Shown here: positions 1-31,843 of the stretch, piece by piece
How the letters are laid out: the number at the start of each line of letters is the position of its first letter
How positions within the stretch are numbered: position 1 is the stretch's first letter
Assembly (NCBI GenBank): GCA_964507075.1
Contig: CAZDOL010000007.1
Span: 1-31,843 of the forward strand
Reading direction: 5' to 3'
DNA length: 31,843 nt
Origin: an uncultured Gammaproteobacteria bacterium
GTDB lineage: Bacteria; Patescibacteriota; Patescibacteriia; UBA2591; UBA6264
Notes under the pieces: generated by a model
The model's database searches: none
Told to the model about the DNA's origin: nothing
What the model saw: only the letters and a program-made list of their open reading frames with translations
Translations under genes and position numbers: made by a program

Positions 1-991
1 CAGTAGTAGTTGTTCTCCCTCCTTCTATTTCGGTATAAGCGTCAATCATAAAAGCCAAAAAAGAACGAGCTACACCAGCAGAAGTTTCAATAATATGAGG
101 AATAAATTTTTTGTCTTTATCGACATCAGTATAGGTTAAATCTTGTCCGCTGTGCTGGCTGTGATTAGACAAATCCCAATTTCCCCTATCATGTATTCCT
201 TCTATTTCGTCCCAACCCCAAGGAAATTTGTATTCTATGTCAACGGCCTTTTGCGCGTAATGAGCTAATTCATCTGAGGAGTGCTCTCTAATTCGCAAAT
301 TCTCTTTTCTTATGCCTAAACCAATATACCAATCTTGGCGTTCTTTCTGCCAATATTCAAACCATTTCTTTTTTTCTAATTTATCTGGAGAAATAAAATA
401 TTGCATTTCCATTTGCTCAAATTCTCTAGTTTTAAAAACAAAATACCTGGGGCTAATTTCGTTGCGAAAGGCCTTGCCAATTTGCGCTATTCCAAAAGGA
501 ATTTTTAAACGCATAGAATCTTTCGTGCCCTTATAATTCATATAAATTCCCTGACAAGTTTCTCCTCTCAAAAAAGTAACTGATGCATCATTTTCTACGG
601 GACCAATAAAAGTTTTCATCATCAAATTAAATTTCCTCTCTTTGGTCAACTCTCCTCCGCAATCAGGACATTTATTTTCCTTTAAATAGTCTTTACGAAA
701 ACGATGATGGCACTTTTTGCACTCTACTAAAGCGTCACTGAATCCTGCGGTTAAATGACCAGAAGCTTTCCAAACCAAAGGAGACATTAAAATGCTAGCA
801 TCTACGCCAACCACATCCTCTCTATACTGAGTCATATTTTTCCACCAAGCTTGTTTGATATTGTTTCCCAATAAGGTTCCCAGAAAACCATAATCATAAC
901 AACTTTCAAAACCACCATACATATCAGAAGAGGGAAAAACAAACCCTCTTCTTTTGCATAAATTAACAATTTTTTCTAAGGAATTATTCAT
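1..991 (-). CDS. glyQS: Glycyl-tRNA synthetase (GlyQS type), N-terminal ~330 codons; C-terminus lies beyond the window edge
   Basis: Unbroken minus-strand frame from ATG (991-989) to position 2. My translation begins MNNSLEKIVNLCKRRGFVFPSSDMYGGFES and contains FPWGWDEIEGIHDRGNWDL and AFMIDAYTEIEGGRTTTT, typical of class II GlyRS. Missing from the ORF track because it has no stop in the window. Confidence 0.85.
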   Translation of the reverse strand, partial: MNNSLEKIVNLCKRRGFVFPSSDMYGGFESCYDYGFLGTLLGNNIKQAWWKNMTQYREDVVGVDASILMSPLVWKASGHLTAGFSDALVECKKCHHRFRKDYLKENKCPDCGGELTKERKFNLMMKTFIGPVENDASVTFLRGETCQGIYMNYKGTKDSMRLKIPFGIAQIGKAFRNEISPRYFVFKTREFEQMEMQYFISPDKLEKKKWFEYWQKERQDWYIGLGIRKENLRIREHSSDELAHYAQKAVDIEYKFPWGWDEIEGIHDRGNWDLSNHSQHSGQDLTYTDVDKDKKFIPHIIETSAGVARSFLAFMIDAYTEIEGGRTTTT

Positions 992-1277
992 TTTTGATTA
1001 AATAAAAATTAATACGCGGTATCATCTTCATTTTCAAACGTCTGTTTAACAATTTTTGCAGAAAACCTGCCATTTTACACAAAGAGCCAAACGTCTTATT
1101 TGCTTGGTCAATGGGGAAAATGCTTACCGAAACCTTTGTTGACGATAAATCAGCTGAAGTATTTACATTTGAAATTGTCACTAATGAATTTTCGGGAGCC
1201 TCAAACTCACGAACAATAATCTCACCCAATTCTCTTCTAATTAATTCATTAACTTTTTTTCGTCGCAAAAGACTCAT
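984..1277 (-). CDS. rbfA: Ribosome-binding factor A
   Basis: 97 aa. The N-terminal RRKKVNELIRRELGEII, the SVSIFP block and the MIPRINFYL tail fit RbfA. Its 3' end overlaps the glyQS start by 8 nt. Confidence 0.85.
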   Translation of the reverse strand: MSLLRRKKVNELIRRELGEIIVREFEAPENSLVTISNVNTSADLSSTKVSVSIFPIDQANKTFGSLCKMAGFLQKLLNRRLKMKMIPRINFYLIKNE

Positions 1278-1282
1278 AAAAA

Positions 1283-1945
1283 TTACAGAAGTTTGAATGT
1301 GTTAATTACTAAATTAAACTTATACCCCAAATAATCGGCTGCCTTTCGGCAATAAGCCATACGGTCAGTAAAAATCTCAAAATATTCCATAATAGGCACA
1401 AAATTAGTGTCAATTTTCAACAATAGACTAATTTGCTTCTTCGCTTTATTTACCTTCAAATCCGAACGAGTAACTGCATAATTTACCCTATTATGTTTGT
1501 CTCCCTTAATCTCTTTCATAGACTTAGAAGAAACCCTTTTTTTATGAACATCTGACTTGTCGGCCAAAACAACTAAAGCTGATATATTGTTGGTTAATTT
1601 CATAGTGTCTTTGTCGTGATTGGCAATAGCTTGCATAATTAAGGAAATTTCTTCATTGAAAAAATCATTAGCAAAAATTTGATGAAACAAAAGAGCACCC
1701 CAATAATGATGCCTAGAGCGTCCTAAAAAATTACCCATATCATGACAAAAACCAGCAATACCCGCTAATTCTTGTTCTTTTTCTTTAAGACCCATTTCTT
1801 TGGCTATTCTTTTTGCTTCTTTAGAAACTAAATTGCTATGACGAAACCCGTGTTCAGTATAACCCAAAGCCTGTGTAGATAAATCGCTTTGTTTGATAAA
1901 TTCTAAAACTTGAGAATTATTTTTAATTTCTCGTAAATTTAACAT
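1283..1945 (-). CDS. HD-domain phosphohydrolase
   Basis: 220 aa with H..HD metal-binding signature (HGFRHS ... GFCHDMGN ... ANHD). Confidence 0.7.
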   Translation of the reverse strand: MLNLREIKNNSQVLEFIKQSDLSTQALGYTEHGFRHSNLVSKEAKRIAKEMGLKEKEQELAGIAGFCHDMGNFLGRSRHHYWGALLFHQIFANDFFNEEISLIMQAIANHDKDTMKLTNNISALVVLADKSDVHKKRVSSKSMKEIKGDKHNRVNYAVTRSDLKVNKAKKQISLLLKIDTNFVPIMEYFEIFTDRMAYCRKAADYLGYKFNLVINTFKLL

Positions 1946-2020
1946 AAAATTAAATATTTAATTTCGTATTATGAGCTATCATCTTAATTCAATTATATCT
2001 GAAAATTAAAAAATGTAAAG

Positions 2021-2055
2021 CAAAACAAAAAACTGTTGAAGTCCAACCTCAACAG
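2021..2055 (-). terminator. Rho-independent terminator downstream of tRNA-Glu
   Basis: On the minus strand CTGTTGA-GGTTGGACT-TCAACAG (7-bp stem, 2033-2055) is followed by TTTTTTGTTTTG. Confidence 0.5.
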
Positions 2056-2113
2056 ACACAAATTTCGTTACAACATAATATAATGTTTCAATATTCCCAT
2101 GTTCTGTGCTGTA

Positions 2114-2188
2114 TGGTAGCGCGTAGGGGAATCGAACCCCTGTTACCAGGATGAAAACCTGGCGTCCTAACCACTAGACGAACGCGCC
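2114..2188 (-). tRNA. tRNA-Glu (anticodon UUC), CCA encoded
   Basis: Minus strand GGCGCGT TC GTCT AGTGGTTA GGAC G CCAGG TTTTCAT CCTGG TAAC AGGGG TTCGATT CCCCT ACGCGCT A CCA. Cloverleaf folded by hand; closely resembles bacterial tRNA-Glu. Position 1-72 is a G-U pair. Confidence 0.9.
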
Positions 2189-2196
2189 ATCATTCA

Positions 2197-2224
2197 ATAA
2201 TAACAAAATATTTTAAAATGTCAA
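2197..2224 (-). promoter_or_regulatory. Sigma70-like promoter for tRNA-Glu
   Basis: Minus strand TTGACA (2224-2219), 16-nt spacer, TATTAT (2202-2197), about 8 nt before the tRNA 5' end. Confidence 0.4.
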
Positions 2225-2232
2225 AATTCCAT

Positions 2233-2255
2233 TGGTTGACCCCTGGGGTCAACCA
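2233..2255 (-). terminator. Hairpin immediately after the tgt stop
   Basis: TGGTTGACCCC-T-GGGGTCAACCA, a near-perfect 10-11 bp palindrome. The downstream T-tract on the minus strand is weak (AATGGAATTTT). Confidence 0.45.
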
Positions 2256-2263
2256 TTAAATTT

Positions 2264-3373
2264 TTATAGTTTGGAGTCAGTAATCATACTTCTAATGTCT
2301 TTCATTAGGTCTAGGTAAAAAGCAAGGTTGTGAATCGTTGCTAATGTTTTACCTAATTGTTCTTTTGCCATAAATAAATGCCTAATATATGCTCTGGAAA
2401 AATTCTGACAAGCATAACAAGAACAATTTGAATCTAATGGTTTAAAATCATTTTTATACTTAGCGTTAGTTATATGTATTTTCTTATAAAAATTTGTTGA
2501 TAACCGACCCGACGGGTCAATTTTGTTAGACCTTGTGTACAATAAACCGTGACGAGCGTTACGAGTTGGAATTACGCAATCAAACATATCAACTCCCATT
2601 TTAACTGCCTCAACAATCTGTTCTGGTTTACCAGCACCCATCAAATAACGAGGTTTGTTCAATGGCAATTCTTGAATAGCAGATTGAATCGCCCCATATG
2701 TTTCTTTAATAGGTTCTCCCAATGTTAGTCCTCCAATAGCATATCCATTGAAGCCAATTTTAATAAGTTCTTTCGCGCTTTTGGCACGTAAATCTTTATA
2801 AACTGAACCCTGAACAATGCCGAAAAGCATCCTATTAATATTTTGCCTTTTATGGGCATTTTTACAAAGCTTTGCCCAAGCAGACGTCCTATCCACTGCT
2901 TTTTGCGTTTCAATTTTGGTGCAAGGCCACTTAACACATTCGTCCAAACACATTATTATATCTGACCCTAAAACATTTTGAATTTTGATAGCTTGAGCTG
3001 GTGATAGAAAAATACTTTTGCCATCAATTTCTGATTGAAATTCTACACCCTTATCACTAACCTTTCGTTTTTTAGATAGAGAAAATACTTGATAACCACC
3101 ACTATCTGTTAATATGGGACCTTTCCAACCCATAAAATTATGCAGTCCCTTGGCTTTCTTAATGGTGTTAAGTCCTGGACGTAAGAATAAATGATATGTA
3201 TTAGAAAGGAGAATTTGAGCACCCAAATTTTTTATTTGGGAAATAGTTAATCCCTTCACCGTAGCTTGAGTGGCAATAGGCATAAAAAACGGGGTATTTA
3301 TAATCCCATGTTTTGTTTTTAGCTTCCCTGAACGCGCTTGAGAAATATTAGATTTTTTGATTAACTTAAACAT
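2264..3373 (-). CDS. tgt: Queuine tRNA-ribosyltransferase (tRNA-guanine transglycosylase)
   Basis: 369 aa; TPFFMPIATQATVKG, LLSNTYHL, LTDSGGYQVFSL, the Zn site CSCYAC..H and the MFDCVIPTRNARHG motif. Confidence 0.92.
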   Translation of the reverse strand: MFKLIKKSNISQARSGKLKTKHGIINTPFFMPIATQATVKGLTISQIKNLGAQILLSNTYHLFLRPGLNTIKKAKGLHNFMGWKGPILTDSGGYQVFSLSKKRKVSDKGVEFQSEIDGKSIFLSPAQAIKIQNVLGSDIIMCLDECVKWPCTKIETQKAVDRTSAWAKLCKNAHKRQNINRMLFGIVQGSVYKDLRAKSAKELIKIGFNGYAIGGLTLGEPIKETYGAIQSAIQELPLNKPRYLMGAGKPEQIVEAVKMGVDMFDCVIPTRNARHGLLYTRSNKIDPSGRLSTNFYKKIHITNAKYKNDFKPLDSNCSCYACQNFSRAYIRHLFMAKEQLGKTLATIHNLAFYLDLMKDIRSMITDSKL

Positions 3374-3468
3374 ATATGTTAGTTAATTGGGTACATAGGG
3401 ATTGGTTAATTAGGATTTATTAAAATATTTTTTACCCGATTGCCCGAGCACCCATGTACCTGATCACC
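3374..3468 (-). repeat. Intergenic arm/leader module (copy 1, upstream of tgt)
   Basis: Read on the minus strand: GGGTGATCAGGTACATGGGTGCTCGGGCAATCGGGTAAAAAATATTTTAATAAATCCTAATTAACCAATCCCTATGTACCCAATTAACTAACATAT-ATG. A G-rich arm is followed by an A/T stretch and a nearly G-free leader. Confidence 0.6.
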
Positions 3469-4189
3469 CAACCTGCCACTTTAAAAATTGATTAACTAAT
3501 TCCCATATTTTCAAAAATTCTTGTTTTTTGATACTAAATTTTTCTAAATAACTAAAATCTTTATAAAGAAAAATTCGTAGAATTTGTAAACAATCTAAAC
3601 TAATTTCCATTCTATCGCCGTTTAAAACTGGAGGTAATTTATGTTGAGAGCAAATAATGCTTCCTTTGTTTAAATCAAAAAAGACTTGCTTTGTGGAAGG
3701 ACTTTTCTGGCAAATTGAACAATGCTTTAGTTCAGGACAATAACCAGAGAAAGCCAAAAGTTTAATTAAAAAAGCAGCCGATAGAGGCAACGCTTTTTTT
3801 ATGGGCAACCTATCTATATGGCGTAAAAATTCTAGAATTAAAGCCAAAATCTTCTCATCAGTTTTTTGAAATTTAAGCAATTCATCAACTTTCTTCAAAA
3901 TGTTATTAAGCAATAGAATCTTCTGATAATCCTTAATCAATCCTTCAAATTTTTCCTGAGTTTTTCCATCAATCAAACGATAGAAATTCTTTCCTTTAAT
4001 TACAACTAAATCTAAAAAAGAAAAACGGGCGGAGATTATAGGATTTAATTTACTACTAATCTTGCGAGCTCCTCGCACCAAAACTTCAACCTTGCCCTTC
4101 TCTTGACTATAAAATGTTATAAATTTATCATTCTCCTTGACGTTTCGCTCTCCAAGAATAACTCCTAATAGATGATTCGAAATAGGCAT
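3464..4189 (-). CDS. recO: DNA repair protein RecO
   Basis: 241 aa with an N-terminal OB-fold-like region and a Cys cluster (CPELKHCSIC ... CSQH) typical of RecO. Confidence 0.8.
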   Translation of the reverse strand: MPISNHLLGVILGERNVKENDKFITFYSQEKGKVEVLVRGARKISSKLNPIISARFSFLDLVVIKGKNFYRLIDGKTQEKFEGLIKDYQKILLLNNILKKVDELLKFQKTDEKILALILEFLRHIDRLPIKKALPLSAAFLIKLLAFSGYCPELKHCSICQKSPSTKQVFFDLNKGSIICSQHKLPPVLNGDRMEISLDCLQILRIFLYKDFSYLEKFSIKKQEFLKIWELVNQFLKWQVG

Positions 4190-4214
4190 AAATAGAAGAA
4201 TCTTTAACTCTAAA

Positions 4215-7154
4215 TTATTGACTCAGTGTTAAAATAATATTAATTCCATTTAGGGAAACCTCTTCTTGAATCAAAACCTTGCCTGGCGGTCCTTTGATTA
4301 TAATGTCTTTACTGCCTGTTTGAGATTTCAAAAATTCTTTTTTATTTTGAATCATCTTTTCTAAACCTTCCTTGGTTTCAGAACAATAAAGATTAACTAA
4401 ATCATCTTTTGTTAGTTGGGCTTTTTTGCGTAGAGAATTTACTGCCCTAACCAATTCCCGACAATTTCCCTCTTCTTTTAAAACAGGAGTTATCTCTGTA
4501 TTTAAATATATTTCTATATCTCCTTCTTTTATCTTCTCCCAATTATCTCCTTGGGGGAAATTTTCAATGGATTCAACTTCTTTGATATTTAATTCATCTT
4601 TAATCAACTCTATTAAATCAATTGGGAGTCTGACTCCTAAAACATTTAATTTACTTAAAGGTTGACGGACTTTTATTTTTGTTTGTGCCCTTAGGTTATG
4701 TCCTAATTCGCAAATCTTTCTGACTATTCGCATTTCAGATAACAATTTCTCATCAATTAAGCTTTCGTCAAATAATGGCCAACTTTGCAAATGAACAGAT
4801 TCTTGTTTTCCATCCACCTCTTGATATATATATTCAGCTAAAAATGGCATAAAGGGAGCCATTGTCCTACTTAGATGAAACAAGGTTCTCCTTAATGTTT
4901 TTAAAGCTTTTATTTTATCGTCCTGACCACCATCTCTAAATCTATTTCTTGACCTTCTAATATACCATGCAGATAAATCGTTAATAAAAATTGGTATCTC
5001 CCTAACTGCATTTAAGTCATAACTATCCATTTTCTGGGTAACACTTTTAACCAATAGATTAAGCCTACTTGTAATCCATTTATCAAGAACATTAGTGATG
5101 TCTTTATCTTTGTCTACATTTTCCACTTTAATATCTCCTCTAAACATTTGATAAAAGGTGTGAACATTTATCAAAGTAAGAAAAAATCTATATTGTTCTT
5201 TTAAATCTTTCTCTGAAAAACTCAAATCTTCAGCCTTCATTGCTGCCGAACTAGACAAATAGTACCTCATTGCATCAGCTCCATATTTTTCCATTATTTC
5301 CATAGGGTCTGGATAATTATCCAAATGCTTTGACATTTTCTTCCCATCTTCTGCCAAAACCATCCCATTAGCTACAACATTTTTGAAACAATTAGTTTTT
5401 TTAAGAGCAGTCGCCAAAACATGAAGATAATAGAACCATGTTCTTGCCTGGTCAACTCCTTCCGCAATAAATTGAGCTGGAAAATTCTTTTCAAACTTTT
5501 CTTTATTTTCAAATGGATAATGCATCTGAGCATAGGGCATTGAACCTGACTCAAACCAACAATCCAAAACATCCGGAATTCTTCTCATTATTCCATCGCA
5601 CTTCTCGCATTTAAAAGTAATCTTGTCTACAAAATGTTTATGCAAATCATCAATTTTTTCTCCAGAAACCTTTTCTAACCCTTGAACTGAACCAAAAACT
5701 CTTTTTTCCTCACATTTATCACAAACCCAAAGAGGTATAACAGAACCCCAAAATCTTTGTCTGGAAATTGACCAATCTCTAGCCCCTTCTAACCACTTGC
5801 CGAACCTGCCGTTTTTGATGTGACCAGGAATCCAATTGATTTCTTTAGCTGTTTCTATTGCCTGTTCCTTGATTTTAATTACATTAACAAACAAAGAAGA
5901 AGTGGCATAATTTAGTAAGGGTGAACCGCAACGCCAACAATGAGGATAAGAATGTTCGTATTCTTCTTTACTAAACAAAAAATTTTTCTCTTCTAAATAT
6001 TTAATTATTTTTTTGTCTGTTTGTTGAGAATCCTGTTTTGGCCGCACCTCTTGGCCTTTAAAATCTATAACATCATCGGTAAAATGTCCGTCCATCTTAA
6101 CGTGTTGGATAAATGGCAATTGTTTCTCATTTCCCAAACTCATATCATCTTCTCCAAAAGCGGGGGCAATATGAACAATGCCAGTGCCATCTTCTCCTGT
6201 AACAAAATCAGCTAATTGAATGGTGTATAAATTTTCTTTATTTTCTATATCTTTTTTGGAGTAGTAATTAAATAATGGTTTGTATTTTTTGCCTTCCAAT
6301 TCTTTGAAATTAACTTCTTTCAAAACCTTATACTTCCTGTATTTAAACACACTTTCTAAATTCCCTTCAATACATATAAACTTTTCTTTTCCTGATTCAA
6401 CCAAAACATATTTTAAATTTTCTCCCAAAGCTAAAGCAACATTGCCCGGCAAGGTCCATGGAGTGGTTGTCCAAGCTAACATATAAGTTCCTGGTTCGTC
6501 CTCTAACTCAAATTTTACAGTTACAGCTAAATCTTTAACATCTAAATATCCTTGACTTACTTCTGATTGAGAAAGGGTTGTTTCGCATCTTGGGCAAATA
6601 TGCATTGATTTATAACTTTCATAAATTAATCCTTTGTCCCACAATTCTTTAAATACCCACCAGATACTTTCCATATAATCTTTGTCCATTGTCTTGTAAT
6701 CATTATCCATATCCACCCAACGGCCAAAACGATGAATAATTTTTCTCCATTCTTCTGCATACACAAGAACTTTGCTCCGACAGGTTTCATTAAACTTATG
6801 AATACCCAATTCTTCAATCTGTTTTTTATTTTTTATTTTCATCTCTTCTTCAACAATATTCTCAACTGGTAAACCATGACAATCCCATCCCCATTTTCTT
6901 TCAACATGATATCCTTTCATTGTCCAATAACGAGGAACAATATCTTTCATTAAACCAGCGACCAAATGTCCATAATGAGGAGTGCCAGTAGCAAAAGGAG
7001 GGCCATCATAAAAAACAAAATCCTTGTCCGCCGTAGCTTTAGCGAAGGAGGAGCCCTGAGGAGATTTTTTTCTCAAAGATTTTTCAAAAGTCTTGTCTTT
7101 ATCCCAAAACTTTAATATTTCTTTTTCTTTTTCGGCAAAATTAAATTGAGGCAT
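4215..7154 (-). CDS. ileS: Isoleucyl-tRNA synthetase (type 2, eukaryote-like)
   Basis: 979 aa; PPFATGTPHYGH (HIGH), KMSKHL (KMSKS), CP1 editing region and Zn-finger cysteines. Confidence 0.95.
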   Translation of the reverse strand: MPQFNFAEKEKEILKFWDKDKTFEKSLRKKSPQGSSFAKATADKDFVFYDGPPFATGTPHYGHLVAGLMKDIVPRYWTMKGYHVERKWGWDCHGLPVENIVEEEMKIKNKKQIEELGIHKFNETCRSKVLVYAEEWRKIIHRFGRWVDMDNDYKTMDKDYMESIWWVFKELWDKGLIYESYKSMHICPRCETTLSQSEVSQGYLDVKDLAVTVKFELEDEPGTYMLAWTTTPWTLPGNVALALGENLKYVLVESGKEKFICIEGNLESVFKYRKYKVLKEVNFKELEGKKYKPLFNYYSKKDIENKENLYTIQLADFVTGEDGTGIVHIAPAFGEDDMSLGNEKQLPFIQHVKMDGHFTDDVIDFKGQEVRPKQDSQQTDKKIIKYLEEKNFLFSKEEYEHSYPHCWRCGSPLLNYATSSLFVNVIKIKEQAIETAKEINWIPGHIKNGRFGKWLEGARDWSISRQRFWGSVIPLWVCDKCEEKRVFGSVQGLEKVSGEKIDDLHKHFVDKITFKCEKCDGIMRRIPDVLDCWFESGSMPYAQMHYPFENKEKFEKNFPAQFIAEGVDQARTWFYYLHVLATALKKTNCFKNVVANGMVLAEDGKKMSKHLDNYPDPMEIMEKYGADAMRYYLSSSAAMKAEDLSFSEKDLKEQYRFFLTLINVHTFYQMFRGDIKVENVDKDKDITNVLDKWITSRLNLLVKSVTQKMDSYDLNAVREIPIFINDLSAWYIRRSRNRFRDGGQDDKIKALKTLRRTLFHLSRTMAPFMPFLAEYIYQEVDGKQESVHLQSWPLFDESLIDEKLLSEMRIVRKICELGHNLRAQTKIKVRQPLSKLNVLGVRLPIDLIELIKDELNIKEVESIENFPQGDNWEKIKEGDIEIYLNTEITPVLKEEGNCRELVRAVNSLRKKAQLTKDDLVNLYCSETKEGLEKMIQNKKEFLKSQTGSKDIIIKGPPGKVLIQEEVSLNGINIILTLSQ
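7027..7052 (-). repeat. GC-rich hairpin repeat (minimal form) embedded in-frame in ileS
   Basis: TCCGCCGTAGCTTTAGCGAAGGAGGA is 25/26 identical, by my manual comparison, to the intergenic copy at 16363-16388. It encodes GSSFAKATA just before the conserved FVFYDGPPFATG block. Confidence 0.7.
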
Positions 7155-7227
7155 AAAATTTGTCTAAAAAAAATTATATACTAATATTATACAGATAATA
7201 AGCAGATAAGCAAAAATGAATAATTTT

Positions 7228-8670
7228 TTAGGGCAGAGGAACAAAATTAGTGTTCAAAAAATCAAATTGTTGCATTAGGGGAGTGTCAGTAAATTTATCC
7301 TTAGCTGTTAAAAAAATATCCCCTGTTAGAATTATTTTTGAATCCGCATCTTCTAATTTGGGAATAACTGCTACTTCAAAATTCGCCTCCAATAAAGGTG
7401 AGGGATAAAAACCCTGATAAGCCGACAATTCTGGAATTTCCCAAATTATCTCTCTGTTTAATTCATTATAAGATAGAATTCCTTCGGAACTTTCTGATTG
7501 ATTAGTCCATTCAATATAAACTGGCAATTTTGTTTTAATAACAACATCTTGAACCGTATTACTACCATTTTTCAAATTCCAAATAACTCGATAAAAACTT
7601 TTCTCATTGACACTCAAGAGTGGTAGCTCTCCTCTTTTCAGTTCCTGTCCGATATAATCATAATATCCCAAATCTACGTTTAAATTTAAATCAGTGGCAA
7701 TCTTTAAATTTATTTTAGAACTTTGAGCAATTATGCCCTCGTAATTCCCTAAGTCTCCACGAGCAAAAATTTGAATTTCGCTTTCTGCTTGAATAAATCT
7801 ATTTTCTTGAGCCTGGGAAACAGAAACTAAAGGTAAATAAAAAACAATTGCTCCTTGGTCTGCCGGTTTAATTTCTACTAAATTAGATATTAATCTTGAA
7901 TCCCATCCCTTTGACATTAAATCAAAAGATTGTCTGGACTTAAGGTAAGGAAGTGAAGTTTGATAATCTGTGCTAAGATAATAATACCAAAAATTTTTCT
8001 CTAAATCATTTAAGTCAAAATATTGATTCTTGTCTAGAGAAATGTTTATCTTTAAATCCTTAATCTCCTTGTCGCTGTTATTTTCATAAACTAAAGTCAA
8101 GGGCAATAATTCTCCCCAATTATAACTAATAGCTGGAATTTTTAAGTTAATATTAAGAGGAAATGGCTCTACTTGCAAATAATCAGAAAAATAATCCTGA
8201 AATTCTGAAGAAAAACCTTCCAGATTAAAATATAAAGATCCCTCTACTAAAGAGTTATAATCAGCTTCTCCCGAAAATACACCCTTTATTCTAATCTCCT
8301 GTAAAGTTTTGCTTTTTATTTCTTTCCAATGCCAAACATAGTGATTAGTTGAATTTTTCTTATAACCAAAAACATCTGAACTAATAGAAAAGCCAGGCGG
8401 GAAAGATAAAGATACTTCTACCTGATTCAAGTCGCATGACTCTGAATTGCGAATAAATATAAAAAAAACACATTCTTCTCCCACATGACAATCTGATGAA
8501 CCATGAAGCCAGAAGTCAACGTCTTTGTCATCTGTATCTATATTGTCGGCTTGGTTAGAATAATAAAAGCTAACCAAACTAACAACTAATATTAAAAACA
8601 AGAAAACAAAAACAAGGCTCAAAAGACTTGATGCCATGCTTTTGTGTTGGAATTTCATTTTATAATTCAA
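7228..8670 (-). CDS. Hypothetical membrane-anchored, probably extracytoplasmic protein
   Basis: 480 aa with one N-terminal TM helix (LLSLVFVFLFLILVVSLVSFYY) and a beta-rich remainder. I recognise no motif. Confidence 0.6.
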   Translation of the reverse strand: MNYKMKFQHKSMASSLLSLVFVFLFLILVVSLVSFYYSNQADNIDTDDKDVDFWLHGSSDCHVGEECVFFIFIRNSESCDLNQVEVSLSFPPGFSISSDVFGYKKNSTNHYVWHWKEIKSKTLQEIRIKGVFSGEADYNSLVEGSLYFNLEGFSSEFQDYFSDYLQVEPFPLNINLKIPAISYNWGELLPLTLVYENNSDKEIKDLKINISLDKNQYFDLNDLEKNFWYYYLSTDYQTSLPYLKSRQSFDLMSKGWDSRLISNLVEIKPADQGAIVFYLPLVSVSQAQENRFIQAESEIQIFARGDLGNYEGIIAQSSKINLKIATDLNLNVDLGYYDYIGQELKRGELPLLSVNEKSFYRVIWNLKNGSNTVQDVVIKTKLPVYIEWTNQSESSEGILSYNELNREIIWEIPELSAYQGFYPSPLLEANFEVAVIPKLEDADSKIILTGDIFLTAKDKFTDTPLMQQFDFLNTNFVPLP

Positions 8671-8679
8671 TCAAAATAA

Positions 8680-9144
8680 CTATTGGCTTAACTGTTGTTC
8701 TATGGAAGTAACGACCGAAGAATTTGCTTTTAATTTCTCTATAAAGAGAACATGGTCCTTATTTATTCTCATAGAATCTTCTGGTCCATGCATTTCGTCA
8801 CCTACATTCATTAAAGAAAGTTGTTGTTGGGCTACTTCTCCTTCATCAACAGGTGGCACTTCTTGAACCTGCAAATAGTAAACATTATTTAATGTTATAA
8901 ACTCTGCATTCTCTGTTTTTATCTTGCCAAAATAAGTTCGACCATTAGTCAAAAAAACGGCTGACCAAGAAGAAGTGGATGTTTGATTCATTGCCGGTTC
9001 CAGAAAAACAAAGGTCAATGCAATGACCAAAACAATAAGAACAATGACACCAACAACTAAAACAACTAAGCCATGTTTCTTTCCTCGAGAAGATGGAAAA
9101 GAATCAGAATTTGCGAATTTTGATTTTACTTCACTCATAATCAA
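8680..9144 (-). CDS. Hypothetical single-pass membrane protein
   Basis: 154 aa; TM helix GLVVLVVGVIVLIVLVIALTFVFL. Lies 9 nt upstream of the next gene in the same orientation. Confidence 0.55.
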   Translation of the reverse strand: MIMSEVKSKFANSDSFPSSRGKKHGLVVLVVGVIVLIVLVIALTFVFLEPAMNQTSTSSWSAVFLTNGRTYFGKIKTENAEFITLNNVYYLQVQEVPPVDEGEVAQQQLSLMNVGDEMHGPEDSMRINKDHVLFIEKLKANSSVVTSIEQQLSQ

Positions 9145-9163
9145 TAATTTAAAAGTTATAAAA

Positions 9164-10342
9164 TTAATTAGAATTAATCGCCCTTTGATAAAAATTTAAA
9201 GTTTCACGAGCACATTTATCCCATTTGAATTCCTTGGCTAAAAGTTTTCCCTTCACTTTAAATTTATCATATAATTTTTTATTAGTCAACAAATTATAAG
9301 CAACAGTCGTTATTTCAGAAACATTGTAAGGGTCAACAATTGCCGCTGATTGACTAGCTATTTCCTTCATAGACGAGGTGTTGCTAGTAATTACTGGTAT
9401 TCCTTTAGCCATAGCTTCAATAATGGGAAAACCAAACCCTTCGTAAAGAGACGGAAACATGAACAAACTTGCTCCTTCAAACAATGCGTTTAAGTCAGAT
9501 GCTTCGGCATAACCCGGAAAAATAATATCCTTTTTATATTTTGACAACCTAACGGCTTGTTTTATTTTTTTAAAATTAGGATCTTTTTTATCCCCACCCA
9601 AAACTAATTGATACTCTGGCAAGGTTTTATTTTTCATAGATTCTATTTTCCTCCTTAAACGCTCATAAGCAAAAATAATACGAATAACATTTTTTCTAGG
9701 ACTAAAATTGCCCAAAGAAAACAAATAATCCTTTTTGATTTTATATTTACTTTGAACCTGCTTGATTTTGGATAATGTATTTTTTTTAAAAAATCTTATA
9801 TCAACGCCGTGATAAATAACTTTAATTTTTTTACGATTAATGTTAAAAATCTGCTGCAAATCTTTGGATGTAGATTTGGAAACTGCGATAATCATTTTAG
9901 CTTTTTCTAAAATGCTCGGTAAATTTTTTCTAAAAAGAATATCTTGTTTTTGACGAGAATATAACTCAAAAAATTTACAAACCGCTAAATCATGAACAGT
10001 TATTATTGTTTTGCCAACATAAGGACGTGGCAACCAGGGAATGGGTGAATGAAGAATATCTAATTTCTCTCGAGAAAAAACAGCGCTAACCAAAAAATGA
10101 GCATATTTATCTGGCATTAGATTGCTATACTGCAAAAATGGAATAAATTTAATTAAAACATTTTTCTGTTTAAATTTTGCTATCCTGCTTTGCCCAACAG
10201 AATGGTCAAAAAATAAAACATAAGTATTCTTTTTATCAATTTTTAATAAATGACGAACCAATTGATAGGTATAATGACCAATGCCGTCGCGTTCTCCTTT
10301 CTCGGGATGTAAAATTGTCCGACAATCTATGCCAATCTTCAT
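9164..10342 (-). CDS. Glycosyltransferase, GT-B fold (family 4-like)
   Basis: 392 aa; C-terminal EGFGFPIIEAMAKGIPVITSN (E-x7-E type motif). Confidence 0.85.
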   Translation of the reverse strand: MKIGIDCRTILHPEKGERDGIGHYTYQLVRHLLKIDKKNTYVLFFDHSVGQSRIAKFKQKNVLIKFIPFLQYSNLMPDKYAHFLVSAVFSREKLDILHSPIPWLPRPYVGKTIITVHDLAVCKFFELYSRQKQDILFRKNLPSILEKAKMIIAVSKSTSKDLQQIFNINRKKIKVIYHGVDIRFFKKNTLSKIKQVQSKYKIKKDYLFSLGNFSPRKNVIRIIFAYERLRRKIESMKNKTLPEYQLVLGGDKKDPNFKKIKQAVRLSKYKKDIIFPGYAEASDLNALFEGASLFMFPSLYEGFGFPIIEAMAKGIPVITSNTSSMKEIASQSAAIVDPYNVSEITTVAYNLLTNKKLYDKFKVKGKLLAKEFKWDKCARETLNFYQRAINSN

Positions 10343-10472
10343 AAATATAAATTAATATGAACTTAGTTACTATATTATACAAAACTAAAATCATAAGGGC
10401 AAGCCGAATGAATGGTGGACAAAACAGGCGTTAATTTGTAAACTATAATCAACCATTAATAAACAGAACATA

Positions 10473-10940
10473 ATGAAAATAATAGCTAAAAACAAAAAGG
10501 CCCTATATGATTATGAAATTTTAGATACCATAGAGGCTGGGATTGTTCTAACTGGACCTGAGGTGAAATCAATTAAAAACGGAAGGATAAACCTTGCTGG
10601 CAGTTATGTTATAGTGGATAACAAAAATAATGTCTACTTACTCAATGCTCATGTAGACCCCTATCCTCCCGCTTTTCAGGTCCAACAAGATTACGAACCC
10701 ACTCAAAGCAGAAAATTACTTCTCAAAAAAAAAGAAATCCAAGAAGTAATCGGAAAAACTCATATAGTAGGATTAAGTGCAATTCCATTAAAAGTTTATA
10801 CCAAAGGCAGTATTATAAAAATAGAAATTGCCATAGCAAAGGGCAAAAAAAAATATGACAAAAGACAGTCAATAAAAGAAAAAGATATTAAAAAAAGAAT
10901 CAACCAAAAACTTAAAGGTTCATTCAAATTTTCGGACTAA
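10473..10940 (+). CDS. smpB: SsrA-binding protein SmpB
   Basis: 155 aa; KALYDYEILDTIEAGIVLTGPEVKSI, RKLLLKKKEI and a basic C-terminal tail. Confidence 0.92.
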   Translation: MKIIAKNKKALYDYEILDTIEAGIVLTGPEVKSIKNGRINLAGSYVIVDNKNNVYLLNAHVDPYPPAFQVQQDYEPTQSRKLLLKKKEIQEVIGKTHIVGLSAIPLKVYTKGSIIKIEIAIAKGKKKYDKRQSIKEKDIKKRINQKLKGSFKFSD

Positions 10941-11309
10941 AGTTAAATTTCCCTCTTTGTCCCAAGTTCCTACGCCGATGCTATCTAACCCTAAAATAAT
11001 CTTTCTTCCTGGGAAAAGTTTCTTTAGAAGATGAACGCCCGCATCACAAGCTAAAACTATAGTAGTATCTCCATGTAATTCTCCTTTTTTTAATTCTAAC
11101 TCATCATAAGCACAAGGACGACCAATTAAATCAGTGTCTACTACATTAAATCCGTCCTTTCTTAATTTTATTGCTAACTTGTCCATCCCTTCTCGTCCTC
11201 CGGTCCCACATATTCTCGCGCACGAATTACAAGAAACTATACCTATTTTGTCAATTTTTTTTAACTGACTTCTAATTATGCCGTAAAGTTTAGATTCTGT
11301 AATAATCAT
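10920..11309 (-). CDS. Hypothetical Cys-containing small protein
   Basis: 129 aa; SCNSCARICGTGG ... RPCAY ... LACDAG. No family confidently recognised. The 3' end converges on and overlaps smpB by 21 nt. Confidence 0.55.
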   Translation of the reverse strand: MIITESKLYGIIRSQLKKIDKIGIVSCNSCARICGTGGREGMDKLAIKLRKDGFNVVDTDLIGRPCAYDELELKKGELHGDTTIVLACDAGVHLLKKLFPGRKIILGLDSIGVGTWDKEGNLTLVRKFE

Positions 11310-11411
11310 AATTTAATTTTAATTACAAATTTTTAAATCGGTACTCTAAGACTACCAAAAACTACACTAAACGTGATGTCGCACTAAGCGCGATATCAAA
11401 CACGCTGAGCG

Positions 11412-11486
11412 TGGTCGGGGATAGGAGGATCGAACTCCTGACCTCACGCCCCCCAGACGTGCGCGCTACCGCTGCGCTAATCCCCG
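11412..11486 (-). tRNA. tRNA-Pro (anticodon GGG), CCA encoded
   Basis: Minus strand CGGGGAT TA GCGC AGCGGTA GCGC G CACGT CTGGGGG GCGTG AGGTC AGGAG TTCGATC CTCCT ATCCCCG A CCA. Confidence 0.9.
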
Positions 11487-11501
11487 AAGGAGGGCCAAAA
11501 A

Positions 11502-11792
11502 TCAAATCTTGTCCAATTCTCGTTTCAAAATTTTCAAACACTTAGTACAAATTTTTATCTTAGTTTTATTCTTGTTTTCCACATTTATTCTCTCAGACGG
11601 ACTTGCTTTTTTTGTCAAACACTTTTTAATAATCCTATCATCCTTAAGAAGATTTTTTAAAGGGTTATTGGAACCAGATATATTTTTAGTTTGCAAATTC
11701 ACATACTGGCGTCTCTTGGTCGCTATATTAGAATGTGATCTGATAATAGCTGTCTGGGGCCCACGGCCACAAATATCACAACGTCTTGACAT
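11502..11792 (-). CDS. rpmB: Ribosomal protein L28, extended form
   Basis: MSRRCDICGRGPQTAIIRSHSNIATKRRQYVNLQ is canonical L28. A long Lys/Asn-rich insertion precedes KICTKCLK. Confidence 0.85.
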   Translation of the reverse strand: MSRRCDICGRGPQTAIIRSHSNIATKRRQYVNLQTKNISGSNNPLKNLLKDDRIIKKCLTKKASPSERINVENKNKTKIKICTKCLKILKRELDKI

Positions 11793-11869
11793 AAGAATTG
11801 GTTAATTGGTTAATTGGGGATTGGTTAATTGGGATCCTAATTACCTAAGTACCCAATTACCTAAGTACC
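11793..11869 (-). repeat. Intergenic arm/leader module (copy 2, upstream of rpmB)
   Basis: Minus strand: GGTACTTAGGTAATTGGGTACTTAGGTAATTAGGATCCCAATTAACCAATCCCCAATTAACCAATTAACCAATTCTTAT-ATG. The G arm is a tandem 17-nt unit. The last 42 nt before the ATG contain no G. Confidence 0.65.
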
Positions 11870-11902
11870 TATCATAACATTTTAAATTTATTTAACAAGT
11901 GT

Positions 11903-12511
11903 ATGAATTTACTCTTTTTCTTTTTTGTAATAATCCCCTCAGCAATTATCCACGAATATGCTCATGCTTGGGCTGCTGATCAGCTAGGAGACCCAACAGC
12001 TAAACAAGCAGGTAGATTGACATTGAATCCGTTAGCTCATATTGACATATGGGGAACTATTTTGATGCCTATTCTTTTATTTTTACTTTCTGGAGGAAAA
12101 TTTCTTTTTGCTTATGCTAAACCCGTCCCCTTTAACCCATACAACCTAAGAAACCAAAAACACGGCTCAGGATTAGTAGCTTTAGCTGGTCCTTTGGCCA
12201 ATCTAATTATTGCTTTAATTTTTGGCCTAATGATTAGATTTTCCGTGTTTAATCAATTTGCCTTATTTTTAAGTATTATTGTTTATGCCAATATCCTTTT
12301 GGCTGTTTTCAATCTTTTGCCTATCCCCCCTTTAGATGGTTCAAAAGTTTTGTTTGCTTTTCTGCCAAGCAGATTTAGACATTACGAAATAGTAATGCAA
12401 AGATATGGATTTTTTATTTTATTCTTATTCATCTTTTTTGGTTTTCAAATAATATTTCCAATAATCTTTAGTATATATAAACTTATTGTGGGGCAACCAT
12501 TCATTTTCTAA
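11903..12511 (+). CDS. Site-2 protease family (peptidase M50) membrane metalloprotease
   Basis: 202 aa; HEYAHAW (HExxH), NLLPIPPLDGSKV and multiple TM helices. Confidence 0.8.
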   Translation: MNLLFFFFVIIPSAIIHEYAHAWAADQLGDPTAKQAGRLTLNPLAHIDIWGTILMPILLFLLSGGKFLFAYAKPVPFNPYNLRNQKHGSGLVALAGPLANLIIALIFGLMIRFSVFNQFALFLSIIVYANILLAVFNLLPIPPLDGSKVLFAFLPSRFRHYEIVMQRYGFFILFLFIFFGFQIIFPIIFSIYKLIVGQPFIF

Positions 12512-12530
12512 TCATTTTTAGAGAAAAAAA

Positions 12531-12559
12531 TTGACATTTTTTAAAAAATAAAGTAAAAT
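12531..12559 (+). promoter_or_regulatory. Strong sigma70-like promoter of the rpsL-rpsG-fusA operon
   Basis: TTGACA (12531-12536), 17-nt spacer, TAAAAT (12554-12559). Confidence 0.55.
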
Positions 12560-12565
12560 AAGTTA

Positions 12566-12682
12566 GGTGCTCGGGTACTTGGGTAATCAGGCAAAAAATT
12601 ATTCTTATAATGAACGAAACGAAAGATGTTTCTTCTAAAATCCCAATTACCTAATTAACTAATCCCCAATTAACCAATATGT
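12566..12682 (+). repeat. Intergenic arm/leader module (copy 3, upstream of rpsL)
   Basis: GGTGCTCGGGTACTTGGGTAATCAGGC is followed by A-rich sequence with TATAAT (12606-12611). TCCCAATTACCTAATTAACTAATCCCCAATTAACCAATATGT-ATG follows. Positions 12629-12680 contain no G. Confidence 0.65.
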
Positions 12683-13108
12683 ATGCCTACCATAAATCAA
12701 TTAGTCCGTAAAGGAAGAAAAAAAACGAAAAAAAAATCTCAAACCCCTGCCCTCAGGGTTAATTTTAATGTTTTGAAAAGAAAAAGAACTTTCCTTAAAA
12801 AGGGTCGTCCATTTTTAAGAGGAATTTGTCTGAAGGTTACTACCCAAACTCCCAAAAAGCCAAATTCAGCTTTACGTAAAATTGCTAGAGTTAGGTTATC
12901 TAACGGCATGGAAGTAACTGCCTACATTCCTGGAATTGGACACAACCTGCAAGAACATTCCGTAGTTCTAATTAGAGGCGGCAGAGTAAAAGATTTGCCC
13001 GGCGTTAGATATCATATTGTTAGGGGGGTCTACGACACTAGTGGTGTTGAGGGTAGAAAACAAAGCAGAAGTTTATACGGTACAAAAAAACCAAAGTCAG
13101 GCGCTTAA
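12683..13108 (+). CDS. rpsL: Ribosomal protein S12
   Basis: 141 aa; [17 protein letters not shown] and [25 protein letters not shown]. Carries a ~14-residue basic insertion near the N-terminus. Confidence 0.95.
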
Positions 13109-13159
13109 GTAATCGGATAATTATAATCCCGATTAACTAATCAATCAATCAACTAACTT
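13109..13159 (+). repeat. Intergenic arm/leader module (short copy 4, upstream of rpsG)
   Basis: GTAATCGGATAATTATAATCCCGATTAACTAATCAATCAATCAACTAACTT-ATG, with TATAAT at 13122-13127. Confidence 0.5.
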
Positions 13160-13633
13160 ATGAGAGGAAAACAAGCCATAAAAAGAAAAATCAGTCCAGA
13201 TCCTAAATACCAATCAATTCCTGTAGCCAAATTCATCAATCATATTATGAAAGGTGGTAAAAAAAATATTGCTTCTAAAATAGTTTATCAATCTTTTGAT
13301 TTTATTAAAGAAAAAACCAAAAGAGACCCTTTGGAAATTTTTCAAAAAGCAATAGAAAATATATCTCCATTTATAGAGATAAGATCTCGCCGAGTTGGTG
13401 GAGCTAATTACCAAGTTCCTACCCCAACCACCGAATCCCGTAGATATGTTCTTGCTTCCCGTTGGATTATTGATGCTGCCCGCAAACGTAAAGGAAAGCC
13501 AATGTTCAAAAGATTGGGACAAGAATTTCTAGACGCAGCAGAAAATCAAGGCAACGCTATAAAAAAGAAAGAGGATGTCCATCGTATGGCCGAGGCAAAT
13601 AAAGCTTTCGCTCATTTTGCTAGATATCATTAA
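13160..13633 (+). CDS. rpsG: Ribosomal protein S7
   Basis: 157 aa; KFINHIMKGGKK, RRVGGANYQVP and AHRMAEANKAFAHF-type C-terminus. Confidence 0.95.
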   Translation: MRGKQAIKRKISPDPKYQSIPVAKFINHIMKGGKKNIASKIVYQSFDFIKEKTKRDPLEIFQKAIENISPFIEIRSRRVGGANYQVPTPTTESRRYVLASRWIIDAARKRKGKPMFKRLGQEFLDAAENQGNAIKKKEDVHRMAEANKAFAHFARYH

Positions 13634-13683
13634 AATTCATTACCAAAAATCTTTTGATATCTAATTGGACTTATTAAACAAAG

Positions 13684-13707
13684 TTCTCCTCTTTACTAAG
13701 GGGAGAA
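13684..13707 (+). other. Stable intercistronic hairpin between rpsG and fusA
   Basis: TTCTCCTCTT-TACT-AAGGGGAGAA is a 10-bp stem with one G-U pair. No T-tract follows, so a processing or stability element is likelier than a terminator. Confidence 0.45.
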
Positions 13708-13752
13708 AATTATTAATAACCAATTTACTAATTATTTAATTTAAATATAAAT

Positions 13753-15846
13753 ATGTCTACTGAACATAAATTAGAACAGGTACGCAATATTGGAATTATT
13801 GCTCATATTGACGCTGGCAAAACAACCGTTAGTGAGAGAATTCTGTATTATACCGGCAAAAAGCATAAAGTAGGAGAAGTTCATGAGGGTCAAGCAGAAA
13901 TGGACTGGATGGAGCAAGAAAGAGAAAGGGGTGTTACTATTACCTCCGCAGCTACTACTGTTTTCTGGTCTAACTCAAGCGGAGAGAATACTAAAATTAA
14001 CATTATTGATACTCCTGGCCATATTGATTTTACTGCAGAAGTCCAGAGATCTTTGCGTATTTTAGATGGAGGAGTAGTTGTTTTTGATGGAGTAGCGGGA
14101 GTTGAGCCACAGTCTGAAACCGTTTACCATCAAGCTGAAAAATTTGAAATACCACTAATTGGTTTTGTTAATAAAATGGATCGCACTGGCGCTGATTTTT
14201 ATGCCGACCTAGAATCTATTTATGAACGCTTAACTAAAAATGCTCATCCTTTGCAATTACCAATAGGATCAGAAACAAATTTTAAGGGAATTGTTGATTT
14301 ATTTACTCGCAAGGCGCACATATATTCGGATGAAATGGGAATGGAAGTAGAAATAAAAGATGCTCCAGAAGATTTAAAAGAAAAAATAGAAAAATATAGA
14401 ACTGAAATAATAGAGGCTATTATTGAGGGCGACGAACAATTAATGCATGAATATTTAGAGGGCAAAGAACCAGATTTAAAAATTCTAAGAAAATTATTAA
14501 GGCAAGCTGTTATTAAAGGAAAAATAGTGCCTATTCTTTGTGGTTCGGCCCTAAAAAATAAAGGAATTCAACCCCTTTTGGATGCTATTTCTTTTTATCT
14601 TCCCTCGCCATTAGATGTTCCTCCAGTAGAAGGAATTGACCCCAAAACTGAAGAAAAATCAATTCGTATGGCTGACGAAAAAGAACCATTCGCCGCCCTA
14701 GCTTTTAAAATAGCCACAGACCCTTATGTTGGACGATTGTGCTATTTCAGGGTTTATTCTGGCTCCCTAACTTCAGGGTCATATGTTTTAAACACTACAA
14801 CCAAAAACAAAGAAAGAGTGGGGCGAATTGTCCAAATGCACGCTAACCAAAGAAAAGAAATTGATCAGGTTTCAGCAGGAGACATTGCCGCCATTGTGGG
14901 TATAAAAAACACTACCACTGGTGATACGCTTTGCGATGTTAATAATCCTATTATTCTAGAATCTATCAGCTTTCCTAATCCTGTTATTTCTGTTGCTATT
15001 GAGCCAAAAACAAAATTAGACCAAGAAAAAATGGGACTAGCTATTGCCAAATTGGTAGAAGAAGACCCAACTTTCAGAGTAAAAACAGATGAAGAGACAG
15101 GACAAACTATTATTTCGGGTATGGGAGAATTCCATCTAGAAATTATTGTTGATCGCTTAAAGCGAGAATTTAATGTCAATGTTAATGTTGGTCAGCCTCA
15201 AGTTGCCTACAAAGAAACTATTACCACTACTGTTAAAAGTGAAGGAAAATATATTCATCAATCAGGAGGACGCGGACAATACGGACATTGCTGGTTAGAG
15301 CTTGAGCCCAAAGAAAGAGGCGGAGGATTTGAATTTATAGATAAAATTAAAGGCGGAGCTATTCCTAGAGAATTCGTTCCAGCCATTAAAAAAGGAGTTA
15401 TTCAGGCTATGTCTGAAGGCGCCTTAGCTGGTTATCCTTTGGTAGATATGAAAGTTACTGTTTATGATGGTTCTTTTCATGACGTGGACTCCTCGGAAGC
15501 AGCTTTTAAAATCGCTGCTACACGAGCGGTCAAAGATGGAGTTAAGAAAGCAAACCCTGCTTTATTAGAACCAATAATGAAATTGGAAGTAGTGGTTCCT
15601 GAAAAGTTTATGGGAGATGTTATTGGGGATCTTAATTCCCGCCGCTCCCAAATTCAAGAAACAAAAGACAGGGGCCAGGTAAAAATAGTTCATGCCTTAT
15701 CACCTTTATCTGAAATGTTTGGTTATACCACTGCTTTAAGGTCAGTAACCGAGGGGCGTGGCAGTTCTAATATGGAATTTGACCATTATGTTCCGACCCC
15801 TGCCAATGTTCAGGCTAAATTAACCAACAAAGACGACAAAAAATAA
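13753..15846 (+). CDS. fusA: Translation elongation factor G
   Basis: 697 aa; [18 protein letters not shown] and all EF-G domains. Confidence 0.96.
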
Positions 15847-15874
15847 TTGACATTCTGATTAAAAACTGTATCCT
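15847..15874 (+). promoter_or_regulatory. Candidate promoter of ssrA
   Basis: TTGACA (15847-15852) directly after the fusA stop, 16-nt spacer, TATCCT (15869-15874). It would leave a short precursor leader before GGGG at 15888. Confidence 0.35.
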
Positions 15875-15887
15875 TAATGTGTTATAA

Positions 15888-16273
15888 GGGGATGTCTTAT
15901 AATCGACGCGAGAAAATTGCGACGAAAACAAGCCTTTCGTACACCTTAGAGACGCGTTAGTTCTCTAAAACAAAATAAATGGCAAACTAATTGCTAAAGT
16001 AAGGCAAATGCTAAGCATTCCAGCCTTCAATTTTGCTAGAGCTTAAAAAAGCAACAGCCATCAAATTTTTGAATCCTGCTAAAAAATTTGATGTATTATC
16101 AGCGGGAAAACGACCAATCTGTCGCCCGAATAGAATGGTTGTATTAAATCGGGCTGTGATTAAAGGAATTTGTTCAATTTTAATCTTTAATCAAGAAATC
16201 AATTGAACTATAAAGGTAGAAATTTTTGTCTTAATTCCTGCGAACGCGGGGGAAGTACCCGCCATCTCCACCA
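15888..16273 (+). ncRNA. ssrA: tmRNA (SsrA), one-piece
   Basis: 5' GGGGATG pairs with 3' CATCTCC (G3-U70), followed by ACCA. The TCGACG motif sits near the 5' end, and the T-arm is GCGGG/CCCGC. An internal frame (at most 15981-16046) ends ...CCA GCC TTC AAT TTT GCT AGA GCT TAA (PAFNFARA*). The stop lies in a GCTT-AAAA-AAGC hairpin. 386 nt. Confidence 0.85.
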
Positions 16274-16319
16274 TCCTTCGCTCCTCGCTCATGCTCGGAG
16301 CTTCGGATGGCAAGGCCAC
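16274..16319 (+). repeat. GC-rich nested-hairpin repeat (trailer copy a), starting right after the tmRNA CCA
   Basis: TCCTTCGCTCCTCGCTCATGCTCGGAGCTTCGGATGGCAAGGCCAC matches the reverse complement of 24119-24164 at 42 of 46 positions by my manual alignment. Confidence 0.8.
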
Positions 16320-16362
16320 TTATTATTAATCGATCGCTTTTGATGACACAAAACGAAGGATG

Positions 16363-16388
16363 TCCTCCGTAGCTTTAGCGAAGGAGGA
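16363..16388 (-). repeat. GC-rich hairpin repeat (minimal form), upstream of the GIY-YIG gene
   Basis: TCCTCCGTAGCTTTAGCGAAGGAGGA with basal stem TCCTCC/GGAGGA. Its GAAGGAGG half is the only SD-like sequence near the 16403 ATG. Confidence 0.7.
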
Positions 16389-16402
16389 ATAACTCCCATT
16401 CT

Positions 16403-16651
16403 ATGCATTATGTTTACATTCTCCAAGGCACCAAAAACAATAGTCCATATACGGGAATTACAACTAACCTAAAACAAAGAATCAAGAATCACAACTCTGG
16501 ACAAGTCAAATCTACCTCAAGTAAAAAACCGTACAAATTAATTTGGTATTGCGCATTTGCTAGTAAAATTAATGCGTATAAATTTGAAAAGTATCTTAAA
16601 AGTGGATCGGGGGTGGCTTTCTCTAAAAAACATTTAAATTTAAAAAATTGA
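16403..16651 (+). CDS. Small GIY-YIG family nuclease
   Basis: 82 aa; YVYIL...YTGITTNLKQRIKNHNSG...KLIWY...A.KFEKYLK matches the GIY-YIG core (GIY ... YIG ... R ... H/N ... E). Confidence 0.8.
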   Translation: MHYVYILQGTKNNSPYTGITTNLKQRIKNHNSGQVKSTSSKKPYKLIWYCAFASKINAYKFEKYLKSGSGVAFSKKHLNLKN

Positions 16652-17151
16652 AATATTACCGCGTAAACAATAAAATAACTGCTCCCCAGGTTCGTTTAAT
16701 AAACGAGAAAGGGGAACATTTAGATGTTATTGAAACAGAAAAAGCGTTGGAAATGGCTAGAGATAAAGAATTAGACCTAGTTGAAATTAGCCCGCAGGCC
16801 AATCCACCTATAGCCAAAATTTTAAACTTTAGCCACCTTAAATACGACCTCAAAAAGAAAGAAAAACATCAAAAGAAAGAACAAAAAATTAATGAAATTA
16901 AAGGTATACGTTTAACTCCAAGAATAGGAAAACACGATCTAGATTTTCGCGTGAAAAGAGCATGCGAATTCATGGAAAAGGGGAATAAAGTAAAGATTGA
17001 AATGATATTGCGCGGAAGAGAAAAAGCGCACTTCCCGTTGGCTCAAAAATTAACCGAAGAATTTATAGATATGTTAGGAGAAAATATTCAGATAGAACAA
17101 AAAATAAAAAAACAGGGAAACAGGTTGACAGTATTAATTAGTAAAAAATAA
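16648..17151 (+). CDS. infC: Translation initiation factor IF-3, TTG start
   Basis: 167 aa; INNKITAPQVRLI, LDLVEISPQANPPIAKILNF. TTG at 16648 is the first possible start after the in-frame stop at 16624-16626. Confidence 0.9.
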   Translation: MKYYRVNNKITAPQVRLINEKGEHLDVIETEKALEMARDKELDLVEISPQANPPIAKILNFSHLKYDLKKKEKHQKKEQKINEIKGIRLTPRIGKHDLDFRVKRACEFMEKGNKVKIEMILRGREKAHFPLAQKLTEEFIDMLGENIQIEQKIKKQGNRLTVLISKK

Positions 17152-17156
17152 CAAAG

Positions 17157-17339
17157 ATGAACAAACCTTGTAAGGCAATATCCAAAAGGGTAAAAAAAAC
17201 CAAAAATGAAAAATTTTTGCACATAACTTGTGGGCAAAACCATTTTAACGCGAAAGAATCAAGGCAAGTAACTAAAAATAAAAGAAAACGAAGATTGCTT
17301 AGCAAGGGTTTCAGAAAAACACTTAAACAAAATCTGTAG
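17157..17339 (+). CDS. rpmI: Ribosomal protein L35
   Basis: 60 aa, very basic, in the conserved infC-rpmI-rplT position; K..SKRVKKTKN...H pattern. Confidence 0.8.
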   Translation: MNKPCKAISKRVKKTKNEKFLHITCGQNHFNAKESRQVTKNKRKRRLLSKGFRKTLKQNL

Positions 17340-17434
17340 ATTGGGTAATCGGGTGCCTGGGTACTTAGGTAATCAGGATCTATGTATTATAATCCCAATC
17401 CCCAATTAACCAATTACCTAATCAACTAACACAT
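17340..17434 (+). repeat. Intergenic arm/leader module (copy 5, between rpmI and rplT)
   Basis: ATTGGGTAATCGGGTGCCTGGGTACTTAGGTAATCAGGATCTATGTAT-TATAAT(17388-17393)-CCCAATCCCCAATTAACCAATTACCTAATCAACTAACACAT-ATG. Positions 17394-17434 contain no G. Confidence 0.7.
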
Positions 17435-17779
17435 ATGCCAAGAGTTAAAAGAGGAAAAGCTCATCTCAAAAAAAGAAGAAAACTGCTAAAAGCAGTCAAG
17501 GGCTATCGTGGGGGACGAAAAAGTAAAATAAAGTTAGCAAAAACTGCTGTTAAAAAGGCTGGTGTTTATGCTTATCGCGATCGCCGAAACAAAAAAAGAA
17601 CCATGAGACGACTCTGGCAAATTAAAATCAATGCTGCTTGTCGGGGAAACAAATCAACATACTCTAAATTTATTGCTGGTTTAAAGAAAAATAAGATTGA
17701 AATAGACCGCAAAATCTTAGCTCAACTTGCAGAACATTATCCAGAAATCTTCATCAAAATCTCTGAAATGGTTCGGTAG
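17435..17779 (+). CDS. rplT: Ribosomal protein L20
   Basis: 114 aa; MPRVKRG, KGYRGGR, YAYRDRRNKKR..R.LWI.RINAA. Confidence 0.95.
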   Translation: MPRVKRGKAHLKKRRKLLKAVKGYRGGRKSKIKLAKTAVKKAGVYAYRDRRNKKRTMRRLWQIKINAACRGNKSTYSKFIAGLKKNKIEIDRKILAQLAEHYPEIFIKISEMVR

Positions 17780-17846
17780 ATCAATTGGTTAGATCATCTG
17801 CCTGTCACGCAGAAGGTTGCGGGTTCGAGTCCCGTCCGGACCGCCA
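17770..17846 (+). tRNA. tRNA-Asp (anticodon GUC), CCA encoded; 5' end overlaps the rplT 3' end
   Basis: GGTTCGG TA GATC AATTGGTTA GATC A TCTGC CTGTCAC GCAGA AGGTT GCGGG TTCGAGT CCCGT CCGGACC G CCA. Confidence 0.92.
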
Positions 17847-17854
17847 CTACCTTA

Positions 17855-17885
17855 AAATAGAGTTATTTACTCTATTTTTTATTTA
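17855..17885 (+). terminator. Rho-independent terminator after tRNA-Asp
   Basis: AAATAGAGT-TATTT-ACTCTATTT (9-bp stem) runs into a T-tract. Confidence 0.7.
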
Positions 17886-17952
17886 ATTTTGTCTTAAAAA
17901 GTTATCCACAGTATATATTTACAATAATAAATATTGGTGTCATACTAAATAA

Positions 17953-18020
17953 CAAGAAACCCTTATCATATGCTTCGGCAATGGTAAGCAACGAGAGGCT
18001 GTAAGGCCTCTTGTTTTTTT
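17953..18020 (+). ncRNA. Candidate small structured RNA or leader upstream of the NYN gene
   Basis: Promoter-like TTACAA (17919-17924), 16 nt, TGt-CATACT (17938-17946). Hairpin 1 is CTTATCAT..GC-TTCG-GC..ATGGTAAG (17962-17988). Hairpin 2 is CGAGAGGC-TGTAAG-GCCTCTTG plus T7 (17992-18020), an intrinsic terminator. Confidence 0.35.
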
Positions 18021-18063
18021 GCATATAAGCATTACACTAAATGATATTAAAATAATATAATAT

Positions 18064-18633
18064 ATGAATCTCCAAAGAATTGCCGTCTTTATAGACAATA
18101 GTAATGTGTTCAGAAACATTCAACGCATAAAAAAAATTGATTATAAGTGGATTTCTTTTTACAATCCACTTAAGCTTGCGCAGAAACTATCTGGTAACAG
18201 AAAATTAGTTTCCGTAAAATTCTATTGCGTTCATCCGCCAGTATATTTATTAGAAGAGGACGAAGAGCATAAAGAAAAATACAATATAACTAATAAATAT
18301 TATTCCGCTATCGAAAAATTACCTTTAGTAGAAGTTAAATATGGCGATCTTAAAGGCATAAGGGGCGCTCTACGTGAAAAAAATATAGATACACAAATTG
18401 CAACTAATATGGTAACAGAAGCAGCACTTAACAAATATGACACGGCTATTCTTATTTCTAATGATGGGGATTTCATTAGTGCTATTGAAAGTATAAAGGT
18501 GTTTAATAAAAAAATAGAAACAGTCTTCTTTAGGGGGTCTATATCAGAGAATCTAAAAAAATTAAGTGACATTACTAGACGCGCACGTCGATCTTATTTT
18601 CAACCATTAGATCTCCGCAAGAGAAATCTCTGA
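18064..18633 (+). CDS. NYN-domain (LabA/DUF88-like) predicted ribonuclease
   Basis: 189 aa; IAVFIDNSNV, KNIDTQIATNMV and ILISNDGDFISAIE reproduce the three acidic motifs of NYN/PIN-like nucleases. Confidence 0.75.
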   Translation: MNLQRIAVFIDNSNVFRNIQRIKKIDYKWISFYNPLKLAQKLSGNRKLVSVKFYCVHPPVYLLEEDEEHKEKYNITNKYYSAIEKLPLVEVKYGDLKGIRGALREKNIDTQIATNMVTEAALNKYDTAILISNDGDFISAIESIKVFNKKIETVFFRGSISENLKKLSDITRRARRSYFQPLDLRKRNL

Positions 18634-18700
18634 AAAAATGAATAAAAAAAATTCCCATTTTTTCCCATCAACTGATTGCTTGCTTCCTCCCAATACATAG

Positions 18701-18777
18701 TTCTGAAATCGTCCCCTAAACCCCGCCATTTAATAATACAAAAAATCGCTTTCAGCGGTTTTTTTTTATACAAAAAG
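18701..18777 (+). repeat. 3' end module copy A (contains an intrinsic terminator)
   Basis: TTCTGAAATCGTCCCCTAAACCCCGCC...AATACAAAAAATCGCTTTCAGCGGTTTTTTTTTATACAAAAAG. Terminator stem AATCGCT/AGCGGTT plus a T-run lies at 18744-18767. Alignable with 19858-19929. Confidence 0.65.
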
Positions 18778-18795
18778 TTATCAACGGGTTAAGTG

Positions 18796-18836
18796 TTGTA
18801 GATTCCTTGTCTTTGTGGTATTATTTTACCACAAGG
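18796..18836 (+). promoter_or_regulatory. Promoter with overlapping palindromic operator upstream of the XRE gene
   Basis: TTGTAG (18796-18801), 17 nt, TATTAT (18819-18824). The inverted repeat CTTTGTGGTA (18811-18820) / TACCACAAGG (18827-18836) matches 9/10 and spans the -10 box. Confidence 0.5.
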
Positions 18837-18861
18837 GTCAAGATCAACTAATTAAAAAATT

Positions 18862-19239
18862 ATGAAAAACAAAAATTTACAAAAATTTGGTCAAAAACTA
18901 AAAGAATTGCGGATTAATAGAGAATTAACTCTTAGAAAAATGTGTAGAAAAGTAGATTATGACCCAAGTAATTGGAGTAAAATAGAAAGGGGCAGAATCC
19001 CTCCCCCATCTAATGAAAAAATACTAAATAAATGGGCCGAAGCATTAGAATTAACAAATACTGTAGAAATCGAAAAATTCATAAGCGATGCACAAGTAGC
19101 ACAAGGCTTGATTCCGTCCGACATTATGAAAGAAGAAAATATTACAGAATGTCTGCCAGCTTTTTTTAGATCCATAAAAAAAGGAAAGATGACTAAAAAA
19201 GATATAGAAGAATTAATAAAATTAATCAGAAAAAGTTAG
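18862..19239 (+). CDS. XRE-family helix-turn-helix transcriptional regulator
   Basis: 125 aa; FGQKLKELRINRELTLRKMCRKVDYDPSNWSKIERG is a typical HTH_XRE. Confidence 0.8.
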   Translation: MKNKNLQKFGQKLKELRINRELTLRKMCRKVDYDPSNWSKIERGRIPPPSNEKILNKWAEALELTNTVEIEKFISDAQVAQGLIPSDIMKEENITECLPAFFRSIKKGKMTKKDIEELIKLIRKS

Positions 19240-19848
19240 ATGGAAATCCCGTATCTTAGTGACGAGAAAATTGAAAAAATAGCGAATAGCTTTAGAATTA
19301 AATTCTCAGACAATTCAATTCCTGTAAAAATGGAAGATGCTATAGAGTTGAAGCTAAGAATGTGTATTGTTCCATCGCCAGGGCTAAAATACCTCCAGGG
19401 AATAGACATGTTAATAACATCTGACTTTAAATCTATTTACGTTGATGAAAATAATTATTCTGACGAAACGCAAAAAAATAGATTAAGATTTTCTTATGCC
19501 CACGAAATCGGGCATTTTGTTTTACATAAAGATGTTTATAAAAAATTCGAAATAAAAGATTGGGAAGACCTTTACAACATTCAAGAAAAAGAATCTTATC
19601 AGAAAAATATTAAAAGAATTGACAAGCAAGCTGATATTTTTGCGGGATACCTTCTTATACCAGAAGACAGATTGAAACTTGAAGGGAATCAAATATTAGA
19701 GTCATTGGATGCAGAATTATTATCTAAAATAGAATCGGTCTCGAAAGAAACATTAAACCAATTATTAGCTTCTCAGTTATCGATTATTTTTGGTGTTTCT
19801 CAGATGGCTATGTTTATAGCATTAGAAAAACTTGAAAACAAAAAATAA
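19240..19848 (+). CDS. ImmA/IrrE-family (COG2856) zinc metallopeptidase
   Basis: 202 aa; FSYAHEIGHFVLH (HExxH) and downstream QADIFAGYLLIP. The ATG abuts the XRE TAG stop. Confidence 0.8.
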   Translation: MEIPYLSDEKIEKIANSFRIKFSDNSIPVKMEDAIELKLRMCIVPSPGLKYLQGIDMLITSDFKSIYVDENNYSDETQKNRLRFSYAHEIGHFVLHKDVYKKFEIKDWEDLYNIQEKESYQKNIKRIDKQADIFAGYLLIPEDRLKLEGNQILESLDAELLSKIESVSKETLNQLLASQLSIIFGVSQMAMFIALEKLENKK

Positions 19849-19857
19849 TTACTCAAT

Positions 19858-19929
19858 TTCTAAAAATCGTCCCGTAGTCCCCCACAATACAAAAAACCGC
19901 TTTAGGGCGGTATTTTTTTATACAAAAAT
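19858..19929 (+). repeat. 3' end module copy B (contains an intrinsic terminator)
   Basis: TTCTAAAAATCGTCCCGTAGTCCCCCACAATACAAAAAACCGCTTTAGGGCGGTATTTTTTTATACAAAAAT. Terminator ACCGC-TTTAGG-GCGGT plus T7 lies at 19896-19919. Confidence 0.65.
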
Positions 19930-19976
19930 ATTGAGGAACCGAGTTCCTCAATATTAACCGAGTTCCTCAATATTAA
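19927..19976. repeat. 13-bp-stem palindrome plus tandem 19-nt direct repeat at the tRNA-Arg 3' flank
   Basis: AATATTGAGGAAC-CGA-GTTCCTCAATATT (19927-19955). ACCGAGTTCCTCAATATTA occurs twice in tandem (19938-19956 and 19957-19975). Confidence 0.75.
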
Positions 19977-19978
19977 AA

Positions 19979-20050
19979 TACCCCTACCAGGAATCGAACC
20001 TGGGTCTTATCCTCCGCAAGGATACACTCTATCCATTGAGCTACAGGGGC
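19979..20050 (-). tRNA. tRNA-Arg (anticodon read as GCG), no encoded CCA
   Basis: Minus strand GCCCCTG TA GCTC AATGGATA GAGT G TATCC TTGCGGA GGATA AGAC CCAGG TTCGATT CCTGG TAGGGGT A. G-U pairs at 1-72 and 7-66; 4-nt variable loop. Confidence 0.8.
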
Positions 20051-20166
20051 ACAACTTCGCTTTGATTTACATCAAAGCTACGATGCGCAAGTAGACGCTT
20101 TAATATTGATGCTTGTCCTTCCGGAGCTCAAATGCAAATTTGAGCGCAGGAGGAAGCTACAGGGGC
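20051..20166. repeat. 104-nt double-hairpin insert flanked by a 12-nt direct repeat of the tRNA-Arg 5' end
   Basis: AGCTACAGGGGC occurs at 20039-20050 (tRNA positions 1-12) and again at 20155-20166. The 104 nt between hold two inverted units of the CCTTCGC...GCTWCGG family. Their apical hairpins are CTTTGAT-TTAC-ATCAAAG and GCTCAAAT-GCAA-ATTTGAGC. Confidence 0.7.
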
Positions 20167-20172
20167 AAAAGT

Positions 20173-20685
20173 TTATATCTTCAACCAACGATTCAAGCGA
20201 TCCATCAAAGTCTCGTTTTCTCTGTCTAAATCCTCCTCTAAGTATTCTTTGAGTATTTTTCTAATTTTTAAAGGATCTTTATCTCCTAATGGGACAGATA
20301 AGTCAGATAAAAACGCATTTTTTAGATCAATATACAACCTTTTTACTTGCGGGGGTTGATATACTAAATGAAAATTTTTAATATCTGACCAAGCATAAAA
20401 TTTGTTCTCGCCAAGCTTAATGCCATCTTCAAAAATATCAAAAGAGACCTTGCTTGGAGAACGATGGTCAGAAGAGAAAATTATGACCGCAAATAGAATT
20501 AAAAAAACTACAAAAAGGAAATTACCAGTTAGGAAAGAATAAAAAATAACAGAAGCTAAAACCAAAGAAATTAACAAATGCCACTTAAAATTTCTTTTGT
20601 GACGAGCATATTCAGGAAACGTCCAACCTAAAAGAAGACGTCCATAAATAGGGTCTTTTATTTGTTCTGTTTTTGGACGAGTCAT
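20173..20685 (-). CDS. Hypothetical membrane protein (two TM helices plus a soluble C-terminal domain)
   Basis: 170 aa; WHLLISLVLASVIFYSFLTGNFLFVVFLILFAVIIF. No catalytic motif recognised. Confidence 0.55.
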   Translation of the reverse strand: MTRPKTEQIKDPIYGRLLLGWTFPEYARHKRNFKWHLLISLVLASVIFYSFLTGNFLFVVFLILFAVIIFSSDHRSPSKVSFDIFEDGIKLGENKFYAWSDIKNFHLVYQPPQVKRLYIDLKNAFLSDLSVPLGDKDPLKIRKILKEYLEEDLDRENETLMDRLNRWLKI

Positions 20686-20698
20686 AAAATATTTTTAA

Positions 20699-22897
20699 TT
20701 AAAAATTAACAAAACTTAAAGAATTAAGATGATTGGTCCAAAATTGAGCCATATCATTCTCTCCTTTCTCTTGAAAGATAAATATCATTTGTTGATAAAA
20801 ATAAACTAAAAATGAAGGATATGGTGACGGAAAAGCCTTAACTATAAGATAAATGGATTTGGAACAATAGTCAAGCGCTTCATCTAGTTTTTGTTGTTCT
20901 TTATAAACTCTAATCAAATTCATATGAACCAAAGCTATTTCTTCTGTAATGTTTTGTAAATGCTCCTGATTTAAATGAGGATGAGAAAGGTCTGGATAAA
21001 GTGACAGAGCTTTGTTGGCCATTTCTATCGCCCCTTCATCATCTTGTCTGGCAATTTTCAATTCAGCCCATTTATTGTAAATCAAAGCTGTTTGAGGGGT
21101 AAAATTTGCTACTTTTTGAAAATATCTTTCTGCTTCATCAAAATCAGATTCTTTTTGGGTTAACTCGGCCTTAACGGTCATCAACCATGGCAACCACACC
21201 AAAGATTCAATGGGGCTTGTTTTCTCTGGAATTGCCCTTATATTTTGAATACCCGTGTTTATCCATTCTAATCTTTGTCGTTGACTAGCAGAAGACAAGC
21301 GCGCCCATTGATACAAGGTCAAACCAAATTCTTGACGGAAATAAGGATCTGATTTACTAAAATATATTGCCCTTTCGTGCTGAGAAATGCTTTCTGTCCA
21401 ATCGTTATTTGCCTTAGCCTTTCGGGCCTCCATTAAAAAAGAGCTGGATAACAATAATTTAAAATTGAAAAAATAAATAGAGCCAATAATCAGAAGTAAA
21501 AAGAAAATAATCAACAAACTTTTAAAGGAAGTTAAGTTGAGCTCCTTTCCTTGATTAGATTTCTTCAAAATGATACGAGAAGGTTGAGATAGAACAATAA
21601 TTAAAACACAAAAAACCCAAAAATAAAGAAGAGTGGACATAACATGAAAAGAAAACAATATCGATGTTAAATAACCAAACAAACCAGCCATTAATACCAA
21701 AACTATTATCTGGGAATCTGACTTTTCTGATTTATTTAAAAAATATTTCCATCCCCTAGCAAAAACATATATGATCAACATTAAATAACTAATTAAACCA
21801 AAGAATCCTGCTGATAATAATATATCTAAAATGTCATTATGCGCGTAATCAAGATAAATATTAGGTTTTTCGTAAACAGCAAATTCTGGTTGGTAATATT
21901 TAGGGAAATTAAAGCGTTGAGTTGCTATTCCATAACCAAAAATTGGCCTTTGCTTTATTAAATCTAAACTAGCCCGCCAATGTTCAAGTCGATATTGTCC
22001 GGCTTCTTGTAAACTAGTAAAACTTTGGATTCTCGCCAAAAAAGGCAAAGAAACAGGCGATTCATTAGATTTTTGAACATTAGTTTGGCTAAAAAAAAGT
22101 AATAAAAGAATAAAAAGAAAACAAAGAATAGGAATAATTATTAATTTCTTGTTTTTTTTCCAAATCCACATAAAAAACAAAAAACCAAACAAGAAAATCA
22201 AGCCAACCATTGCTCCTCGCGATTTAGTAAGAAACAAGGTATATAACAAAAGTAAAAAGAGGAAAAGAGACAATATTTTAGTTTTAAAGCTTCGGCGATA
22301 TAGAAAAACTAATGGAATGGGCAAAATCAACAAGAGCCAAGAACCTAAAAAATTTGGCTGACCAATAGTAGAAAAAATTCTCCCACGCGCAAAAGGGTCA
22401 TAGGTCCAACCAAAAATATCCCAACCTTGTGATTGTATTAGGCCGTAAAAAACAACTAAAATTGAAGAAAATATAATACTAATTAATATACGGTAAATCT
22501 GTTTTCTACTTTTAAGGTTTAAAAACAGAATTAACGAAAAAACAAAAAAGTGCAACCAAGCCAGAAAACCCATTCTTCTCTCCCATGACCCCCAGAAACT
22601 AAACCATTTAACCTGGGAAAAAATTGTAGAAATACCCAAAATAAGAATAAAAACAAAGGCAGGCCAAAAACTCTTGATTTTCGCCCACCTATCTCTGTTT
22701 CTAGGAAAAAGAATAATTTTAACTATATAAAAAAACAACAATATCTCGGTCAGAATTTGAAAAAGAATATTTTTGGGAATTTCAAAAATATTATGACATT
22801 GACGGAGAAAAAAAACAGGAATAAAAAAAATAATCGCCAGCCACAGGGCTTCTAAAGCGATGTCTATTATTTTCTTTATTTTGTTTTCTGCGGGCAT
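20699..22897 (-). CDS. O-antigen ligase-like (Wzy_C) polytopic membrane protein with C-terminal TPR repeats
   Basis: 732 aa with over 10 TM helices, a YAHNDILDILLSAGFFGL loop motif, and a TPR-like C-terminus (AERYFQKV...ALIYNKWAEL...AIEMANKALSLYP). Confidence 0.75.
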   Translation of the reverse strand: MPAENKIKKIIDIALEALWLAIIFFIPVFFLRQCHNIFEIPKNILFQILTEILLFFYIVKIILFPRNRDRWAKIKSFWPAFVFILILGISTIFSQVKWFSFWGSWERRMGFLAWLHFFVFSLILFLNLKSRKQIYRILISIIFSSILVVFYGLIQSQGWDIFGWTYDPFARGRIFSTIGQPNFLGSWLLLILPIPLVFLYRRSFKTKILSLFLFLLLLYTLFLTKSRGAMVGLIFLFGFLFFMWIWKKNKKLIIIPILCFLFILLLLFFSQTNVQKSNESPVSLPFLARIQSFTSLQEAGQYRLEHWRASLDLIKQRPIFGYGIATQRFNFPKYYQPEFAVYEKPNIYLDYAHNDILDILLSAGFFGLISYLMLIIYVFARGWKYFLNKSEKSDSQIIVLVLMAGLFGYLTSILFSFHVMSTLLYFWVFCVLIIVLSQPSRIILKKSNQGKELNLTSFKSLLIIFFLLLIIGSIYFFNFKLLLSSSFLMEARKAKANNDWTESISQHERAIYFSKSDPYFRQEFGLTLYQWARLSSASQRQRLEWINTGIQNIRAIPEKTSPIESLVWLPWLMTVKAELTQKESDFDEAERYFQKVANFTPQTALIYNKWAELKIARQDDEGAIEMANKALSLYPDLSHPHLNQEHLQNITEEIALVHMNLIRVYKEQQKLDEALDYCSKSIYLIVKAFPSPYPSFLVYFYQQMIFIFQEKGENDMAQFWTNHLNSLSFVNF

Positions 22898-22898
22898 A

Positions 22899-24083
22899 TT
22901 AAACGATTTTCAAAAAATACCTCTTCCCTTTTTGAATTATATCTCCTTTTCTGACTATTCTGTCAATTGATTCAACAACTTTCCCATTTATTTTAATGCC
23001 CTTTTGTTTTATTAAACGTCGCGCTGCGCCCTTACTTTGGGCCAAACTAGCCACAACAAGAACATCCACTATATTTTTATTTGCTAACTTCTGTTCTAAT
23101 AATTCATCTGGAATTTCTTTTTTTTGAAAAATTAAATTAAAATTTTCTTGAGCTTTTTGGGCTTTAATTTTACCCCAATAAATCCCAGTGATCTCTTTTG
23201 CTAATTCTACTTTAATGTTCCGAGGATTAATCCTATCCCTTTTTAATTCTTCTAAATATTGTTTAATTTGTTTAATGGGAATTCTGGTGCAATGCTCGAA
23301 ATAGCTTATTATCAGCTCGTCTGGGATACTCATTACTTTGCCGAACATATCATTTGCCTCATCAAAAATATTTATAGTATTTCCCCAACTGGAACTCATT
23401 TTTCGTCCATCTCGACCTAAAATAAGATTCATCATTAAAATGTCCTGTGGTTGCTGTTTATAATGTGATTGCAAGGTTCGTCCAGCCAAAAGATTAAATC
23501 TTTGGTCAGTGCCTCCTACTTCCAAATCTGATTTTACAACTACACTATCATATCCTTGCATTAGAGGATATAATAATTCTCTTAGAGAAATTCTTTTACC
23601 AAGCTTTAATCTTTTTCTTATATTCTCTCGTCCAATAAACTCGGCTAGAGAAAATTGATTTGCCTGTTTCCCTATTTCTGCATATCCTATCTTTTTCAAC
23701 CATTTAGAATTGAAATGTATTTCTGTTTTATCGGTATCTAAAATTTTTCCAACTTGCTTAATATATGTTTTGATATTTCTCTTAATTTCTTCTTCCGAAA
23801 GCATAGGTCGCTCACTTTCCTTGTCAGAAGTATCTCCTATTTCTCCGGTAAAATCACCGATTATAAATATAATCTGATGTCCCAAATCTTGAAAATCTTT
23901 TAATTTTAAAAGCGTTACTGCTCGTCCTAAATGAATATTGGGACTAGTGGGGTCAATGCCTAATTTTATTCTTAATTTTTTTCCTGAGGATAAACATTTT
24001 CGTAAATGGCCAACATCAATTACTTCATTAACTCCTCGAGTCAATAAATCTTCTATTTGTTCTTTTGTGGCTTTAATTTTCAT
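22899..24083 (-). CDS. tyrS: Tyrosyl-tRNA synthetase
   Basis: 394 aa; GIDPTSPNIHLGR (HIGH-like), KMSSSWGN (KMSKS-like) and a C-terminal S4 domain (AARRLIKQKGIKINGKVV). Confidence 0.9.
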   Translation of the reverse strand: MKIKATKEQIEDLLTRGVNEVIDVGHLRKCLSSGKKLRIKLGIDPTSPNIHLGRAVTLLKLKDFQDLGHQIIFIIGDFTGEIGDTSDKESERPMLSEEEIKRNIKTYIKQVGKILDTDKTEIHFNSKWLKKIGYAEIGKQANQFSLAEFIGRENIRKRLKLGKRISLRELLYPLMQGYDSVVVKSDLEVGGTDQRFNLLAGRTLQSHYKQQPQDILMMNLILGRDGRKMSSSWGNTINIFDEANDMFGKVMSIPDELIISYFEHCTRIPIKQIKQYLEELKRDRINPRNIKVELAKEITGIYWGKIKAQKAQENFNLIFQKKEIPDELLEQKLANKNIVDVLVVASLAQSKGAARRLIKQKGIKINGKVVESIDRIVRKGDIIQKGKRYFLKIV

Positions 24084-24118
24084 ATTTAAAAAATAAATAA
24101 TGGCGAAATTCTTAGCGT

Positions 24119-24164
24119 GTGGCTTTGCCGTCCGAAGCTCCGAGCGTTAGCGAGGAGCGAAGGA
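24119..24164 (-). repeat. GC-rich nested-hairpin repeat (trailer copy b), starting right after the tRNA-Ser(UGA) CCA
   Basis: Minus strand TCCTTCGCTCCTCGCTAACGCTCGGAGCTTCGGACGGCAAAGCCAC. Near-identical to 16274-16319. Confidence 0.8.
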
Positions 24165-24251
24165 TGGCGGAGAGGGTGGGATTCGAACCCACATGTCCTT
24201 GCGGACGCCGCTTTTCAAGAGCGGTGGAATGAACCGTTATCCGACCTCTCC
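24165..24251 (-). tRNA. tRNA-Ser (anticodon UGA), CCA encoded
   Basis: Minus strand GGAGAGG TC GGATAACGGTTCATTCC A CCGCT CTTGAAA AGCGG CGTCCGCAAGGACAT GTGGG TTCGAAT CCCAC CCTCTCC G CCA. Long variable arm. Two TATAAT boxes lie directly upstream (TGTATAATCGTATAATG). Confidence 0.9.
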
Positions 24252-24336
24252 ATTATACGATTATACAAAGAAACGCTTATTATTTCAAAACCACACAGGA
24301 CCCAAACTCAACTTTGCGCTAAGCGTGGCGGTGTTC

Positions 24337-24382
24337 GAAAAAATTCAAACAGATTTCACCCGGGTTGGACGATTTCAAATCT
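24337..24382 (-). terminator. Third copy of the GAAATCGTCC 3' end motif, downstream of the channel gene
   Basis: Minus strand AGATTT-GAAATCGTCCAACCCGGGTG-AAATCT followed by GTTTGAATTTTTT. Shares GAAATCGTCC with 18705-18714 and 19864-19873. Confidence 0.4.
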
Positions 24383-24436
24383 TTCATTCCGTTTTTAACG
24401 TAACTACGAGCTTCGCTCGGTTTGGCGATAAATTCT

Positions 24437-25282
24437 TTAAGACTTTGTTTGATGAATGACCATTTGCGGAAATGGAATTTCAATACCTTCTTTATCAAAA
24501 GCAATTTTTATCCTTTTTCTTAGCTCTCCTGTTACATCCCATTGTTTTAGTGGTTTAGTCTCTCCTAGAATCTTGATAATAATAGCGGAATCCGCAAAAT
24601 CATCAACTCGCAGAAATTGCGGAGATTTTATAATTTGATTTTTCCATATTTCATCTTCTGCTAATTCATTGCCAACTTTATTTACGACTGAAATAACTTT
24701 TTCTAGGTTGGAATTGTAAGAAACCCCGATATTTAAATTTACCCTAGCAAAGGTTTTTGAGAGATTAGAAACTGTTTTAATCTCTCCATGAGGGACATGG
24801 TGCACTGTTCCGTCTAAATCTCGAAGCGTGGTCATTCTTAAACTAATGGCCTCAACCAACCCACATGTTTTATCAAAACAGACAACATCACCAATACGAT
24901 ATTGATTTTCCATTATGATAAAAATTCCACTGATGAGGTCGCGAATGAGATACTGTCCGCCAAATCCAAAAGCCAAGCCCGCAATTCCTGCGGCTGCAAG
25001 AAGTGGCCCGACAGAAATGCCAATTTCTTGCAATCCCATGAATAAAGCAAGGATCCAGACAAGGATACCTACCGATGAAGAGAAAATTTTAATAAGCGTA
25101 TCTTCACGTTTTTTTTCTGCTTCTTTGCTAATAAAACGATCTGAAACAACAAATTTTCTAACAAACTTTTCAATTAAAGTGCCCATGAAACGACTAATAA
25201 GATAGGCTACAAAAACAATAACAATAATTTTTATGCCGTGATCAAAAAACCAGGGTGATATTTGTTGAATAATTGTTTGCAT
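24437..25282 (-). CDS. Small-conductance mechanosensitive channel (MscS family)
   Basis: 281 aa; 3 TM helices, the pore-helix GLAFGFGGQYLIRDLISG and the beta-domain YRIGDVV...G.VEAISLRMTTLRDLDGTVHHVPHG. Confidence 0.85.
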   Translation of the reverse strand: MQTIIQQISPWFFDHGIKIIVIVFVAYLISRFMGTLIEKFVRKFVVSDRFISKEAEKKREDTLIKIFSSSVGILVWILALFMGLQEIGISVGPLLAAAGIAGLAFGFGGQYLIRDLISGIFIIMENQYRIGDVVCFDKTCGLVEAISLRMTTLRDLDGTVHHVPHGEIKTVSNLSKTFARVNLNIGVSYNSNLEKVISVVNKVGNELAEDEIWKNQIIKSPQFLRVDDFADSAIIIKILGETKPLKQWDVTGELRKRIKIAFDKEGIEIPFPQMVIHQTKS

Positions 25283-25316
25283 ATAATTCGTATTATTTTA
25301 ACACTATTTCAAATTT

Positions 25317-25390
25317 TGGCGGAGAGAGAGGGATTCGTCAGGTCATCCGACCTGACGCCGAGTCGAATGACTCGGCGAACCCGCGATAAT
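25317..25390 (-). pseudogene. tRNA-Ser-like 3' fragment (T-arm plus acceptor plus CCA) with its T-loop split by twin perfect hairpins
   Basis: Minus strand GCGGGTTC-[GCCGAGTC ATTC GACTCGGC][GTCAGGTC GGAT GACCTGAC]-GAATCCCTCTCTCTCCGCCA. No matching 5' half (GGAGAGA...) lies upstream. Confidence 0.5.
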
Positions 25391-25429
25391 CTTTCTACTA
25401 ACTAATCCACTTCGTTTTGTCTTACTAAC

Positions 25430-25514
25430 TGGCGGAGAGGGCGGGGCTCGAACCCGCAAGTCCTTGTGGACGCCAGTTTAGCAAACTGGTGGAATACCAT
25501 TATCCGACCTCTCC
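25430..25514 (-). tRNA. tRNA-Ser (anticodon GCU), CCA encoded
   Basis: Minus strand GGAGAGG TC GGATAATGGTATTCC A CCAGT TTGCTAA ACTGG CGTCCACAAGGACTT GCGGG TTCGAGC CCCGC CCTCTCC G CCA. Confidence 0.9.
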
Positions 25515-25537
25515 AGATTTAATAATAAAACTTAATA

Positions 25538-26554
25538 TTATACAGTGTATCTATTTAAGTGCTTTGGATTATGGGGATTAAAAATTTCGAAATATCTTTT
25601 CACATTCGCAATACTATCAATTCGCACATCCCTCTCTCGCGCTAACCTTGGTTTTATTCCATTGCTTTCAAGAATACTAAACACAGAATGACGAAGTGGT
25701 TTAGAAAAACTTGTAAAAGCTAATTTTTTATACTTATAAAACTTTCCGTTTACTTTATATTTGTGTGTAAAAACAGATCCGTCAGTATCAATAAGGCCAC
25801 GAACGCAAGCAATTGAATATAATTTATCCTGCTTAACCCAGTCTGGGATATCTATTTGTTGTTTTATTTTATTGCCCTGCTTAAGTCCAAGCTTGTCAAC
25901 ACAAAAACGAATTAGTTCAATTCGTGAAATAATAAAACTCACTGACAGTTCCTTCTTTCTATAATACGCACCGACAGGAACATCAAACAGCTTTTTTATC
26001 AAAGCAACAATAAATCTAGAATACTCTTCGTCATCAAAACGATGAAGGGTAATGTTTAGTTGATACTTAGATATCCCACCGTCTCCCAACATAATTCCAA
26101 CGAATTCAGCGAGATCTTGTGAAAAACGTGGCCTCTTAATTGGCTTGGACACTCCAATAATAGAATGTGTCTTATATTTTCCTGTATTCTCCCACCACTC
26201 ATGCCATTTCTTTTTCCGATATTTTGGGTCTCCTCCAATATGGCCATATTTTTTATATACTGCAACACCTCCCGCATGAGCACCCTTATAAACATACCAA
26301 AAAGGATTCTTGATTTCAACATTTTTTGGCATTTTTATCGTTGCCAATCTACAAATCTTTTTTATTGCCACCAAAGACATTGAATATTTTTCTCTCTTCC
26401 AATCATTAAGCGTTCTTTTGTGTATTTTTATTTCATCTGCAAACGAGAGCCACTGGATACCCAACTTTTTTTTTGCCATTAATAAAAATTGCTGCTGTTT
26501 ACCAGAAGGAAAAATAACTCTTTTATTACCTTTCTCTATTAACGACTTTACCAT
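25538..26554 (-). CDS. Free-standing double-motif LAGLIDADG homing endonuclease with an N-terminal HTH-like domain
   Basis: 338 aa; two LAGLIDADG motifs (LAEFVGIMLGDGGI and ACVRGLIDTDGSV). Not visibly inside an intron or intein. Confidence 0.8.
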   Translation of the reverse strand: MVKSLIEKGNKRVIFPSGKQQQFLLMAKKKLGIQWLSFADEIKIHKRTLNDWKREKYSMSLVAIKKICRLATIKMPKNVEIKNPFWYVYKGAHAGGVAVYKKYGHIGGDPKYRKKKWHEWWENTGKYKTHSIIGVSKPIKRPRFSQDLAEFVGIMLGDGGISKYQLNITLHRFDDEEYSRFIVALIKKLFDVPVGAYYRKKELSVSFIISRIELIRFCVDKLGLKQGNKIKQQIDIPDWVKQDKLYSIACVRGLIDTDGSVFTHKYKVNGKFYKYKKLAFTSFSKPLRHSVFSILESNGIKPRLARERDVRIDSIANVKRYFEIFNPHNPKHLNRYTV

Positions 26555-26677
26555 TATTCCATTCTATCATATCTGTTAAATAAAAACAAGTAAATTTTTA
26601 AAAAGCCTTAAACCACTCAGGCACCTCTCCTTTTTAAAAATATAGCAAAGAATATCTTTTTTCAGTATACCCTTAAA

Positions 26678-26705
26678 TTGCCAAAAAGTCAAATTATGAT
26701 AAAAT
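26678..26705 (+). promoter_or_regulatory. Promoter placing the TSS at or next to the recG ATG (possible leaderless mRNA)
   Basis: TTGCCA (26678-26683), 16 nt, TGa-TAAAAT (26697-26705), then 7 nt to the ATG at 26713. Confidence 0.4.
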
Positions 26706-26712
26706 CAACGAT

Positions 26713-28836
26713 ATGAATAATCTTAAAATGCCTGTTTCTGAATTAAATAGAGTGGGCAAAACAACTGCAACTCAATTGAAAAGAATAGGTATTGAAACTA
26801 TTAAAGATTTGGTGTCGCATTATCCTTTTCGCTACGAAGATTATAGTCAAATATTAACTATTGAAGAGTTCAAAACCCAAAAAACTGGCACTATTAAAGC
26901 CAAAGTTAATTTAATTGCTAATCGTCGTTCTTTGAGAAAAAAAATGATATTAACTGAAGCAATTGTTTCTGATAAAACTGGGTCATTGCAAGTTGTTTGG
27001 TTTAATCAAGGATTTCTGACCAAAACTATAAAACATGGACAAGAAATATATTTAGCTGGAAAAATTGACAATGCTAATCACGGCCTACAGTTAATAAATC
27101 CTTCTTACGAGATTTGCGCCAATCAAAGGCCAATACATACTGGTCGTTTAGTACCTATCTACCCTACTACCACCAGTCTAACCCAAAAACAAATCCGTTT
27201 TTTAATAAGTCGGGCCTTAAAAACCGGCAATAATATAGAAGATTGGCTTCCTATATCTATTAAAAATCAATACCGACTTGTTAATCTGTCTTTTGCTCTT
27301 AAGCAAATACATTTTCCTGAAAATAAAAAAACATTAGAACAAGCCCAACAACGTTTAAAGTTTAATGAATTATTTTTGCTTCAATTAAAAAATCAAATTA
27401 TCCGTGAGAAAATAAAGAAAGAAAAGGCCCCTTCAATTGAATTCAAACTAAAAGAAACAAAAAGATTTGTTAAGGGCCTGCCCTTCAAATTAACCGACGG
27501 ACAGAGGAAGGCATCTTGGGAAATTATTAATGATATAAAAAAAGAAAGCAGAATGAACCGTTTATTAGAAGGAGATGTAGGCAGTGGAAAAACAATAGTA
27601 GCTATTATATCTTGCCTCAATGCTGTTCTAAATAATTATCAAGTTGCTTATATGGTACCAACAGAGATTTTAGCTAAACAACAATTCCAAAATATTTCTA
27701 ATTTATTGCAAAAATTTCAAGTTAAAATTGGCCTTTTTACTAGAACAAATGTTCTTGTCTATAATCCTAAATCACAAAAAAATACTAAAACAACAAAACA
27801 AAATTTCTTTAAAAAAATATCTAATGGAGAAATTAAAATTATTGTCGGCACTCACAGCCTTATAGAACCAAAAATAAAAAAAACGAAATCAAAAATAAGA
27901 TTTAAAAATCTCGGCTTAACAATTGTGGACGAACAACATCGTTTTGGGGTCAAACAACGCTCTAATTTGACTAAATTACAAAACGAAAACAATCTTTCAG
28001 CTCATTTTCTGTCCTTAACTGCCACTCCCATCCCTCGTTCTATTGCCCTAACATTATACGGCGACCTTGATTTATCAATCATTGATAAAATGCCTCCTGG
28101 ACGAAAAAAAATTATAACTAAAATTGTTGAATCCTGCAAAAAATCAGATACTTATCAATTTATCCGAGAAGAAATTGCCAAAGGCAGGCAAGCTTTTGTT
28201 ATCTGCCCATTAATTAATTCTTCCGCCCCATTAACCTCAAAATATAAGCAAATTAACGGTTTAGAAACAAAATCTGTTAAAGAAGAATATGAAAAATTAT
28301 CCCAAGATATTTTTCCTGACTTAAAAATTGATTTCATTCATGGAAAATTAAAAAACGAAGAAAAAGAAAAAATTATGCAGGACTTTAACTCCAATAAAAC
28401 TAAAATTTTGATTTCCACTACCGTAGTTGAGGTTGGTATTGATGTCCCCAATGCTACAATAATGATTATCAAAGGAGCAGAACATTTTGGTTTAGCACAA
28501 CTCTATCAATTGCGAGGCAGAATTGGACGTGGCTCAGATCAATCTCACTGTTTTTTATTTATTGAAAATGAAGGGCCCAAAACAAAACAAAGGCTAGAGG
28601 CCTTGTTAAAAGCAAAAAATGGCTTTGAACTGGCTCAAAAAGATTTAGAATTGCGAGGTCCTGGAGAAATTTTTAGCACTGAACAATCTGGTTTTTTGAA
28701 TTCCTTAAAAATTGCTAAATTAACTGATACAGAATTAGTTCAAAAAACTAGGTTAGCGTCCCAAAAAGCCATAAAAAATTATCCTGATTTGGTAAAAAGA
28801 ATAAAAAAATCTATCAATATAACGCATTTAGAATAA
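26713..28836 (+). CDS. recG: ATP-dependent DNA helicase RecG
   Basis: 707 aa; wedge domain, GDVGSGKT, DEQHRFG, QLRGRIGRG. Confidence 0.92.
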   Translation: MNNLKMPVSELNRVGKTTATQLKRIGIETIKDLVSHYPFRYEDYSQILTIEEFKTQKTGTIKAKVNLIANRRSLRKKMILTEAIVSDKTGSLQVVWFNQGFLTKTIKHGQEIYLAGKIDNANHGLQLINPSYEICANQRPIHTGRLVPIYPTTTSLTQKQIRFLISRALKTGNNIEDWLPISIKNQYRLVNLSFALKQIHFPENKKTLEQAQQRLKFNELFLLQLKNQIIREKIKKEKAPSIEFKLKETKRFVKGLPFKLTDGQRKASWEIINDIKKESRMNRLLEGDVGSGKTIVAIISCLNAVLNNYQVAYMVPTEILAKQQFQNISNLLQKFQVKIGLFTRTNVLVYNPKSQKNTKTTKQNFFKKISNGEIKIIVGTHSLIEPKIKKTKSKIRFKNLGLTIVDEQHRFGVKQRSNLTKLQNENNLSAHFLSLTATPIPRSIALTLYGDLDLSIIDKMPPGRKKIITKIVESCKKSDTYQFIREEIAKGRQAFVICPLINSSAPLTSKYKQINGLETKSVKEEYEKLSQDIFPDLKIDFIHGKLKNEEKEKIMQDFNSNKTKILISTTVVEVGIDVPNATIMIIKGAEHFGLAQLYQLRGRIGRGSDQSHCFLFIENEGPKTKQRLEALLKAKNGFELAQKDLELRGPGEIFSTEQSGFLNSLKIAKLTDTELVQKTRLASQKAIKNYPDLVKRIKKSINITHLE

Positions 28837-28842
28837 CGCTTG

Positions 28843-30177
28843 CTACGAATTCTTCTCTAACTCTAATACTGCTTCCTTTAGGTTTCTGACTGGAAGGATT
28901 TTCTTCTTATCAAAAAATTTCGTATCTAATGGACAAATTATTTTAGTAAGTCCCATCTTTAAACACTCTCGTATTCTTTTCTCTGGAAAAGCAACGCTCC
29001 TGATTTCCCCAGCTAACCCAACCTCCCCAAAAACAGCATAATCCCGTCCAATGGGCCTGTTCTTGAAGGCAGAAATTATAGCCAAAGAAACTCCTAAATC
29101 AATGGCCGGTTCTTTAACTCTCAAACCACCAGCAATATTAATATGAATATCTTGATTGCTTAAGTTCAATTTAATCCTTTTGATTAAAACTGCAGTCAGA
29201 AGACTTAAACGATTTAAGTCAAAACCACTACTCTTTCTCTGAGGATGACCAAAATTAGTTCTGGAAACTAAGGCCTGAACTTCAACCAAAAAAGACCTGC
29301 GACCCTCAATAATAGAAGTTATAATTGATCCACTGGTTTCTGAATTGCGATTTGCTAAAAAAATTTCTGAAGGATTCTTTACCTCTATTAATCCTTTTTC
29401 TTTCATGTCAAAAACGCCAATTTCTTGGGTTGAGCCGAAACGATTTTTGGCTGCCCTTAAAAAACGAAAATGCTGATTAGCATCACCATCAAGATAAAGA
29501 ACAACATCAACCAAATGTTCCAATGTTTTTGGCCCAGCTACTGAGCCTTCTTTTGTTACTTGTCCTATAATTAGAACAACTGATTTAGTGGCTATAGCCA
29601 CTTCTCTTAATTTGGAGACAACAACACGAATTTGATTAACGCTTCCGGCCACCGAAGGCAAAAGATGAGATGAAACAGTTTGAATAGAATCAACAACAAC
29701 TAAGCGAGGTTTATTTTTTTTAATTGTGGAAACAATAACATCAATATCTGTTTCACCCAAAAATCTTAAATTAGTGGTTTTGACTCCTAAACGTTTAATC
29801 CTGGAATGAACCTGCAAAACCGACTCTTCGCCACTAATATAGAAAACTGAATGGTCAGAAAACTGGCCAGCAACCTGAAGGGCTAATGTTGATTTACCAA
29901 TTCCTGGCTGGCCCCCTAATAAAATTAAAGAAGAAGGAACCATGCCTTCTCCAAGAACTCTGTCTATTTCTTCTATTTTTGTTTTTAATTTTACAAAAAT
30001 TTGATTTTCTGGTTGGTTAAATTTTATTAAACCATCTTTGCCAGAAATCTTTTTATTTTTTTCAACTAAATTAGCCGAGCTTTGCTCGGCAATTAATCCC
30101 CATGCACCACATTCTGGGCATTGTCCCAACCATTTAGGGAACTGACTACCACATTTTGAACAAATAAATACACTCAT
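28843..30177 (-). CDS. radA: DNA repair protein RadA/Sms
   Basis: 444 aa; N-terminal Zn ribbon CSKCG...CPECGAW, GGQPGIGKST, KNRFG and a Lon-like C-terminal domain. Confidence 0.93.
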   Translation of the reverse strand: MSVFICSKCGSQFPKWLGQCPECGAWGLIAEQSSANLVEKNKKISGKDGLIKFNQPENQIFVKLKTKIEEIDRVLGEGMVPSSLILLGGQPGIGKSTLALQVAGQFSDHSVFYISGEESVLQVHSRIKRLGVKTTNLRFLGETDIDVIVSTIKKNKPRLVVVDSIQTVSSHLLPSVAGSVNQIRVVVSKLREVAIATKSVVLIIGQVTKEGSVAGPKTLEHLVDVVLYLDGDANQHFRFLRAAKNRFGSTQEIGVFDMKEKGLIEVKNPSEIFLANRNSETSGSIITSIIEGRRSFLVEVQALVSRTNFGHPQRKSSGFDLNRLSLLTAVLIKRIKLNLSNQDIHINIAGGLRVKEPAIDLGVSLAIISAFKNRPIGRDYAVFGEVGLAGEIRSVAFPEKRIRECLKMGLTKIICPLDTKFFDKKKILPVRNLKEAVLELEKNS

Positions 30178-30210
30178 CCGTTAATTGTTGATTGTTGATT
30201 GTTGGAATTG
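30178..30210 (-). repeat. Short G-poor leader (copy 6, upstream of radA)
   Basis: Minus strand CAATTCCAACAATCAACAATCAACAATTAACGG-ATG, with a tandem CAACAAT/CAATCAA periodicity. Confidence 0.45.
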
Positions 30211-30304
30211 CGTCAAATCACGCCAAGTTTAAAAAATTGTCAAAATCATGCGGAATTTGAAAAATAGAGCTGAAACACGCATCAAAAGCGAGTTTGCGGG
30301 ACGC

Positions 30305-30324
30305 AAGAAAAGGGGACAGTCCCC
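30305..30324 (-). terminator. Palindromic terminator after the propeller-protein gene
   Basis: Minus strand GGGGACTGTCCCC followed by TTTTCTT. The same palindrome recurs at 31766-31778. Confidence 0.5.
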
Positions 30325-30335
30325 ATAATATGACT

Positions 30336-31628
30336 TCACTTAAGTTGTATCTGCCTTAAACGCTGGCTATCTACATCAGTAAAATATAAATAATCCTCAT
30401 CTTCAGAAACATAAATACTTTCAACATTATATCCGCCCATAGCTCCTTCGGCCAAAAAAGAAACACGACCCGTCTCTACATCAATCTTATAAAAATCATC
30501 TCTAATTCCATCTGCTAATTCTTTAACTAATCCAGCACCTTCTGGCAATTCCTTTGGAACCGCGCAGTAGAGAATGCTACCATTATTGTTAAAAGCGCAC
30601 TTATGGGCCCATGTTGTTAAATTAAGAACTTTTTTATTAGCCCCTGGATTATCCACCTGGCCGTTAACAAGATAAAGACGAGGCTGATAATCAAATTCTG
30701 CTGAGTAAACACTATAAACAAGTTTATTTCCCTGGGGAGACCATTGTGGTTCAAAATCACGACCATCAATAATTAAAGATTTAAAATTCTCGTTATTTTG
30801 ACCAATTAAAAGCATTTCTTGTTCCCATGCTCCACGCGGGCTACCAGTAGCTGAAAAAGCTATAATCTGATTATTTGGAGACCAACTCATGGTCACTTTG
30901 TCAGCATTATCCCCTAAATGTTCAATAGGCTTAGCTTGGCTACCGTCAGCCAAAGAAATAGAAAGCCAGTTGTTTTCGGGATATCTGCTAGTTGCCTTAA
31001 AGGCAATTCTATTGCCAGCTGGGTCCCAAGAAAAATCTTCCCAATTATTGGGCAAAGTATATTGCTTTTTTTTATTAAAATCATACATCACTTTAAATCC
31101 ATCTGGATATTCAATAATTGCCCTATCCTTGCTAGGAGCCCAATTGATGTCCTGCACATTATAAAAAACTTGGTTGCTCATTAAAGTTTTATTACCCAAA
31201 TAATCTGTCTCATAGAAATAACCTGTTTTAGGGTCATAATAAATACTATTATCTCCACTAGCGCTAAGGGTCGCTCCTTTAACTGGATCTATAACTACTG
31301 GGCTTACCCAAGTTTTTCGGCCTTGAGCAACTTCATCAATTTGAGCAACAATTACCTCTGCTTCTGTAGAAATTGTCTCCATCGGCGCTAAATCCTCTTC
31401 TGGCCACTCAACAAGAGGCAAATCTTGTTGAATTCTCTCGCTAACAGTCATTCTCTCCCAATCTTCTCTGCTCACTGGCAAGCGGGGCAGAACTTCTGTC
31501 GGGAGTTCTTCTTCTGGCTCTATTACTACTGGTTTTTTAAAAAAAACAAGATACAAAAGAAAAGCTAGAATTAATACTAATATTATAAAGCCAATGATTA
31601 TTAAAATTTTTTTAGTTTTCGCGTTCAT
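30336..31628 (-). CDS. Membrane-anchored TolB-like beta-propeller (PD40/WD40-like repeat) protein
   Basis: 430 aa; N-terminal TM helix ILIIIGFIILVLILAFLLYLVFF and repeated W.P.G..IAF / WSP.G..LVY propeller blades. Confidence 0.65.
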   Translation of the reverse strand: MNAKTKKILIIIGFIILVLILAFLLYLVFFKKPVVIEPEEELPTEVLPRLPVSREDWERMTVSERIQQDLPLVEWPEEDLAPMETISTEAEVIVAQIDEVAQGRKTWVSPVVIDPVKGATLSASGDNSIYYDPKTGYFYETDYLGNKTLMSNQVFYNVQDINWAPSKDRAIIEYPDGFKVMYDFNKKKQYTLPNNWEDFSWDPAGNRIAFKATSRYPENNWLSISLADGSQAKPIEHLGDNADKVTMSWSPNNQIIAFSATGSPRGAWEQEMLLIGQNNENFKSLIIDGRDFEPQWSPQGNKLVYSVYSAEFDYQPRLYLVNGQVDNPGANKKVLNLTTWAHKCAFNNNGSILYCAVPKELPEGAGLVKELADGIRDDFYKIDVETGRVSFLAEGAMGGYNVESIYVSEDEDYLYFTDVDSQRLRQIQLK

Positions 31629-31658
31629 AAAAATGATTAGTTATCAATTATCAATAAT

Positions 31659-31843
31659 TTATCCCCAAATGGGAATTTGCTCTGTATTTTTGGTCAGTTT
31701 TTTGCCAAATCGGAAAATGTTGCTTAAAGCCCGTTCGCAGAAAGGGTTTGCAAAGGGCAGAAGAAGGGGACAGTCCCCATTAGGGATTACTGGCAATCGT
31801 GGCAGAATCTCTATCGGGGGTTCTTCTACTGGCTCTACAACTG
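31659..31843 (-). pseudogene. Truncated paralogue of the propeller-protein N-terminal linker, fused to a copy of its 3' flank
   Basis: An open minus frame enters from the window edge. VVEPVEEPPIEILPRLPV parallels VVIEPEEELPTEVLPRLPV of the downstream gene. DNA at 31790-31843 is alignable with 31476-31532. The frame then runs through the GGGGACTGTCCCC terminator palindrome to a TAA at 31661-31659. Confidence 0.3.

Follow-up and report, generated by a model that had tools for sequence, protein, structure and literature searches.

The window analysed here, a stretch of 31,843 nt, is one complete contig of the 613-kb, 30-contig genome of an ultra-small Patescibacteria bacterium. Its tmRNA gene, ahead of which lies a promoter-like site (15847-15874, 10/12 match), is separated from infC by a cassette of approximately 375 nt, which consists, in order, of a hairpin module (module 1), a spacer, a perfect inverted repeat, an inverted module core (module 2) and the gene of an 82-aa GIY-YIG nuclease (P0001), the stop codon of which overlaps the infC start at 16648 (Table 1). 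PF01541 covers residues 1-67 of the nuclease, and no further domain is present. The 9-bp inverted repeat (16272-16280/16354-16362), to which the terminal CA of the tmRNA itself belongs, closes a unit of ~90 nt, and the spacer between module 1 and its right arm is AT-rich. Read in reverse complement, module 2 has the module-1 core CC-TWC-GC...GC-TWC-GG, and the cassette therefore opens with an inverted doublet.

Table 1. Features of the tmRNA cassette and of related elements in the window; G001 and G002 are genomes of the same genus.
Feature	Position	Strand	Evidence
tmRNA gene, insertion target	15888-16273	+	Rfam RF00023, 85.3 bits
Module 1, main hairpin	16274-16307	+	Fold; model R1, 57.8 bits; covariation in 50 copies
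Module 1 tail: TGG, CAAG, second CCA; mini-hairpin	16308-16319	+	Fold; flank-triplet counts
Inverted-repeat right arm, perfect 9 bp with 16272-16280	16354-16362	+	Pairs in MFE fold of 16262-16400
Module 2, inverted module-1 core, CC-GTA-GC...GC-GAA-GG	16363-16388	+	Directly 5' of nuclease gene
GIY-YIG nuclease gene, 82 aa, single domain	16403-16651	+	PF01541, E 7.5e-18
Solo module 1, no nuclease gene; after tRNA-Ser(UGA) CCA, upstream of tyrS	24119-24164	-	R1, 56.4 bits
tRNA-Ser(UGA) gene, insertion target	24165-24251	-	ARAGORN; Rfam
104-nt doublet without ORF, abutting tRNA-Arg(GCG) 5' end	20051-20154	-	nhmmer, five genome copies
Duplicate of tRNA-Arg(GCG) positions 1-12	20155-20166	-	Single copy in G002
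tRNA-Arg(GCG) gene, complete	19978-20050	-	ARAGORN; Rfam
Minimal 30-nt unit (TCC...CAAG), in frame in ileS, +10 residues	7023-7052	-	Absent from G002 and G001 ileS

The 46 nt directly after the CCA of the tmRNA (16274-16319, plus strand) recur directly after the CCA of tRNA-Ser(UGA) (24164-24119, minus strand), where tyrS follows after a further 35 nt. The two trailers are identical at 42 of 46 positions, with mismatches at 16290, 16292, 16308 and 16314, and their starts agree with the gene ends assigned by Rfam (tmRNA) and ARAGORN (tRNA-Ser), confirming the near-identical pair described in the initial annotation. A 34-nt pattern with three apical-loop bases left free matched only these two sites, against a mean of 0.00 matches in 100 dinucleotide shuffles. 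The predicted fold is the one previously drawn: a 3-bp outer stem, a 3x3 TTC/TTC internal loop, a 5-bp stem, an apical part and a 4-bp mini-hairpin, with free energies of -17.0 and -15.5 kcal/mol for the two trailers and z-scores (-1.9 and -2.2) that are modest when taken alone. Three of the four substitutions lie in loops, as had been noted, two of them in the apical loop (16290 and 16292) and one in the mini-loop (16314); the fourth, 16308, is at the closing pair of the mini-hairpin. The TGG that opens the tail is the complement of the CCA of the tRNA.

Rfam gathering-score matches in the region were to tRNA and tmRNA only. A small ribozyme or other known RNA motif was considered and rejected, because Rfam gave no match up to E = 1 in 16260-16410 or 20040-20170. 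Nor was any terminator-like site found on the plus strand between 15700 and 16800; a T run is missing after the hairpin, where the sequence reads CTTATTATT.

The trailer is one module of a family of palindromic repeats with the core CC-TWC-G...C-TWC-GG and a CAAG tail, of which this genome holds at least nine copies. The tmRNA cassette is the only member with a gene; the gene-less members comprise the solo copy at tRNA-Ser(UGA), five doublets, a copy 3' of tRNA-Arg(CCU) and the 30-nt unit in ileS. All five of the 104-nt doublets, which are 86-93% identical within the genome and match themselves in reverse complement (nhmmer), abut the 5' end of a tRNA-Arg or tRNA-Lys gene, and each is preceded by a duplicate of the first 12 nt of its own tRNA. 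The doublet in the window, made up of a module-1-type hairpin and an inverted module with a GTAA loop, is the divergent third unit of the initial annotation; that unit is real, running from 20154 to 20051 on the minus strand after the 12-nt copy of the tRNA-Arg(GCG) 5' end at 20166-20155. The copy 3' of tRNA-Arg(CCU) is bordered on each side by the last 22 nt of that tRNA. The unit in ileS (4215-7154) adds the residues SSFAKATADK to IleRS, just ahead of the conserved FVFYDGPP...HYGH part. The occurrence of imperfect palindromes both as inverted doublets and as solo copies is a feature shared with REP/REPIN families, and the 9-bp inverted repeat, together with a module core common to the gene-bearing cassette, the doublets and the solo units, is one shared with a MITE that has an autonomous partner. 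We also observed that tRNA-Arg(CCU) (G000:C2:21213-21560) has family elements at both ends, its 5' doublet containing an internal partial duplication.

A covariance model (R1) was built from eight module copies. In its own genome R1 recovered both trailers and one doublet, and it matched in 16 of the 55 genomes of the order, with no match in the same-genus genomes G001 and G002. Covariation was assessed on 50 copies, some belonging to the order and others to nuclease loci in other phyla. The proposed partners pair in 91.3% of cells, compared with 77.6% in shuffles and 30-55% in slid-partner controls, the alignment having been fitted to the model, a favourable bias that the slid controls carry equally. 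Double-change cells numbered 81, compared with 26 in shuffles, and changes on both sides occurred at 10 of the 12 pairs; such covariation is expected of any palindrome, whether it acts as DNA or as RNA. The helices, for which the initial annotation had proposed a test of this kind, are thus supported, and so is its suggestion of selection on structure. The core positions C3, T4, C6 and G7 and their mirror positions are invariant across the 50 copies, and the internal-loop letters and closing pairs are invariant or nearly so, with apical inserts ranging from 1 to 75 nt. Mismatches within the module are equally of the G-T (seven) and A-C (six) type, so that they single out neither a folding strand nor folding as DNA over folding as RNA.

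The corresponding sites in relatives were then compared. In most of 38 relatives the tmRNA gene is followed by a short AT-rich spacer and then infC, and the tmRNA-infC spacer of both G001 and G002 contains neither the trailer nor the nuclease gene; in a genome of another family (G024), a solo module with a compensated stem is found at the same tmRNA CCA. At the tRNA-Ser site, G002 has a homologous, decayed module 1 that has lost its stems, together with an inverted module and no ORF, and in G001 neither the tRNA nor the trailer is present at that place. The G002 ortholog of tRNA-Arg(GCG) has the same upstream gene, a 27-nt spacer and a single 12-mer, with no element. The doublet is present in five copies here and in one in G002, at tRNA-Lys(UUU), which is orthologous to a copy here; none was found in G001. 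In ileS, G002 lacks exactly the 30 nt of the unit, the IleRS N-terminus being 96% identical, and G001 is also without it. Comparison of these orthologous sites shows that the module behaves as inserted DNA, missing from the same sites in same-genus genomes. All module copies in G002 are either shared or decayed, and no intact nuclease homologue was found in that genome (best match E 0.02); the nuclease-bearing genome therefore has at least three new copies and the nuclease-less sister only old ones, which is a single contrast and not a statistic.

By the same comparison, the 12-nt tRNA-Arg fragment is a target duplication left by the insertion, and not the relic of a gene implied by the earlier description of an 'orphan tRNA-Arg 5' fragment', because G002 has the same tRNA without element or fragment. 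A split or permuted tRNA, or an intron, was also considered for this fragment and rejected, since the downstream tRNA is complete and G002 lacks both fragment and element. In G017, a module doublet lies inside the 16S rRNA gene (L134:1441-1544), inverted and ~70 nt from the 5' end of the gene. Two further observations concern gene ends. The tRNA-Arg(GCG) gene of the window has no encoded CCA, and its 94%-identical ortholog in G002 (L222:1501-1575) encodes one; in L101 (G010), the tmRNA gene is followed by a different hairpin insert and then by an apparent second copy of the last bases of the tmRNA.

The immediate flanks of the 50 copies were also compared. For 30 of the 50, the triplet that follows the 3' stem is complementary to the one preceding the module, against a mean of 9.4 and a maximum of 18 in 2000 shuffles, examples being CCA/TGG, CCC/GGG and CAC/GTG, and the upstream triplet recurs 7-8 nt later in 25 of 50 (shuffled mean 13.7, maximum 22, 1000 shuffles). 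The recurring or complementary triplet can be read in two ways, either as a 3-nt target duplication or as a triplet carried by the element for pairing with the target, in the manner of IS200/IS605. Duplications are 3 nt long at CCA, 12 nt at the 5' ends of five tRNA genes and 22 nt at the 3' end of another, with none visible at the ileS insertion, and these lengths do not fit one fixed staggered cut. The 12- and 22-nt duplications each reach exactly to the end of the tRNA; a possible cause is cleavage at the base of the acceptor-stem hairpin in the tRNA gene.

P0001 retains all the residues that are invariant in 77 relatives (Y3, Y5, Y16, G18, R26, H30 and E62). Among solved structures the UPF0213 protein BH0048 (1zg2, E 1.4e-9) is its best relative, with Slx1 next, and searches with PADLOC and NCBIfam returned nothing informative on the nuclease. 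A search for related loci yielded 80, from Patescibacteria, Proteobacteria, Bacteroidota, Verrucomicrobiota, Omnitrophota and others, and for 44 of these the ORF lies no more than 450 nt downstream of the end of a tRNA or tmRNA gene on the same strand. The ratio of same to opposite orientation of the tRNA/tmRNA neighbour was 47:1 upstream and 9:0 downstream. In the relatives the spacer has the order module (after CCA), tail, long-range complement, inverted module and ATG; the long-range inverted repeat is likewise present in their tRNA-nuclease spacers, and minus-strand R1 matches are found at the place of module 2 in relatives too. The module thus sits at the ends of co-oriented tRNA and tmRNA genes.

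Six GIY-YIG paralogues are encoded in this genome, each beside a different hairpin family, and in a tree of 27 proteins the genes flanked by TWC/GWA hairpins group with P0001 (support 90/82). Taken with the conserved layout of the loci, this shows the module travelling with one clade of tiny GIY-YIG nucleases across phyla. The closest homologue of P0001 (67% identity), also located at a tmRNA gene, lies outside this order, compared with a best identity of about 53% or less within it, which suggests transfer of the gene. Gene-less copies predominate: all 28 of the module copies inspected in the order were without a GIY-YIG gene within 700 nt. A comparison of nuclease presence with R1 matches over the 55 genomes is limited by E-values that fail to separate paralogous GIY-YIG clades.

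Several other repeats were observed at tRNA ends. L084, one of the GIY-YIG paralogues, begins 11 nt beyond the CCA of tRNA-Gly(tcc), with a contig break in between (G000:C3:40-114 and G000:C22:1-330), and is followed by a second copy of the last 13 nt of that tRNA without CCA and then by a T run, an arrangement that resembles a displaced original gene end. Short palindromes of another family (CGCTCAGCG and ACGCTTAGCGT types) begin directly after the CCA of tRNA-Pro(ggg) (~11340-11411, minus strand) and, on G000:C3, of tRNA-Ser(cga) and tRNA-Pro(tgg). At least four tRNA genes, among them tRNA-Glu(ttc) (~2050-2113, minus strand) and, on G000:C1, C3 and C21, tRNA-Leu and tRNA-Tyr genes, have tandem GAACATT-like heptamers behind their CCA, and these heptamers precede tRNA-Arg(tct) in the opposite sense. 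Finally, a direct repeat of ~21 nt ending in a GGAACTCGGTTCC-type hairpin lies downstream of tRNA-Arg(GCG) (19925-19975, minus strand), and this hairpin recurs after tRNA-Pro(tgg) on C3.

We consider it probable that the trailer is the left-end hairpin module of a family of small mobile palindromic elements tied to a mini GIY-YIG nuclease. As judged from the comparison with G001 and G002, the element has most likely been copied recently to tRNA gene ends and into the gene of an essential enzyme. On single-stranded DNA the nuclease would recognise the hairpin in its folded form, by the signature of the unpaired TWC/TWC loop, and would nick it at the foot, which is the CCA junction; host repair or replication could then copy the element. 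Pairing of the post-stem TGG with the flanking CCA may help to select the site. A point against this scheme is that GIY-YIG enzymes act by hydrolysis of DNA and are not known to join strands. Of the three roles offered in the initial annotation (a 3' processing or stability signal, an att-like recombination site and a nuclease recognition site), the last fits best, and it gains from the shared distribution of module and nuclease clade across phyla; the recognition step itself is proposed by extension from that distribution.

A role at the RNA level, possibly besides mobility, is the alternative that survives best, although we regard it as unlikely. The hairpin would here act as a 3' trailer that steers or blocks the processing of tRNA and tmRNA precursors, or would shield the 5' end of the nuclease mRNA. 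The strict co-orientation of module and adjacent tRNA (47:1) fits such a role too, and no promoter- or terminator-like site was found on the plus strand between the tmRNA and the nuclease ORF. Ten lake-water DNA runs contain the stretch, as do four lake metatranscriptome runs, the latter in the form of contigs from libraries that may hold DNA. In three of the metatranscriptome runs the contig is unbroken from the tmRNA through the cassette to infC, and in the fourth a tmRNA contig of depth 205 ends at 16270, with a cassette contig of depth 4; the depths of neighbouring genes in these runs are 2-8. These contigs are compatible with low-level read-through and with removal of the trailer from the mature tmRNA, but they may derive in part from DNA and give no transcript ends. 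For this last reason we take neither the uncovered interval 16271-16346 in run X14 nor the loose ends at 24162-24164, where tRNA-Ser sequences of other organisms join, as a sign of a transcript end.

The distribution of the module tells against such a role, and against a 3' processing or stability signal as a host function. Inspection of the sequence after the tRNA and tmRNA genes, as proposed in the initial annotation, showed that the trailer is carried by only 2 of the 44 tRNA-like genes of this genome (43 tRNA genes and the tmRNA gene), and among relatives the module recurs at the tmRNA of G024 and is absent from those of G001 and G002, where the gene works without it. In addition, the tRNA-Ser copy is decaying in G002, its stems having been lost, and a module that lies in frame in IleRS or within a 16S rRNA gene cannot be a tRNA trailer.

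Very improbable, in our judgement, is a passive duplication, in which the stretch was copied once between similar gene ends (CTCC-R-CCA) by gene conversion and there is no element, enzyme or function to be explained. The two target ends do agree in seven of their last eight bases, and the GCCAC that closes the shared block at both sites fits the tRNA-Ser end (GCCA) better than that of the tmRNA (ACCA). Against this stand the at least nine family copies in this genome, the three sites that are empty in the sister genome, and the modules with compensated stems at tRNA and tmRNA CCA ends in other families and phyla; the cross-phylum copies with their compensatory changes appear largely to refute it already. 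Least probable of all is the attL/attR scar of an integrase-driven island or phage, since, even though tmRNA and tRNA 3' ends are classic integration sites and some family members duplicate 12 or 22 nt of a tRNA end, the whole insert is ~375 nt with the GIY-YIG nuclease as its sole gene, infC follows directly as in relatives and the repeat, unlike an att site, does not copy the tRNA 3' end; the att-like site of the initial annotation holds loosely, as the end of an inserted element, but no integrase is involved.

Returning to the mobile element tied to the nuclease, the gene of the nuclease appears to lack a separate promoter and is probably expressed by read-through from that of the tRNA or tmRNA. 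A more far-reaching reading, which we offer tentatively and hold to be somewhat doubtful as a whole, is that these loci represent an undescribed class of mobile elements spanning several phyla, in which a tiny GIY-YIG nuclease, sister to those of the NTS-flanked genes discussed below, would mobilise modules that home to tRNA and tmRNA ends by pairing of their triplet with CCA or another flank, rebuild the gene end that they interrupt, and could shrink to 30-nt units able to enter essential proteins, in frame, and rRNA. In the literature on GIY-YIG and tRNA genes in Patescibacteria, on YhbQ and on palindromes downstream of tRNA genes, we found no description of a link between such a hairpin element and tRNA ends.

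That three sites are empty in a same-genus genome is clean comparative evidence of movement for hairpin repeats linked to a mini GIY-YIG nuclease, and the family points to a second nuclease clade with a different and very simply defined hairpin signature. It would explain the odd structured trailers, leaders and duplicated ends of many tRNA and tmRNA genes in Patescibacteria and other phyla. As ileS shows, such a unit can lengthen an essential tRNA synthetase by ten residues, and gene callers and tRNA annotation should expect inserts of this kind. Nucleases able to cleave single-stranded DNA at a short programmable hairpin are also sought as tools.

Among known systems, SegB, encoded among the clustered tRNA genes of phage T4, and other free-standing GIY-YIG homing endonucleases share with the present element a small GIY-YIG gene beside tRNA genes that spreads as selfish DNA. 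The Seg proteins, however, have a DNA-binding domain, cut the double-stranded DNA of genomes that lack their gene, and come without hairpin repeats or non-autonomous copies.

The REP/REPIN elements and their RAYT (Y1/HUH) transposases combine short imperfect palindromes, an inverted doublet as the mobile unit and scattered non-autonomous copies. The present family resembles them in its imperfect palindromes, its inverted doublet, its one repeat-flanked enzyme gene and its scattered gene-less copies, but the flanked enzyme is a GIY-YIG hydrolase rather than an HUH tyrosine transposase, and the copies are aimed at tRNA gene ends and can lie in frame in proteins. The IS200/IS605 elements, which move by 'peel and paste', have hairpin ends, the transposase TnpA and a short element sequence complementary to the flank. 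Hairpin ends, strand-specific orientation, the absence of a fixed long target duplication and a short flank-complementary sequence beside the hairpin (here TGG with CCA) are common to both; in contrast, the present element has no TnpA gene, and its guide-like triplet pairing is suggested by covariation only.

In the rRNA genes of CPR bacteria, GIY-YIG ORFs have been described in inserts that are not introns (Tsurumaki et al. 2024, PMC11270868). The hosts there are likewise Patescibacteria, the small GIY-YIG genes likewise lie in inserts other than group I or group II introns, and there are short ORF-less inserts at stem-loops of structured RNA genes, to be compared with the doublet inside the 16S rRNA gene of G017; that work covers rRNA genes only and describes neither palindromic ends nor tRNA or tmRNA targets (PMC11270868).

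The closest parallel is with Ssn, single-domain GIY-YIG enzymes of ~94 aa (CDD cd10448) that act on single-stranded DNA, cutting it next to NTS/SRM hairpins of their own (Chenal et al. 2025, PMC11893778). The IS-like layout of repeat, gene and repeat has been pointed out for the Ssn genes, the mobility of their repeats is a hypothesis only, and tRNA is not mentioned (PMC11893778). Neither our genome nor the hairpins of 86 related loci gave a match to the published SRM search pattern, the sole NTS-like matches at these loci being in L055, 1.2 kb away. Five genomes with genes of the P0001 clade also carry 30-208 NTS-like repeats (control 0), and the NTS-flanked genes in them encode proteins of ~95-107 aa that are ~33% identical to P0001. 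With NTS-flanked genes from these five other genomes as stand-ins for Ssn, the 27-protein tree placed NTS-flanked L192 and L199 across a branch of length 1.25 with 99/98 support; as tested in this way, P0001 falls outside the NTS-flanked (presumed Ssn) clade. The genome of L055 (G059, Omnitrophota) has 208 NTS-like repeats, mostly in inverted pairs ~50 nt apart, and an NTS-flanked 96-aa GIY-YIG gene (e.g. L199) besides its tRNA-linked genes of the P0001 clade.

The present system differs from Ssn in this separate clade (99/98, ~33% identity), in the position of its repeats at tRNA and tmRNA ends, in having few copies per genome rather than hundreds, and in that its mobility is shown by empty sites. 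The likenesses are nevertheless close: P0001 is also a single-domain GIY-YIG protein of fewer than 100 residues, an imperfect hairpin repeat particular to it is found in copies next to its gene, other copies, solo or as inverted doublets, lie elsewhere in the genome, and paralogues within one genome each have their own type of hairpin. By analogy, the nuclease and its module would be expected to work as Ssn does with its SRM repeats.

Follow-up and report, generated by a model that had tools for sequence, protein, structure and literature searches.

Repeats of the REP/REPIN, ERIC and Correia types are multi-copy imperfect palindromes located in transcribed intergenic DNA. They are lineage-specific, variably present at orthologous loci, and can alter the stability or the processing of mRNAs. 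In E. coli, rplT is coupled to the translation of rpmI via mRNA structure. Unstructured A/U- or CA-rich segments are known as translational enhancers, and initiation may proceed independently of a Shine-Dalgarno (SD) sequence, as in Bacteroidota. STRR hairpins, found in filamentous and heterocystous cyanobacteria, consist of 7-bp units lying in intergenic regions (e.g., the hupS-hupL spacer), and roles in transcript stability or translational coupling have been proposed for them (PMC2670836). A subgroup of Parcubacteria was found to be missing the anti-SD motif (PMC9297842); our literature search found no account of gene expression in these anti-SD-less Parcubacteria.

The stretch of DNA analysed here, 31,843 nucleotides at 33% GC and hereafter called the window, carries a recurrent module first seen in the rpmI-rplT spacer, which it occupies entirely (positions 17340-17434 of the plus strand, between the rpmI stop codon at 17337-17339 and the rplT ATG at 17435). 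The module is real, beyond chance, and constitutes a lineage-specific family of leader cassettes made of phased 8-nt tandem repeats. Four full copies with a common build are found in the window, before tgt, rpmB, rpsL and rplT (Table 1). Each starts with a G/U-rich arm of three to five phased 8-nt units of the form RGGYRNTY (the G-arm), continues with an A/T spacer of 0-49 nt, and ends with a nearly G-free arm of CYAAYYMM units (the C-arm) which reaches position -2 of the ATG and is in register up to T(-1)ATG. Matches to GGGTAMTYRGG with at most one mismatch number 21 in the window for 1.6 expected, a count reached by none of 100 shuffles, and CCAATTAAC at the same tolerance is matched 27 times for 13.4 expected. 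When three successive units were required to keep the 8-nt phase, a scan detected G-arms in the window only at tgt, rpmB, rpsL and rplT. All four lie on the sense strand of the following gene and precede a phased C-arm ending at the ATG; the scan found none within genes and none in five relatives (L094, L096, L225, L227 and L228). Tandem Repeats Finder likewise reported a period of 8 (also 15/16) at 11796-11871 and 12643-12678.

Table 1. Coordinates of the module copies, associated promoters and downstream genes in the window
Feature	Positions	Strand	Remarks
tgt	2264-3373	-	Pfam
tgt C-arm	3374-3414	-	CCCTATGTACCC pairs with GGTACATGGG of the G-arm
tgt A/T spacer	3415-3433	-	AAAAAATATTTTAATAAAT
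tgt G-arm	3434-3475	-	recO stop TGA (3466-3464) within unit GGGTGATC
rpmB	11502-11792	-	Pfam
rpmB G-free C-arm	11793-11834	-	TCCCAATTAACCAATCCCCAATTAACCAATTAACCAATTCTT; no spacer, arms join at GGATCC
rpmB G-arm	11835-11870	-	AGGTACTT AGGTAATT GGGTACTT AGGTAATT AGGA
rpmB promoter	11871-11898	-	TTGTTA-16-TATGAT with TG; directly 5' of G-arm
rpsL promoter	12531-12559	+	TTGACA-17-TAAAAT; 11/12 consensus; ends 5 nt before G-arm
rpsL G-arm	12565-12592	+	AGGTGCTC GGGTACTT GGGTAATC AGGC; at predicted transcript 5' end
rpsL A/T spacer	12593-12641	+	49 nt; own small hairpin and TATAAT
rpsL G-free C-arm	12642-12682	+	AATTACCTAATTAACTAATC stretch matches the plain rpsL leader of L091
rpsL	12683-13108	+	Pfam
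rpsG spacer	13108-13159	+	marginal member; small hairpin ATCGGATAATTATAATCCCGAT and (AATC)n G-free leader
rpsG	13160-13633	+	Pfam
rplT G-arm	17343-17378	+	GGGTAATC GGGTGCCT GGGTACTT AGGTAATC AGGA; strict 8-nt phase
rplT A/T loop	17379-17393	+	TCTATGTATTATAAT, 15 nt; TATAAT at 17388-17393
rplT G-free C-arm	17394-17434	+	CCCAATCC CCAATTAA CCAATTAC CTAATCAA CTAACACA T, 41 nt; adjoins ATG 17435
rplT	17435-17779	+	Pfam
radA	28843-30177	-	Pfam

A first-pass annotation of this DNA had described one architecture, always oriented with the downstream gene, before six genes named tgt, rpmB, rpsL, rpsG, rplT and radA. All six names are supported by Pfam and the orientation rule holds at the four full copies, with no intragenic occurrence; the other two members do not fare as well. 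The rpsG spacer is marginal, as it carries no phased G-arm in the three-unit scan, and positions 13109-13159 are homologous to an ordinary spacer in the relative L091. The radA leader (30178-30210, minus strand) was rejected as a copy, being a (CAACAAT)3.6 heptamer array and hence a different type of repeat. The longest G-free runs measure 52 nt at rpsL, as previously given, 52 nt rather than 41 at rplT, and 45 nt at rpmB. Since G-free runs of 30 nt or more are numerous elsewhere in a window of 33% GC, such a run is not special by itself. The strands are asymmetric. The C-arms contain 3% G versus 27% C, the G-arm does contain C, and the two arms are not mirror images, the C-arm lacking the G residues with which the C of the G-arm could pair. 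This asymmetry suggests selection on the sense RNA rather than on a DNA palindrome.

The census of copies was widened by walking along contigs of the same species from both window ends, by scanning metagenomes with the 18-mer AATCCCCAATTAACYAAT, and by including a ribosomal-operon contig (L105). Further full modules were found before adk, downstream of secY, and upstream of one hypothetical gene belonging to a T4SS-like cluster; the gene for an M16 peptidase is preceded by a leader made of the C-arm only. Full modules of sister species, among the matches listed, precede rpmB, nusB (downstream of rpmF; Pfam) and a PrgI-like gene. The window species thus bears at least 6-7 copies in about 56 kb, every one of them intergenic, and in the at least 9-10 independent copies the G-free arm is always beside the ATG and never inside a gene. 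One 18-mer is identical at three loci. A search of genome contigs with S12 as the query, a protein too conserved for the purpose, returned a best match at 74% identity and the motif at no locus, and a literature search by sequence words of the module retrieved primer matches only.

Because copies also precede adk, the T4SS-cluster gene, the M16 peptidase gene and the PrgI-like gene, the module is not translation-specific. By our own count from the gene lists, full modules occur at 3 of about 17 ribosomal protein genes versus 3-4 of about 42 other genes, and the module is missing at both rpsL and rplT of a species whose L20 is 89% identical. The proposal that it is an operator shared by translation-apparatus genes is not supported.

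The whole module is probably part of the mRNA, judging from promoter consensus sequences and from the positions of upstream stop codons. At rpsL and rpmB, where no upstream ORF exists, canonical promoters abut the G-arm. The rpsL promoter is conserved in L091, L094 and L096, relatives without the module at this locus. Three species share all 31 nt of the rpmB promoter region as far as the -10 box, which itself differs by one base (TATGAT vs TAAGAT). Copies lying inside operons have the stop codon of the preceding gene within the first G unit or 0-5 nt before it. The rplT G-arm begins 3 nt past the rpmI stop, the gap amounts to 5 nt at adk, the upstream TAG lies within AATTAGG at the T4SS-cluster gene, and the TAG before the nusB copy overlaps AGGTGCTT. 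No intrinsic terminator, recognized by a G+C-rich stem with a run of T behind it, was reported by a terminator scan at the rpmB, rpsL and rplT modules.

Our preferred reading, held tentatively and short of an even chance, is that of a hairpin leader cassette generated by slippage of short tandem repeats (STRs) and having at most a modest role in cis on the RNA. The cassette fills the spacer before the start codon and would be transcribed, its G-arm starting right behind the -10 box or else at or inside the stop codon of the preceding gene. Once transcribed, the G-arm would fold onto the distal part of the C-arm, so that an imperfect stem-loop borders the cistron on its 5' side. The G-free final 7-29 nt or so would remain as open as in ordinary leaders, and so would the AUG in most copies. 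Located 5'-terminally or between cistrons, this stem would buffer the decay or processing of the mRNA; it would also insulate a standardized G-free landing pad on which initiation proceeds without an SD. The sister species possesses an rnc gene, for RNase III. We infer that the module is neither an on/off switch nor an operator.

An entirely neutral origin is nearly as likely as this modest role in cis. The modules could be neutral or selfish by-products of slippage and template switching, which make 7-8 nt repeats and quasi-palindromes in the scarce non-coding bases; gene conversion would spread the words, selection would only remove G-rich structure beside the start, and no function would be involved. 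Many unrelated STRs of 7-8 nt indeed occupy other spacers of the same genome, namely (ATTTTGC)4, (GTATCTT)3, (AACCCTA)3, (TTAGAAA)4 and (CAACAAT)3.6, and their abundance fits a purely mutational origin. Yet another spacer holds a 16-mer doublet, (CATTAGAACATGGGAA)2. The generic pairing of the arms and the unchanged predicted accessibility of the start region, both detailed below, also speak for neutrality.

Comparison of close species adds rapid turnover, with insertions and deletions of whole octamers. The window derives from a genome of the Patescibacteria/CPR type. An L20 protein identical to its own is encoded on contigs of many ENA, JGI and Logan assemblies and of the NCBI single-cell assembly GCA_000405165.1; the closest named L20 homologue is 83% identical and annotated as 'Patescibacteria group bacterium'. 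Relatives whose L20 is 92-82% identical have the same gene order. In L225 (L20 92% identical), the rplT copy is short: its G-arm lacks exactly 24 nt, equal to three octamers, and its C-arm 14 nt, with the loop and the proximal leader conserved. In L091 (L20 89% identical), rpsL is without a G-arm, rplT is preceded by another kind of repeat, and the rpmB module carries an extra 20-nt GC palindrome. The rpmB G-arm has decayed in L227 (GG to GA) with the gene left intact, and neither L094 nor L096 has a G-arm at rpmB or rpsL. Absence of the module at rpsL and rplT of a close species, together with its absence or decay in L094, L096 and L227, implies that any function is dispensable. From these alignments, the arms appear to be gained, lost and degraded in place by whole octamers, as expected from slippage, and not by transposition. 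The proximal core YTAATTAAC-N8-ATG, which alone persists in close relatives, seems to be older than the arms and to have been retained.

Several observations are harder to accommodate under neutrality. At six of nine loci the repeat lattice stands in a constant 8-nt register to the ATG. One 18-mer recurs unchanged at three loci. The rpmB module of L091 is about 90% identical to the window copy (judged by eye on the alignment) versus 65% identity between the two species at 4-fold sites. Gene conversion between copies is an alternative cause of this high identity. Copies of the window species on 5-11 independent contigs per locus are 100% identical, with no polymorphism in repeat number. A phase-variable number of repeats was rejected on the same observation.

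A second alternative, which we consider unlikely, is a conditional mask. Here the G-arm would sequester the leader, which would be freed either by a ribosome terminating upstream or by transcription from an internal -10 box. That the arms can pair, as the first-pass annotation had pointed out, is borne out by RNAduplex: G-arms pair with their own C-arm better than with shuffled C-arms in seven of eight copies (z -1.6 to -5.1), at duplex energies of -17 to -30 kcal/mol. There is no copy-specific covariation, cognate arms pairing no better than non-cognate ones (permutation p = 0.65). Whole modules fold only mildly better than their dinucleotide shuffles (z -0.25 to -2.3). In a sliding-window scan of the window they are not among the most structured sense-strand segments, their fold energies standing at about z -1 to -2.2 relative to the mean and standard deviation of the scan, and strong RNA structure was rejected on these shuffle and scan results. 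The minimum free energy (MFE) folds leave the last 7-29 nt or so unpaired, along with the AUG in most copies. Several of them have stems extending to between -5 and -12, which would suit a mask, as would the upstream stops in or beside the first G unit and the precedent of rpmI-rplT coupling through mRNA structure in E. coli.

Predicted start accessibility argues against masking. Over positions -20 to +13, module genes average no less accessible than other genes of the species (0.46 versus 0.49 for 52 others; Mann-Whitney p = 0.32), and this agreement with the genome norm suggests that the cassette does not block initiation. When the 15 nt after the upstream stop were forced to be single-stranded, mimicking a terminating ribosome, accessibility of the start rose in tgt, rplT and the T4SS-cluster gene (hyp216) and fell in adk and nusB, and translational coupling by unmasking was rejected on account of this inconsistency. 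The rpsL and rpmB copies have no upstream ORF from which a ribosome could arrive. A TAnnAT hexamer does stand directly before the C-arm in most copies, and TATAAT is present between the arms at rpsL, rpsG and rplT as first described. None of these internal hexamers has a usable -35 or is called by the promoter scan, and an internal promoter at TATAAT was rejected. Enrichment of TATAAT is weak considering the A/T-rich composition of the spacers, and two of the three cases look paralogous by our own rough estimate. The read-through versus internal -10 switch proposed earlier is likewise unsupported, the good promoters lying upstream of the G-arm at rpsL and rpmB. On these predictions, masking, unmasking and internal-promoter models are unsupported.

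SD sequences are absent before every gene of the window and before 52 of 52 module-free genes of the species, the only GGAGG being located 15 nt before an ORF for a GIY-YIG endonuclease. This pattern fits the loss of the anti-SD motif in a Parcubacteria subgroup (PMC9297842). The lack of an SD, correctly reported for the module genes, is therefore true of every gene and is no property of the module. Segments -30 to -1 of the 52 module-free genes are 82% A+T with 9% G and 9% C, and 41 of the 52 have T at position -1. Compared with these ordinary leaders, module leaders are C-rich (27%) and still poorer in G (3%). In six of nine independent loci, exactly 8 nt separate the ATG from the end of the closest AATYAMC word (P ~0.002), and orthologues in L225 and L227 that are devoid of a G-arm retain this spacing. 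No positional peak of AATYAMC was seen before the 52 other genes. All leaders are enriched in the words TTAA and AATT, at no fixed position. For a functional element, the best candidate is this conserved proximal core and not the G-arm.

It is conceivable, though quite improbable in our judgment, that the core UAAUUAAC at -16 to -9, 8 nt upstream of the AUG, substitutes for the usual ribosome-binding signal. Its partner would be a remodelled tail of the 16S rRNA, another rRNA segment with which it pairs, or a ribosomal protein that recognizes it, and the expandable G-arm would act as an rRNA mimic titrating the core, the number of repeats setting the translation rate gene by gene. The fixed, SD-like spacing at six of nine loci, its persistence in orthologues without a G-arm, the SD found nowhere in the species and the anti-SD-less Parcubacteria subgroup (PMC9297842) are in line with this proposal. 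An SD-like element should also precede most genes, and the 52 other genes bear no positioned motif, the enriched TTAA and AATT words being scattered; a general ribosome-binding motif was rejected for that reason. No 16S rRNA gene lies within the window or the loci compared. The suggestion that a C/A-rich leader replaces the SD accordingly survives for the proximal core only, since the lineage does lack SD sequences and the core is fixed relative to the ATG, whereas ordinary genes use plain A/T leaders.

Least probable of all, and very improbable, is an array through which a trans-acting protein (bound to a DNA operator or to the RNA) controls a regulon, or a G-quadruplex or hairpin switch to which the phased GG(G) runs give rise. 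In its favour, identical words are found at many loci, full G-arms of the window species show on inspection at least four GG/GGG runs 8 nt apart (three in the L180 copy), and roughly half of the copies have AAUCRGGA at the tip of the arm. Against it, the genes share no function, the number of units varies and the array may disappear altogether, copies inside operons offer an operator no promoter to act on, most copies allow only two-tetrad quadruplexes with 5-6 nt loops, and no candidate regulator was identified.

The family is a concrete, repeat-built 5' leader in fixed register to the start codon, and is directly testable. If the cassette does tune mRNA stability or initiation, slippage-prone repeats would provide ultra-small genomes with an evolvable dial of expression. 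If it is neutral, STRR-like repeat dynamics are documented outside the cyanobacteria. Annotators should in addition be warned that recurring 'motifs' of this kind are not operators.

How does the module compare with described systems? Ribosomal protein leaders are gene-specific rRNA mimics captured by covariance models. Rfam yielded no match overlapping any module, at the gathering threshold or at E values up to 10, and the module precedes non-ribosomal genes as well; the earlier opinion that it is not a described ribosomal protein leader is therefore upheld. The rplT copy resembles the E. coli rpmI-rplT coupling and L20 leader in that it can pair sequence beside the rpmI stop with the rplT leader. 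It differs from that system, and from the Rfam leaders, in having no Rfam match, in being common to unrelated genes, in not occurring in the corresponding spacer of close relatives, and in an in silico unmasking that is not reproducible. With CA-rich enhancers and Bacteroidota-like initiation, the module shares an ATG-proximal leader which is G-poor and weakly structured, in a host without SD sequences. Set against the 82% A+T of ordinary leaders in this species, it is rich in C, made of repeats and linked to a complementary G-arm. Integron attC sites (5'-RYYYAAC ... GTTRRRY-3', closing mobile cassettes on their 3' side) were rejected, the order in the module being inverse, with GTTRGGT on the 5' side in three copies and ...AAC on the 3' side; the genes flanking the modules are syntenic core genes in all relatives.

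Inverted repeats from Bacteroidota-like metagenome sequences (GGTTAATTGG.../...CCAATTAACC) use the same words, including AATCCCCAATTAACYAAT, and the same succession of G-arm and C-arm. They differ by their near-perfect mirror arms, by a host GC of 0.41-0.47, and by flanking a variable segment of 60-80 nt or a whole 23S_rRNA_IVP gene (L117). Their kinship to the window module is unproven.

Like the REP/REPIN, ERIC and Correia repeats, the module is a multi-copy, lineage-specific imperfect palindrome, variable at orthologous loci. REPINs associate two inverted copies of a REP of about 20-40 nt, whereas the G-units of the module are not the reverse complement of most C-units, the GGGTAMTY lattice of the G-arm for instance not being that of CCAATTAA. 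Also unlike REP/REPIN, the module changes in place by slippage of whole units and sits 5' of genes, abutting the ATG, not 3' of them. No RAYT (Y1) or other transposase was found among the annotated genes of the ~56 kb available for the species. A MITE was likewise rejected, as the flanks show no target-site duplication, terminal inverted repeats are absent, and orthologues differ by unit-wise length changes or replacement of the whole spacer rather than by insertion into an empty site.

The closest analogue of the module is the family of cyanobacterial STRR hairpins, of which it may be regarded as an octamer counterpart. Both consist of a few short tandem units, occupy many intergenic spacers within transcription units, and are capable of forming hairpins. 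In the module, the units are arranged head to tail in phase with a period of 8, and the intergenic copies number at least 6-7 in ~56 kb, with arm duplexes surpassing shuffles in seven of eight copies. The module departs from STRRs by units of 8 rather than 7 nt, by other sequences (RGGYRNTY and CYAAYYMM instead of the STRR consensus), by a Patescibacteria-like host in place of a heterocystous cyanobacterium, and by the possession of two distinct arms, the G-free one of which is always beside the ATG in a fixed register.

No Shine-Dalgarno was found ahead of any window gene (starts e.g. 1945, 7154, 10473, 13753, 18064, 26713); among ORFs, AAGGAGG precedes only that of the GIY-YIG endonuclease. 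In the module-free genes of this species, leaders have an A+T content of 82% and position -1 is a T in 41 of 52. Several genes, such as recG (26713) and the LAGLIDADG-type ORF (26554), have only 6-8 nt between a -10-like box and the ATG, which suggests leaderless mRNAs. The start codon of infC is TTG (16648), both in the window species and in all relatives. Within the str operon, the hairpin between rpsG and fusA is kept in every relative examined, and this conservation makes it a possible attenuator or terminator.

Spacers of the window species also hold other short tandem repeats, distinct from the octamer module: (ATTTTGC)4 ahead of rplN, (GGAATTT)2 and (GTATCTT)3 ahead of rplF, and the telomere-like (AACCCTA)3 with (TTAGAAA)4 ahead of a PrgI-like gene. 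A further one, (CATTAGAACATGGGAA)2, lies ahead of an AI-2E transporter gene, and its reverse complement, (GTTCCCATGTTCTAAT), precedes rplT in the sister species (L091) and another gene in L218. Both sister-species modules contain the palindrome CCTGCCTRCCGGYAGGCAGG, at differing positions inside each. It was not found in the window species, which marks it as a second, smaller hairpin that was inserted.

Among the matches listed from metagenome contigs, near-perfect inverted repeats of module words (GGTTAATTGGTTAATTGGGGATT... / ...AATCCCCAATTAACCAATTAAC) were detected in L117, L116, L118, L125, L137, L184, L213 and L216, contigs with a GC of 0.41-0.47. These repeats enclose a variable segment of 60-80 nt or, in L117, which is Bacteroidota-like since it encodes a GldE-like protein, a 23S_rRNA_IVP (PF05635) gene.

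Features of the window and of related or metagenome contigs
Feature	Contig	Position	Strand	Context
Hairpin TTCTCCTCTTTACTAAGGGGAGAA, then A/T run	window	13684-13707	+	rpsG/fusA spacer
tmRNA gene	window	15888-16273	+	own promoter TTGACA-16-TATCCT at 15847-15874
GIY-YIG endonuclease ORF	window	16403-16651	+	between tmRNA gene and infC; overlaps infC start
tRNA-Asp	window	17770-17846		shares last 10 nt of rplT
Direct repeat, 19 nt x 2.1	window	19937-19976		closes tRNA-Asp/tRNA-Arg segment
tRNA-Arg	window	19978-20051		
LAGLIDADG-type ORF	window	25538-26554	-	adjoins tRNA-Ser
Short tandem repeats	L105	1317-1389; 3355-3554		
Short tandem repeat	L218	170-275		
Short tandem repeat	L222	8784-8861		
20-nt GC palindrome CCTGCCTRCCGGYAGGCAGG	L091	4811-4830		nested in module
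20-nt GC palindrome CCTGCCTRCCGGYAGGCAGG	L149	7813-7832		nested in module
Inverted repeats	L117	3741-3790; 4321-4350		

The GIY-YIG ORF was not found at the equivalent position in four relatives (L094, L096, L225, L227), and is thus probably a recently inserted homing endonuclease. The LAGLIDADG-type ORF differs in length and presence among same-population contigs and relatives (L220, L091, L225). Between tRNA-Asp and tRNA-Arg the window encodes NYN, HTH and M78 (ImmA/IrrE-like) proteins, and relatives exhibit very different gene contents there, namely LAGLIDADG and HEPN, RHH and a YafQ toxin, or a serine recombinase with methyltransferases. Judged by its gene content, this segment forms a variable island or a hot spot for integration.

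What the first reader, a model, noticed from the sequence alone, without database searches (positions are those of the whole stretch)
17847..20172. tRNA-bounded islet with a NYN RNase and an XRE-ImmA/IrrE pair: candidate protease-gated nuclease module
Housekeeping gene order is interrupted between tRNA-Asp (17770-17846, +) and tRNA-Arg (19979-20050, -). The ~2.1 kb between them carries three genes with no translation or repair role. One is a 189-aa NYN/LabA-like predicted RNase with all three acidic motifs (FIDNSN, NIDTQIATNM, SNDGDF). Another is a 125-aa XRE HTH regulator. The third is a 202-aa ImmA/IrrE (COG2856) peptidase with HEIGH, whose ATG abuts the XRE stop. XRE plus COG2856 pairs are established as prophage immunity switches (ImmR/ImmA) and as toxin-antitoxin-like pairs. 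Here there is no integrase, capsid or other phage gene. The neighbour is instead a stand-alone nuclease with its own small terminated RNA, and the cassettes end in homologous modules. I do not recognise this three-part arrangement as a named system. My hypothesis is a stress- or phage-sensing protease/repressor switch coupled to an RNase effector. That would be notable in a tiny episymbiont-type genome.
Basis: partly seen in the sequence, partly recalled or inferred. Interest (0 to 1): 0.7.

Follow-up and report, generated by a model that had tools for sequence, protein, structure and literature searches.

The report
Two independent cassettes, one RNA-linked RNase
The islet between two tRNA genes of this tiny-genome bacterium is not one three-part defence system: it holds two separable mini-modules, a repressor/protease switch of a known type and an RNA-cutting enzyme that always travels with its own small RNA, which I could not find described.

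Summary
In detail: tRNA-Asp, a NYN RNase gene, an XRE gene abutting an M78 (ImmA/IrrE) peptidase gene, then tRNA-Arg. There are no phage genes nearby. The proposed coupling ("protease-gated nuclease") is not supported.

- **Co-occurrence.** In 47 loci with NYN orthologues from other Patescibacteria, only one (L047) has an M78 gene within 8 kb, and that pair belongs to a different subfamily.
- **Separability.** A relative with 94%-identical NYN has tRNA-Asp–NYN–tRNA-Arg without XRE–M78. Relatives with 80–86%-identical M78 have tRNA-Asp–XRE–M78–tRNA-Arg without NYN.
- **No wiring.** The XRE operator (TTGTGGTA-N6-TACCACAA, over its own −10) occurs once in the window, not at the NYN promoter.

What is new is the "small terminated RNA". 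It is a ~70-nt two-hairpin sRNA found beside NYN in all 45 loci checked, and nowhere else in about 1.6 Mb searched. It shows strong covariation. In 38 loci it lies upstream of NYN (promoter–sRNA–terminator–NYN). In 7 it is convergent with its own promoter. It has no Rfam match.

My best reading is a tRNA-flanked hotspot carrying two self-contained accessory cassettes. One is an sRNA–NYN pair, possibly type III toxin–antitoxin-like. The other is an autoregulated CapH/CapP-, ImmR/ImmA-type switch.

The parts
17770..17846 (+). tRNA-Asp (GTC); left border of the variable islet
   Evidence: ARAGORN and Rfam tRNA at 69.7 bits. The same tRNA borders the islet in L069-L071, L075-L077.
17902..17910 (+). 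TTATCCACA (DnaA-box consensus) 7 nt upstream of the -35; the conserved 5' edge of the sRNA-NYN cassette
   Evidence: It is the only exact copy in the window. A box with <=1 mismatch lies within 110 nt upstream of 22 of 48 sRNA promoters, mostly at -47 to -52. Background is 0.04 per 118 nt.
17918..17946 (+). Promoter of the sRNA (-35 TTTACA, 17 nt, -10 CATACT with an upstream TG)
   Evidence: Promoter scan. A TTGACA-like -35 sits at a fixed distance (-32 to -36) from the RNA model start in nearly all of the 48 copies checked.
17950..18022 (+). Conserved ~70-nt two-hairpin sRNA: 10-nt tail, a 10-bp hairpin with a UUCG loop, a 1-nt linker, then a terminator hairpin with a U-tract
   Evidence: Covariance-model hit at 17952-18019, 80.2 bits, E=2e-17. 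MFE is -27.4 kcal/mol, z=-4.55. Hairpin 1 is 98% paired across 35 sequences, with 6 pairs showing compensatory change; 0 of 500 shuffles reach the observed values. No Rfam match.
18064..18633 (+). NYN/LabA-like predicted metal-dependent RNase, 189 aa; no promoter of its own in tandem-type loci
   Evidence: Pfam NYN 8.5e-17. Invariant acidic motifs. AF2 pLDDT 92.4; best PDB matches are 2qip (LabA-like) and the MARF1 NYN domain. The subfamily has only 16 clusters at E<=1e-30 among 1.84 billion representatives.
18683..18769 (+). Repeat module A: conserved flank CTTCCTCCCAATACATAGTTCTGAAATCGTCCCCTAAACCCCGCCAT plus a weak terminator hairpin and T9
   Evidence: Direct repeats D3/D4. Alignment with the single module of the sister locus and with modules after M78 in L077 and L080.
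18778..18786 (+). TTATCAACG, a degenerate DnaA-box-like element at the 5' edge of the XRE-M78 cassette
   Evidence: The conserved block AAAAAGTTATnCACAGGTTAAG starts here in all five XRE-M78 loci aligned. It forms direct repeat D13 with 17896-17909.
18796..18834 (+). XRE promoter (-35 TTGTAG 18796-18801; extended -10 TGgTATTAT 18816-18824) overlapped by the perfect palindrome TTGTGGTA-N6-TACCACAA (18813-18834), the predicted XRE operator
   Evidence: Read from the sequence. It is the only match in the window at <=3 mismatches. It is conserved in all orthologous loci. It also lies directly upstream of XRE-M78 pairs whose XRE is 32-55% identical (L115, L131, L134, L152, L155) and of the pairs whose M78 is 42-45% identical (L240, L242).
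18862..19239 (+). XRE-family repressor, 125 aa: HTH at 9-65 plus a ~60-aa C-terminal part
   Evidence: Pfam HTH_19 6e-11. PADLOC capH 9.7e-9 over residues 7-123. Weak PDB sequence matches to the CapH HTH and to DdrO.
19240..19848 (+). M78 (ImmA/IrrE/CapP-type) Zn-metallopeptidase, 202 aa: peptidase plus a helical C-terminal part, no GAF domain
   Evidence: PF06114 2e-11. PADLOC capP 9e-18, profile positions 3-133 of 242. PDB sequence hit to CapP 7T5T at 2.5e-11. AF2 pLDDT 90.8 with an all-helical C-terminus. Fold matches to IrrE/PprI and CapP. H88, E89 and H92 are invariant; D127 aligns with the third zinc ligand of CapP (E129 in the paper's numbering).
19857..19928 (+). Repeat module B: partial copy of the flank plus a bidirectional terminator hairpin at 19896-19911
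19927..19974 (-). Hairpin/terminator downstream of tRNA-Arg, containing a perfect 19-nt tandem duplication (19937-19955 and 19956-19974)
   Evidence: Repeat D6. Terminator-like site on the minus strand at 19955-19927.
19978..20051 (-). tRNA-Arg (GCG); right border of the islet
   Evidence: The same tRNA borders the islet in all related loci.

Best explanation
The region between tRNA-Asp and tRNA-Arg is a recombination-prone hotspot. In this lineage it holds two independent, self-contained accessory cassettes, not one three-gene system.

Cassette 1 (17896-18771)
- Layout (shown): a strong promoter drives a ~70-nt two-hairpin sRNA that ends in an intrinsic terminator. The NYN RNase gene follows with no promoter or Shine-Dalgarno sequence of its own.
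- NYN can therefore only be made from transcripts that read through the terminator. This follows from the layout: the terminator-to-ATG gap is 0-63 nt in the copies measured, and 0 nt in two of them.
- The sRNA and NYN are an obligate genetic pair (shown).
- Mechanism (inferred): the abundant sRNA binds the NYN RNase, or is cut by it, and keeps it in check. This resembles a type III RNA-antitoxin/RNase-toxin module. The terminator sets a high RNA:protein ratio.

Cassette 2 (18772-19930)
- The XRE dimer binds the palindrome that overlaps its own extended -10 and represses the XRE-M78 operon (inferred from strongly conserved anatomy).
- On a stress cue, the M78 peptidase cleaves or inactivates XRE and derepresses the operon, as in ImmR/ImmA, DdrO/IrrE and CapH/CapP (inferred by homology).
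- Its output beyond autoregulation is unknown. It is not wired to NYN.

Mobility: each cassette is present or absent independently in relatives. Each is more conserved than the flanking housekeeping genes, which indicates exchange by recombination.
For: Independence of the two cassettes
- 47 NYN-orthologue loci: M78 lies within 8 kb only in L047, both by tblastn and by a family HMM over all ORFs.
- 78 immediate neighbours share no Pfam family in more than 3 members.
- The sister lineage (NYN 94% identical) has tRNA-Asp-sRNA-NYN-one module-tRNA-Arg and no XRE-M78.
- L075/076, L077-079, L080/081 and L241 (M78 66-86% identical) have rplT-tRNA-Asp-XRE-M78-tRNA-Arg-bPH gene and no NYN or sRNA.
- The operator occurs once per locus, always at XRE, and never at the sRNA/NYN promoter.

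sRNA-NYN pairing
- The covariance model finds the RNA in 45 of 45 NYN-orthologue loci from other genomes, and in the window, the sister loci and the P0002 loci.
- It finds no other significant copy in about 1.6 Mb searched: 0 hits in the 327-kb viral set, and only one E=0.62 match (18 bits, L241) beyond the positive controls in the 535-kb set.
- 38 loci are tandem. 7 are convergent, each with its own TTGACA/TATAAT promoter and a terminator abutting the NYN stop.
- Covariation is strong, and 36 of 36 copies fold the same way.

Accessory and mobile nature
- NYN is 94% identical where the flanks are 80-81%. XRE is 97% and M78 84% where RecG is 60% and the bPH gene 57%.
- L081 carries a YafQ/RelE-like toxin ORF where the window has sRNA-NYN. 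L048 has sRNA - HicB-like ORF - sRNA - NYN.
- Direct-repeat junctions separate occupied from empty sites.

Switch nature of XRE-M78
- PADLOC capH and capP hits, the CapP sequence hit and IrrE/PprI/CapP fold hits.
- The operator is conserved down to pairs whose XRE is 32% identical.
Against: - Nothing here shows NYN toxicity, RNA binding or RNA cleavage.
- Known type III antitoxins are tandem repeats and their toxins are ToxN-like. Here the RNA is a single unit and the protein is NYN.
- Both the RNA and NYN are unusually well conserved (mean 59% protein identity). That would also fit a dedicated RNA-processing pair or an RNP rather than a selfish toxin-antitoxin module.
- HEC-09, the PADLOC model that NYN matches best, gave no phage defence when tested.
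- For XRE-M78, no output gene is identified. COG2856 proteins tested in pneumococcus were not toxic.
- M78 lacks the GAF domain. In IrrE and CapP the ssDNA-binding groove lies between the peptidase and GAF domains.
- One independent co-occurrence (L047) and the window itself leave a small chance of loose functional synergy.
- Only 5-32 kb per genome was visible, so distant operator sites, or NYN copies elsewhere in the NYN-less genomes, cannot be excluded.
Confidence: 0.6

Rival explanations
1. XRE-M78 and NYN form one three-part system: a stress- or phage-sensing protease cleaves the repressor, which releases expression or activity of the NYN RNase effector.
For: The genes are adjacent and co-directional in the window. 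L047 also has an XRE-M78 pair 1.2 kb upstream of sRNA-NYN. CapH/CapP-type pairs are known to control toxic effectors.
Against: - Co-localisation is seen in 1 of 47 other genomes, and that pair belongs to a different XRE-M78 subfamily without the operator.
- Each part occurs alone at the same locus in close relatives.
- No operator lies at the NYN promoter.
- NYN has its own promoter, sRNA and terminator, and sits upstream of the regulator rather than divergent from it or downstream of it.
- The NYN cassette is instead invariably paired with the sRNA.
Confidence: 0.06
2. The conserved RNA is only a cis-acting 5' leader: a transcription attenuator or an autoregulatory target of the RNase, as with the rnc or rne leaders. 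On this view NYN is a housekeeping RNA-processing enzyme and the RNA has no trans function.
For: - In 38 of 45 loci the RNA sits between the only promoter and NYN. The terminator must be read through, and in L034 the ATG directly follows the U-tract.
- Both partners are highly conserved.
- Neighbours are housekeeping genes.
Against: - In 7 loci the RNA is on the opposite strand downstream of NYN, with its own consensus promoter. There it cannot be a 5' leader.
- L048 has a copy in front of a non-NYN ORF.
- The family is rare and patchy, with 16 clusters at E<=1e-30.
- It is absent from close relatives (L075-L081) and is more conserved than its flanks. None of this fits a core housekeeping function.
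Confidence: 0.17
3. XRE-M78 is the surviving immunity region (ImmR/ImmA-like) of a decayed prophage or integrative element that once inserted next to the 3' end of tRNA-Arg.
For: - It lies beside the 3' end of a tRNA gene.
- It is flanked by 45-75-nt direct repeats, with an 'empty site' in L068.
- Read from the tRNA-Arg side, the order tRNA - M78 - XRE puts the pair at the tRNA-proximal end of the insert, as expected for an ImmR/ImmA immunity region with the integrase lost. That comparison with ICEBs1 rests on my own knowledge; one search gives only ImmR/ImmA function.
Against: - The same compact two-gene unit is intact in at least 6 lineages, at 66-97% identity, with a conserved promoter and operator and no phage or ICE gene anywhere.
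- Divergent family members sit among murB/secA or recA with no mobile-element genes.
- IMG/VR holds only relatives at 25-39% identity over extended matches.
- The repeats are explained by unequal recombination at shared terminators.
Confidence: 0.1
4. XRE-M78 is a chromosomal DdrO/IrrE-like stress (DNA-damage) regulator with a dispersed regulon elsewhere in the genome. It would act as an SOS substitute in these bacteria.
For: - Best fold matches are IrrE/PprI.
- XRE has DdrO-like size and a two-part layout.
- The pair is embedded in core-gene contexts, beside recG/radA in one clade and directly after recA in L242.
- It is autoregulated, as ddrO is.
Against: - No second operator was found in any of 15 loci, 1.5-32 kb each, including upstream of recG, radA or recA.
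- The pair is absent from the L068 lineage. It is much more conserved than its flanks, which suggests an exchangeable accessory module.
- It lacks the GAF domain.
Confidence: 0.22

Closest known systems
CapH/CapP (CBASS-associated HTH repressor plus Zn-peptidase; Lau et al. 2022, bioRxiv 10.1101/2022.04.27.489752; Calloji et al. 2026)
   Same: Adjacent HTH repressor and PF06114 peptidase genes. These give the best PADLOC hits (capP 9e-18, capH 1e-8). CapP is the only solved structure found by sequence (2.5e-11). There is a conserved palindromic site in the promoter.
   Different: No divergently transcribed immune operon shares the promoter. M78 lacks the C-terminal GAF domain, which forms one side of the ssDNA groove, and it lacks the cysteine-switch loop. 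The operator overlaps the pair's own -10 rather than lying upstream of a -35 of a cargo operon.
ImmR/ImmA of ICEBs1 and phage phi105
   Same: A compact XRE repressor is followed by a short GAF-less M78 peptidase in one operon with abutting genes. Autorepression is predicted.
   Different: The pair is not inside an ICE or prophage. There is no int or xis and no element genes to derepress.
DdrO/IrrE (PprI) of Deinococcus
   Same: Best structural matches for M78. The XRE is about 125-129 aa, with an N-terminal HTH and a C-terminal part. The setting is chromosomal and among housekeeping genes.
   Different: The genes are adjacent here. M78 has no GAF domain, and no regulon sites were detected in the sequence available.
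Type III toxin-antitoxin systems (ToxIN, CptIN, TenpIN)
   Same: The order promoter -> small RNA -> intrinsic terminator -> endoribonuclease gene without its own promoter. RNA and protein are strictly linked. The unit is compact, patchily distributed and lies in variable contexts.
   Different: The RNA is a single two-hairpin unit, not a tandem repeat array. The protein has a NYN (PIN-like) fold, not a ToxN-like one. A convergent arrangement also exists. Both partners are unusually conserved, and toxicity is untested.
PADLOC HEC-09 (Hma-embedded NYN candidate; Payne et al., bioRxiv 10.1101/2024.01.29.577857)
   Same: A stand-alone LabA/MARF1-like NYN protein with conserved aspartates. HMM match E=3.8e-15.
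   Different: It is not embedded in an Hma system. HEC-09 itself gave no defence against the phages tested. No associated sRNA is mentioned in the HEC-09 passages I read.
Xre-COG2856 predicted type II toxin-antitoxin / mobile stress-response modules (Makarova et al. 2009, PMC2701414)
   Same: A stand-alone two-gene Xre plus COG2856 module that behaves as a mobile accessory unit.
   Different: Toxicity of COG2856 proteins has not been confirmed where it was tested (PMC4257102). No third toxin gene is present here.

Membership tests
NYN / LabA-like nucleases (PF01936) | Profile match above the curated threshold | tested here: met
   62.4 bits against a cutoff of 24.2, residues 5-168.
NYN / LabA-like nucleases (PF01936) | Conserved acidic metal-binding residues and the NYN/PIN-like fold | tested here: met
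   D11, D109, D134 and D136 are invariant in 23 orthologues. The model has pLDDT 92. Best PDB matches are 2qip and the MARF1 NYN domain, probability 1.0. The geometry of the acidic pocket itself was not measured.
CapH/CapP regulator pair | Adjacent HTH repressor and PF06114 Zn-peptidase with HExxH plus a third acidic ligand | tested here: met
   H88, E89 and H92 are present, and D127 aligns with the third zinc ligand of CapP (E129 in the paper's numbering).
CapH/CapP regulator pair | Encoded upstream of, and divergent from, an immune operon whose promoter it shares | tested here: not met
   The upstream neighbour is co-directional (NYN, with a terminator between) and the downstream neighbour is a tRNA. 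In relatives the pair is alone between two tRNAs.
CapH/CapP regulator pair | Three-domain peptidase (peptidase, HTH-like linker, C-terminal GAF) that senses ssDNA in the inter-domain groove | tested here: not met
   The protein is 202 aa. The model is all-helical after residue 142, with no GAF beta-sheet. The capP profile is matched only over positions 3-133 of 242.
CapH/CapP regulator pair | Cysteine-switch loop (present in about one third of CapP proteins) | tested here: not met
   No Cys lies between H92 and D127; the only Cys is C42. This feature is optional in the family.
ImmR/ImmA | The pair resides in, and controls excision or transfer genes of, an ICE or prophage | tested here: not met
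   No integrase, excisionase or element genes within +/-10 kb in 24 contigs, or in any orthologous locus. No close viral relatives.
ImmR/ImmA | Short GAF-less peptidase co-transcribed after the repressor | tested here: met
   The genes abut (TAG then ATG). M78 has no GAF domain. ImmA also lacks the GAF domain.
DdrO/IrrE | The repressor controls a regulon through a shared palindromic motif upstream of repair genes | tested here: inconclusive
   Only the autoregulatory site was found in 1.5-32 kb per genome. Whole genomes were not available.
Cleavable-repressor switches in general (COG2856/XRE) | The peptidase cleaves or inactivates its cognate XRE on a stress signal | not testable with these tools
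   This needs biochemistry. It is inferred only from homology and the conserved operator.
Type III toxin-antitoxin | Gene order promoter - RNA - terminator - toxin gene | tested here: met
   38 of 45 loci and the window. The other 7 loci are convergent.
Type III toxin-antitoxin | The antitoxin is an array of tandem direct repeats processed into units | tested here: not met
   There is a single ~70-nt unit per locus. Only L048 has two copies, and they are separated by an ORF.
Type III toxin-antitoxin | ToxN/AbiQ-type toxin fold | tested here: not met
   The protein has a NYN fold.
Type III toxin-antitoxin | The protein is toxic and is neutralised by direct binding of the RNA | not testable with these tools
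   This needs expression and rescue assays plus binding assays.
PADLOC HEC-09 | NYN protein embedded in an Hma defence system, with anti-phage activity | tested here: not met
   There is an HMM match (3.8e-15) but no Hma genes nearby. HEC-09 itself showed no defence.
Integron-like cassette array | IntI integrase with attI, and attC sites ending each cassette | tested here: not met
   No integrase in the window or the contigs. The repeated modules are terminator hairpins plus a flank, and relatives hold a single copy at the empty site.

The most novel reading that the evidence does not exclude
The sRNA-NYN pair is a previously unrecognised class of RNA-protein module specific to Patescibacteria. 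In it, a non-repetitive two-hairpin sRNA acts as the antitoxin, inhibitor or obligate partner of a NYN RNase. That would be a new type III-like toxin-antitoxin family, or a new small RNP. It is expressed from a promoter that carries a positioned DnaA-box-like element, and it moves as an ~0.9-kb cassette between tRNA-flanked hotspots.
Probability: 0.3. Interest if true: 0.75.

Novelty: new variant of a known kind. Interest (0 to 1): 0.58.

Why it matters
- **Guilt by adjacency fails here.** Two accessory cassettes stacked in one tRNA-flanked hotspot can look like a multi-gene system when they are not.
- **A new candidate RNA class.** The work uncovers a structured small RNA with strong covariation that is strictly linked to a discrete NYN RNase subfamily in candidate-phyla-radiation bacteria. 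It has no Rfam family, and I found no paper describing it.
- **If the RNA restrains or partners the RNase.** That would add a new architecture to RNA-based toxin-antitoxin or RNP biology, in organisms whose small genomes leave little room for non-essential genes.
- **A minimal switch to study.** The XRE-M78 pair is a GAF-less, cargo-less relative of CapH/CapP and DdrO/IrrE. Its operator is conserved across pairs as little as 32% identical in XRE. That makes it a clean system for asking what such switches sense and control in episymbionts.

Tried and rejected
1. Prophage edge. No phage, ICE or integrase genes within +/-10 kb in 24 contigs. There are no NYN relatives in IMG/VR, and the M78 relatives there are only 25-39% identical over extended matches.
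2. Integron-like cassette array with attC-like modules. There is no integrase. The modules are terminator plus flank, present once at the empty site. Unequal or homologous recombination at shared terminators explains the duplication.
3. Origin of replication, suggested by the perfect DnaA box. There is only one exact box in the window, and it is positionally tied to cassette promoters in many genomes.
4. NYN as a tRNA-processing enzyme, because tRNAs flank it. The tRNA adjacency is not conserved: L072, L073 and L047 have no tRNA nearby, and neighbours are diverse.
5. Regulon hunt. It was still useful: five loci showed the exact palindrome in front of XRE-M78 pairs whose XRE is 32-55% identical.
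6. RNA pattern scan of IMG/VR. It gave 28 hits, which is about what a rough estimate predicts by chance for 16 specified bases. None was confirmed by the covariance model.
7. NCBIfam gave no meaningful names. Rfam gave no family for the sRNA.
8. A small ORF on the minus strand across module A is not conserved in the sister lineage, by my reading of the sequences.
9. Phage and plasmid collections hold only NYN proteins at about 27% identity, for example on a 3.5-kb enterobacterial plasmid. This was not informative.

Full report
**1. Observation**

- ARAGORN and Rfam place tRNA-Asp(GTC) at 17770-17846 (+) and tRNA-Arg(GCG) at 19978-20051 (-).
- Three ORFs lie between them on the + strand:
  - 18064-18633 (189 aa): Pfam NYN, E=8.5e-17.
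  - 18862-19239 (125 aa): HTH_19/HTH_31.
  - 19240-19848 (202 aa): Peptidase_M78, E=2e-11, with HEIGH.
- The M78 ATG directly follows the XRE TAG.
- Upstream lie a tmRNA gene, a small GIY-YIG ORF, infC, rpmI and rplT. Downstream lie a 170-aa membrane/bPH-like gene, a Wzy_C gene and tyrS.
- The same islet is present in the 24 metagenome or genome contigs read, including NCBI GCA_000405165.1. None has phage genes within +/-10 kb.

**2. Do NYN and XRE-M78 belong together?**

- A scan of one genome per species returned 47 loci with close NYN orthologues (43-64% identity), nearly all labelled as, or resembling, Patescibacteria.
- tblastn with all window proteins found an M78 gene within 8 kb in only one locus, L047, at 31% identity. 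It found no XRE.
- A family HMM of M78 run over every ORF of these loci again found only L047.
- The 78 immediate neighbours of NYN share no Pfam family in more than three members. They are release factor, RecG, FtsH, tRNA synthetases and the like.
- The L047 pair lacks the operator described below.

**3. Close relatives show the two parts separately at this very locus**

- Contigs whose NYN is 94% identical (L068-L071) read tRNA-Asp - NYN - tRNA-Arg - bPH gene - Wzy, with no XRE-M78.
- Contigs whose M78 is 66-86% identical (L075/076, L077-079, L080/081, L241) read rplT - tRNA-Asp - XRE - M78 - tRNA-Arg - bPH gene, with no NYN.
- Identity calibration:

| Window compared with | Flanking / housekeeping proteins | Cassette proteins |
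|---|---|---|
| L075 | 83-95% | XRE 90%, M78 86% |
| L080 | RecG 60%, bPH 57% | XRE 97%, M78 84% |
| L068 | bPH 81%, Wzy 80% | NYN 94% |

Both cassettes are therefore accessory. Each is independently present or absent among species-level relatives. Each is more conserved than its surroundings, as expected if they are exchanged by recombination anchored in the conserved tRNA flanks.

In L081, the place taken by NYN in the window is taken by a YafQ/RelE-like toxin ORF. That supports the view of a hotspot that collects small selfish or accessory modules.

**4. The repeated 'modules'**

- The sister lineage has one copy of a ~90-nt element between NYN and tRNA-Arg. It consists of a conserved flank (…TTCTGAAATCGTCCCGTAG-CCCCGCCAT…) plus a terminator.
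- The window has two copies, 18683-18769 and 19857-19928, bracketing XRE-M78.
- The same element follows M78 in L077 and L080, and also precedes XRE in L080/081.
- A second short repeat, AAAAAGTTATC(C/A)AC, brackets the NYN cassette at 17896 and 18772. It marks the conserved 5' edge of both cassettes.
- In the sister lineage the terminator after tRNA-Asp is of the same type as the one after NYN. Unequal recombination between such terminators in a 'NYN-only' genome and an 'XRE-M78-only' genome would produce exactly the window's arrangement.
- No recombinase is present, so I treat the modules as recombination scars or substrates, not as att or attC sites.

**5. The XRE-M78 cassette**

*Promoter and operator*
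- The promoter region is almost invariant across all orthologous loci: -35 TTGTAG (18796-18801), a 17-nt spacer, and an extended -10 TGgTATTAT.
- A perfect palindrome, TTGTGGTA-N6-TACCACAA (18813-18834), lies over the -10.
- It is the only such site in the window at up to 3 mismatches. It occurs once per locus, always immediately upstream of XRE.
- A metagenome scan for the exact palindrome was mostly noise. It did recover five loci in which it precedes XRE-M78 pairs whose XRE is only 32-55% identical. Pairs whose M78 is 42-45% identical (L240, L242) keep it with 2 mismatches.
- This is strong in-silico evidence for a cognate autoregulatory operator.

*Family assignment*
- PADLOC's best models are capP (9e-18) and capH (1e-8).
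- The only solved structure found by sequence is CapP 7T5T. The best fold matches are IrrE/PprI and CapP.
- The AF2 model (pLDDT 90.8) is a peptidase domain followed by helices only. It has no GAF domain and no cysteine-switch loop.
- In that respect it resembles the short ImmA more than CapP or IrrE, whose ssDNA groove lies between the peptidase and GAF domains.

*Output*
- No cargo gene accompanies the pair. In cousins it is alone between the two tRNAs. In more distant genomes it sits among murB/secA or directly after recA.
- The mechanism I infer is autorepression by XRE, relieved when M78 cleaves or inactivates it.
- The output is undetermined. It could be a dispersed regulon, as with DdrO/IrrE, or a self-contained Xre-COG2856 stress or toxin-antitoxin-like module (Makarova 2009). 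COG2856 proteins tested in pneumococcus were not toxic.

**6. The NYN cassette and its small RNA: the unexpected part**

*Discovery and structure*
- Aligning the 260 nt upstream of the NYN orthologues showed a conserved element right after a TTGACA/TATAAT promoter: AAnAAAUCCUUAUCGUgUGCUUCGGCuACGGUAAGCAACGAGAG[GC-rich hairpin]CUCUUGUUUUUU.
- In a 35-sequence alignment, the first hairpin (10 bp, UUCG loop) is paired in 98% of cells.
- Six pairs show compensatory changes, in 33 cells. No shuffle in 500 reaches the observed values, and slid controls give 20-61% pairing.
- All 36 copies examined fold the same way: a 10-nt tail, hairpin 1, a one-nucleotide linker, a terminator hairpin and a U-tail.
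- The window copy (17950-18022) has MFE -27.4 kcal/mol, z=-4.55.

*Linkage to NYN*
- A covariance model built from the alignment found 53 hits in 804 kb. Every hit lies next to a NYN orthologue. They cover all 45 NYN-orthologue loci checked, plus the window, the sister loci and the P0002 loci.
- It found no hit in the NYN-less XRE-M78 loci, none next to distant NYN homologues from other phyla, and none in 327 kb of viral DNA. In 535 kb of other DNA only the positive controls matched, plus one E=0.62 match.
- Rfam has no match. Three literature searches found no description.

*Two gene arrangements*
- In 38 loci the order is promoter - sRNA - terminator - NYN.
- The gap between the U-tract and the ATG is 0-63 nt in the copies measured, and 0 nt in L034 and L024. 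NYN can therefore only be expressed by terminator read-through there.
- In the 7 most divergent orthologues (43-52% identity) the sRNA gene lies just downstream of NYN on the opposite strand. It has its own consensus promoter, and its terminator abuts or overlaps the NYN stop codon.
- The RNA is therefore a gene in its own right and not merely a 5' leader.
- L048 carries two copies, one of them in front of a HicB-like ORF.

*The protein*
- The model is confident (pLDDT 92.4). Its best structural matches are the LabA-like protein 2qip and the MARF1 NYN domain.
- The acidic motifs are invariant.
- The subfamily is small and discrete. Only 16 representative clusters reach E<=1e-30 among 1.84 billion, against 791 at 1e-10 for the wider LabA-like family.
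- It matches PADLOC's HEC-09 model. HEC-09 gave no phage protection when tested.

**7. Mechanism**

Shown:
- The sRNA and NYN are an obligate genetic pair.
- The sRNA has its own strong promoter and terminator.
- In most genomes NYN transcription depends on read-through of that terminator.

Inferred:
- The sRNA is made in excess. It binds the RNase, or is processed by it, and so limits its activity or expression.
- The closest known logic is a type III toxin-antitoxin module. However, two defining features were tested and not met: tandem-repeat RNA and a ToxN-like toxin. It works like one at most, and it is not a member.
- The high conservation of both partners keeps a dedicated RNA-processing or RNP role alive.
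- I put roughly 0.3-0.35 on the toxin-antitoxin-like reading, about 0.17 on a purely cis-regulatory leader, and the remainder on other RNA-protein partnerships.
- Independence from XRE-M78 I hold at about 0.85-0.9.

**8. Verdict**

The islet idea and the identification of the parts are right. The three-part 'protease-gated nuclease' system is not supported.
- The XRE-M78 pair is a new, minimal member of a known kind.
- The sRNA-NYN pair appears undescribed. It is best filed as a new variant of RNA-protein (type III-like) modules until it is tested.
- Interest is moderate to high, because of the sRNA, not because of the original hypothesis.

Noticed in passing
window 17902-17910 and 18778-18786; L012-L057 upstream of the sRNA promoters: A DnaA-box-like element (TTATCCACA, in either orientation) sits about 8-10 nt upstream of the -35. 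It is found in 22 of 48 sRNA-NYN promoters, against a background of 0.04 per 118 nt. With 1-2 mismatches it is also found in the XRE promoters of the window, L075, L077 and L080. It could be a shared transcription-factor or DnaA site, or a cassette boundary.
   Followed up: partly
window 15888-16273 (+): Rfam finds a full-length tmRNA (85 bits) that ARAGORN did not report in the window. smpB is at 10473-10940.
   Followed up: partly
window 16403-16651 (+): An 82-aa stand-alone GIY-YIG ORF (Pfam 7.5e-18) overlaps the TTG start of infC by 4 nt. It is conserved at this spot in L075 (62% identity) and is relocated in L080/081.
   Followed up: no
window 19937-19974: A perfect 19-nt tandem duplication (AACCGAGTTCCTCAATATT x2) lies within the hairpin/terminator just downstream of tRNA-Arg.
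   Followed up: no
window 20039-20057 and 20155-20173: A 19-nt repeat (89% identity) duplicates the 5' end of tRNA-Arg 116 nt away, at the end of the bPH-like gene. It may be a chance match or an old recombination scar.
   Followed up: no
L081 159-422 (+): A YafQ/RelE-like type II toxin ORF (87 aa) occupies the position upstream of the left repeat module, where the window has sRNA-NYN. This suggests the hotspot collects toxin-antitoxin-type cassettes.
   Followed up: partly
L048 3559-4961: There are two copies of the sRNA. The first precedes a 209-aa ORF with a weak HicB-like antitoxin match, and the second precedes NYN.
   Followed up: partly
L052 7897-9318: The sRNA is followed by an N-terminally truncated NYN (residues 67-183 only), then by a second, divergent NYN paralogue (187 aa, 29% identical).
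   Followed up: no
L036 7352-9231: Here the sRNA-NYN cassette is inserted between infC and rpmI-rplT, splitting a normally contiguous operon.
   Followed up: no
L242 4359-6594: A divergent XRE-M78 pair (M78 42% identical), with the same operator at 2 mismatches, lies directly downstream of recA.
   Followed up: partly
L082, L085, L089, L133, L135, L149 (metagenome, GC ~0.55): The same TTGTGGTA-N6-TACCACAA palindrome recurs in a conserved, unrelated context (…GAAGGTCAAGCATTGTGGTA…TACCACAAATGTGGTAAT…). It is probably the operator of another regulator family in a different organism.
   Followed up: no
NZ_CP091696.1 (L244) 2395-3048: A 3.46-kb plasmid found in E. coli and Serratia encodes a NYN-domain protein (27% identical), next to a VbhA-family antitoxin gene and an HTH gene.
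   Followed up: no
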